Source: Eledone cirrhosa (lineage: Eukaryota). Taken from it: 64,000 nt of DNA. A model generated the notes under the pieces. It did not search any database. It was not told the origin of the DNA and saw only the letters and a list, made by a program, of their open reading frames with translations. A program made the translations under genes and the position numbers. Each line of letters opens with the position of its first letter. The first letter of the stretch is position 1. This document shows, one piece after another, positions 1 to 64,000 of the stretch. Where the stretch lies: contig OZ024740.1 of assembly GCA_964016885.1 (NCBI GenBank), positions 423,770,001-423,834,000 on the forward strand. Direction: 5' to 3'.

Positions 1-108
1 GGTTGGTGTTAGGAAGGGCATCCAGCTGTAGAAATCAAGCCAGAATCAGTTCCCGTCCCACCCTTGCAAGCAGGGAAAAGCAGACGTAAAATGATGATGA
101 TGATGATA
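1..108 (+). mobile_element. 3' end of a tRNA-derived SINE with RTE-type tail
   Basis: GGTTGGTGTTAGGAAGGGCATCC...CCCTTGCAAGCAGGGAAAAG..GACGTAAAA(TGA)n; near-identical to the 3' part of the complete SINE at 23800-24141. Confidence 0.8.
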
Positions 109-140
109 TATATATAAAGTTTATATATATATATATATTC

Positions 141-1490
141 TCACATAGAATCTCGAGGCTATCCGCCAATGAGGATATCTTCAACCAAGCGGCAGATTAC
201 TACAATAGGGCCCTGATAAGCGCCGGCTTTAACCGAGGAATTTCCTACATCCCTAACGCTAGCTCTAGAAACCACCCCCCTCATAAAACTAACGTTATAG
301 TAAGCCATACCTATAACCGATCACGCGGCGACCTCGTTGAAGTCGGATATAATAGAATAGATAACCGCACCAAAGAACATGACCCCGGCGACGGTGAACA
401 CTGTAGATTACTCAAACTATTCCCCTATTACAAAACCAACAAAGGCGACGGCCTACTACCAACGCCTTCCAACCAACATCTTCGTGTACATAAACATGGA
501 AGAGGTAGAAAGAGTGCACCCGAGCATAAAGTGAAAGGGGCACCGAACGGGCGACTGCGCATTAACACACATAAGAGCGGTCACTTAGATGGAACCACCC
601 GTAGCAAAAGTACAAGGACACGTAATCGCCACCGTAACGTCCTATGGTTCCACCCCCCCTACTCTCGGAGTGTGGCCTCCAACATAACCCGGATGTTCTT
701 CGAAGCCTTAGAGAAGAACTTCCCGCCCAACCATAGGTATAGAAAAATTCTTAATAGGAGCAATATAAAAATATCCTTCTCTACTACTCCTAACCTAGCA
801 GACATCATAGGAACAACGAACCACAGTAAGATTACCAAGACACAGCACCTCGACACAGATGCACCTACACCTGACAATAACTATATCGGCCTTAACAACT
901 CCCTGGCAGATTCCAATAGTGTTGGCAACGGCATCCGCAGACGCAACCAGAATAACCGCGAAATGACTGGGGAACATGCAGAACATGACGTGCGGAATAA
1001 CAATCGCACCACCCCGCGTGCTGTGGGTTGTAATGGTGCTAACGACAGCTGTGGTAGCGTAGGTAACAACGTAGGCAGCAACAATGATAGCCTTACCGTG
1101 GGAAATAGATGGAACCGCGACAGAAATTGCAACTGCCGCGACAGAGGACGCTGCCCCCTTAGAGGATACTGCTTGACTGATAGGGTTATATATAGATGCA
1201 CTATTACTAGCCACAATAGCGTTAAACATTATATAGGGGCTACCTCCGGCTCGTTCAAAATTAGGTTTCGAACACATCTCCACTCTTTCAAAAATAGAAA
1301 ACTAAGGCACTCCACTTCGCTCGCGGACTACATCACATCACTAAAGGACTTAAACATCAGCTTCTCCACGCACTGGGAGATTGTCGGCAGGGCTGCACCA
1401 TACAACTTCAAGAGGAAATGCGATCTTTGCCTCATGGAGCTCTACTACATCATAACTGCACCCCCACGAGCTCATCAACAGCAGAGCTGA
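141..1490 (+). pseudogene. Partial PLE ORF (RT thumb + GIY-YIG endonuclease) with a frameshift near 1460
   Basis: The frame of ORF 531-1490 is open back to 141 by manual translation. The expected C-terminus (ELINSRAETAISCTHR) continues in another frame after the C-run at ~1461-1465. Confidence 0.75.
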
Positions 1491-1850
1491 AACAGCGATA
1501 AGTTGTACACATCGCTTAAAAATATCCTTCTTCAGATGGGTTAAGGATGAAGAGTGAAACAGTACACTGGATCTCCCTGCAACAAGTCTTAACACCCCGG
1601 CGGGCAGGCGCTGCAAAATAACACCCACGAAACAATCCTTGCATACCAGACCCAGCCTCAGACAAACGGATGCGGGAAAAAAAAAAAAAAAAATTGTCCA
1701 GGAAAGACTGCCCTAACACCGGCCAGAGTTACCTCCCTTGACCTGCTGCAAAATCAAAACAAGATATTTTTGCGAGCAATGAACCTTGATGTGGATTTAA
1801 CCCCCAAAACTCTTTCCGAGCAATATAAGGAACACTTGTGATTATTTATG

Positions 1851-1887
1851 CCCTTGAGAAGCCCAACTGGGCGAAACGTACGTAGGT
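1851..1887 (+). ncRNA. Minimal type I hammerhead ribozyme-like motif (variant core) in the PLE pLTR
   Basis: CC-CTTGAGAA-GCCC(AACT)GGGC-GAAAC-GTAC-GTA-GG: stem II, GAAAC, palindromic loop III, GUA site. Confidence 0.55.
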
Positions 1888-2100
1888 GCTGTTTTAAATA
1901 AACATGTTTTAACAGTCTATTCTCCGATTTTTTACTTTCCCACGTGCTTACGCTCTGCTAACTCTCTAGCCCACTAAATATTAACACTTCGAATATTTAA
2001 TACTGCCGGCACTAGTATCGAGCACCTTTGGCATACGCTACTTGGCAAATAACTATATGTATCACCTATTCCCCTTTTTTTCTCTTTCTCAATACGTAAA

Positions 2101-2103
<3 letters not shown>

Positions 2104-2163
<60 letters not shown>
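2104..2163. repeat. (TA)n microsatellite
   Basis: Pure TA run. Confidence 0.95.
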
Positions 2164-2166
<3 letters not shown>

Positions 2167-3781
2167 TCATCATCATCATCATCAGGTTTAGCGTCCGTGT
2201 TCCACGCTTGCATGGGTTTGGACGGGGGTTTTCCCACTTGAGGCAAGAGTGGTTGTCTTGCTCGCATAGGACTGTCTGGCGGGTTTTCTACAGTTGGATG
2301 CCCTTCCTAACACCAACCACATTTACAGTGTGGGGCTGGGAGGTTTTTACCGTGTTGCCTACACGGCCACATTACAGCGTGGACTGTCTGGCGGGTTTTC
2401 TACAGCTGGATGCCCTTCCTAACACCAACCACATTTACAGTGTGGGGCTGGGAGGTTTTTACCGTGTTGCCTACACGGCCACATTTACAGCGTGGACTGT
2501 GTGTTTTTTGTCGTGACACCTACACGATCTCATTTGTTTCGGCCTGGATGTTGTGGGACCAACATAACTTTACATTGAAAGGGGCGGTGTGGGTGGGGTG
2601 GAGGGTGGTGGGACGGGGGTGTGTTTTGATAGAGATGCCTACTGACTGTAGTAGGTTTTTACTTTGTATTTAGGTAAGGCGGGTCTTCTCTATTACTGAG
2701 TACCGCCAAAGGTCTCGGTCCAGTGACATTGTCTTGGAGAGGTGTAAGCGTGTGAGGTCGGAATTTATCAGCTCGTCCCATGTTTTTCTGGGTCTGCCTA
2801 CTCCGTGGCTACCGTCTATCTTTATTGCCCTGCACTTTGTTATACAGCTGTCGTCTTTCATGCGCATCACGTGACCGTACCAACGTAGCCTTCTCTCGAG
2901 TAAACAACATCTGATCCCTCTTATTTCTAATTTTTTCCTTAGTTCGTTTATGCTTTGCCGTTCACGTATATTACTATTGCACATCCAGCGGAGCATGCAA
3001 GCTTCGTTCCTCTCTAGTCTGCGTATATCCTCTGCACACAATGCCCAGGTCTCACTGCCATGCAGCATTGCTGTTCGTATGCAGGCATCGTATAACCTGC
3101 CTTTCATTTTTAGGGAGAACCCTCTAGCGGCTAATAGTGGTATAAGCTCTCTGAACTTTTTCCATCCAGTTCTGACTCTAGCTACTGTACTTTCAGAGCA
3201 CCCTCCCCCACTGCTGATTTTGTCACCCAGATAACGGAAGCTGTCCACTATTTCTATAGAACCCTCTGCGCAGTTGAAGGAGCTAGTATTTTGTGGGCAC
3301 TTGCTGCTACTTATTGCACCAGAGCACCGGCCACATGTAAAATCTATGTTCTTAGTTAGCTTACCTGTGATCCCACTATATCTTTTATGCACCCATACTT
3401 TGCATTTGGGACATAAAATGGAGTTTCTACCTACGCCTTTCCTACACACTGAGCATGGCCATTTCCCCGATGGGACCGCCGCCTTATTTTCTTTCCTACA
3501 AACTAGAACTTTAGTCTTAGCCAGGTTAATTTTAAGGCCTTTTGATTCTAGGCCGTGCTTCCACGTTTGGAATTTCTTCTCTAGTTCGGTCATTGATTCA
3601 GCTATGAGCGTTAGATCATCTGCGTATAGGAGTTCCCATGGGCAGCCGGTCTTGAACTCCTCTGTTATAGCCTGAAGGGCAATAATAAATAGTAGGGGGC
3701 TAAGAACAGAGCCCTGATGGACACCAACTTTTACGCTAAACTCTTCACTATATTCGTTGTTAATTCTAACCTTACTGACTG

Positions 3782-3783
<2 letters not shown>
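2164..3783 (-). mobile_element. 5'-truncated RTE-clade LINE (subfamily A) with 3' UTR and (GAT)n tail
   Basis: ORF 2670-3593 is nearly identical to the C-terminal half of 20914-23181 (Cys finger, LRWYGHV, GRPRKTW); GVHQGSVLSP and YADD lie upstream; (CAT)n at 2164-2183. Confidence 0.95.
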
Positions 3784-3816
<33 letters not shown>

Positions 3817-4147
3817 TTATATATATTATATATACATAAAGTTTATATATATATATATATGGAAAGTTATATTTAAATTGTTGGGTTACAACTAGTAAAT
3901 ATTTATAACTGATATAAAAGCACTCAACAAGTATTTGCCAAATCAACTTTTTCAAATACAAGTCGATGTTGAACGGTATGTCAAATCTATTTATCTATAA
4001 AACTGTCTATATTGTATTTTGTCTGAAGAAGGCATAACATATTGTTAATATGATATCCCTGAAATATATATGATGAAATAAATATGGTTTTATAAATATA
4101 GTTTCCATTTATTTAATATCGTTATATATATATATATAAAGTTTATA

Positions 4148-4656
4148 TCATCATCATCATCATCATCATCATCAGGTTTAGCGCCCGTGTTCCACGCTTG
4201 CATGGGTTTGGACGGGGGTTTTCCCACTTGAGGCAAGAGTGGTTGTCTTGCTCGCATAGGACTGTCTGGCGGGTTTTCTACAGCTGGATGCCCTTCCTAA
4301 CACCAACCACATTTACAGTGTGGGGCTGGGAGGTTTTTACCGTGTTGCCTACACGGCCACATTTACAGCGTGGACTGTGTGTTTTTTGTCGTGACACCTA
4401 CACGATCTCATTTGTTTCGGCCTGGATGTTGTGGGACCAACATAACTTTACATTGAAAGGGGCGGTGTGGGTGGGGTGGAAGTGGTGGGACGGGGGGGTG
4501 TTTTGATAGAGATGCCTACTGACTGTAGTAGGTTTTTACTTTGTATTTAGGTAAGGCAGGTCTTCTCTATTACTGAGTACCGCCAAAGGTCTCGGTCCAG
4601 TGACATTGTCTTGGAGAGGTGTAAGCGTGTGAGGTCGGAATTTATCACACGCTTAC
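4148..4656 (-). mobile_element. Short 3' fragment of RTE subfamily A
   Basis: Same 3' UTR and ORF end as the copy at 2164-2770, without that copy's internal duplication; (CAT)n tail. Confidence 0.93.
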
Positions 4657-4959
4657 GTATATATATATATATATATATATAAAGTTTATATATATATAAA
4701 TATATATAAACAATAATGCAAAATAAAAAGTAAAATTTTAAAGCAAAAAAGAAAAAGGTTTCACAAAATTTGAGGCAAAAACAACTGGAACAAAAAATTC
4801 TTTTATTCCTCCAAGAAAGATAGAATGAGCTTCACCAGTTTTCCTCTTCCTGTGTAATTTGTAACTGCCATAATGGTAAATGGAACCATGCTTGAAAATG
4901 TTAGAACCAACACCAGAACAGCAACAACAACAATAATAACAATGATAATATTAATAATA

Positions 4960-5172
4960 AGGGTTTCTGATTTAGGCCCAAGGCCAATAATTTGGACAGG
5001 AGGAGCAAGTCAATTAAATCAACCCCATTACATTACTGGTACATTTTCTTTCTTGACCAGGCAAGGATGAGAGCCAAAGCTAACCTTGGTGGGAAATGAA
5101 CTCAGACCAATAAAGGGGCGTATCTCTATGATGCAACTCATGGTGTCCGACCTTCTACTGATACTGCCAAAT
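4960..5172 (-). mobile_element. Degenerate tRNA-derived SINE (family with GCCTTTCATCC..GATAAAATAAAGTACCAG core)
   Basis: Reverse-complement similarity to copies at 11150 and 53128. Confidence 0.6.
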
Positions 5173-5519
5173 CATGTTTATTAAAATGATAATAACTGAA
5201 ACAAATAAAGAATTTAAAAATATAACTCCCCACCCAGCCCTGTTTCTGGGAATTGGAGAGCTAAATAAATGGTTTATTTAAACAAAAATTTGATTTGATT
5301 GGTTAAATAAACTGAAAAGAAAAAGAGAAAAGGAGAGATAGAGAGATAGACATGGTTCACTTGTAATACATGATTTGATGTATTTGAAGGAGAGAAGGAA
5401 AAATATAAAGACAGCTTTGTGCTTTAGTGCCATTGAGATTTTATGTAAAATTTTAACCGTTTAGTTACCAATCTAGTAAGAAGCTGCCATATAACTTGAT
5501 ACTACCATTTAATATTCAT

Positions 5520-5763
5520 GTTAAACCTTTAGTTATCAACCTGGCCCAAACTAGCTCTCATTCTATGAAATAAAACCATCCATTTTAAAGGTTTCCAATT
5601 TAAATAAAAATCTTTTAACATAATTTCATATACATTAAGTAATTAAGAACCTTACATCTTAGTAATAAAATAATTAATAATTTTAGTAAATCTCTAAAAA
5701 TTCTTCATTTATTAATCAAAAGAGAAGTGTATTTCATTAGAAATGCAGTGATGAAGAGGTTAA
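5520..5763. mobile_element. piggyBac-like MITE (degenerate)
   Basis: TTAAACCTTTAGTTA...GAAGAGGTTAA ends; body similar to 13067-14021 and 61731-61850. Confidence 0.5.
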
Positions 5764-5954
5764 AATTGACCAGTGATTGGTGTTGTAAGCAGAGTAATGT
5801 AGTAATAGAGTTGACTTTTATACGAGGTCTATGGAAAATTCCACATTTTGGGGCCAAAAATAGGAGGGGGGGGGGAGAGTACTTTTACATGTGATCGATT
5901 ATTACTTGAGTATATGAGTATATGAGTATATATATATATATATATAGTAATAAT

Positions 5955-6158
5955 AATATATGTGAAGACTAAAATCCAAAGGATAAATATATATCAAATA
6001 TATAAGAACCCTAGAGCAAATATTTATTAAAATAACAGATTAAAGTTTAAGCAAAGAATCACTGCTTTCACCCTAAACGGGATCTGTAAATGAAGATCCC
6101 ATTAAGAGTGAAAGCAGCGATTCTTTGCTTAAACTTTAATCTGTTATTTTAATAAATA
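5955..6158 (-). repeat. Fold-back element (~138-bp hairpin at 6021-6158), probable PLE pLTR relic
   Basis: Near-perfect inverted arms ATATTTATTAAAATAACAGATTAAAGTTTAAGCAAAGAATC...; flanked by (TA)n; TGAAGA..GAAA in the apex. Confidence 0.7.
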
Positions 6159-6174
6159 TATATATATATATATA

Positions 6175-7061
6175 CAGGGTGAGGATGATATTTGTTCGCA
6201 ATTTTCAACTGCTAATTTTATGCAAATTTTTTTAACTTCCATTGTCACTCTTGTCTTCATAAAAACAGTGACTATATTTCCATTATTTATTTTCAGAATA
6301 ATTGATTATGAATAATTTTGAACCTCCAAATTTGTGGAAGAGATACGGAGTTCTTCTTAGAATCCGCGCCGGGAGGACAAATAAGACCAGAAGATCAACT
6401 CCCAGAACAACAGGTGGTTCGCTGTCTCATCCAAAGACGTGCCCAGAGTCATGCAGACAAAGTTTCCAGAGACAACATTGGTCTTAAGTGTCGTCAGCAG
6501 TCAAGGTGACGTCATGCCACCTCACTTCTTCCTGAGTGCCTCAAGCTGAACACCGATGGCTACATCCGCGTTCTGAGTGAGGTAGTAAAGCCCTGGATCG
6601 ACCAGGTAGCTGTAGGCCATATGTGTGCCAGCAAGACTCAGCGCCCTGCCATACCAGCCGAAAGATCCAAGCCTGGCTGTTAGAGAACTTCGTCGACCAC
6701 ACTTCACCTGACATCTGGCCTCCCAGCTCGCCTGACTGCAACCCCCTCGACTTCTTTGTGTGGGGCGCAGTGGAACGGGACACCAACAGATCTAGCTGCA
6801 ATACGAAAGACAATCTGAAGGCCAGGATCACAAGTGCCTTTAGGGGCCTAAGTCGGGGGACAGTGACAAAGGCCTGTAGCCAGTTCCAAGGCCGCTTTGA
6901 GGCCGTCATCAGAGCTAATGGTGGGTTTATCGAGTGAGATCGAAAGAACAAGTCATGAAGACAAACTGACCCAAGTTTGATAAATAAATCTTTAAAAATA
7001 AAACTGCTGTGTTATTTTTTCCTAGACAGTAATCTTGCGAACAGATATCGTCCCCACCCTG
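6175..7061 (+). mobile_element. Internally deleted Tc1/mariner transposon, DD37D (maT-like)
   Basis: TIRs CAGGGTG(A/G)GGA(T/C)GATAT(T/C)TGTTCGCAA; TA flanks; ORF 6623-6937 QQDSAPCH..WPPSSPDCNPLD with 37 residues between the 2nd and 3rd Asp. Confidence 0.9.
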
Positions 7062-7079
7062 TGTATATATATATATATT

Positions 7080-7410
7080 TACTCAGGCTAGTTTTGTTAC
7101 TCAGGTGTTTTGCCTGTTTATCATAGGTAAAACTCCAGAGTTTAACTTTAATAAAAAGAATATTAACCCTTTAACATTTACATTACTCTCTATATACTAT
7201 TGTATTTTCATGGTAAAAGCTTTACCTCACATAATATCGAATCTATGAGATTTTAATGTTATTTATTTTGAGAACAATACCTTAACATCATGGCCAGTTT
7301 GAACAGAAAGAGGGGAGAGAATTCTGGCTGGATATGGCCGGTTTAAATGCTAAAGGATTAAACTCGACTTCGGTATTCATAACTCCTTTCTCTCAGCCAT
7401 CAATCACAGA
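7080..7410 (+). mobile_element. pLTR-like fold-back relic (family 2) interrupted by a piggyBac-like MITE
   Basis: Matches 8926-9070, 58077-58243 and 60916-61112 on both sides of the MITE. Confidence 0.6.
7163..7361. mobile_element. piggyBac-like MITE
   Basis: TTAA-CCCTTTAACATTTA ... TAAATGCTAAAGGA-TTAA; same family as 61519-61709 and 57867-58080. Confidence 0.7.
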
Positions 7411-7869
7411 GTAATGGAGTAACATTTATTGTATATTTGGCCAAACAAACAGAACTTGTTCTATTGTTTGAATGAAAAAAAACCAATGTATTGTGAGTCA
7501 TTTATAAAAAAAGTTGTGTGGGGTGGGGTGTCAGGAAAAGGAGAAAGGGTGTGGGTAGGTGTGGGATGAAGATTCCAAGCTGGTAAAGATGGTTGCAACA
7601 CACACAAATCAGTGTTTAGCAGCTGGCAATGGAATATTGTGAGATGGGAATTAGTTGAAGAAATGAATTCCTTATATGGAAACTCATGGTTTTTTTCTCT
7701 AACAAAAATGACTTTCAGCCTGGAGAGGGTTAAAAACAAGACATGAAATAATGATAGGACATAGAGAGCTAACTGACCACTTTGGTGTTGTTGCTACTGG
7801 GATATATATATAATAAAGGAACGATCAACTTTTATCAAATCGGACCGAAGAAACAATGCTTCCATTAGT

Positions 7870-8036
7870 CTTTCCAGTTGCTAATACTATCTATCGGTGG
7901 TAACTCCAGGTAGAAGGAGCAACGTGAAATAAAGTGTCTTGCTCAAGGACATAACGCATCGCCTGGTCGGGGAATTGAACACACAACCTCACGATTGCAT
8001 ATCCAATTCTCTAACCACTCAGCCACACACCTTCAC
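7870..8036 (-). mobile_element. tRNA-head/CORE-like SINE fragment
   Basis: Reverse complement shows A box TGGCTGAGTGG, B box GTTCAATTCC and TGTCCTTGAGCAAGACACTT. Confidence 0.75.
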
Positions 8037-8054
8037 TGGGATATATATATATGG

Positions 8055-8403
8055 AAGGGGGTAAGGTAGAGAACCCCTTTGGTCATGAATGACCATGGAA
8101 TTTACACCTAGAAAGTTCCCCTCAAAAGCAAAAACCCAGTCAAGGTGTTTTTTGTGAAAAACTAGCAGTCATCTATACATACCAGTCTCACCTCTGCACG
8201 CCACCAATGTTGTCCAAAGGAAAGGCAATGGCTGATACAACTTGGCACCAATGATGACATAACCCATTTTTTCCAGTTAAATGAACTGGAGCAATGTGAA
8301 ATAAAATATCTTGTTCAAGGGCACACTGCTCAGTCCAGAAATCACACATACAACCTCACAACTGTGAACCTGACATTCTAACCACTAAGCCATACACCTT
8401 CAC
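8055..8403 (-). mobile_element. tRNA-derived CORE-like SINE (second tail type)
   Basis: Same family as 11515-11845 (GAATGACCATGG..CACCTAGAAAGTTCC). Confidence 0.75.
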
Positions 8404-8404
8404 T

Positions 8405-8870
8405 ATATATACTTGTGTAAAAGATGAATTTTTTAGAACATTTTTAAAGGTTAAATTTATTGGGTCGACTATTACATAAATACTACTTTTGAGGGGCTTG
8501 AAATTTAAGCTAGAATTTAAAGTACTGTATCAGTAGCAGAAGCCCAAATGATCTCTACATTACTAAAAACAAAAACACAATGAATTACAGTAATATTACC
8601 AATGCTATGTATCAAAACAGGTATAGGGCAGTCTACAGTAAGGTAGGCACACGTTATGGTAAATGTCTAGTTTCAGACATATATTAGCAATAATATAAAT
8701 TTACCTTAAATTCAGGACGATTCTGTAACAGTGTCATTTCTAGGTACACGATGATAACTTGACCCACAAATGTTGACCTGTTGTCTGTGAAATACTAGGG
8801 TCGACTTTTATACGAGGTCTGTGGACTTTTGGGCCAACAATAGGTGGGGGAGTACATGAGTATACATATG
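8405..8870. mobile_element. Degenerate pogo/Tigger-like non-autonomous DNA element
   Basis: TATATACT.. / ..GAGTATA ends, repeated GGGTCGACT motifs; related 3' piece at 5800-5930. Confidence 0.45.
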
Positions 8871-8907
<37 letters not shown>

Positions 8908-8925
8908 ATATATATATTTATATAT

Positions 8926-9070
8926 ACTCAGGTTAAACTGAGTTTTGTTACTCTGAAGATTTGCCTGTTTATCACAGTCAAAACTCCAGAGTTTAGCCTT
9001 AATAAAATGAATATTAAAACTCTATTTCAGTATTGAGTACTCTTTTCTCTCAGCTGTCAACCACATACGG
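8926..9070 (+). mobile_element. pLTR-like fold-back relic (family 2)
   Basis: AAACTCCAGAGT..TTAGCCTTAATAAAA..GTATTGAGTACTCTTTTCTCTCAGC; flanked by (TA)n. Confidence 0.6.
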
Positions 9071-9124
<54 letters not shown>

Positions 9125-9987
9125 ATTGTTATTGTTATTAATATTCTTCAGTTCCCAACCAGTTTGAATCAAGCAAACTTAGGATTGAAAGAAATTCCAG
9201 TTGTGACCATTCCATCTTTTTTCAGATTATACTTTCTAATATGTTCTTTCTTTCTTTTTTTTTTTTTTTTCAAAATGGGAAGGTGTGATTTGAGGGAGAT
9301 TTGGTTGCTACTGCTAGAATGTTGATTGACCATATAGATGTAGAGGCTCGTTCATTAGTTTGTTGTACGTATGCTATAGAATAAAGATTAAAAATAAGAT
9401 TTATAATAGAATTACAGCAGTAAGGTATCTTTTGGTGTGGTCGTAAATGGTTTAAATGGTTTGGCAGGAACATTAGCATTTGTGTGCAAATATACCATTT
9501 CCTGTGAGACATTTGTGATTGTTCAATAACTAGAATAGGCCCTGTTTCCATTAGTAAGCCATATATTTACTTGTTTTTCCTCTTCTAGAGTCATATGCTA
9601 CAATGGTGCTGGAAAATAGGCAGCTGCATCAGGTTGTCCATTTTCAATTCCATAAGCATAAGCTACGGCTTGAGCCATTTACAAAGATATTCTAGCGTGA
9701 AGCAATGGTTGGCATGGTAGCTGGTAAAGTCCTGTCAATGTGCCATAGTGCACACTTGATAAATGTGGATTTCACTTTTATTATCATGTTAGCAAGCATC
9801 TTTAGCTTGTGGGAGTGAACGAGCTGTATGAAACTTAAGAGCAGCAGCAGCAGCAGCAACATGGTGAGACTGAGTTGAAACAGGGGAAATGTTAGGAACA
9901 AAAGTTGGTCAATGTAGAAAAATTGATATGTGAGTTCTTAGAGAAATCTGAGTCTGAATTTTTGCATGACAAAATAAATAACAAACT

Positions 9988-10077
9988 ATATATATACATA
10001 TATATATATACATACATATAGATATACATATATACACATACACATACATATATATATATACATACATATAGATGTAA

Positions 10078-10130
<53 letters not shown>

Positions 10131-10960
10131 CATACATATAGAGGTAATTACATACATACATCATCACCATCACCATCACCATCACCATCACCATCACCTC
10201 CACCACCATCATCATCATTATCACCATCATCATTTCACGGCCCCTTTTCCCTGCTTGCAAGGGTGGGACGGGAACTGATTCTGGCTTGATTTCTACAGCT
10301 GGATGCCATTCCTAAAACCAACCTCATTTACAGTGAGTGCTGGGTGCTTTTTTTTGCCATGGCACCTCCACGACCACTTTGCAGTGGAATGATAGGGACC
10401 CTAGTCCTATCATCTCATTTCTACAGCTGAGTAAACTGGAGCAATGTGAAATAAAGTGTCTTGCTCAAGGAAACAACACATCACATACATATATACAACA
10501 TCACATACATATATACAACACATCACATACATATATACAACACATCACATACATATATACAACACATCACATACATATATAACACATCACATACATATAT
10601 AAACAACACATCACATACATATATACAATATATACAATACATACAGATATACATACACATACATGCACATGCATATATATATATACACACATGCACATAC
10701 ATGTATCCACACATACATACATTCATATATCCACACATACATGCATACATACACACATATACACATGCATAGATACACAAACACACATAAATACATATAT
10801 ACATATATATGTATATACATATACACACACATAAATACATATATACATATACACACACATAAATACATAAATACATACACACACCACACATAAACACATA
10901 TATACATAGACACACATACATAAATATATACATAGACACACATACATAACATATAGCTAC
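9988..10960. repeat. Compound (TACA)n/(CAC,CAT)n/(CA,TA)n microsatellites with an embedded minus-strand SINE (~10210-10478)
   Basis: Low-complexity runs; the SINE segment is the reverse complement of ~23880-24141. Confidence 0.9.
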
Positions 10961-11149
10961 ATGACAGACTTCTGTGGAAAGTCCAATAATGAAATTACTT
11001 GTTATATGAAGGTAACCTTACATGGAAACATTACACTACAGGCTGTGGTAAGATTATATAAGAATATTTCTACAGAAGTCTTTAAACATTACATATATTC
11101 TACCATGTATAAACAAATACAGCATTTGTTATATAGAAACTATAGAGCG

Positions 11150-11356
11150 TTGGAGTGGCAGAATCGGTAGAGCGTCAGACAATATGCTTTGTGGCATAGA
11201 GTTACAACCCTTTTACAGTCTGAGTTCAAATCCAACCAAGGTTAGCTTTGTTTTCATCCTTACAGGGTCAATAAAATAAAGTACCAGTAATGCACTGGGG
11301 TTGATTTAATCAACTTTACCTTTCCCCCAAATTCTTGCCTAAATCAGAAACTATTA
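11150..11356 (+). mobile_element. tRNA-derived SINE (TTTCATCC..ATAAAATAAAGTACCAG family)
   Basis: TGGCAGAATCGGTAGAGCG A-box-like, GAGTTCAAATCC B box; further copies at 52710, 53128, 54620 and 60535. Confidence 0.75.
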
Positions 11357-11514
11357 CATAGAAACTATATGACAGTTGCAGCTTCATAACAACTGTCTTC
11401 TCCATTTGGTGGCTGTTGTGGTTCATGTTTGGTTTAGCAGGAATCATGAGAGCAGGTTGGCATTTGGTTTAGAGTGTTTGCACAATAACAGTCTTATTTA
11501 TATTTTGTTCGTAG

Positions 11515-11845
11515 GCCTCTTTCAGTAATGAATGACCATGGTTTGGCACCTAGAAAGTTCCTCTCCAAGGCACAATACCGGTCATGGTGTGTTTGTGGAA
11601 GACCAGCAGTCACCCATACATACCAGTTTCCCCTCTTCACACCCCCAATGTTGTCCAAGGGAAAGGCAATGGCTGATACAGCTTGGCACCAGTGACGACA
11701 CAACTCATTTTTACATCTGAGTGAACTGGAGCAATGTGAAATAAAGTGTCTTGCTCAAGAACACAATGCAACACCTGGTCTGGGATTCAAACTCATAACC
11801 TTACGATTGTGAGATCAATGATCTAACCACTAAGCCATGCATCTT
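11515..11845 (-). mobile_element. tRNA-derived CORE-like SINE
   Basis: Same family as 8055-8403. Confidence 0.75.
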
Positions 11846-12252
11846 ATACCTGAGCTAAGTAACATTTCAAAACAGTTCTCCATATAATACTAATCATTAT
11901 CATCATCATCAGCATCATCACCAACCCCACTATCACCATCATCATCATCGTTTAACATCCATTTTCCATGCTAGCATGGTACAATTGTTGAATTAAAGAC
12001 TGTCTGAATGAAAATATTACCGAAACTCTGAACAATTTTATATTTAATTGTGACAAAAATGTGTTGGAACTTCAAGAATATCATCGTCTATTTTAGAATT
12101 TAAATACAAATATCAAGGAATAGAGAAAATCTTCTTGGATCAAAGTATAAGTTTCCTTCCATCCAGTTCTGATGATAATCATAGTATACAGTAGAGATAC
12201 CACCTTAAAAAAGATTGATATGAAGTATCCACCCATATACATACATCTATCC

Positions 12253-12517
12253 ATCATCATCATCATCATCGTTTAACGTCCATGTTCCACGCTTGCATGG
12301 GTTTGGACGGGAGTTTTCCCACTTGAGGCAAGAGTGGTTGTCTTGCTCGCATAGGACTGTCTGGCGGGTTTTCTACAGCTGGATGTCCTTCCTAACACCA
12401 ACCACATTTACAGTGTGGGACTGGGAGGTTTTTACCGTGTTGCCTACACGGCCACATTACAGCGTGGACTGTGTGTTTTTTGTCGTGACACCTACACGAT
12501 CTCATTTGTTTCGGCCA
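12253..12517 (-). mobile_element. RTE subfamily A 3' UTR fragment
   Basis: Near-identical to 4148-4420; (CAT)n tail. Confidence 0.9.
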
Positions 12518-13202
12518 TCCATACATATATACATAATACATGCATACATATATATATACATACACACATCTGTCCATCCAGCCATACATACATGCACACA
12601 CACACACACAAAATTTAGTCAGTTACAAATTCTGGATAGATCTGTTGAGTTAAATTTATATTTAGTTGAACAACTAAATCCTGAGAGTCAATAAATTCCA
12701 AGCTCTAAGATGGTTCTTCTCAGCTTAAACAACCAACTTTTTTATCAATATAGATCCTGGGAGAATATTAATGATTTAAACAAAGATCATACAACAACAA
12801 AAACCATACAACAACAAAGATCATACAACAACAAAGATCATACAACAATAAAGACCATACAACAACAAAGCTGTTTGTTACAAAATGGTTTGTTAAAATA
12901 AGTTTGTTAAAATAAGTTATTAATTATCTGATACCATCAAAGTTATTTTTTTTTTTTTAAAGATTTCATATCAATCAGGGAAGCATGGTTTTAGACTGAG
13001 TAAAAATATATTTTAATCTAGTAAGTGGTTGTCATATAACTTGATACTACCGTTCAATATTCATCTTAACCCTTTAGTTACCAACCCAGCTAAGACTGGC
13101 TCTGGTACTATGAAATAAACCATCCATTTTAAAGGGTTCCTATTTAAATTAAAATCTTCCAACATAATTGCATATCAGAATCTTACATTAAGTTATTATA
13201 AT

Positions 13203-13666
13203 AAACGAGCAGAAAAACCACCCTTAGTGTGGTTTTCTGCTAGCATGTGTAGTTTGTATATTATACGCAGATATATATACATGTAGATATGATACATAAA
13301 CTAAAATCGTAATTGACAATATATAATACATAGAAATTGAACAAAGACTGCGTTACACTGTCTTATGTAATCAGTAACGTAATCCATGATACATTAAAAA
13401 AGACAATATTATGTATAAACTGCATTAGGAGAAAATTAGTATGTTTATTTAAGCGATGGTCAACCGGAAGTGTTGACATTTTAGAAATTTGAAAGAAGTG
13501 AATCTTTAAATAAATAAAATATATTTAATCAACAGCCACGAAATTTATTAGATAAATTATATAATATTCATTCATTATTTATTTAAAGTAATCCAACTTT
13601 ACTAATGGGATAAAAAATTATAAACCGTACGCAGTCCCGCGCTCCTTACTTTATTATAGTTTAGAT
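13203..13666 (-). mobile_element. Non-autonomous Helitron-like element
   Basis: Minus strand starts TCTAAACTATAATAAAG and ends in hairpin GCAGAAAACCAC..GTGGTTTTTCTGC followed by CTCG|T. Confidence 0.55.
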
Positions 13667-13694
13667 ATTAATAATGAAATTATTGTGTACATTA

Positions 13695-13930
13695 CTCAGG
13701 TGCACTACAACTCATCAAAGGTGCATGTATAGTACACAGAATAATGTACAAATGTCAGAAAAGTGAACAGTGTATAAGTCATGATATACATGTGTGTACA
13801 GAGGGGGAATATCAGGTGTAGTGTTGGCAAATATCAGGAAGCATGGAGGTTTTAAAGGATGCAGTGTCTCGGCAGCTAACAACTGATGCAGGTAGTTTGT
13901 TCTATGCTTCAGAAACTCTGAGCGTGAAAT
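13695..13930 (-). mobile_element. CR1-clade LINE 3' end
   Basis: Minus-strand translation FTLRVSEA*NKLPASVVSCRDTASFK matches the CR1 C-terminal pattern F..RV...WN.LP..VV......FK. Confidence 0.7.
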
Positions 13931-15241
13931 AATTAATAATCTAAGTAAATCCCTCAAAATTCTTCATTAATTAATTAGAATAGAGTGTATTTCATGAGAA
14001 ATGTGGTCATGAAAGGGTTAAAACATTCACTCCCTTCGGTTGTTGCAAGATTTCAGAAGAATATTTGATAGAAAAACCTTGAACCAGCAAATAAAAAGTT
14101 TATTCATCAAATTTTCTGATAAATACAGAGACTTGCTGTCCATCATGTAATTGTAGAGTGTCAACTAAAACACTTGGTTTTAATGAAAATGTTTGGATAA
14201 TAAGATTTAGATTCTTCTGTTATATGTCAACGACCATTATGAAATCTTCTGCTATCTTCCTAAATGTTTCTTCTACTCTTCTGCTGTCAATTAAATCAAC
14301 AGACTAAATCTAGTGAAGAATTAGTTCACAGAATGAGGTAATGCTCTAGATGCTCTTCAGTTTTAATGTTGTTAAAAAATGGAAGGAGTGCTTGGAAAGA
14401 TTTTTGTAAAAGTTTTATAGAAAAATATTTCAGAAGTTTTGGAGATATAAAAACAATACTTTGATAATTTTCTCTCTTTTCTGATAATTCTAATCTGTAG
14501 AATGGTTACACAAGACAATTTTTCTGTTAATATAAATAACATATCACGTTTTCTTAAGAGAATTATATGATGTCTAAGGACTTGTAGAAGAGAATGTGGA
14601 AATGAAGGACAATGGTAAGTAGAACAAAATATCCCATAGAATATGAGTCCTGTGTGGAGGAGTGGCTGTTCCAGAACATCTCCCTTGCTGTCATCCGGGA
14701 CAATGTATTCTCCATCCTATCAGCCAGGACCCACAGGTGGAGGGTAAGTTAATTGGAGGTGCAGGATACTCGTTTGGACATCTCTTTCACTCTATATTCA
14801 ATATTATCACAAGAAAGATACAAAAGAGGAACCATTACCAAGAAAACATTATCTGTGGCCCTATTGATGTAACCAAATACATTTGAAATGGTTTGTTAGA
14901 ATACCAAGAAAGGTCTTTCTCAAACAGAAAGAACATATATTTAAAAAAACAAAAGAGAATCCCGATAAAAAAAATATTTTCTGTTCATTTTTGTAGAAAA
15001 ATTCAAATTTGCAGACTCTTATCATCATCATCATCATCACAGTTTTATGTCCATTTATCCACACTGGACATAAAACGGTGATGATGATGATAAGAGCTGC
15101 AAATTTGAAATCCACTGGATACAACAAGCATCAAGAAATTCTTAAGGGAACTATTAATTCTTGTAAACTTCTCTATGAAGAACACTTTGGTGCTGTTGAG
15201 TAAGAAACTAAAGAAGACTATATATAGTGTTCTGGTTCTTA

Positions 15242-15530
15242 CAGGGTGTCAACGCTATTTGTTCACAATTTTCAACTACTAATTTTGCGTCTATTTTTAA
15301 AATTTTTGTTGTCAGTCTTCTTTTGGTTTGAAAACAATAACCATTTTGGCATTGCTTTTTTTTTTGCAGAATAATTGACTATGGACAATTTTGAAACCTC
15401 CCTCTCAATTTGTGGAAGAGGCATGGAGTTCTTCTAGGAATCCATGCCGGAATGACAATCAAGGAGATTTCAGACTTCCTTAACATCAGCAGAAGGATGG
15501 TGAAAAAGATGAGAAAGGAGCAGGAAGATT
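15242..15530 (+). mobile_element. 5' fragment of a DD37D Tc1/mariner related to 6175-7061
   Basis: TA-CAGGGTG..TATTTGTTCACAATTTTCAACT; AATTTTGAA..CCTCC..AATTTGTGGAAGAG shared with that element. Confidence 0.75.
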
Positions 15531-15598
15531 CCGGATTCAACTACAAAGCAACAGGAGAGAAGAAGACCCATGTATATAGTTGAGTGAACACAGGCAAC

Positions 15599-15678
15599 AG
15601 CATGTATATAGGCAACCCATGTATATAGGCAACCCATGTATATAGGCAACCCATGTATATAGGCAACCCATGTATATA
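15599..15678. repeat. 17-bp minisatellite CATGTATATAGGCAACC, about 4.5 copies
   Basis: Direct tandem copies. Confidence 0.9.
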
Positions 15679-16349
15679 ATTGAGTCAACAATAAATGTTG
15701 TGGTATTACTTGGTACATTTTTCAGAAAACAGTTACTGACAGTAAAGAAGGTAAAATCTGATGATTGAAAATAAATTTCTGTGATTTGGAGTAACATTAC
15801 TCAATAGAACTGCTACTTCTCTGATTTGAGAGATAACAGCTCCAATACCATGGGCTTGTGATTAGAATGTCTCAGGAAAGAATCACTGGACAAATTTTAC
15901 GGGGAAAATCAACCAGTGGGAAACCCAGGGTGAGACCCTGAACAAGATGGTTATATAACATCCTTGAGCTTGGCTGGTCTCGCCTGGGGATCCAGCCGGA
16001 TCAGTTGAAAACAGTTGCTTTTGACAGGACCCGCTGGAAGGAGTGTTTAAGGACTCTGTCCCCATGACCCTCTCAGGAATAAGTGGGCGAAGAAGAGAAG
16101 AAAAATGAATTTCTCTCAATAAGATGTAAATTAAAACACAGAGAACTAATTCACAGCAGGGTGAAAGTTATGAAAAAGGAATTAAAAAAATATCAAAGTA
16201 TTTAAACATAAAATGAAATCATAAATCATTTAAAATATGAAATATCACATAAAATACTCCTTTGAAAGTATATTACATTATGTTTATCACTATAAACCCT
16301 GTAAATATATAATATAACTTAATGAGGGAATTATTACTCTGGGCATTGT

Positions 16350-16870
16350 GGAGGGATATGGCCTAGTGGTAAGGGTGTTGGATTTATGATCATAATGTCG
16401 TGGGTTCGATTCTTGAACTGGGTTGTGTGTTTATTTTGGAGCAAAACATTTCATTTCACATTGCTCCAGTATACTCAGCTGAAAATGACTACCAGCAATA
16501 GCTGGGGGAAAGGGTTAACCCTGCAATGGACTGGCATCATATCGAGTAGGAAGTCTTGTATTCTCAGTTAACACCACATAAACCAAGATAAGAACTGGCT
16601 TGAGGAGCCTCTGGCCCCGAGACAGACTTTAACCTTGTGATTGACAGGTGTCCTCTACAGAAGGGCAGGGGTCTTGTACTCTTGGTCACGTTATGCCACA
16701 AAACCAGGATAAGTACCAGCCTGACAAACCTCTGGACATGAGACAGACTTTAACCCTGCGATGGACTGGTGTCATGTCCAGTGGGGAGTCATGTACTCTC
16801 AGTTGCTTAACACCACAGAAACTGGGATAAAACTCCAATCTGATGAACCTCAGGGTTCAAGGAAACAGAA
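16350..16870 (+). mobile_element. tRNA-derived SINE with a triplicated ~120-bp 3' module
   Basis: TGGCCTAGTGG A box, GGTTCGATTC B box, CORE-like part, then 3x TTAACCCTGCGATGGACTGG...GAGACAGACT; single-module copy at ~54850-55050. Confidence 0.7.
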
Positions 16871-17840
16871 AAGGAAGGGAAAGGCAAGGACTCTAGGGTC
16901 ACAGAAGAATGAGGAGGGTGAGGTGATGGGCTCTAGGCCTAGGGCCTGGCAGTATTGTAATGAGTGTTTCAAGCAATTCTTTCAAATGCAGAAGATTCCT
17001 AATGAATAAAACCTAATTAATATTTCTAGGGGAGAAAATATTGTTAAATTAGATTAGTTTCGAATTTGTATTTGAACAACAAGTCATGTCAGTTGCTTGA
17101 CCTGCTGAAAATAGAAGCTAAATCTTCCTCATTTCATACGCTATCATCTTAAAAATGGAAGGACACACACTAAAGATCATATCGTTCTAAATACTGGTAA
17201 AAAATAAAGGGATGGTCACAGCTGGAATGTTTTTTATTCTAGGTCTGCTTAACAAGGGTTGACCTGCAGCTAAACAACAACAATAGCAACATTTAAAAAA
17301 TAATTACGATTAGTTTATCACTGTTAATTTTACAGTTAACATGATGTATGTCTTGTTTTAAGATGACTCCAATAAAGTCTTGAAGCATATTTTGAATTCT
17401 TGTATGGAAAATTCAATACCATTGTGCATAAAAATGGATTCAATTTATGAAACTATATTAAATTGCTAAAGGAAGTTGAAAGTAATTTAGAAAAATTGGT
17501 TGGGCAGGTAAAAAATAGAACCTATTATTGATTTTATACATTTTCACAAAAAAGGTCATTAGTCTAACTGGCAAACATTCAATAGACTTCACCTACATCT
17601 GTCTCACAGAGACACACTGTTTATTTTTAATGTCTCTTTGGTATCAATTACAATGATCTCTGATCCGCTAAATAACTTCATACCCTCTTCTCCTGCTACA
17701 GATACTACTGCACTCACAAAACACTACTAGTCTCCTTTAGAATCAGGCAACACTTCAGCCATAATCAGAAACTGCCTCTCCATAACATTGAAATTAATAA
17801 AACAAAGTACCACTCAAGTACCCAAAGTTGGTTTAAGCAA

Positions 17841-18173
17841 CTAAACCCTTCTCCCACCACAAATATCTGCCCATGTGCTTTTATAAGAGACTAAACCCTT
17901 CTTCCTCCACAAATATCTGCCCTCGTGCTTGTATCAGGGACTAAACCCTTCTTCCTCCACAAATTTCTGCCCTTGTGCTTTTATCAGCCACTAAACCCTT
18001 TTTCCTGCACAAATATCTGCCCGTATGCTTTTATTAGCCACTAAACCCTTTTTTCTCCACAAATATCTACCCTTGTGCTTTTGTCAGCCACTAAATCCTT
18101 CTTCCATGACAAATATCTGCCCTTGTGCATTTATAAGCCACCAAACCCTTCTTCCTAAACAAATGTCTGCCCT
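17841..18173 (+). repeat. 50-bp minisatellite, about 7 copies, derived from a SINE tail
   Basis: CTAAACCCTT-like motif at 17841, 17891, 17941, 17991, 18041, 18091 and 18141; preceded by SINE-like ATAAAACAAAGTACCACTCAAGTAC. Confidence 0.85.
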
Positions 18174-18184
18174 TCCATAGGTTA

Positions 18185-18345
18185 GATGGGTCCTTTTCAG
18201 CACAGTATCTCTCCCCTTGATCATATCTTCTGTCAGTCTTAGTGATTTGAGATCAGCTCTCACCACATCCACCCAGGTCTTCCTTGGTCTACCTCTACTG
18301 TGGCTTCCTTCCACTGCGATTACCTGGTACTTCTTCACCCAGCGA
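18185..18345 (-). mobile_element. RTE subfamily B C-terminal fragment
   Basis: RWVKKYQVIAVEGSHSRGRPRKTWVDVVRADL. Confidence 0.8.
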
Positions 18346-18509
18346 TTATATATATATGTGTGTGTGCGTGTGTGTGTGTATGCACGTGTGAGTGTGTGCT
18401 CGTGTGTATATGTGTGTGTGTGTGTTGAAATCCAAATGAAGAATATCAAGAGTTATGCTATACCTAATGGAATAATATGAATCTCGAATTGATTAAATAA
18501 CTGTTGGGT

Positions 18510-18675
18510 GTCTGTTGTTGTTGATGATGATGGTGGAGATGTTGATGATGTTGATGATATTGATGATGGTGATGATGATGATGTTGATGGTGATGATGAT
18601 GTTGGTGATGATGATGATGATGATGTTGATGATGTTGGTGATGATGATGGTGATGATGATGATGGTGCTGGTGCT
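18510..18675. repeat. (GAT/GGT/GTT)n microsatellite
   Basis: Trinucleotide low complexity. Confidence 0.9.
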
Positions 18676-19252
18676 GCTTCTGTTGTTGTAGTGAAAGGAG
18701 CAGTTATCTGTGATGGGTGTGTCTTGATATTAAGGACCCCCTGCTGTGGGTAAGTAGGAAGAACACTAGAACTCACACATACCCAAACATTCTTGTATTT
18801 TTGTTTGTAGTCATTTCGTCTGCCACCATGCTGGGGCACCACCTTGAAGAGATTTACTTGATATCAACTCCACTACATATTTCTTCAAGTCTGGCTCTTA
18901 TTTTATCAATCTCTTTTTGTCAAACCTCTAAGTTATGAGACATAAATGAATAATAAATGCAAACAGAAACATGGACAAACATACAAACACACACAAACAA
19001 ACACACACACACACATACATACCACACAAACACACACACACACCACACAAACACATACATACACACATACCACACAAACACATATAAACACACACATACC
19101 AGACACGCACATACAAACACACACACATACCACACACGCACATACAAACACACACACATACCACACACGCACATACAAACATACACACATACACACACAT
19201 ATGATGGGCTTTTACAGAGTTTCTATCAACTCAATTTGACTCACATTTGTTA

Positions 19253-19451
19253 TGAGGGTCGGCTAAAAAGTTCATAAGCTGACTATGAAGGAGTGATGCT
19301 AGAGCTGTGAAATCTTGTATGCATTAATTTCAACTTTTCTTATTAATAACTACATTTTTTTCTTTCCAGGGACTATGTTGAAAAATAAACCTCATTTGGT
19401 CATACCATGAGAGTATCTTGGTCAGCATATGAACTTTTCAGCTGACCCTTG
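19253..19451. mobile_element. Mariner-type MITE
   Basis: TIRs TGAGGGTCGGCTAAAAAGTTCATA / TATGAACTTTTCAGCTGACCCTTG with TA flanks. Confidence 0.8.
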
Positions 19452-19719
19452 TATAAGAGAAGACATTTTTCCGTTCAATAGGTGTAAACCTTAAACCACA
19501 TGGTTACAAAGAGACCTCATTAACCACACAGCCAGGACTCTACCTATACATATAAACATATACATATCAGAATAACAACTGAGTGAAGCCTCAGTTTCAA
19601 CTATATGAAAAGTTATTCTCCCCTTGTTTATATATACATATAAAACACATGCATATATATATATATATATAAGCAGGGAAAAGCGGATGTAAAATGATGA
19701 TGATGATTATATATATACA

Positions 19720-20530
19720 CTAGCTGAATGACCTGGCGTTGCCCAAGTTACTGCTGTTCTTATTCAGATTATTGGAAATATGAAGATATAATATGAAGAT
19801 ATTTTTTTTTTCTCATAATTATTTCAAAATATCTACATTTTATAAAAAAAATATAAAAATTGTAATGATAATAGAATTTAGAAATGAAAATCTGTCAATC
19901 TTGAAGCAGCTGAAGGTAAACAATATTCATTGTGTAATATTTTGTTGGTGTCCAAATGAATAAATTGTTGCTGCTTCCGACTCATGTGCAACCAACATAG
20001 AGTTGACCATGGGGGAAACATGTAGTAGCGAGATCAAGTCCAACTACCTTGAGGGATTGACCCTGAGATTTGTTAATTGAAATAACAAAACTTAGTTTGA
20101 CTGGTAACTGAAGCCTCTTAAATTCAACCTCACATACACTCACACACATATACTTGTCAGTCACCACATATGTATATGTATGTGTAGATGTGTGTGTGTG
20201 TTTAATTCTCTGTGTATCTGATTAAATATTTATGTGAAGATGCATGTGTATGTAACTTACTAAGGCCTAACATGTAACGAACGTGAAAACACACACATAC
20301 ACACACATATACAAAATGTGACATCATCGTCATGGTCGTGTTATAAAATGTTGTTTACTTATAGTCTATAGTAGAATATTTTAGATAAACTGTTATATTG
20401 TTTTAATCCAAATGAAAATAAAAATTACATGCTGTTAATCCTGGAGTCTAATACTCCTTGTAAAATTTGATTTGATTTGGTCAGGCCGTTGAGAATGCAT
20501 AATGAAACAGAGAGAGATACAAAGAATTAT
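19720..20530 (-). mobile_element. Deleted Helitron retaining the PIF1-helicase C-terminus
   Basis: [31 protein letters not shown]...HGQLYVG (19982-20128); minus-strand 3' end is a GC-rich hairpin plus CTAG|T at 19720. Confidence 0.85.
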
Positions 20531-20792
20531 ATATATATATATATATGAGTTTTTATTTATCCAAAAAACGAGATGTCCTACACGGGTGAAAGTATAAGGA
20601 AAAGAAATTGAAAATGCAACTGGAGTCTTTTTAAGAATATTTATTTGTTTCCTTTACCTGTTTCAAAGTTCTTATGCTTTTCAAAAGTAGAATTAAGATG
20701 GAGGGTTTGTGGTTTGTCTAGCGTATATATATATATTAAAAAAGGTACTTAATACGTTAGTAGAGAATAGGTATGTTCATTTGATTATTAGT

Positions 20793-20915
20793 ATTTTATT
20801 ATAGAAATGACTTGTACAGGACTAGAACTGTTTAATTCGTAAGAAATCATTAGGATGGATAATTTCTTACAATGAAACAGTTCTAGTCCTGTAGAAGTCA
20901 TTTCTATAATAAAAT
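20793..20915. repeat. ~123-bp fold-back hairpin with a hammerhead relic
   Basis: ATTTTATTATAGAAATGACTTGTACAGGACTAGAACTGTTT / AAACAGTTCTAGTCCTGTAGAAGTCATTTCTATAATAAAAT with one mismatch; GAAACAG..CTGTA. Confidence 0.8.
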
Positions 20916-23181
20916 GAATATATCTATACTCTACTGGAAGCTAAAGGACCCCATAGCCAGAAATAAATTTCAAAGCATATTACTTGACGCTTTCGACAGT
21001 AAGGAAGAGCAATTAGAGTCGTATAATATAGAGGAACAGTGGGAATTCCTGAGAGCAAACCTGCTGACGGCGGCAGACGAAGTCTGTGGCTGGAGCAGGC
21101 CTGTAGGTAGGAGGAGAGTAACATGGTGGTGGAACAGTAAGGTGGAGGAGTCAATTAAGGCCAAAAAGCAGGCTTGGAAAGCATGGCGGGATGGGGGAAG
21201 TAGAGAAGACTATCAAGTGGCCAGGAGGGAAGCTAGGAGACAAGTGTACTTCGCAAGAAGGGAAGCAGAGGAAAGAAAGTTCAAGCATGTTCTACAACGT
21301 GAGGACCAAAAACGTGAGGTGTTCAGGATTGCCAGGCAATGTGTCAAGGAAAACCGTGATATTGTCGGGGAGAAGTGTGTACTTAACGATGATGGCATAC
21401 TTGCCATCACCGACGCTGATAAGAAGGTAGCTTGGAAGTGTCACTACGAAAGGCTTCTAAATGAGGAGAACAAATGGGAGAAAGACAGTCTCCCCCACAT
21501 CGACCCAATAGAGGGACCAGCAGTGATAGTCCAGGGTAGTACAATAAGCAAGGCAATCAAAGATATGAAGACGGGCAAGGCGGCTGGTCCTTCGGAAATA
21601 GTTGCTGAGATGCTGAAGGCATCTGGTTCGGTGGGACACACCATGGTCACCCGGATAGTTAACCAAGTCGTACAGAATGGGGTTGTTCCGAAGGACTGGT
21701 GTAGCAGCATCATCGTTAACTGCTATAAGGGAAAAGGAGATGCCCTAGATAGGAGTAACTATAGAGGCATTAAATTAATCGACCAGGTCATGAAGGTCAC
21801 GGAAAAAGTAATAGCGCAACTAATCAGAGAGAGAATTGATCTAGATGAAATGCAGTTCGGATTTGTGTCAGGCAAAAGTACCACAGACGCTCTTTTCATT
21901 GTACGACAACTACAAGAGAAGTACCTAGCTAAAAGTAAACCCCTATACTTAGCTTTCGTCGACTTGGAGAAAGCCTTCGACAGAGTCCCCCGTTCCATTA
22001 TCTGGTGGTCTCTTAGAAAACTAGGTGTTGACGAATGGCTTGTGAGAGCTATACAAGCCATGTATAAAGAAACAGTCAGTAAGGTTAGAATTAACAACGA
22101 ATATAGTGAAGAGTTTAGCGTAAAAGTTGGTGTCCATCAGGGCTCTGTTCTTAGCCCCCTACTATTTATTATTGCCCTTCAGGCTATAACAGAGGAGTTC
22201 AAGACCAGCTGCCCATGGGAACTCCTATACGCAGACGATCTAACGCTCATAGCTGAATCAATGACCGAACTAGAGAAGAAATTCCAAACATGGAAGCACG
22301 GCCTAGAATCAAAAGGCCTTAAAATTAACCTGGCTAAGACTAAAGTTCTAGTTTGTAGGAAAGAAAATAAGGCAGTCCCATCTGGGAAATGGCCATGCTC
22401 AGTGTGTAGGAAAGGCGTAGGTAGAAACTCCATTTTATGTCCCAAATGCAAAGTATGGGTGCATAAAAGATGTAGTGGGATCACAGGTAAGCTAACTAAG
22501 AACATAGATTTTACATGTGGCCGGTGCTCTGGTGCAATAAGTAGCAGCAAGTGCCCACTAAATACTAGCTCCTTCAACTGCGCAGAGGGTTCTATAGAAA
22601 TAGTGGACAGCTTCCGTTACCTGGGTGACAAAATCAGCAGTGGGGGAGGGTGCTCTGAAAGTACAGTAGCTAGAGTCAGAACTGGATGGAAAAAGTTCAG
22701 AGAGCTTATACCACTATTAGCCGCTAGAGGGTTCTCCCTAAAAATGAAAGGCAGGTTATACGATGCCTGCATGCGAACAGCAATGCTGCATGGCAGTGAG
22801 ACCTGGGCATTGTGTGCAGAGGATATACGCAGACTAGAGAGGAACGAAGCTTGCATGCTCCGCTGGATGTGCAATAGTAATATACGTGAACGGCAAAGCA
22901 TAAACGAACTAAGGAAAAAATTAGAAATAAGAGGGATCAGATGTTGTTTACTCGAGAGAAGGCTACGTTGGTACGGTCACATGATGCGCATGAAAGACGA
23001 CAGCTGTATAACAAAGTGCAGGGCAATAAAGATAGATGGTAGCCACGGAGTAGGCAGACCCAGAAAAACATGGGACGAGCTGATAAATTCCGACCTCACA
23101 CGCTTACACCTCTCCAAGACAATGTCACTGGACCGAGACCTTTGGCGGTACTCAGTAATAGAGAAGACCCGCCTTACCTAA
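20914..23181 (+). CDS. RTE reverse transcriptase ORF (755 aa, endonuclease-less) with an internal Cys/His finger
   Basis: Uninterrupted ORF. The first ~7 codons, including the ATG, come from flanking sequence; expression is unproven. Confidence 0.6.
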   Translation: MNISILYWKLKDPIARNKFQSILLDAFDSKEEQLESYNIEEQWEFLRANLLTAADEVCGWSRPVGRRRVTWWWNSKVEESIKAKKQAWKAWRDGGSREDYQVARREARRQVYFARREAEERKFKHVLQREDQKREVFRIARQCVKENRDIVGEKCVLNDDGILAITDADKKVAWKCHYERLLNEENKWEKDSLPHIDPIEGPAVIVQGSTISKAIKDMKTGKAAGPSEIVAEMLKASGSVGHTMVTRIVNQVVQNGVVPKDWCSSIIVNCYKGKGDALDRSNYRGIKLIDQVMKVTEKVIAQLIRERIDLDEMQFGFVSGKSTTDALFIVRQLQEKYLAKSKPLYLAFVDLEKAFDRVPRSIIWWSLRKLGVDEWLVRAIQAMYKETVSKVRINNEYSEEFSVKVGVHQGSVLSPLLFIIALQAITEEFKTSCPWELLYADDLTLIAESMTELEKKFQTWKHGLESKGLKINLAKTKVLVCRKENKAVPSGKWPCSVCRKGVGRNSILCPKCKVWVHKRCSGITGKLTKNIDFTCGRCSGAISSSKCPLNTSSFNCAEGSIEIVDSFRYLGDKISSGGGCSESTVARVRTGWKKFRELIPLLAARGFSLKMKGRLYDACMRTAMLHGSETWALCAEDIRRLERNEACMLRWMCNSNIRERQSINELRKKLEIRGIRCCLLERRLRWYGHMMRMKDDSCITKCRAIKIDGSHGVGRPRKTWDELINSDLTRLHLSKTMSLDRDLWRYSVIEKTRLT

Positions 23182-23583
23182 ATACAAAGTAAAAACCTAC
23201 TACATTCAGTAGGCATCTCTATCAAAACACCCCCCCGTCCCACCATCTCCACCCCATCCACACCGCCCCTTTCAATGTAAAGTTATGTTGGTCCCACAAC
23301 ATCCAGGCCGAAACAAATGAGATCGTGTAGGTGTCACGACAAAAAAAACACACAGTCCACGCTGTAAATGTGGCCGTGTAGGCAACACGGTAAAAACCTC
23401 CCAGCCCCACACTGTAAATGTGGTTGGTGTTAGGAAGGGCATCCAACTGTAGAAAACCCGCCAGACAGTCCTATGCGAGCAAGACAACCACTCTTGCCTC
23501 AAGTGGGAAAACCCCCGTCCAAACCCATGCAAGCGTGGAACACGGACGCTAAACCTGATGATGATGATGATGATGATGATGAT
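20935..23583 (+). mobile_element. 5'-truncated RTE-clade LINE (subfamily A), young copy
   Basis: RT motifs GKAAGPS, NYRGIKL, QFGF, FVDLEKAFDRV, GVHQGSVLSP, YADD; 3' UTR and (GAT)n tail; no APE domain. Confidence 0.95.
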
Positions 23584-23776
23584 ATAGGAACAAGTAAGAC
23601 CCCGACGGCTGAGCTCAAGCCGTTTCGACGGCTAATTCCACAGAATTAGCCATCGAAACGGCTTGAGCTCAGCCGTCGGGGTCTTACTTGTTCCTATTAC
23701 CCACTCTACTACCCTAAGTATTGAGTACTTTGGTGCGTTATGGTCTACCTGGTTCCTTACCACATTTCCTTCGCTA
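23584..23776 (+). mobile_element. Fold-back pLTR relic (family 1) with the 3' half of a hammerhead ribozyme
   Basis: ~55-bp inverted arms at 23584-23697; CGAAAC-GGCT..AGCC-GTC; related copy at 58344-58484. Confidence 0.75.
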
Positions 23777-23799
23777 TATATATATATATATATATGAAT

Positions 23800-24141
23800 G
23801 GAGGCACATGGCTTAGTGGTTAGAGCATTGGCCTTGCAATCGAAAGGTTGTGAGTTCAATTCTCAGACCGGGTGATGTGTTGTTTCCTTGAGCAAGACAC
23901 TTTATTTCACATTGCTCCAGTTTACTCAGCTGTAGAAATGAGATGATAGGGACTGGGGTCCATATCATTCCACTGCAAAGTGGTCGTGGAGGTGCCACGG
24001 CAAAAAAGCACCCAGCACTCACTGTAAATGAGGTTGGTGTTAGGAAGGGCATCCAGCTGTAGAAATCAAGCCAGAATCAGTTCCCGTCCCACCCTTGCAA
24101 GCAGGGAAAAGTGGACGTAAAATGATGATGATGATGATGAT
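23800..24141 (+). mobile_element. Complete tRNA-derived CORE-like SINE with RTE-derived tail
   Basis: A box TGGCTTAGTGG, B box GAGTTCAATTC, TTTCCTTGAGCAAGACACTT, RTE-like tail and (GAT)n. Confidence 0.85.
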
Positions 24142-24721
24142 ATATAGATAGATGGATAGCTATAGATATACACACATAGACACTGACACAGACACGTACA
24201 TACCAACACACTCACATAGACACATAAACACACACACACTGACACAGACATACATACCAACACACTCACACAGACACGTACACATAGACACACTGACACA
24301 GACACGTACATACCAACACACTCACATAGACACATAAACACACACACATTGACACAGACATACATACCAACACACTCACGCAGACACGTACACACAGATA
24401 TACTCACACACATATTGATTTTGCATATATTATTATATAAACATTTTAAAGTCCTCAATGTACCTTGATGTAAGAATCCTGCCAACTCTATTGTAGATAT
24501 GGTTCCTTAATCATGCTTACCTTAGCTTACCTTACCTCTCGCACATGACTGAACAGGGGTGTATATTGTCCTCTTCTTATACACACTCACACATGCACAC
24601 ATACACATACACATGGATACACATACATACACACATACATACACAAGCATGTAAAAATGGATGTTAAATGACAACGATGATGATGATACACATACACAGC
24701 TTTACAACCACACATACATAC

Positions 24722-25060
24722 TAGTTTTGCGCAATTGGTCTGTTAAAATTCTGTAAACTGCATTTTTATCCAAGCCTGTTTCTTCTGCAATCATCTGAAC
24801 ACTTAGTCGACGATCTTTCACAATCACCACTCACACCACTTCCACATTTTGTTCATTTGTTGGCAAGATTGGCCTTCCAGAATGAGGTTTGTCTGCCCTC
24901 TGAAAGCTTTGTGTCACTTAAAAACCTTTCTTCTCGATAGAGTGGCATCTCCGGAGGTTTGTGTTAAAGAATTAAATGTATCAGTGACAGATTTGTTTGA
25001 GTTTCACTCAAAATTTTATCGTGTACCGTTGTTCAATATTTTCGTACATCACAAACATAA
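24722..25060 (-). mobile_element. Mariner transposase N-terminal (HTH) remnant
   Basis: Minus-strand translation VIVKDRRLSVQMIAEETGLDKNAVYRILTDQLRK. Confidence 0.7.
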
Positions 25061-25401
25061 CAGAGGTTGTTAATACATCTGTACATAAACAGCAATAATG
25101 CAAGACTGACTCAATTGATCATGTTGAATCAAGTATGTACATACAGCCAAGGTCATAAACAACATAACTATATACATGAATGAGGTGATGCATTACCATG
25201 TTGTACATAGGAAAATCAGTACCCTTACTGTAAAAACAGCTGTGTATGAGCAAGACATGTCCATCTGATCTGACTTGTATCACAGGCAGAGGTGTATGAG
25301 TTGTCACAGCCTGATGGGCCAGAACAACCCATCTCACTCATGTATGTTCCATAATTGGCATGGTTTCTATGGCGAGATACCCTCCATAACAAAATAAATG
25401 T

Positions 25402-25728
25402 ATCATCATCATCTTACGTCTGCTTTTCCCTGCTTGCAAGGGTGGGACAGGTCCTATTCAGCACAGCATCTCTCCACTTGTCACGGTCCTTCATCATCTC
25501 CTCTGTGAGCTTCAGCGATCTGAGGTCTTCTCTCACCACTTCTACTGCATCTTCCTTCTACTGGGATTTCTTGGCACTTCTTTACCCAGCAGTCATCTTC
25601 CATGCGCATCACATGTCCATACCATCTCAGTCTTCTCTCCTGCACACCACAACTTATCCCTTTTATACCCAGTTTCTCTCTCAACTCATCTATGCTTGGT
25701 CGTTCACGCACGTTGACATATGTATATG
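25402..25728 (-). mobile_element. RTE subfamily B 3' end with a very short UTR
   Basis: ERRLRWYGHVMRMEDDCWVKKC; tail GTCCCACCCTTGCAAGCAGGGAAAAGCAGACGTAA(GAT)n. Confidence 0.85.
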
Positions 25729-25729
25729 C

Positions 25730-27790
25730 ACGTCTCAACATAGACTCATAATTAGCGACCTCATAGTCAGGACGAGACGTACTCGACAACAGAAGAGGAC
25801 TATCCTCAGGAGAAAAATATGGAAGTTAAAAGACCCCACAGCCAGTAATAAATTTAAAAGCATATTACTTGATGCTTTTGATAGTAAGGAAGAGCAATTA
25901 GAGTCGTACAATATAGAGGAACAGTGGGAATTCCTGAAAGATAACCTGCTGAAGGCGACAGATGAAACCTGTGGCTGGAGCAGACCTATAGGCAGGAGGA
26001 GAGTAACTTGGTGGTGGAACAGTAAGGTGGAGGGGTCAATCAAGGCCAAAAAGCAGGCTTGGAAAGCATGGCGGGATGGGGGAAGTAGAGAAGACTATCA
26101 AGTGGCCAGGAGGGAAGCTAGGAGACAAGTGTACTTCGCAAGAAGGGAAGCAGAGGAAAGAAAGCTCAAGCATGTTCTACAATGCGAGGACCAAAAACGT
26201 GAGGTGTTCAGGATTGCTAGGCAATGTGTCAAGGAAAACAGTGATATTGTCGGGGAGAAGTGTGTCCTTAATGATGATGGTGTACTTGCCATCACTGACG
26301 CTGATAAGAAGGTAACCTGGAAGTGTCACTACGAAAGGCTACTAAATGAGGAGAATAATTGGGAGAAAGACAGTCTCCCCCACATCGACCCAATAGAGGG
26401 ACCAGCAGTGCACGTTGAAGGTAGTATAATAAGTAAGGCGATCAAAGACATGAAGACGGGCAAGGTGGCCGGGCCTTCGAAAATAGTTGCTGAAATGCTG
26501 AAAGCATCAGGAACGGTGGGACACACTATGGTCACCCGGATAGTAAACCAAGTCATACAGAATGGGGTCATAAGGACTGGCGCAGCAGCATCATCATTAA
26601 CTGCTACAAGGGTAAAGGTGATGCCCTAGATAGGGGAAACTATAGAGGTATTAAATTAATTGACCAGGTCATGAAGGTCACAGAAAAAGTAATAGCGCAA
26701 CTAATCAGAGAGCGAATTGATCTAGATGAAATGCAGTTCGAGTTTGTGTCAGGTAAAAGTACAACAGACGTTCTTTTCATTGTACGATAACTACAGGAGA
26801 AGTACCTAGCTAAAAGTAAACCATTATACTTAGCTTTTGTTGACTTGGAGAAAGCCTTTGACAGAGTACCCCGCTCGATTATCTGGTGGGCCCTTAGAAA
26901 ACTAGGTGTTGATGAATGGGTTGTGAGAGCTATACAAGCCATGTATAAAGAAACAGTCAACAAGGTTAGAATTAACAACGAATATAGTGAAGAGTTTAGC
27001 GTAAAAGTTGGTGTTCATCAGGGCTCCGTCCTTAGCCCCCTACTATTTATTATTGCCCTTCAGGCTATAACAGAGAAGTTCAAGACCGGCTGCCCATGGG
27101 AACTCCTATATGCAGATGATCTAACGCTCATAGCTGAATCAATGGCTGAACTAGAGAAGAAATTCCAAACATGGAAGCATGGCCTAGAATCAAAAGGCCT
27201 TAAAGTTAACTTGTCTAAGACTAAAGTTCTAGTTTGTAGGAAGGAAAATAGGGCACCGGTCCCATCTGGGAAATGGCCATGCTCAGTGTGTAGGAAAGGA
27301 GTAGGCAGAAACTCCATTTTATGTCCCAAATGCAAAGTATGGGTGCATAAAAGATGTAGTGGGATCACAGGTAAGCTAACTAAGAATATAGATTTTATAT
27401 GTGGCCGGTGCTCTGGTGCAATAAGTAGCAGCAAGTGCCTACAGAATACTAGCTCATTCCATTGCACAGATGGTTCTATAGAAATAGTGGACACCTTCCG
27501 TTACCTGGGTGACAAAATCAGCAGTAGGGGAGGGTGCTCTGAAAGTACAGAAGCTAGAGTAATGTGGCCGTGTAGGTAACACGGTAATGTGGCCGTGTAG
27601 CTAACAGAGTAAAAACCTCCCAGTCCACACTGTAAACGTGGTTGGTGTTAGGAAGGGCATCCAGCCGTAGAAAACCCGCCAGACAGTCCTATACGAGCAG
27701 GACAACCAATCTTGCCTCAAGTGGGAAAACTCTCGTCCAAACCCATGCAAGCGTGGAAGATGGACGTTAAACGATGATGATAATGATGAT
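25730..27790 (+). mobile_element. Degraded RTE subfamily A-like copy, 5'-truncated and internally deleted
   Basis: Starts at the end of the APE region (SQHRLIISDL); frameshift ~26570, stop ~26788; jumps from the RT C-terminus into the 3' UTR at ~27560; (GAT)n tail. Confidence 0.9.
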
Positions 27791-28222
27791 GGTTGTAAAA
27801 TTCATTGATTATATATACAAAGCTTTAAACAAGATATTTTTCATTAACTTCTTCAAAACTCAAAACAAGTTATGGCTTAAGGATTGACAAAAAATAGAGA
27901 TGAAAGTGGTTGGCCAGGAGAGGCCAATGGTCCCCCTACTCTTGAGTTGAAATACCTCTCTTTGGTTCTGAAATTCAGTTGGGTTAGTTACAGGAATCTC
28001 TATTGTGGCATATCACATCCTCTTGTGTCCTGATTTCTTCCAGTCTCTTCACTCTCACTAGTTCTCATAGGGAAAGTGAAAACAAACTTCCCTCTTAATC
28101 ATACAATATCCACTTGTTTGTTAAATATGGATTAAACATAGATTTCAGCATACATTTTTATGTCTATATTTTCTGCAATAATATAATCCAATAATCATAT
28201 TTAAGACCATTATCATCCCAAT

Positions 28223-31200
28223 CTGGACTGTCTTGATTATAATCAAGACCAGCAAGATAGGCAAACATAGATGGACTATTAGAGACACCTGGACTGGCCA
28301 CATATCTCGCATCAGAGACAACAAGTGGACTATTAGAGTGATAGAGTGGACACCTGGACTGGTCACATATCTCGCATCAGAGACAACAAGTGGACTATTA
28401 GAGTGACATAGTGGACACGTGGACTGGTCACATATCTCACATCAGAGACAACAAGGGGACTATTAGAGTAACAGAGTGGACACCTGGACTGGTCACATAT
28501 CTCACATCAGAGACAACAAGGGGACTATTAGAGTGACAGAGTCGACACCTGGACTGGTCACATATCTCGCATCAGAGACAACAAGTGGACTATTAGAGTG
28601 ACAGAGTGGACACCTGGACTGGTCACATATCTCACATCAGAGACAACAAGTGGACTATTAGAGTGACAGAGTGGACACCTGGACTGGTCACATATCTCAC
28701 ATCAGTGACAACAAGTGGACTATTAGAGTGACAGAATGGACACCTGGACTGGTCACATATCTCGCATCAGAGACAACAAGTGGACTATTAGAGTGACAGA
28801 GTGGACACCTGGACTGGTCACATATCTCACATCAGAGACAACAAGGGGACTATTAGAGTGACAGAGTCGACACCTGGACTGGTCACATATCTCACATCAG
28901 AGACAACAAGGGGACTATTAGAGTGACAGAGTCGACACCTGGACTGGTCACATATCTCGCATCAGAGACAAGAAGTGGACTATTAGAGTGACAGAGTGGA
29001 CACCTGAACTGGTCACATATCTCACATCAGAGACAACAAGTGGACTATTAGAGTGACAGAGTGGACACCTGGACTGGTCACATATCTCACATCAGAGACA
29101 ACAAGTGGACTATTAGAGTGACAGAGTGGACACCTGGACTGGTCACATATCTCACATCAGTGACAACAAGTGGACTATTAAAGTGACAGAGTGGACACCT
29201 GAACTGGTCACATATCTCACATCAGAGACAACAAGGGGACTATTAGAGTGACAGAGTGGACACCTGGACTGGTCACATATCTCACATCAGAGACAACAAG
29301 TGGACTATTAGAGTGACAGAGTGGACACCTGGACTGGTCACATATCTCACATCAGTGACAACAAGTGGACTATTAAAGTGACAGAGTGGACACCTGAACT
29401 GGTCACATATCTCACATCAGAGACAACAAGGGGACTATTAGAGTGACAGAGTCGACACCTGGACTGGTCACATATCTCACATCAGAGACAACAAGTGGAC
29501 TATTAGAGTGACAGAGTGGACACCTGGACTGGTCACATATCTCACATCAGTGACAACAAGTGGACTATTAAAGTGACAGAGTGGACACCTGAACTGGTCA
29601 CATATCTCACATCAGAGACAACAAGGGGACTATTAGAGTGACAGAGTCGACACCTGGACTGGTCACATATCTCACATCAGAGACAACAAGTGGACTATTA
29701 AAGTGACAGAGTGGACACCTGGACTGGTCACATATCTCACATCAGAGACAACAAGTGGACTATTAAAGTGACAGAGTGGACACCTGAACTGGTCACATAT
29801 CTCACATCAGAGACAACAAGGGGACTATTAGAGTGACAGAGTCGACACCTGGACTGGTCACATATCTCGCATCAGAGACAACAAGTGGACTATTAGAGTG
29901 ACAGAGTGGACACCTGGACTGGTCACATATCTCACGTCAGGGACAACAGGGGGACTATTAGAGTGACAGAGTGGACACCTGGACTGGTCACATATCTCAC
30001 ATCAGAGACAACAAGTGGACTATTAAAGTGACAGAGTGGACACCTGGACTGGTCACATATCTCACGTCAGAGACAACAGGGGGACTATTAGAGTAACAGA
30101 GTGGACACCTGGACTGGTCACATATCTCACATCAGAGACAACAGGGAGACTATTAGAGTGACAGAGTGGACACCTGGACTGGTCACACATCTCGCATCAG
30201 AGACAACAATTGGACTATTAGAGTGACAGAGTGGACACCTGGACTGGTCACATATCTCACATCAGAGAAAACAGGGGGACTATTAGAGTGACAGAGTGGA
30301 CACCTGGACTGGTCACATATCTCACATCAGAGACAACAGCAGGACTATTAGAGTGACAGAGTGGACACATGGACTGGTCGCATATGTCATGTCAGAGACA
30401 ACAGGGGGACTATTAGAGTGACAGAGTGAACACATGGACTGGTCACATATCTCACATCAGAGACAACAGGGGGACTATTAGAGTGACAGAGTGGACACAT
30501 GGACTGGTCACATATGTCACGTCAGAGACAACAGGGGGACTATTAGAGTGACAGAGTGGACACCTGGACTGGTCACATATCTCACATCAGAGACAACAAG
30601 TGGACTATTAGAGTGACAGAGTGGACACCTGGACTGGTCACATATCTCACATCAGTGACAACAGGGGGACTATTAGAGTGACAGAGTGGACACCTGGACT
30701 GGTCACATATGTCACGTCAGAGACAACAGGGGGACTATTAGAGTGACAGAGTGGACACCTGGACTGGTCACATATCTCACGTCAGAGACAACAGGGGGAC
30801 TATTAGAGTGACAGAGTGGACACATGGACTGGTCACATATCTCGCATCAGAGACAAAAAGTGAACTATTAGAGTGACAGAGTGGACACCTGGACTGGTCA
30901 CATATCTCACATCAGAGACAACAGGGGAACTATTAGAGTGACAGAGTGGACACCTGGACTGGTCACATATCTCACATCAGAGACAACAGGGGGACTATTA
31001 GAGTGACAGAGTGGACACCTGGACTGGTCACATATCTCATGTCAGAGACAACAGGGGGACTATTAGAGTGACAGAGTGGACACCTGGACTGGTCACATAT
31101 CTCACATCAGTGACAACAAGTGGACTATTAGAGTGACAGAGTGGACACCTGGACTGGTCACATATCTCACGTCAGAGACAACAGGGGGACTATTAGAGTG

Positions 31201-34200
31201 ACAGAGTGGACACCTGGACTGGTCACATATCTCACATCAGAGTCAACAAGTGGACTATTAAAGTGACAGAGTGGACACCTGGACTGGTCACATATCTCAC
31301 GTCAGAGACAACAGGGGGACTATTAGAGTAACAGAGTGGACACCTGGAATGGTCACATATCTCACATCAGAGACAACAGGGAGACTATTAGAGTGACAGA
31401 GTGGACACATGGACTGGTCGCATATGTCATGTCAGAGACAACAGGGGGACTATTAGAGTGACAGAGTGGACACCTGGACTGGTCACATATCTCACATCAG
31501 AGACAACAGGGGGACTATTAGAGTGACAGAGTGGACACATGGACTGGTCGCATATGTCATGTCAGAGACAACAGGGGGACTATTAGAGTGACAGAGTGAA
31601 CACCTGGACTGGTCACATATCTCACATCAGAGACAACAGGGGGACTATTAGAGTGACAGTGGACACCTGGACTGGTCACATATCTCACATCAGAGACAAC
31701 AAGTGGATTATTAGAGTGACAGAGTGGACACCTGGACTGGTCACATATCTCACATCAGAGACAACAAGTGGACTATTAGAGTGACAGAGTGGACACCTGG
31801 ACTGGTCACATATCTCACATCAGAGACAACAAGTGGACTATTAGAGTGACAGAGTGGACACCTGGACTGGTCACATATCTCACATCAGTGACAACAGGGG
31901 GACTATTAGAGTGACAGAGTGGACACCTGGACTGGTCACATATGTCACGTCAGAGACAACAGGGGGACTATTAGAGTGACAGAGTGGACACCTGGACTGG
32001 TCACATATCTCACATCAGAGACAACAGGGGGACTATTAGAGTGACAGAGTGGACACATGGACTGGTCACATATCTCGCATCAGAGACAACAAGTGAACTA
32101 TTAGAGTGACAGAGTGGACACCTGGACTGGTCACATATCTCACATCAGAGACAACAGGGGAACTATTAGAGTGACAGAGTGGACACCTGGACTGGTCACA
32201 TATCTCACATCAGAGACAACAGGGGGACTATTAGAGTGACAGAGTGGACACCTGGACTGGTGACATATCTCATGTCAGAGACAACAGGGGGACTATTAGA
32301 GTGACAGAGTGGACACCTGGACTGGTCACATATCTCACATCAGTGACAACAAGTGGACTATTAGAGTGACAGAGTGGACACCTGGACTGGTCACATATCT
32401 CACGTCAGAGACAACAGGGGGACTATTAGAGTGACAGAGTGGACACCTGGACTGGTCACATATCTCACATCAGAGACAACAGGGGGACTATTAGAGTGAC
32501 AGAGTGGACACCTGGACTGGTAAACATATCTCACATCAGAGACAACAGGGGGACTATTAGAGTGACAGAGTGGACACCTGGACTGGTCACATATCTCACA
32601 TCAGAGACAAGTGGACTATTAGAGTGACAGAGTGGACACCTGGACTGGTCACATATCTCACGTCAGAGACAACAGGGGGACTATTAGAGTGACAGAGTGG
32701 ACACCTGGACTGGTCACATATCTCACATCAGAGACAACAGGGGGAGTATTAGAGTGACAGAGTGGACACCTGGACTGGTCACATATCTCACATCAGAGAC
32801 AACAAGTGGACTATTAGAGTGACAGAGTGGACACCTGGACTGGTCACATATCTCACATCAGAGACAACAGGGGGACTATTAGAGTGACAGAGTGGACACC
32901 TGGACTGGTCAAATATCTCACATCAGAGATAACGAGTGGACTATTAGAGTAACAGTGGACACCTGGACTGGTCACATATCTCACATCAGAGACAACAAGT
33001 GGACTATTAGAGTGACAGAGTGGACACCTGGACTGGTCACATATCTCACATCAGAGACAACAAGTGGACTATTAGAGTAACAGAGTGGACACCTGGACTG
33101 GTCACATATCTCACATCAGAGACAACAGGGGGACTATTAGAGTGACAGTGGACACCTGGACTGGTCACATATCTCACATCAGAGACAACAGGGGGACTAT
33201 TAGAGTGACAGTGGACACCTGGACTGGTCACATATCTCACATCAGAGACAACAAGTGGACTATTAGAGTGACAGAGTGGACACCTTGACTGGTCACATAT
33301 CTCACATCAGAGACAACAGGGGGACTATTAGAGTGACAGAGTGGACACCTGGACTGGTCACATATCTCACGTCAGAGACAACAAGTGGACTATTAGAGTG
33401 ACAGAGTGGACACCTGGAGTGGTCACATATCTCACATCAGAGACAACAGGGGGACTATTAGAGTGACAGTGGACACCTGGACTGGTCACATATCTCACAT
33501 CAGAGACAACAGGGGGACTATTAGAGTGACAGAGTGGACACCTGGACTGGTCACATATCTCACATCAGAGACAACAAGTGGACTATTAGAGTGACAGAGT
33601 GGACTGGTCACATATCTCACATCAGAGACAACAAGTGGACTATTAGAGTGACAGAGTGGACACCTGGACTGGTCACATATCTCACGTCAGAGACAACAAG
33701 TGGACTATTAGAGTGACAGTGGACACCTGGACTGGTCACATATCTCACATCAGAGACAACAAGTGGACTATTAGAGTGACAGAGTGGACACCTGGATTGG
33801 TCACATATCTCACGTCAGAGACAACAAGTGGACTAATAGAGTGACAGAGTGGACACCTTGACTGGTCATATATCTCACGTCAGAAACAACAGGGGGACTA
33901 TTAGAGTGACAGAGTGGACACCTGGACTGGTCACATATCACACATCAGAGACAACAGGGGGACTATTAGAGTGACAGAGTGGACACCTGGACTGGTCACA
34001 TATCTCGCATCAGAGACAACAAGTGGACTATTAGAGTGACAGAGTGGACACCTGGACTGGTCACATATCTCACATCAGTGACAACAGGGGGACTATTAGA
34101 GTGACAGAGTGGACACCTGGACTGGTCACATATCTCACGTCAGAGACAACAGGGGGACTATTAGAGTGACAGAGTGGACACCTGGACTGGTCACATATCT

Positions 34201-37200
34201 AACATCAGAGACAACAGGGGGACTATTAGAGTGACAGAGTGGACACCTGGACTGGTCACATATCTCATGTCAGAGACAACAGGGGGACTATTAGAGTAAC
34301 AGAGTGGACACCTGGACTGGTCACATATCTCACGTCAGAGACAACAAGTGGACTATTAGAGTGACAGAGTGGACACCTGGACTGGTCACATATCTCACGT
34401 CAGAGACAACAGGGGGACTATTAGAGTGACAGAGTGGACACCTGAACTGGTCACATATCTCACATCAGAGACAACAGGGGGACTATTAGAGTGACAGTGG
34501 ACACCTGGACTGGTCACATATCTCACATCAGAGACAACAAGTGGACTATTAGAGTGACAGAGTGGACACCTGGACTGGTCACATATCTCACATCAGAGAC
34601 AACAGGGGGACTATTAGAGTGACAGAGTGGACACCTGGACTGGTCACATATCTTACATCAGAGACAACAGGGGGACTATTAGAGTGACAGAGTGGACACC
34701 TGGACTGGTCACATATCTCACGTCAGAGAAAACAGGGGGACTATTAGAGTGACAGAGTGGATACCTGGACTGGTCACATATCTCACGTCAGAGACAATAG
34801 GGGGACTATTAGAGTGACAGAGTGGACTGCTCACATATCTCATGTCAGAGACAACAGGGGGACTATTAGAGTAACAGAGTGGACACCTGGATTGGTTACA
34901 TATCTCACGTCAGAGACAACAAGTGGACTATTAGAGTGACAGAGTGGACACCTGGACTGGTCACATATCTCACGTCAGAGACAACAGGGGGACTATTAGA
35001 GTGACAGAGTGGACACCTGGACTGGTCACATATCTCACATCAGAGACAAGAGGGGGACTATTAGAGTGACAGAGTGGACACCTGGACTGGTCACATATCT
35101 CACATCAGAGACAACAGGGGGACTATTAGAGTGACAGAGTGGACACCTGGACTGGTCACATATCTCACGTCAGAGACAACAGGGGGACTATTAGAGTGAC
35201 AGAGTGGACACCTGGACTGGTCACATATCTCACATCAGAGATAACAAGTGGACTATTAGAGTGACAGAGTGGACACCTGGACTGGTGACATATCTCATGT
35301 CAGAGACAACAGGGGGACTATTAGAGTGACAGAGTGGACACCTGGACTGGTCACATATCTCACATCAGAGACAACAAGGGGACTATTAGAGTGACAGAGT
35401 GGACACCTGGACTGGTCACATATCTCACGTCAGAGACAACAGGGGGACTATTAGAGTGACAGAGTGGACACCTGGACTGGTCACATATCTCACATCAGAG
35501 ACAACAGGGGGACTATTAGAGTGACAGAGTGGACACCTGGACTGGTAAACATATCTCACATCAGAGACAACAGGGGGACTATTAGAGTGACAGAGTGGAC
35601 ACCTGGACTGGTCACATATCTCACATCAGAGACAAGTGGACTATTAGAGTGACAGAGTGGACACCTGGACTGGTCACATATCTCACGTCAGAGACAACAG
35701 GGGGACTATTAGAGTGACAGAGTGGACACCTGGACTGGTCACATATCTCACATCAGAGACAACAGGGGGAGTATTAGAGTGACAGAGTGGACACCTGGAC
35801 TGGTCACATATCTCACATCAGAGACAACAAGTGGACTATTAGAGTGACAGAGTGGACACCTGGACTGGTCACATATCTCACATCAGAGACAACAGGGGGA
35901 CTATTAGAGTGACAGAGTGGACACCTGGACTGGTCAAATATCTCACATCAGAGATAACGAGTGGACTATTAGAGTAAAAGTGGACACCTGGACTGGTCAC
36001 ATATCTCACATCAGAGACAACAAGTGGACTATTAGAGTGACAGAGTGGACACCTGGACTGGTCACATATCTCACATCAGAGACAACAAGTGGACTATTAG
36101 AGTGACAGAGTGGACACCTGGACTGGTCACATATCTCACATCAGAGACAACAGGGGGACTATTAGAGTGACAGAGTGGACACCTGGACTGGTCACATATC
36201 TCACATCAGAGACAACAGGGGGACTATTAGAGTGACAGTGGACACCTGGACTGGTCACATATCTCACATCAGAGACAACAAGTGGACTATTAGAGTGACA
36301 GAGTGGACACCTTGACTGGTCACATATCTCACATCAGAGACAACAAGTGGACTATTAGAGTGACAGAGTGGACACCTGGACTGGTCACATATCTCACGTC
36401 AGAGACAACAAGTGGACTATTAGAGTGAGAGTGGACACCTGCAGTGGTCACATATCTCACATCAGAGACAACAGGGGGACTATTAGAGTGACAGTGGACA
36501 CCTGGACTGGTCACATATCTCACATCAGAGACAACAGGGGGACTATTAGAGTGACAGAGTGGACACCTGGACTGGTCACATATCTCACATCAGAGACAAG
36601 TGGACTATTAGAGTGACAGAGTGGACACCTGGACTGGTCACATATCTCACGTCAGAGACAACAGGGGGACTATTAGAGTGACAGAGTGGACACCTGGACT
36701 GGTCACATATCTCACATCAGAGACAACAGGGGGAGTATTAGAGTGACAGAGTGGACACCTGGACTGGTCACATATCTCACATCAGAGACAACAAGTGGAC
36801 TATTAGAGTGACAGAGTGGACACCTGGACTGGTCACATATCACACATCAGAGACAACAGGGGGACTATTAGAGTGACAGAGTGGACACCTGGACTGGTCA
36901 CATATCTCGCATCAGAGACAACAAGTGGACTATTAGAGTGACAGAGTGGACACCTGGACTGGTCACATATCTCACATCAGTGACAACAGGGGGACTATTA
37001 GAGTGACAGAGTGGACACCTGGACTGGTCACATATCTCACGTCAGAGACAACAGGGGGACTATTAGAGTGACAGAGTGGACACCTGGACTGGTCACATAT
37101 CTAACATCAGAGACAACAGGGGGACTATTAGAGTGACAGAGTGGACACCTGGACTGGTCACATATCTCATGTCAGAGACAACAGGGGGACTATTAGAGTA

Positions 37201-40200
37201 ACAGAGTGGACACCTGGACTGGTCACATATCTCACGTCAGAGACAACAAGTGGACTATTAGAGTGACAGAGTGGACACCCGGACTGGTCACATATCTCAC
37301 GTCAGAGACAACAGGGGGACTATTAGAGTGACAGAGTGGACACCTGAACTGGTCACATATCTCACATCAGAGACAACAGGGGGACTATTAGAGTGACAGT
37401 GGACACCTGGACTGGTCACATATCTCACATCAGAGACAACAAGTGGACTATTAGAGTGACAGAGTGGACACCTTGACTGGTCACATATCTCACATCAGAG
37501 ACAACAGGGGGACTATTAGAGTGACAGAGTGGACACCTGGACTGGTCACATATCTCACGTCAGAGACAACAAGTGGACTATTAGAGTGAGAGTGGACACC
37601 TGCAGTGGTCACATATCTCACATCAGAGACAACAGGGGGACTATTAGAGTGACAGTGGACACCTGGACTGGTCACATATCTCACATCAGAGACAACAGGG
37701 GGACTATTAGAGTGACAGAGTGGACACCTGGACTGGTCACATATCTCACATCAGAGACAAGTGGACTATTAGAGTGACAGAGTGGACACCTGGACTGGTC
37801 ACATATCTCACGTCAGAGACAACAGGGGGACTATTAGAGTGACAGAGTGGACACCTGGACTGGTCACATATCTCACATCAGAGACAACAGGGGGACTATT
37901 AGAGTGACAGAGTGGACACCTGGACTGGTCAAATATCTCACATCAGAGATAACGAGTGGACTATTAGAGTAACAGTGGACTCCTGGACTGGTCACATATC
38001 TCACATCAGAGACAACAAGTGGACTATTAGAGTGACAGAGTGGACACCTGGACTGGTCACATATCTCACATCAGAGACAACAAGTGGACTATTAGAGTGA
38101 CAGAGTGGACACCTGGACTGGTCACATATCTCACATCAGAGACAACAGGGGGACTATTAGAGTGACAGTGGACACCTGGACTGGTCACATATCTCACATC
38201 AGAGACAACAGGGGGACTATTAGAGTGACAGTGGACACCTGGACTGGTCACATATCTCACATCAGAGACAACAAGTGGACTATTAGAGTGACAGAGTGGA
38301 CACCTGGACTGGTCACATATCTCACGTCAGAGACAACAAGTGGACTATTAGAGTGACAGTGGACACCTGGACTGGTCACATATCTCACGTCAGAGACAAC
38401 AAGTGGACTATTAGAGTGGTCACATATCTCACATCAGAGACAACAGGGGGACTATTAGAGTGACAGTGGACACCTGGACTGGTCACATATCTCACATCAG
38501 AGACAACAGGGGGACTATTAGAGTGACAGAGTGGACACCTGGACTGGTCACATATCTCACATCAGAGACAACAAGTGGACTATTAGAGTGACAGAGTGGA
38601 CTGGTCACATATCTCACATCAGAGACAACAAGTGGACTATTAGAGTGACAGAGTGGACACCTGGACTGGTCACATATCTCACGTCAGAGACAACAAGTGG
38701 ACTATTAGAGTGACAGTGGACACCTGGACTGGTCACATATCTCACATCAGAGACAACAAGTGGACTATTAGAGTGACAGAGTGGACACCTGGATTGGTCA
38801 CATATCTCACGTCAGAGACAACAAGTGGACTAATAGAGTGACAGAGTGGACACCTTGACTGTTCATATATCTCACGTCAGAAACAACAGGGGGACTATTA
38901 GAGTGACAGAGTGGACACCTGGACTGGTCACATATCACACATCAGAGACAACAGGGGGACTATTAGAGTGACAGAGTGGACACCTGGACTGGTCAAATAT
39001 CTCGCATCAGAGATAACAAGTGGACTATTAGAGTGACAGAGTGGACACCTGGACTGGTCACATATCTCACATCAGTGACAACAGGGGGACTATTAGAGTG
39101 ACAGAGTGGACACCTGGACTGGTCACATATCTCACGTCAGAGACAACAGGGGGACTATTAGAGTGACAGAGTGGACACCTGGACTGGTCACATATCTAAC
39201 ATCAGAGACAACAGGGGGACTATTAGAGTGACAGAGTGGACACCTGGACTGGTCACATATCTCATGTCAGAGACAACAGGGGGACTATTAGAGTAACAGA
39301 GTGGACACCTGGACTGGGCACATATCTCACGTCAGAGACAACAAGTGGACTATTAGAGTGACAGAGTGGACACCTGAACTGGTCACATATCTCACATCAG
39401 AGACAACAGGGGGACTATTAGAGTGACAGTGGACACCTGGACTGGTCACATATCTCACATCAGAGACAACAAGTGGACTATTAGAGTGACAGAGTGGACA
39501 CCTGGACTGGTCACATATCTCACATCAGAGACAACAGGGGGACTATTAGAGTGACAGAGTGGACACCTGGACTGGTCACATATCTCACATCAGAGACAAC
39601 AGGGGGACTATTAGAGTGACAGAGTGGACACCTGGACTGGTCACATATCTCACGTCAGAGAAAACAGGGGGACTATTAGAGTGACAGAGTGGATACCTGG
39701 ACTGGTCACATATCTCACGTCAGAGACAACAGGGGGACTATTAGAGTGACAGAGTGGACTGCTCACATATCTCATGTCAGAGACAACAGGGGGACTATTA
39801 GAGTAACAGAGTGGACACCTGGATTGGTTACATATCTCACGTCAGAGACAACAAGTGGACTATTAGAGTGACAGAGTGGACACCTGGACTGGTCACATAT
39901 CTCACGTCAGAGACAACAGGGGGACTATTAGAGTGACAGAGTGGACACCTGGACTGGTCACATATCTCACATCAGAGACAAGAGGGGGACTATTAGAGTG
40001 ACAGAGTGGACACCTGGACTGGTCACATATCTCACATCAGAGACAACAAGTGGACTATTAGAGTGACAGAGTGGACACCTGGACTGGTCACATATCTCAC
40101 ATCAGAGACAACAGGGGGACTATTAGAGTGACAGAGTGGACACCTGGACTGGTCACATATCTCACGTCAGAGACAACAGGGGGACTATTAGAGTGACAGA

Positions 40201-43200
40201 GTGGACACCTGGACTGGTCACACATCTCACATCAGAGATAACAAGTGGACTATTAGAGTGACAGAGTGGACACCTGGACTGGTGACATATCTCATGTCAG
40301 AGACAACAGGGGGACTATTAGAGTGACAGAGTGGACACCAGGACTGGTCACATATCTCACATCAGTGACAACAAGTGGACTATTAGAGTGACAGAGTGGA
40401 CACCTGGACTGGTCACATATCTCACGTCAGAGACAACAGGGGGACTATTAGAGTGACAGAGTGGACACCTGGACTGGTCACATATCTCACATCAGAGACA
40501 ACAGGGGGACTATTAGAGTGACAGAGTGGACACCTGGACTGGTAAACATATCTCACATCAGAGACAACAGGGGGACTATTAGAGTGACAGAGTGGACACC
40601 TGGACTGGTCACATATCTCACATCAGAGACAAGTGGACTATTAGAGTGACAGAGTGGACACCTGGACTGGTCACATATCTCACGTCAGAGACAACAGGGG
40701 GACTATTAGAGTGACAGAGTGGACACCTGGACTGGTCACATATCTCACATCAGAGACAACAGGGGGAGTATTAGAGTGACAGAGTGGACACCTGGACTGG
40801 TCACATATCTCACATCAGAGACAACAAGTGGACTATTAGAGTGACAGAGTGGACACCTGGACTGGTCACATATCTCACATCAGAGACAACAGGGGGACTA
40901 TTAGAGTGACAGAGTGGACACCTGGACTGGTCAAATATCTCACATCAGAGATAACGAGTGGACTATTAGAGTAAAAGTGGACACCTGGACTGGTCACATA
41001 TCTCACATCAGAGACAACAAGTGGACTATTAGAGTGACAGAGTGGACACCTGGACTGGTCACATATCTCACATCAGAGACAACAAGTGGACTATTAGAGT
41101 GACAGAGTGGACACCTGGACTGGTCACATATCTCACATCAGAGACAACAGGGGGACTATTAGAGTGACAGTGGACACCTGGACTGGTCACATATCTCACA
41201 TCAGAGACAACAGGGGGACTATTAGAGTGACAGTGGACACCTGGACTGGTCACATATCTCACATCAGAGACAACAAGTGGACTATTAGAGTGACAGAGTG
41301 GACACCTTGACTGGTCACATATCTCACATCAGAGACAACAGGGGGACTATTAGAGTGACAGAGTGGACACCTGGACTGGTCACATATCTCACGTCAGAGA
41401 CAACAAGTGGACTATTAGAGTGACAGTGGACACCTGCAGTGGTCACATATCTCACGTCAGAGACAACAGGGGGACTATTAGAGTGACAGAGTGGACACCT
41501 GGACTGGTCACATATCTCACATCAGAGACAACATGTGGACTATTAGAGTGACAGAGTGGACACCTGGACTGGTCACATATCTCACATCAGTGACAACAGG
41601 GGGACTATTAGAGTGACAGAGTGGACACCTGGACTGGTCACATATGTCACGTCAGAGACAACAGGGGGACTATTAGAGTGACAGAGTGGACACCTGGACT
41701 GGTCACATATCTCACATCAGAGACAACAAGGGGACTATTAGAGTGACAGAGTGGACACCTGCACTGGTCACATATCTCACGTCAGAGACAACAGGGGGAC
41801 TATTAGAGTGACAGAGTGGACACCTGGACTGGTCACATATCTCACATCAGAGACAACAGGGGGGACTATTAGAGTGACAGAGTGGACACCTGGACTGGTC
41901 ACATATCTCATGTCAGAGACAACAGGGGGACTATTAGAGTAACAGAGTTGACACCTGGACTGGTCACATATCTCACGTCAGAGACAACAAGTGGACTATT
42001 AGAGTGACAGAGTGGACACCTGGACTGGTCACATATCTCATGTCAGAGACAACAGGGGGACTATTAGAGTGACAGAGTGGACACCTGGACTGGTCACATA
42101 TCTCACATCAGAGACAACAGGGGGACTATTAGAGTGACAGAGTGGACACCTGGACTGGTCACATATCTCACATCAGAGACAACAAGTGGACTATTAGAGT
42201 GACAGAGTGGACACCTGGACTGGTCACATATTTCACATCAGAGACAACAGGTGGACTATTAGAGTGACAGAGAGGACACCTGGACTGGTCACATATCTCA
42301 CATCAGAGACAACAGGGGGACTATTAGAGTGACAGAGTGGACACCTGGACTGGTCACATATCTCACATCAGAGATAACAAGTGGACTATTAGAGTGACAG
42401 AGTGGACACCTGGACTGGTCACATATCTCACATCAGAGACAAGTGGACTATTAGAGTGACAGAGTGGACACCTGGACTGGTCACATATCTCACATCAGAG
42501 ACAACAGGGGGACTATTAGAGTGACAGAGTGGACACCTGGGCTGGTCACATATCTCACATCAGAGACAACAAGTGGACTATTAGAGTGACAGAGTGGACA
42601 CCTGGACTGGTCACATATCTCACATCAGTGACAACAGGGGGACTATTAGAGTGACAGAGTGGACACCTGGACTGGTCACATATGTCACGTCAGGGACAAC
42701 AGGGGGACTATTAGAGTGACAGAGTGGACACCTGGACTGGTCACATATCTCACATCAGAGACAACAGTGGGACTATTAGAGTGACAGAGTGGACACATGG
42801 ACTGGTCACATATCTCGCATCAGAGACAACAAGTGGACTATTAGAGTGACAGAGTGGACACCTGGACTGGTCACATATCTCACATCAGAGACAACAAGGG
42901 GACTATTAGAGTGACAGAGTGGACACCTGGACTGGTCACATATCTCGCATCAGAGACAACAGGGGGACTATTAGAGTGACAGAGTGGACACCTGGACTGG
43001 TCACATATCTCACATCAGAGACAACAAGGGGACTATTAGAGTGACAGAGTGGACACCTGGACTGGTCACATATCTCATGTCAGGGACAACAAGGGGACTA
43101 TTAGAGTGACAGAGTGGACACCTGGACTGGTCACATATCTCGCATCAGAGACAACAGGGGGACTATTAGAGTGACAGAGTGGACACCTGGACTGGTCACA

Positions 43201-46200
43201 TATCTCATATCAGAGACAACATGGGGACTATTAGAGTGACAGAGTGGACACCTGGACTGGTCACATATCTCACATCAGAGACAACAAGGGGACTATTAGA
43301 GTGACAGAGTGGACACCTGGACTGGTCACATATCTCACATCAGAGACAACAGGGGGACTATTAGAGTGACAGAGTGGACACCTGGACTGGTCACATATCT
43401 CACATCAGAGACAACAGGGGGACTATTAGAGTGACAGAGTGGACACCTGGACTGGTCACATATCTCGCATCAGAGACAACAGGGGGACTATTAGAGTGAC
43501 AGAGTGGACACCTGGACTGGTCACATATCTCACATCAGAGATAACACGTGGACTATTAGAGTGACAGAGTGGACACCTGGACTGGTCACATATCTCACGT
43601 CAGAGACAACAGGGGGACTATTAGAGTGACAGAGTGGACACCTGGACTGGTCACATATCTCACATCAGAGATAACACGTGGAGTATTAGAGTGACAGAGT
43701 GGACACCTGGACTGGTCACATATCTCACGTCAGAGACAACAGGGGGACTATTAGAGTGACAGAGTGGACACCTGGACTGGTCACATATCTCACGTCAGAG
43801 ACAACAGGGGGACTATTAGAGTGACAGAGTGGACACCTGGACTGGTCACATATCTCACATCAGAGATAACAAGTGGACTATTAGAGTGACAGAGTGGACA
43901 CCTGGACTGGTCACATATCTCGCATCAGAGACAACAAGTGGACTATTAGAGTGACAGAGTGGACACCTGGACTGGTCACATATCTCACATCAGTGATAAC
44001 AGGGGGACTATTAGAGTGACAGAGTGGACAACTGGACTGGTCACATATCTCACGTCAGAGACAACAGGGGGACTATTAGAGTGACAGAGTGGACACCTGG
44101 ACTGGTCACATATCTAACATCAGAGACAACAGGGGGACTATTAGAGTGACAGAGTGGACACCTGGACTGGTCACATATCTCATGTCAGAGACAACAGGGG
44201 GACTATTAGAGTAACAGAGTGGACACCTGGACTGGTCACATATCTCACGTCAGAGACAACAAGTGGACTATTAGAGTGACAGAGTGGACTGCTCACATAT
44301 CTCATGTCAGAGACAACAGGGGGACTATTAGAGTAACAGAGTGGACACCTGGATTGGTTACATATCTCACGTCAGAGACAACAAGTGGACTATTAGAGTG
44401 ACAGAGTGGACACCTGGACTGGTCACATATCTCACGTCAGAGACAACAGGGGGACTATTAGAGTGACAGAGTGGACACCTGGACTGGTCACATATCTCAC
44501 ATCAGAGACAAGAGGGGGACTATTAGAGTGACAGAGTGGATACCTGGACTGGTCACATATCTCACATCAGAGACAACAAGTGGACTATTAGAGTGACAGA
44601 GTGGACACTTGGACTGGTCACATATCTCACATCAGAGACAACAGGGGGACTATTAGAGTGACAGAGTGGACACCTGGACAGGTCACATATCTCACATCAG
44701 AGATAACAAGTGGACTATTAGAGTGACAGAGTGGACACCTGGACTGGTCACATATCTCACGTCAGAGACAACAGGGGGACTATTAGAGTGACAGAGTGGA
44801 CACCTGGACTGGTCACATATCTCACATCAGAGATAACAAGTGGACTATTAGAGTGACAGAGTGGACACCTGGACTGGTCACATATCTCACATCAGTGACA
44901 ACAGGGGGACTATTAGAGTGACAGAGTGGACACCTGGACTGGTCACATATGTCACGTCAGAGACAACAGGGGGACTATTAGAGTGACAGAGTGGACACCT
45001 GGACTGGTCACATATCTCACATCAGAGACAACAAGGGGACTATTAGAGTGACAGAGTGGACACCTGCGCTGGTCACATATCTCACGTCAGAGACAACAGG
45101 GGGACTATTAGAGTGACAGAGTGGACACCTGGACTGGTCACATATCTCACATCAGAGACAACAGGGGGGACTATTAGAGTGACAGAGTGGACACCTGGAC
45201 TGGTCACATATCTCATGTCAGAGACAACAGGGGGACTATTAGAGTAACAGAGTGGACACCTGGACTGGTCACATATCTCACGTCAGAGACAACAAGTGGA
45301 CTATTAGAGTGACAGAGTGGACACCTGGACTGGTCACATATCTCATGTCAGAGACAACAGGGGGACTATTAGAGTGACAGAGTGGACACCTGGACTGGTC
45401 ACATATCTCACATCAGAGACAACAGGGGGACTATTAGAGTGACAGAGTGGACACCTGGACTGGTCACATATCTCACATCAGAGACAACAAGTGGACTATT
45501 AGAGTGACAGAGTGGACACCTGGACTGGTCACATATCTCACATCAGAGACAACAGGGGGACTATTAGAGTGACAGAGTGGACACCTGGACTGGTCACATA
45601 TCTCACATCAGAGACAACAGGTGGACTATTAGAGTGACAGAGAGGACACCTGGACTGGTCACATATCTCACATCAGAGACAACAGGGGGACTATTAGAGT
45701 GACAGAGTGGACACCTGGACTGGTCACATATCTCACATCAGAGATAACAAGTGGACTATTAGAGTGACAGAGTGGACACCTGGACTGGTCACATATCTCA
45801 CATCAGAGACAACAGGAGGACTATTAGAGTGACAGAGTGGACACCTGGGCTGGTCACATATCTCACATCAGAGACAACAAGTGGACTATTAGAGTGACAG
45901 AGTGGACACCTGGACTGGTCACATATCTCACATCAGTGACAACAGGGGGACTATTAGAGTGACAGAGTGGACACCTGGACTGGTCACATATGTCACGTCA
46001 GGGACAACAGGGTGACTATTAGAGTGACAGAGTGGACACCTGGACTGGTCACATATCTCACATCAGAGACAACAGGGGGACTATTAGAGTGACAGAGTGG
46101 ACACATGGACTGGTCACATATCTCGCATCAGAGACAAGTGGACTATTAGAGTGACAGAGTGGACACCTGGACTGGTCACATATCTCACATCAGAGACAAC

Positions 46201-49200
46201 AAGGGGACTATTAGAGTGACAGAGTGGACACCTGGACTGGTCACATATCTCGCATCAGAGACAACAGGGGGACTATTAGAGTGACAGAGTGGACACCTGG
46301 ACTGGTCACATATCTCATATCAGAGACAACAGGGGGACTATTAGAGTGACAGAGTGGACACCTGGACTGGTCACATATCTCACATCAGAGACAACAAGGG
46401 GACTATTAGAGTGACAGAGTGGACACCTGGACTGGTCACATATCTCACATCAGAGACAACAGGGGGACTATTAGAGTGACAGAGTGGACACCTGGACTGG
46501 TCACATATCTCACATCAGAGACAACAGGGGGACTATTAGAGTGACAGAGTGGACACCTGGACTGGTCACATATCTCACATCAGAGACAACAGGGGGACTA
46601 TTAGAGTGACAGAGTGGACACCTGGACTGGTCACATATCTCACATCAGAGATAACACGTGGACTATTAGAGTGACAGAGTGGACACCTGGACTGGTCACA
46701 TATCTCACGTCAGAGACAACAGGGGGACTATTAGAGTGACAGAGTGGACACCTGGACTGGTCACATATCTCACATCAGAGATAACAAGTGGACTATTAGA
46801 GTGACAGAGTGGACACCTGGACTGGTCACATATCTCACGTCAGAGACAACAGGGGGACTATTAGAGTGACAGAGTGGACACCTGGACTGGTCACATATCT
46901 CACATCAGAGACAACAAGTGGACTATTAGAGTGACAGAGTGGACACCTGGACTGGTCACATATCTCACGTCAGAGACAACAGGGGGACTATTGGAGTGAC
47001 AGAGTGGACACCTGGACTGGTCACATATCTCACATCAGAGACATCATGTGGACTATTAGAGTGACAGAGTGGACACCTGGACTGGTCACATATCTCACAT
47101 CAGTGACGACAGGGGGACTATTAGAGTGACAGAGTGGACACCTGGACTGGTCACATACGTCACGTCAGAGACAACAGGGGGACTATTAGAGTGACAGAGT
47201 GGACACCTGGACTGGTCACATATCTCACATCAGAGACAACAAGGGGACTATTAGAGTGACAGAGTGGACACTTGCACTGGTCACATATCTCACGTCAGAG
47301 ACAACAGGGGGACTATTAGAGTGACAGAGTGGACACCTGGACAGGTCACATATCTCACATCAGAGACAACAGGGGGGACTATTAGAGTGACAGAGTGGAC
47401 ACCTGGACTGGTCACATATCTCATGTCAGAGACAACAGGGGGACTATTAGAGTAACAGAGTGGACACCTGGACTGGTCACATATCTCACGTCAGAGACAA
47501 CAAGTGGACTATTAGAGTGACAGAGTGGACACCTGGACTGGTCACATATCTCATGTCAGAGACAACAGGGGGACTATTAGAGTGACAGAGTGGACACCTG
47601 GACTGGTCACATATCTCACATCAGAGACAACAGGGGGACTATTAGAGTGACAGAGTGGACACCTGGACTGGTCACATATCTCACATCAGAGACAACAAGT
47701 GGACTATTAGAGTGACAGAGTGGACACATGGACTGGTCACATATCTCACATCAGAGACAACAGGGGGACTATTAGAGTGACAGAGTGGACACCTGGACTG
47801 GTCACATATCTCACATCAGAGACAACAGGTGGACTATTAGAGTGACAGAGTGGACACCTGGACTGGTCACATATCTCACATCAGAGACAACAGGGGGACT
47901 ATTAGAGTGACAGAGTGGACACCTGGACTGGTCACATATCTCACATCAGAGATAACAAGTGGACTATTAGAGTGACAGAGTGGACACCTGGACTGGTCAC
48001 ATATCTCACATCAGAGACAACAAGTGGACTATTAGAGTGACAGAGTGGACACCTGGACTGGTCACATATCTCACATCAGAGACAACAGGGGGACTATTAG
48101 AGTGACAGAGTGGACACCTGGACTGGTCACATATCTCACATCAGAGACAACAAGTGGACTATTAGAGTGACAGAGTGGACACCTGGACTGGTCACATATC
48201 TCACATCAGTGACAACAGGGGGACTATTAGAGTGACAGAGAGGACACCTGGACTGGTCACATATGTCACGTCAGGGACAACAGGGGGACTATTAGAGTGA
48301 CAGAGTGGACACCTGGACTGGTCACATATCTCACATCAGAGACAACAGGGGGACTATTAGAGTGAGAGAGTGGACACGTGGACTGGTCACATATCTCACA
48401 TCAGAGACAACAAGGGGCTATTAGAGTAACAGAGTGGACACCTGGACTGGTCACATATCTTACATCAGAGACAAGTGGACTATTAGAGTGACAGAGTGGA
48501 CACCTGGACTGGTCACATATCTCACATCAGAGATAACAAGTGGACTATTAGAGTGACAGAGTGGACACCTGGACTGGTCACATATCTCACATCAGAGACA
48601 ACAGGGGTCCATTAGAGTGACAGAGTGGACACCTGGACTGGTCACATATCTCACATCAGAGATAACAAGTGGACTATTAGAGTGACAGAGTGGACACCTG
48701 GACTGGTCACATATCTCACATCAGAGACAATAGGGGGACCATTAGAGTGACAGAGTGGACACCTGGACTGGTCACATATCTCACGTCAGAGACAACAAGT
48801 GGACTATTAGAGTGACAGAGTGGACACCTGGACTGGTCACATATCTCACATCAGAGACAACAAGTGGACTATTAGAGTGACAGAGTGGACACCTGGACTG
48901 GTCACATATCTCACATCAGAGACAACAGGGGGACTATTAGAGTGACAGAGTGGACACCTGGACTGGTCACATATCTCACGTCAGAGACAACAGGGGGTCT
49001 ATTAGAGTGATAGAGTGGACACCTGGACTGGTCACATATCTCACATCAGAGACAACAAGTGGACTATTAGAGTGACAGAGTGGACACCTGGACTGGTCAC
49101 ATATCTCACATCAGAGACAACAGGGGGACTATTAGAGTGACAGAGTGGACACCTGGACTGGTCACATATGTCACGTCAGAGACAACAGGGGGACTATTAG

Positions 49201-50757
49201 AGTGACAGAGTGGACACCTGGACTGGTCACATATCTCACATCAGAGATAACAAGTGGACTATTAGAGTGACAGAGTGGACACCTGGACTGGTCACATATC
49301 TCACATCAGAGACAACAGGGGGACTATTAGAGTGACAGAGTGGACACCTGGACTGGTCACATATCTCACATCAGAGACAACAGGGGGACTATTAGAGTGA
49401 CAGAGTGGACACCTGGACTGGTCACATATGTCACGTCAGAGACAACACGGGGACTATTAGAGTGACAGAGTGGACACCTGGACTGGTCACATATCTCACA
49501 TCAGAGACAACAGGGGGACTATTAGAGTGACAGAGTGGACACCTGGACTGGTCACATATCTCACATCAGAGATAACAAGTGGACTATTAGAGTGACAGAG
49601 TGGACACCTGGACTGGTCACATATCTCACATCAGAGACAACAAGTGGACTATTAGAGTGACAGAGTGGACACCTGGACTGGTCACATATCTCACATCAGA
49701 GACAACAGGGGGACTATTAGAGTGACAGAGTGGACACCTGGACTGGTCACATATCTCACATCAGAGATAACAAGTGGACTATTAGAGTGACAGAGTGGAC
49801 ACCTGGACTGGTCACATATCTCACATCAGAGACAACAGGGGGACTATTAGAGTGACAGAGTGGACACCTGGACTGGTCACATATGTCACGTCAGAGACAA
49901 CAAGTGGACTATTAGAGTGACAGAGTGGACACCTGGACTGGTCACATATCTCACGTCAGAGACAACAGGGGGACTATTAGAGTGACAGAGTGGACACCTG
50001 GACTGGTCACATATCTCACATCAGAGATAACAAGTGGACTATTAGAGTGACAGAGTGGACACCTGGACTGGTCACATATCTCACATCAGAGACAACAGGG
50101 GGACTATTAGAGTGACAGAGTGGACACCTGGACTGGTCACATATGTCACGTCAGAGACAACAAGTGGACTATTAGAGTGACAGAGTGGACACCTGGACTG
50201 GTCACATATCTCACATCAGAGACAACAAGTGGACTATTAGAGTGACAGAGTGGACACCTGGACTGGTCACATATCTCACATCAGAGACAACAGGGGGACT
50301 ATTAGAGTGACAGAGTGGACACCTGGACTGGTCACATATCTCACGTCAGAGACAACAGGGGGACTATTAGAGTGATAGAGTGGACACCTTGACTGGTCAC
50401 ATATCTCACATCAGAGACAACAAGTGGACTATTAGAGTGACAGAGTGGACACCTGGACTGGTCACATATCTCACGTCAGAGACAACAGGGGGACTATTAG
50501 AGTGACAGAGTGGACACCTGGACTGGTCACATATGTCACGTCAGAGACAACAGGGGGACTATTAGAGTGACAGAGTGGACACCAAGGCAGAGGGGTAGAA
50601 CTCGAGGATGGCCAAAGACAAGATGGCACGACAATCTGACCTGATACCATGGCCCCACATGAACCAATATGGTCAGAGATAAGAAGTGGTGGAGGTCAAC
50701 CAGGGAGGGAGAGGAGGGGGATCCCTTCAACAGGAGTTAGAAGGCCCTGAAGATTGA
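28223..50757 (+). mobile_element. Single 5'-truncated RTE-clade LINE insertion (family distinct from A/B/C), internally expanded into a satellite
   Basis: Left flank VLIIIKTSKIGKHRW, unit WTGHISRIRDNKWTIRVTEWTP, right flank WTPRQRGRTRGWPKTRWHD..RDKKWWR; TSD ATCATCCCAAT at 28212-28222 and 50758-50768. Confidence 0.85.
28290..50583 (+). repeat. 65-bp tandem satellite, roughly 345 copies
   Basis: Unit TGGACTGGTCACATATCTCACATCAGAGACAAC(AAGT/AGGG)GGACTATTAGAGTGACAGAGTGGACACC, head-to-tail with no spacers. Confidence 0.98.
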
Positions 50758-50984
50758 ATCATCCCAATTATCATATTTCAGATCATTATCAAAGAACACT
50801 GATGATAATGGTGGAAACAATTGTTGATTTCTTGAGTGAAAACCTGTTAGTTTTTTTTTATTAAAAAAAAGATTGTTTTCAAACTATTGAAGAATATTTG
50901 TTAACATAATGAAAGCCTCCACATCAACCTGTCTTAGCATATATCAAGAGGCTGATAATGATTATATAGCATACCAAAAGTTCA

Positions 50985-51130
50985 GAGAGAGAGAGAGAGA
51001 TGGGGAGGGAGGGAGAGAGAAGTGAGGAGGAGGGGAGAAGAGAGAAGGAGAGAGAGATAGAAGAAAGAGAGGCAGGAGAGAGAGAGGGGTAAAGGGAGGC
51101 GAGATAGAGAAGAGCGAGATAGAGAAGAGA

Positions 51131-51170
<40 letters not shown>
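50985..51170. repeat. (GA)n purine-rich microsatellite
   Basis: GA/GGA runs. Confidence 0.9.
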
Positions 51171-51172
<2 letters not shown>

Positions 51173-51489
51173 CTACAAAATAATTCTTGTATGAAATCCT
51201 TATTTACATGTATGTGTATATGAAAATATAGAAATGTCTTTTAATTCTTCTAAAGAGAAGTAATAGATTAAAGCCACACCCTAGCCCTGCACATAAATAC
51301 ACAACAAAGGGACCGTTAATAAACCCACTCCTCCCCACCAAAAAATATCTGGTTTTGAACTGAAACACCAAAAGAACTCAGTTTATTAAGAAAATATATA
51401 AATAATAAATCGAGATCAATAATGTTCACAGGCAGATGAAAGAATTTTAATATATATATGTATGCATACACACACACACACACATATAT

Positions 51490-51806
51490 ATGGCATCACG
51501 CAGTGATACAGAAGACCCGACTTCCCATGGGAACAAGCCGAAGCTGAAGCATATTGACAATATGCCCCTACCCCCTTCCATTGCAAAGTGGATGTGTAGG
51601 CGCCACAGGAAAAAAACACCCAGTACTCACTGTAAATGAAGTTGGTGTTAGGAAGGGCATCCAGCTGTAGAAATCAAGCCAGAATCAGTTCCCGTATGAG
51701 CAAGACAAGGTCAGCCGACTGGACACTGCCTACAACAGGACAACCTGTCTAACCCATGCTAGCGTGGAAGAACGGATGTAAAACAGTGATGATGATGATG
51801 ATGATA
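51490..51806 (+). mobile_element. RTE subfamily C 3' end
   Basis: Matches 60190-60514; (GAT)n tail. Confidence 0.85.
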
Positions 51807-52169
51807 TATATATAAATATATATCTGTATGTGTGTAGTGGATATATAATAAAGCTGGGTATTCATATCAAGACATTTTCTAATTAGAAGATGAAGTCATT
51901 CTCAAGTTATAATATATGACAGATGATGATACCATATATCCTGAAATATAAGCCAACCCCACTATTTTATGCCTGAGAAATAGGTAGAAATCGAAACCCT
52001 GTTTATAAACCAAGGCAGGTAATCAACACAATATGTTTAGATGGTGTGGTTTTGACATTCTCATGAGTGGAGAATATATTTATAAAGTTTTAACATTTTG
52101 ATATTTAAACGGTTTTAAGTGTCATTTAGAGTATAGTTTTTGTTTCACAACTCCATTATGTAATCATTT

Positions 52170-52680
52170 TTTTAATGGGGCAGAGTCCTCTGACATACTC
52201 CCCAGAAGGTCCTATTAGAAGCAAACGTCTCTAATTGATCTAGCCGGATTTCCAACCAAGACCAACCAATCTTATGGCTCTTATCCAACCATTTTGTTCT
52301 TGGTCTATCTCTGGGTCTCTTGCCAGTTGGTTTTGTCTGTAAAAAGCGTCCAACAATTCTTTTCTAAGCACATGTCCATAGTATAGGAGTTGTGATCTCT
52401 CAATGAAGAAAAATAACTGACTTCTTTATCTCTGAGTTACACACTCAAGTAATGTAACTCCGAAGACCTTTTGGAGGAACTGCCATTTCAATTAAATGTA
52501 TTCACTATAGTGTTCTTTCGGCCATTGTACAAGATTTATGAGCATAGGTAAGGGTAGGCCTGAACACCAAATTGAAGATAGCAAGTTTGGCTTTCACACC
52601 TACCTTCTTCTTTGGATGACAGAATGCTGAAGCTGACACATTATTGCACTAGCTTCAATGATTCTTGCATTAAATACAGC
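52170..52680 (-). mobile_element. Old RTE (Rex3/Expander-like) LINE C-terminal fragment
   Basis: Minus strand IERSQLLYYGHV...KPTGKRPRDRPRTKW. Confidence 0.65.
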
Positions 52681-52709
52681 TAACTTGTTACATAAATATT
52701 ATCATTATT

Positions 52710-53490
52710 ACAGTTGATTGGCAGTATCAATAGAGCATCGAACAACATGGTGTGTGGCATTGAGTTATGGCCCTTTACGTTCAAAGTTAAAATCCCACTG
52801 AGGTTAGTTTTGTCTTTCATCCTTACAGGGTTGATAAAATAAATGTAATGGACTGGAGTTGATTTAATCGACTTTCCCCTCCCTCCAAAATTGTTGGCCT
52901 TGTGCCTAAAGTAGAAACCATTATCATAATAATAATAATTATTATTATTGTTCCAGAATGTAAACATGGTTGGTGTTAGGGAAGGCATCCAGCTGTAGAA
53001 ATCCCAGCCAAAATACAGTTCTCTCTGAGCAAGGTATGGCACAGCCAGACTTGTCTTATAACATGGACAGACTGTGTACCATGCAAACCTGGAAAAATGG
53101 ACGTTAAACAGTGATTATTATTATTGAAGTGGTGGATTGGCAGTATCGGTAGAGGGTCGGACGCCATTCTTTGCAGCAAATAGTTACATCCCTTTATGGT
53201 CTGAGTTCAAATCCCCCTGAGGTTAACTTTGCCTTTCATCCTTACGGGGGTCGATAAAATAAAGCACCAGTAATACACTGGGATAATTGCTGGCCTTGTG
53301 CCAAATGTAGAAACAATTATTATTGAAAAAGTTAATAATAATAATTGTTTCTACGTTTGGCACAAGGCCAGCAATTACCCAGAGCATTACTGGTACTTTA
53401 TTTCACGGGGTCGATAAAATAAAGTACCAGTAATGCACTGGGTAATTTGCTGGCCTTGTGCCAAACGTAGAAACAATTATTATTATTAAG
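52710..53490. mobile_element. Cluster of SINE copies and tails, including inverted tails
   Basis: SINEs at 52710-52925 and 53128-53325; inverted tail at 53335-53405; direct tail at 53406-53488. Confidence 0.75.
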
Positions 53491-53870
53491 TTTTTCAAGT
53501 TTCACTTGAAGAGGAAAGGCAAGTGCTGTCTTCTAGTAAGTTTGTTGAAACGTGGGTGAAAGTGGCGAATCTGGTCTGAGTGAACGGGCCCACACTCAGT
53601 ATACGTCTGTAGACTGAGGAGTGGGAAAACTGAGAGAGGGCACTTGCCCTGGTGGTCAGGGTGGCCATGGTCTTTTGTGTGGTTTTCGCCACGAGTGACC
53701 CTCGGAGGCTTTCCCCTTGTTGGGGAATTTTTTGTTGTTTGAATTTTAATTTATTTATTTTTCCACGTTTCTGTCTTTTATAACCTTTTTATACGACCAA
53801 AACCCACTTTGTATCGTCCTGTGCCATCTGTAATGTTTTTCTTCATGTTAGCCCTTGTGGCCAATAAAGA
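53490..53870 (+). mobile_element. Probable L1/Tx1-clade LINE 3' end
   Basis: FFKFHLKRK..ERQVLSSSKFVETWVKVA-like C-terminus, T-rich 3' UTR, AATAAA then (ATT)n; family assigned from recalled similarity only. Confidence 0.5.
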
Positions 53871-55487
53871 AACCATTATTATTATTATTATTATTATAAT
53901 TTTTGATTTTGGTTTTTATTGTGCAAGAAATATATTAAACTATTTCAATAGTTTCCACTGTAACATGATATTGGCCAAGATTAAACTTTCCTCCCATCTT
54001 TGGAAATCTTTTTGTAGGACTATCTCTTTGTCAGCTTCTTTTTACTGTCAAAACAAAGACAGCATCTCTGGGCATTCCAAGTCACAGGAAAATAAATATT
54101 AAAAATATTAAAAAATGTATATTATTTAATTAAAATACGGGAAAGTGTGTCTCAGTGTGTGTGAGTGAGTGTATGTGTGTGTATCTTTTGCCATATTCTT
54201 GGCAACAACAACTACAAATTCTCTTGAAAGTCGACCATCTGTTTGGCTATTTCACAGTAAAAGCTTCATAGGACAACATTTGATATGAAGAATAAACTGA
54301 AAGTGAGAGGGGTACCAAGAATTTCGACCTCCTGACTTCATGATGTTTCAATTAACTGATTTGGTGTATGTTTCAAGACCCATATAAGGTTCTATTTAGG
54401 TCTTATACACTTAAAAAGATTAAGGTTTCCCCCATATATGCATGGTCCTATAACACTCGAGGGAGTCGTACGGGCACCATATTGACATATAGTGTTTCTA
54501 TAACAGCTAAAAAAACCTGGTGGAGCCCATCTCCTCTCCAGGTCTGAATACAGCAGATTTCTTCCAGTCAAGGAGAGAGAGAGTGAGAGAGAGGAAATGA
54601 GAAAGGGATATAGAGGAAATATCAGCCCCAGTACTTGACTGGTACTTTTTTTTTATCAAATACATGAAAGGAAAAGTTGACCTCAGCAGGATTTAAACTC
54701 AGAGCAGAGAGCCAAAATGAATACCACAAAGCATTCTATTTGATGTTCTAATGACTCTGCAATTCCACCACCTTCACCCATATAGAAAGTCTGCAAAAAA
54801 AAATTTAGAATAACAAATACAATTAACTTAAATAAAACGGTGTCCCCCTTCCTGGACTGGGTTATGTTGTGTTCTTGAGCAAAACACTTCATTTCATGTT
54901 ACTCCAGTACACTCAACTGAAAATGAGTATCAGCAATAGACCGGTGCACCTGTCCAGGGGGAAATCATGTACTTCCAGTCACTTAACGCCACAGATACTG
55001 GGATAAACACTGGCCTGATGAGAGTCATGGGTCAAGACAGACTTTAACCCTTCGGCTTGATCCTACAGTGGATTAGGTGTCTGCTACAACAGCCTTTGGC
55101 AGCAGAAGCATTGTGAGTAAAACTGGGAAGATGAAAACTGTGCAGGAGCAACTCATAAGAGAGATTTTTACATCTTCTTGGGTGACAGACATAATTTGTT
55201 GCCTAGTTTAAGACAACCATGTGACAAATAAAGATGATGAAACGATGTAATGTGTAGAGAGATGCTGTGCTGAAATAGACCTGTCTAACCTGGGAATGGC
55301 ACACATGTAAAATGATGATGATGATTATATATATCATTATCATCATCATCACTGTGTAACATCCATTTTTTCACGCTAGTATGGGTTAGACGGGTTGTCG
55401 CATATGAGTTGGGTCAGGTGACCATGTCTTGCTCACACAGAACTATTTCTGGCTTGGTTTTTAACACCAACCACATTCATATATATA

Positions 55488-56720
55488 TCATCATCATCAT
55501 CATTTAACGTCTATCTTCCACGCTAGCATGGGTTGACGGGAATTGTCCCACTTGAGGCAAGATTGGTCAGGAGATCGTGTCTCACCCGTATAGGACTGTC
55601 TGGCAGGTTTTCTACGGCTGGATGCCCTTCCTAACACCAACCACATTTACAGTGTGGACTGGGAGGTTTTTACCGTGTTACCTACACAGCCACATTACAG
55701 CGTGGACTGTGTGTGTTTTTCTCGTGACACCTACACGACCTCATTTATTTTGGACTGGTTGTTGTGGTACCAACATAACTTAACAGAGAAAGGGTGGTGT
55801 TGATGGGGTGGGGTAGGGGTAGTGGATGGGGGTGTATATTTGGTTAAGAGGTGCCTGTAGGTTTCGCTATGTACATAGGGAAGGCGGGTCTTCTGTATTA
55901 CTGCATAGCACCAAAGATCTTGGTCCAGTGACATTGTCTTAGAGAGGTGTAAGTGTGTAAGGTCAGATTTTATATCGTCCCAGGTTTTTCTGGGTCTGCT
56001 ACTCCGTAACTTCCATCAATTTTGATTGCCCTGCACTTTTTTATACAGCTGTCTTCTTTCATACGCATCACGTGACCACACTAACGTAGTCTTCTCTCAA
56101 GTAAACAGCATCTGATCCCCTTTATTCCTAATTTCTCACTTAGTTCATTTATGCTTTGCCGTTCGCGTATGTTACTATTATACATCCAACGGAGCATGCA
56201 TGCTTCGTTCCTTTCCAGTCTGCTGCGCAGGTCCTCTGCACACAATGCCCATGTCTCACTCCCATGTAACATTGCTGTTTGTATGCACGCATCATATAAT
56301 CTGCCTTTCATTTTTAGAGAGAAACCTTTAGTGGCCAATAGTGGTATAAGCTCTCTGAACTTTTTCCATCCCGTTCTGACTCTAGCTACTGTACTTTCAG
56401 AGCACCCTCCACCACTGCTGATTTTGTCACCCAGGTAACGGAAAGTGTTCACTATTTCTATAGAACCATCTGGGCAATGGAAGGAGCTGGTATCCTGTGG
56501 ACACTTGCTACTTATTGCACCTGAGCATCGGCCACATATAAAATCTACGTTCTTAGATAGTTTACCTGTGATCCCACTACATCTTTTATGTACCCAGTTT
56601 GCATTTGGGACATAAAATGGAATTTCTGCCTACTCCTTTCCTACACACTGAGCATGGCCATTTCCCAGAGGGGACCTATGCCCCATTTTCCTTTCTACAT
56701 ACTAGAACTTTAGTCTTAGA
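55488..56720 (-). mobile_element. Degraded RTE subfamily A-like copy
   Basis: ORF 56081-56452 FRYLGDKISSGGGCSES...; 3' UTR and (CAT)n. Confidence 0.9.
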
Positions 56721-57261
56721 TATATATATATATGACCTGACTTGTCTCATAACGGGACAACTAATCTGCTAGCATGGAAAAATGGACTTTAAACTGATGA
56801 TGATGATGACGATATGTATTACATATATTTCAAGCTTCAACAGAGAAACTATCTAAGAAATTTAACTCATAAAGTATTGGTAAAGCAGAGGTCTATGACA
56901 GAAGAGACTTGCTCATGATACCTTCTATGGTTGAGAAGCTAACTTGTGAACCACATGACTATGTCTGTGACCATGTTGTCAGATAAAAATCATTAGGACA
57001 TAGTGTGTGATTATAATTTGGAGGAGTGGTTGGCTGGTAGAAGCAAAATATGGTTTAACAGATCTTCTCTTCCTTTCTCTCCCAACTGCATTATAGTATA
57101 ATGCAAACATTTGCAGTTAGCAGCAAAAGGAGAGAAGATGCAGAGCATTGGGCATTTTTCACTTTCACAGAGATTAGATTCTGAAAGTGAGTCATGATCA
57201 TTTATTAGGTGTTAAAAGGCAAACATTTTCTATTTTTGTTGTTGTTGTTCTTTCTTCTATT

Positions 57262-57772
57262 GAACTACTACCATAACCATCATCACCATCTCCATTACCA
57301 CCATCATCATTACCACTACCACTACCATCACAACCACCATTACCACTACCACTACAACCACCATTACCATCACTATTATGATTACTACTACCATCCCCAT
57401 TATCATCATCATCATCACCATTATAATCACCATCACCAACATCACCACCACTATCACTATCATCACCAACACCATTATAATCACCATCACCATCATCACC
57501 AACACTATCACTATCATCACCATCACCATTATCACCAACACTATAACTATCATCACCAACATCATCATCACTATTTACTGCTGGTTATAATCCGATTCTT
57601 AAGTTGAAAACAGAAACTTGCATTACCATCTTGAGAAGAGATTAACCCTTTTGGTCACCATCATCACCATCAGTCATCATCATCACCACCACCATCACTA
57701 TCATCATCTTCATCATTACCATCACTATCACCATCACCACCATCATCATCTTCATCATCACCACCACCACCG
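57262..57772. repeat. (CAT/CAC/TAC)n microsatellites
   Basis: Trinucleotide low complexity; the poly-His ORFs here are artefacts. Confidence 0.9.
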
Positions 57773-57866
57773 CAATTTTACGCATCGGGGTGCTTATTTA
57801 GGTACCCCCACCAGTAATTCACTGAATCATATGCCCTATATATATATATATATATATTCATTTTTA

Positions 57867-58080
57867 TTAAGCCTTTAGCATTTAACCCGGCCAGAATTCT
57901 CTCACCTTTTTCTGTTCAAACTGGATGTAACTGACCACTCATACTGATGTTAAGGTATTGTTCCCAAAATAAATAACATCAAAATCTTGTAGATTCCATA
58001 TTATGTGAGATAATTATGTAAGATAAAGCCTTTACCACTTTACCATAAAATACAATATATATAGAGTAATATAAATGCTA
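57867..58080. mobile_element. piggyBac-like MITE, inverted relative to 7163
   Basis: TTAAGCCTTTAGCATTTAA start; ends AGAGTAATATAAATGCTA. Confidence 0.6.
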
Positions 58081-58243
58081 AATAGTGAGTCTTGTTATTC
58101 TAGAGTTTCACCTGTTTATTACAGGGTCACCTTGGTGAAACTCCAGAGTAACAAGACTCACTATTTAGCCTTTATAAAAAAAGAATATTAAAACTATATT
58201 TCGGTATTGAGTACTCTTTTCTCCCAGCCTTCAACAACACATG
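58077..58243 (+). mobile_element. Fold-back pLTR relic (family 2)
   Basis: Inverted arms at 58077-58169; GAAAC-TCCAGA-GTA hammerhead-like 3' half. Confidence 0.7.
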
Positions 58244-58343
58244 GATATATATATATACTTAGTTAAAAAAACTTTTTCAAATCTGAAGTCCGGGCAATCC
58301 ACTGGTGATCAATGGCTGGTAAAGATGTTGTGTATATATATAT

Positions 58344-58484
58344 AACGAAGGAAGTGTGGTAAGCAACCAGGTGGACAATAACGCACCAGAGTACTCGATA
58401 CTTAGGGTAGTAGAGTGGGTAATAGGAAAAGAGTCAGGACCCCAATGGCTGAGCTCCGGCTGTTGGGGTCCTGACTCTTTTCCT
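58344..58484 (-). mobile_element. Fold-back pLTR relic (family 1)
   Basis: Reverse-complement homolog of 23660-23776; hairpin at 58424-58484; (TA)n on both sides. Confidence 0.75.
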
Positions 58485-58609
58485 GTATATATATATATGT
58501 ATGTCTACATATATATATGTGTACAGATACACATACACACACACACACACAAAACAGCAAATTCTTGTATAACTCAACTCTACAGTTTGTAGGTATATAA
58601 GATGTATTG

Positions 58610-59300
58610 CACTCAAGAAGCAAAAGGAATTCTGTCAATAATTCATCTATGCTTCAACAATTCCACAAATATATTATATTTTTTATTGTACATCATTAGT
58701 GCTTTACCAAGCACAGCTCTGTGTGCCTTGGGTATGAGCAGTGTAGTTTTCGCTGGTGTTTCTATTTTATTGTTAGTACTTTTCATAATATGTGTGCAGT
58801 GCCTAGTAGTGCTATTTTTTTGTATACTGTATATATTTGTAGGTTTTGGTTATGTATTTGTCTCTGTGTTCTTTTATCATTCCTCGAGCACCTATTATTA
58901 TAGGTATTGTTTCTGTTTTCATTTTCCACATTCGAGTTATTTCTATCTCTAGATCGTTATATTTGGAGAGTTTCTGTTTCCTTGGGAGATATATTGTCGT
59001 CTATGGGGATTGATACATCTATTAGAAGGCATTTGTTTTTGGTGGTCTTTGACTATAATATCCAGATATTATATGGTCAGTTGGCTTTGATCTCTCTGTA
59101 TGTATGTATTGGTATATCCTAGAGAATGATTGCTTTGTGGGTTTGTACCATCTTTTTTCTGTTGGTATTTCATAATGCTGGCATAACTTCCAGTGTATGA
59201 ACCCAACTCTATCATGCCTGTGGATATATTCCTTTTTTGGCTAGAGCTGGGCATCCAGAAACAATGTGGTTCATTGTTTCTTCCCTATCTCTACATATTC
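58610..59300 (-). mobile_element. R4/Dong-like non-LTR retrotransposon 3' fragment (restriction-like endonuclease)
   Basis: Minus strand, with frameshifts: DIPIHTYREIKAN..PDIIVKD..LLIDVSIP.DDNI..KETEKLSKYNDLEIEITRMWKMKTETIPIIIGA. Confidence 0.75.
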
Positions 59301-59329
59301 TACAGTTAATTATTATTATTATAAGAAAT

Positions 59330-60514
59330 TCTAAACATGGAAGCAGGCACTAGAAAGAAAGGGTCTCACAGACAACCTGACAAAGACTAAGGTCCTCATA
59401 AGTAGACGAGAAAACAGAACCCAGATCCCCTCAGGGAAATGGCCTTGCTCAGTATGTAGAAAAGGTGTAGGTAGGAACTCCATTCTCTGCCCCAAATGCA
59501 AATAATGGGTACACAAGAGATATAGTAGGATCTCAGGAAGCTTAGCTAAGAATATAGGCTTTACATGTAGCAGCTGCACCGGGACAGTAAGCAGCAAATG
59601 GCCACACGAAACAAGCACCACCAAACTCTGGAAGGGCTCTGTAGAAACAGTAGACAGCTTTTGCTACCTAGGTGACCGAATTAGCAGCGGAGGTGGCTGT
59701 TCGGAAAGTACAGTAACCAGGATAAGAACAGGATGGAAGAAGTTCAGGGAGCTACTGCCACTACTAGCTGCAAAAGGCTTTTCCCTCAAAATGAAAGGCA
59801 GACTGTATAATGCGTGCATACGAAGAGCAATGTTACATGGTAGTGAGACCTGGGCGTTGTGTGTAGAAGACTTGCGTAGATTAAAAAGAAACGAAGCTTG
59901 CATACTCCGATGAATGTGTAATAGTAATATACGCGAATAGCAAAGCATAAATGAATTGAGAGAGAGAGACTGAGCATAAGAGGAATCAAATGCTGTGTGC
60001 AGGAGAGGAGGTTGCATTGGTATCGACATGTGATGCGTATGAAGGATGACAGCTGCATAAAAATGTGCAGAGCACTAGAAGTCGATGGAAGCCATGGAGT
60101 GGGGAGACCCAAGAAGACCTGGGATGAGGTGATAAAAGCCGATCTTACCCAATTGCACCTCTCAAAGGTGATGACAGAGGACCGTACCTCTGGCATCATG
60201 CAGTAATACAGAAGACCCAACTTCCCATGGCTACAAGCTGAAGCTGAAGCATATAGATAATATGCTCCCACTGCAAAGTGGTCGTGGAGGTGCCATGGCA
60301 AAAAAGCACCCAGCCCACACTGTAAAGTGGACGTGTAGGCGCCATGGAAAAAAAAAGCACCCAGCACTCACTGTAAATGAGGTTGGTGTTAGGAAGGGCA
60401 TCCAGCTGTAGAAATCAAGCCAGAATCAGTTCCCATATCAGCAAGACAAGGCACTGTCCACAACAGGACAACCTGTCTAACCCATGCTAGCGTGGAACGG
60501 TGATGATGATGATG
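59330..60514 (+). mobile_element. Degraded RTE subfamily C copy with a distinct 3' UTR
   Basis: GKWPCSVCRKGVGRNSILCPKC, ERRLHWYRHVMRM, GRPKKTW; multiple stops; (GAT)n tail. Confidence 0.88.
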
Positions 60515-60534
60515 TCTAACACATAAGTAAAATA

Positions 60535-60715
60535 GTTGTTTCTACTTTTGGCACAAGGCCAGCAATTACCCAGTGCATTACTGGTACTTTATTTTATTGA
60601 CCCCGTAAGGATGAAAGGCAAAGTTAACCTCGGCTGGATTTGAACTCAGATCATAAAGGGCCATAACTCTTTGCTGCAAAGCATGGTGTCCGACCCTTTA
60701 CTGATATCATCACCA
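60535..60715 (-). mobile_element. SINE copy (family of 11150)
   Basis: Reverse complement of 53128-53325. Confidence 0.75.
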
Positions 60716-60876
60716 TCGACCTAGTCTGTGTACTGTGAAGTGTTAATACCTCTCACAGTCCTCCTTATTATATATTGTTCCTGTACAAATTACTTTAGTA
60801 TGCATCTCATTTGTGTGTTTTGTGTGAGCAAGTATATATCTATATATCATTATCATTATCATCATCTATACACCCA

Positions 60877-60908
<32 letters not shown>

Positions 60909-60915
60909 TCATTTC

Positions 60916-61112
60916 ATTAAGGTTAAATAGAGTGTCATTTTACTCTGGAGTTTCAGCTGTTTATCACAGGGTCCTCAGACAAGAGTGACCCTGTGATAAA
61001 CAGGCAAAACTTCAATGTAACAAGACTTACTGTTTAGCCTTAATAAAATTAATATTAAAACTCTTCTTCAGTATTGAGTACTCTTTTCTCTCAGGCATCA
61101 ACCACATATGGG
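60916..61112 (+). mobile_element. Fold-back pLTR relic (family 2)
   Basis: Inverted arms at 60916-61044 (CTGTTTATCACAGGGTC/GACCCTGTGATAAACAG). Confidence 0.7.
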
Positions 61113-61518
61113 TAGATATATATATAGTTATGTAATAAACAACATAAGATAATTATTTCATTTACCAGTGGTAACCTACATAGAGCACTCTTTTTTCCTG
61201 GACCTTTCTGACGGAATTACTTCATTCACACACATATATATATATGTATATATATGTATATATATATATACATACACACACACACATATATATATATATA
61301 TATCGAAAGGGCAAATATTCAGAAAGTTTCAAGCTCGATTTATTTCCACAATTAACAAAGTAAATCATACAATCTCATCAGAGGTATAATCCATGGAAAT
61401 ATTTAGTAATGAGGCTACAAGTAAACAAATCTGACCACCATATGAATATGGTGGTCAGAGCACATAAGTAATAATACATACAAAAACAAGATAAAATCAA
61501 ATTAAGGCATTTATTCTT

Positions 61519-61709
61519 TTAACCCTTTAGCATTTACATTACTCTATATATACTATTGTATTTTTGTAGTAAAGGCCACATCTCACATAATATTGAATCT
61601 AGGAGATTTTGAGAACAATACCTTAATGTCAGTATGAGTAGCTAGTTACAGCCAGTTTGAATAGAAAGAGGTGAGAGACTTCTGGCCGATTTGAATGCTA
61701 AAGGGTTAA
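61519..61709. mobile_element. piggyBac-like MITE
   Basis: TTAA-CCCTTTAGCATTT ... AATGCTAAAGGG-TTAA. Confidence 0.8.
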
Positions 61710-62649
61710 AACGTTTTGCTGATATTGTTTTTAACTCTTTAGTTACCAACCAAACCAAAACCAGCTCTCGTTCTATGAAATAAAACCACCCATTTAAAAG
61801 GTTTCCAATTGAAAATTAAACCTTCCAACATAATTTCATATAAGAATCTTACAACCTTATGAGAACTACTGATCACTCAAGCAGTGTACTAAGTCCATTT
61901 TAACATAGCACCAGCATTAGGGAGCTTGTTATATCTTCAACACAGCTGAAGAGTCCTCCCGACCCTTTGTTTGGCAGGTTTTCTACAGATGGATGCCGTT
62001 CTTATCACCAGTTCCATTACAGAGTGTACTGGATGTAGAGAGTTTGTCATGCTTTTGCAACAACCAAAGAATCCTCTTGACCATTTTTTGGCATAGTTTC
62101 TACTGCTAGAAAACCTTGCTACCACCACCACCAATCTTACAGGGTGTATTTTCCATGGCACCAACACCAGAGCAGTTAGTATGTAGAGACTGGAGGGTCC
62201 TTTCAACTGTTTTTGGTATGGTGTCTCTGGATGGAACTCTTCTTAACACCAACCACTTTACAAAGTATACTGGTTGTGTTTTATTGTAGTACGAGCACCA
62301 GATTAGTTGCAGGGTCACTGACTTAACTGAAGAGCCCTCCAACCTTATAGGGAGGGAAGTAGGAAGTATGCCACAAGAAAGAGGTGATGACAAATATAAT
62401 GTCATGGATGCATGACAGGTGTGGTGGTGAGGGTGAGCAGTGAGAAAGTATGTCTTGTGTGTATGCTAGAGGTGATGGGAATTGACAAGAGGGTGAGAGG
62501 GAGGGACAGGGGTGATCCTGGTTGAGGTAGATACAAACAGCTAAGTAGTTATGACTGGAGCTTTATGATTTAAATAGGATGGAGGTGGACATGGGTAGAG
62601 TAGGGGTAAATTGGGGTGTATAGTCAGAGTGAGGATAGTTACTAAGTGT

Positions 62650-63850
62650 GGATGGGTCCTGTCAATCCTCACAGTCCTTTGTATCTGTTGTAAGGTACAG
62701 CTTCTTTATCTCATGTCTTCTTATGTCTACCTCTTCCACGAATCCCATCTACTCAGATTTCTCTGCACTTCTTTATACAGCTGTCATCTTCCATATGTAT
62801 CACAGCACTAACCATTAGATTTTTCTCATGAACACTACATCAGACTCATCTTATGCCTAGTTTCTCTCAGTCCACTTATACTGTGATGTTCATCCACACT
62901 AATATCATATATTCACTGCAGCATACCTGCCTCATTTCATTTTAACCTTCACAAATCTTCTGCAATCAAGACCCATGTCTCACATCCTTGTAGCATTGCA
63001 GTTTGTACACAGGCATCTTCACTGAGAGAGAAGTCCTTAATTGGTAGTAATGCTACTAGCTCCCTGAACTGTCCCTTCCAGTCTATTCTGACTAATACTC
63101 ATTCAGAGCATATTCCTCTACCTCTGATTAGATCACCTAAATAATAAAAGATGTCCACAACTTCCAAGGAGCCTCTTGGGGAGTTAAAGGAATCTATTTT
63201 ATGTGTGTTCTTCGTGCTTATTTCACCTCCACATTTGCTGCATATAAAATCTATCTTATTTGAAAATTTGCCTGTAACACCACTACATCCTGCATGTACC
63301 CATGGATTAGACCCTGAGTTTTTGCCCACCTCATTTCATCCTAGTTACTAAAACAAGTTTTTGCCATGTTTATTATAGGCCTTTTCAGTCTAGATTTTCC
63401 TTCCATGTCTGGAATTCTGCTTCTAACTTTTCAGTATCAGGAGCTCCCATGGACAGCCAGTCTTAAATTCCTCCATTATGGCCTGAAGATCACTAATGAA
63501 TGTAAGTCGATTGAGTACTTATGCAGTTGTATATCACAAGCAATAAAGCGCATCAGTATTACTTCCACCTGGTGTAAAGTCAAACTGCATCTCTTCTAAC
63601 TTGATTCTGTCTTTAATTTGTTGTTATTCCCCTTTCAGTAACTTTCATGACCTAGTCCGTCAACTTGATACCTCAGTAACTACCTCTGTTTAGTGCATCT
63701 CCTTTGCCCCTGTATCAGTTTACAATGATACAACTGCACCAGCCTATTTGATTGATTATGAATCTGACTAGCTTGTAACTTACCATGCCAGATGCTTTTA
63801 GCATCTCAGCAACTGAACCGGATGGTTCAGTTGCCTTTCCTACCTTCAGA
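62650..63850 (-). mobile_element. Old, fragmented RTE copy
   Basis: WVHAGCSGVTGK..DFICSKC..VVDIFYYLGD; GKATEPSGSVAEML near 63800. Confidence 0.75.
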
Positions 63851-64000
63851 TCATCATCATCATTGTTTTTATGTCTAATTTTCCATGCTCACATGGGTTG
63901 GACAGGTCCTTTTCAACACAACATTACTCCACTCGCTATGTTCCTTCATCATCTCCTCTGAATCTCAGCGATTTGAGATCAGCTTTCTCTACCTCTTCCC
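63851..64000 (-). mobile_element. RTE subfamily B 3' end (runs off the window)
   Basis: (CAT)n tail; similar to 25402-25540. Confidence 0.75.

What the first reader, a model, noticed from the sequence alone, without database searches (positions are those of the whole stretch)
23584..23776. Hammerhead-containing fold-back insertions that snap back at different ribozyme stems
Seen: 23584-23697 is a near-perfect hairpin. Its right arm reads stem II (GAATTAGCCATC), GAAAC, stem III (GGCT-TGAGCTC-AGCC), GTC, then stem I, which is a hammerhead 3' half; the CUGAUGA half is replaced by the inverted copy. The homologous element at 58344-58484 (minus strand) shares the 3' body but folds back later, at stem III. 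Known: Penelope-like elements carry hammerheads in their pLTRs and often insert with inverted 5' pLTRs. Inference: the cDNA self-primes second-strand synthesis on whichever ribozyme hairpin the RT stopped in, leaving tiny non-coding palindromic insertions in (TA)n. These would be hairpin-RNA and ADAR substrates.
Basis: partly seen in the sequence, partly recalled or inferred. Interest (0 to 1): 0.75.

Follow-up and report, generated by a model that had tools for sequence, protein, structure and literature searches.

The report
Penelope stubs ending inside a ribozyme
These two hairpins are protein-less stubs of a Penelope-like jumping gene with tens of thousands of copies in this genome; their arms mostly stop at one spot inside a loop of the element's predicted hammerhead ribozyme, likely the capped start of its RNA, so they were likely made by two copying enzymes running off that end and being joined head to head, not by snapping back on ribozyme stems.

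Summary
The hairpins are real. They are 5'-end stubs of a Hydra-type Penelope-like retroelement: 25,144 exact hits to a 26-mer, and long copies carry an RT + GIY-YIG ORF. The parent has a predicted hammerhead, but with a U3-A8 core (UUGANAA, 6,961 arms) and a ~32-nt loop II; the 23584 copy turns inside that loop, not at stem II. In 100 copies chosen only by the tail motif, 60 of 91 short tailed arms start within -6..+9 of one Inr-like site, none between -98 and -23; a non-native G often precedes it, as for a copied cap. Exact stem III fold-backs number only 208. One junction occurs in both mirror orientations, 138 versus 100; one tail-primed cDNA snapping back cannot make the second. Best reading: twin priming at two fixed internal sites, run-off at the likely capped start, then end joining. 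No RNA evidence was available. Inverted pLTRs, tails and U3-A8 are published; this scan's agents reported the same reading on other DNA. The likely start site inside loop II is the new twist.

The parts
23584..23638 (-). Inverted, tail-less arm of stub 1: parent positions +61 to +7 (+1 = inferred transcription start); outer end at the fixed +61 site joined to TA
23639..23639 (.). 1-nt filler at the head-to-head junction
   Evidence: sequence compared with long copies L007/L044
23640..23697 (+). Tailed arm of stub 1, +4 to +61: end of loop II, stem II 3' strand (23647-23654), GAA core (23655-23657), stem III (23658-23676), predicted cleavage base C17 (23677), stem I 3' strand (23678-23682)
23698..23775 (+). 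One-sided 78-nt tail (+62 to +139); in full-length copies it runs on into the 5' UTR and ORF
23776..23796 (.). (TA)n target run
58459..58484 (+). Inverted, tail-less arm of stub 2 (second subfamily), ending in the stem III microhomology
58344..58464 (-). Tailed arm of stub 2, from stem III 5' strand to +139, with CpG decay; (TA)n on both sides

Best explanation
The two hairpins are dead, protein-less insertions of the 5' end of a Hydra-type Penelope-like retroelement, and each was likely made at landing by two reverse transcripts, primed from the two cut strands of a (TA)n target at two fixed internal sites (+61 and +139), that likely ran off the capped 5' end of the element RNA and were then likely joined head to head by end joining. 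Shown: parent identity, copy number, fixed outer ends, pile-up of inner ends at one site, excess G before it, mirror-image junctions, arms from one source. Inferred: that the site is a capped transcription start (Inr-like TCAGT/TTAGT with a TATA-like word 29-31 nt upstream) lying in loop II of a U3-A8 hammerhead, so the RNA's 5' end carries only the 3' half of the ribozyme, which is why the stubs lack the 5' half. Joins at stem III, such as the 58344-58484 copy, are a minor class in which the two same-sense cDNAs would anneal through a self-complementary stretch.
For: Parent: L044 links the stub sequence to a GIY-YIG ORF end; 5 of 8 long loci fetched (L086-L090) hold an open frame of 788-819 aa with the RT and GIY-YIG motifs in frame, and the tail runs into the 5' UTR. 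Ends (first 100 exact tail matches on C1; 9 long, 91 short, 73 short with an adjacent inverted arm): tailed arm starts at -6..+9 in 60 of 91, upstream of -6 in 3, none between -98 and -23; tail-less arm inner end at -6..+9 in 56 of 73; outer end at +61 in 41 of 73 and +53..+63 in 61 of 73. Contigs of two public runs of unknown kind show loose ends at L044 8468 (= +1; X1 only), 8528 (= +61) and 8602. Cap-like G: base -1 is T or C in 45 of 45 long arms, yet 6,596 arms have a purine there; hand count of the first 100 listed: G 86, A 14, and 38 G not explained by the opposite arm (36 explained, 12 ambiguous); control one base further in: G 19 of 100, about 10 unexplained. Extra G marks capped 5' junctions of L1 insertions (PMC11702581, passages). 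Two cDNAs: the same junction has the full-length end on the tailed arm 138 times and on the tail-less arm 100 times; tail-less arm longer by 5 nt or more in 20 of 73, tailed arm in 21. Junctions show microhomology in 33, filler in 31, blunt in 9 of 73. Arms share the subfamily block: identical in 30 of 52 parsed, 39 within one change, against 10% and 18% for random pairing. In vitro a PLE protein cuts and extends both target strands and starts RT at two internal sites that bracket the tail (PMC11167929, parts 1-2 of 4).
Against: No RNA data: the start site and cap are inferred from DNA only. The boundary is fuzzy (-6..+9), and 8,980 arms lack native +1 but keep +2, more than the 6,596 with a purine at -1, so trimming or several starts are needed. 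Some arms reach -11 to -22, and 9 of 100 copies run far upstream, which a transcript starting at +1 alone cannot template. The TATA-like word varies between subfamilies and also serves as stem II. The G counts are hand counts of 100 rows each and the control is not like-for-like. Inversion of the short spacer after insertion could create mirror junctions; several 'tail-less arm longer' cases are internal deletions or misparses (L045, L111, L114). The sample is young, tailed copies from the first 27 Mb of C1.
Confidence: 0.65

Rival explanations
1. One tail-primed cDNA runs off the RNA 5' end, adds a few untemplated bases and self-primes there (snap-back at the run-off end, not at ribozyme stems); later deletion or inversion of the hairpin tip scrambles which arm is longer.
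For: Arms almost always come from one source, with shared rare variants (L130, L144, L153). 138 junctions have the orientation that snap-back allows, as does the 23584 copy. Self-priming was proposed for PLE palindromic junctions (PMC3846280, passages).
Against: 100 mirror junctions; L044; one copy with arms from different subfamilies (L100); it does not explain why the second arm stops at +61, which the two in vitro start sites do (PMC11167929).
Confidence: 0.15
2. Twin priming holds, but the shared end point is a strong reverse-transcriptase stop or an RNA processing site in loop II rather than a capped transcription start.
For: Fuzzy boundary; the site lies 10 nt past the 3' strand of stem II; arms that pass it exist.
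Against: Excess non-native G exactly at -1; Inr-like word and TATA-like spacing kept in all subfamilies aligned; in a second PLE family of the window the longest arms stop just 5' of stem I instead (by eye, about 8 of 30 loci), so the stop does not track one ribozyme element.
Confidence: 0.12
3. One reading: the cDNA self-primes on whichever ribozyme hairpin the RT stopped in.
For: The 58344-58484 copy and 208 exact copies join across stem III; other joins use self-complementary words.
Against: About 1% of copies; the main pile-up is in loop II with no native stem; no join at the true stem II was seen in 73 inverted copies; mirror junctions.
Confidence: 0.06
4. A fold-back DNA transposon or MITE with internal deletions.
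For: Fixed outer ends and a TA target.
Against: Sequence is the 5' end of an RT + GIY-YIG element; asymmetric tail; variable centres with fillers.
Confidence: 0.02

Closest known systems
Hydra clade of C-terminal EN+ Penelope-like elements (Craig et al. 2021, PMC8557442; passages, section 11, supplement rows)
   Same: Single RT + C-terminal GIY-YIG ORF, DKT, CxCX5C linker, CxxC and CxH around the conserved E and N, no CCHH, (TA)n target, hammerhead-type motif in the pLTR.
   Different: RWR rather than RWK; repeat unit about 3.5 kb rather than under 3 kb; U3-A8 core with a ~32-nt loop II rather than a canonical HHR; by eye a different family from their Hydra-1_Obim (not aligned).
PLE insertion unit with inverted 5'-truncated pLTR and one-sided tail (PMC3846280, PMC8557442, PMC2377424; passages)
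   Same: Head-to-head arms, tail on one arm, TATA/Inr-like words in the pLTR, palindromic junctions.
   Different: Tail is 78 nt, not 30-40; most copies are only 140-200 nt; published model is self-priming, possibly on an antisense template, whereas the counts here favour two cDNAs on the sense RNA.
Internal initiation at two sites by the PAc PLE protein (PMC11167929, parts 1-2 of 4)
   Same: Two fixed RT start sites bracket the tail; both target strands are cut and extended; AT-rich target.
   Different: PAc is Poseidon clade, its HHR overlaps the start codon; run-off at the RNA start and head-to-head joining were not described in the parts read.
L1 twin priming and cap-derived extra G (PMC11702581, passages)
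   Same: Second target strand primes a second cDNA; microhomology or filler at the join; extra G at full-length 5' junctions.
   Different: In L1 the two cDNAs cover different parts of the RNA; here both cover the same 60 nt and start at fixed internal sites near the 5' end.
U3-A8 hammerhead variant of Schistosoma Cercyon PLEs (PMC4209133, parts 1-2 of 4)
   Same: U3-A8 in place of C3-G8 in a PLE pLTR; nearby motifs on opposite strands were noted there.
   Different: Those are minimal HHRs without helix III; this one has a 5-6 bp helix III and a long loop II holding the likely start site.

Membership tests
EN+ Penelope-like element | Single ORF with RT and C-terminal GIY-YIG endonuclease | tested here: met
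   Motifs read in ORFs of L086-L090; Pfam scan of the ORF itself gave no family; 1,921 relatives at E<=1e-30 among 7,999 scored, best hit carries PF01541
EN+ Penelope-like element | pLTR partial tandems, inverted 5' copy, one-sided tail | tested here: met
Hydra clade | DKT, CxCX5C linker, CxxC/CxH, no CCHH | tested here: met
   read by eye in the ORFs against section 11 of PMC8557442
Hydra clade | RWK motif | tested here: inconclusive
   RWR at that place
Hydra clade | (TA)n insertion preference | tested here: met
   96 of 100 and 67 of 73 junctions
Hydra clade | Generally under 3 kb, canonical HHR | tested here: not met
   unit about 3.5 kb in L089; core is UUGANAA; both are typical traits rather than strict definitions
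Hydra clade | Placement in the RT phylogeny | not tested
   no tree was built; reference proteins were not available to the tools
Type I hammerhead ribozyme (parent pLTR) | Three helices round a core ending in NUH | tested here: met
   unconstrained RNAalifold of 25 long copies gives the three-way junction; single-sequence MFE gave it in 1 of 4 copies, z -0.6 to -2.5
Type I hammerhead ribozyme (parent pLTR) | Core CUGANGA with C3-G8 pair | tested here: not met
   G8 in only 67 sporadic hits; U3-A8 variant instead, N7 takes all four bases, but 22 of the first 100 listed have a C3-A8 mismatch (hand count)
Type I hammerhead ribozyme (parent pLTR) | Compensatory changes in the helices | tested here: inconclusive
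   copies 90% identical; covariation term 0.02, none in the core helices
Type I hammerhead ribozyme (parent pLTR) | Self-cleavage after C17 | not testable with these tools
   weak hint only: 9 of 298 arms from 7 insertions start at +41..+43 (hand count)
Type I hammerhead ribozyme (window stubs) | Both core strands present | tested here: not met
   stubs lack the 5' core strand
Non-LTR retrozyme | Tandem units each with a complete HHR | tested here: not met
   stubs are head-to-head and have no complete HHR; definition from 10.64898/2026.07.22.740005, part 1 of 5
MITE / fold-back DNA transposon | Constant TIRs derived from a transposase element | tested here: not met

The most novel reading that the evidence does not exclude
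The element's promoter sits inside loop II of its own hammerhead, so each transcript starts with half a ribozyme and ends where the complete copy cuts, giving a 41-nt terminal repeat like a retroviral R region. The stubs are then integrated strong-stop DNAs, and the strong-stop cDNA jumping to the cut 3' end would be the missing mechanism that regenerates Penelope pseudo-LTRs.
Probability: 0.15. Interest if true: 0.8.

Novelty: new variant of a known kind. Interest (0 to 1): 0.45.

Why it matters
How Penelope-like elements make their inverted and tandem ends is an open question (PMC8557442 and PMC2377424 say so in the passages read). Tens of thousands of natural junctions in one family let self-priming and twin priming be told apart by counting, and they map a likely start site to the base. 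A start site inside a ribozyme loop would also explain how a transcript keeps its 5' end while being able to cut its 3' end. The two window copies are themselves ordinary dead insertions, and the scan's agents have noted the same twin-priming and run-off reading in other genomes.

Tried and rejected
Rfam scans found no hammerhead. A canonical CUGANGA 5' half was sought and found only sporadically. Pfam gave no family for the ORF. I first read the parent as Neptune-like; the motifs fit Hydra. One search was spoiled by TA repeats in the references and was redone. One search used a mis-registered structure string and is disregarded; one search replaces it. No RNA holder was listed, which says nothing about expression; the two runs laid (2 of 4 listed) are contigs of unknown kind, possibly from the assembled sample, so their depth was not used as copy number or expression. 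A strand jump leaving a G at -1 in long copies was looked for: 0 of 45. Look-up of earlier findings by sequence gave nothing. Literature searches found no paper placing a PLE start site inside a hammerhead loop or counting mirror junctions; subscription journals, Repbase and bioRxiv supplements were not searchable and could bear on this.

Full report
Observation. The 114-nt hairpin at 23584-23697 is real and so is its relative at 58344-58484. Both lie in (TA)n. Rfam finds no hammerhead in the window.

Family. A DNA search of G000 gave 2,019 candidates, 40 scored; an exact 26-mer spanning the start of the tail occurs 25,144 times, control 0. Copy L044 ties the stub to the end of a GIY-YIG ORF. 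Of 8 long loci fetched, L086-L090 carry an open frame of 788-819 aa (about 720 aa from the first plausible ATG) with RT and endonuclease motifs; L085, L091 and L092 are broken or truncated at the 5' end. The stub's tail continues into the 5' UTR of these copies. The motifs DKT, CxCX5C, CxxC/CxH and the lack of CCHH match the Hydra clade as described in section 11 of PMC8557442; the RWK motif reads RWR, the unit is about 3.5 kb, and no tree was built. I file it as a Hydra-type PLE on motifs only.

The ribozyme. But long copies carry a stem I strand followed by UUGANAA and a strand complementary to the stub's stem II strand; 6,961 arms match this layout, control 1, and position 7 takes all four bases. 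RNAalifold on 25 long copies, given no constraint, returns the three-way junction. U3-A8 is a published PLE variant (PMC4209133, parts 1-2 of 4). Against activity: no covariation can be seen at 90% identity, only 1 of 4 single copies folds this way at minimum energy, Rfam is silent, and 22 of the first 100 listed arms have C3 with A8 (hand count). So the parent has a predicted, untested hammerhead with a ~32-nt loop II. The stubs hold only its 3' half.

Where the arms end. I numbered from the A of an Inr-like word in loop II (+1); C17 is +41. In the first 100 exact tail matches on C1, 9 are long and 91 short; 73 short copies have an adjacent inverted arm. Tailed arms start at -6..+9 in 60 of 91, at +10..+41 in 16, at +42..+61 in 12, upstream of -6 in 3, and none between -98 and -23. 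Tail-less arms end inside at -6..+9 in 56 of 73 and outside at +61 in 41 of 73. End calls are good to a few bases, and L045, L111 and L114 are misparsed or internally deleted. The 23584 copy (+7 and +4) belongs to the main class. The exact stem III join of the 58344-58484 copy occurs 208 times. Contigs of public runs of unknown kind show loose ends at +1, +61 and the tail end, so the ends are not peculiar to this assembly, though the runs may be its source.

What the end point is. Base -1 is T or C in 45 of 45 long arms. Still, 6,596 arms have a purine there, G in 86 and A in 14 of the first 100; 38 of the G are not explained by the opposite arm, 36 are, 12 are ambiguous (hand count). One base further in, G is 19 of 100, about 10 unexplained. 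An extra G is the known trace of a copied cap at L1 5' junctions (PMC11702581, passages). A TATA-like word lies 29-31 nt upstream; that TCAGT-type words are initiators is recalled, and a TATA/Inr pair in a PLE pLTR is mentioned in PMC3846280. I infer a capped start at +1. Against: the edge is fuzzy, 8,980 arms stop at +2, some arms pass it, and no RNA run was listed.

One cDNA or two. A single cDNA primed at the tail end that folds back must keep the most upstream bases on the tailed arm. For one defined junction the full-length end is on the tailed arm 138 times and on the tail-less arm 100 times; a few of the 100 may be copies tailed on both arms (2 of 73 in the sample reach the tail end). 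Across the sample neither arm is favoured (20 versus 21). L044's tail-less arm has about 1.1 kb that the tailed arm lacks. The arms nonetheless come from one source: identical subfamily block in 30 of 52 parsed copies against 10% by chance, with L100 one clear mismatch and most of the 13 larger differences being parse or length artefacts by eye (21 of 73 could not be parsed). Junctions show microhomology (33), filler (31) or blunt joins (9). With the in vitro finding that a PLE protein extends both target strands from two internal sites bracketing the tail (PMC11167929, parts 1-2 of 4), the simplest model is twin priming at +61 and +139, run-off at the RNA start, and end joining. Two same-sense cDNAs can pair only at self-complementary words, which accounts for the stem III class. 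Later inversion or deletion of the hairpin tip remains a loophole for snap-back.

Cleavage. After seeing earlier notes on cleavage-site starts I looked for arms that begin at the predicted cut: 9 of 298 arms, from 7 insertions, start at +41..+43, including two tiny palindromes (L025, L044) that turn there (hand count). This is a weak hint only.

Known and new. Inverted pLTRs, tails, (TA)n targeting and PLE hammerheads are published (PMC8557442, PMC3846280, PMC4209133, PMC2377424; passages or parts as stated). An octopus repeat annotation had no hit for hammerhead or hairpin (PMC13282606, passages); that G000 is a cephalopod is my guess from recalled repeats and was not tested. My searches found no paper with a start site inside a hammerhead loop or with mirror-junction counts. 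My reading was logged before I saw earlier notes; those notes report twin priming and run-off at a capped start in other genomes and a similar family in this one. They are unchecked and are not counted as support.

Noticed in passing
window ~8920-9080, 58060-58245, ~60900-61110: Three fold-back stubs of a second, older Penelope-like family with a canonical CUGANGA hammerhead and a related tail motif; 434 exact tail hits. By eye about 8 of 30 loci have arms that stop just 5' of stem I.
   Followed up: partly
window 28284-50583: 22-kb satellite array of a 65-nt unit, 344 copies, 93% matches.
   Followed up: no
window 53280-53480: Another fold-back repeat (source of the mir-302-like Rfam hits); the same sequence joins second-family tails in L213 and L231.
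   Followed up: no
window 141-1529: Decayed RT fragment, 30-48% identical to the parent ORF by tblastn.
   Followed up: no
window 2606-4647 versus 22071-23586: Long inverted copies (up to 875 nt, 99%) of a repeat with an (ATG)n end; stub 1 sits right at that end, and a tRNA-like repeat follows at 23809-23866.
   Followed up: no
one search list; L054, L115, L175, L189: A whole subfamily has amplified with a C3-A8 mismatch in the predicted ribozyme core, which fits the report that cleavage is not needed for insertion in vitro (PMC11167929).
   Followed up: partly
L051, L069, L070, L102, L133, L142: Copies whose tailed arm starts only at +41..+54 while the tail-less arm is long, like L1-type twin-priming products without duplication.
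   Followed up: partly
L089 2779-2920 and PMC8557442 supplement: Both priming sites end in TAT, a short match to the (TA)n target, and short tail motifs look shared by eye with the published Hydra-2_Amil 3' end.
   Followed up: no
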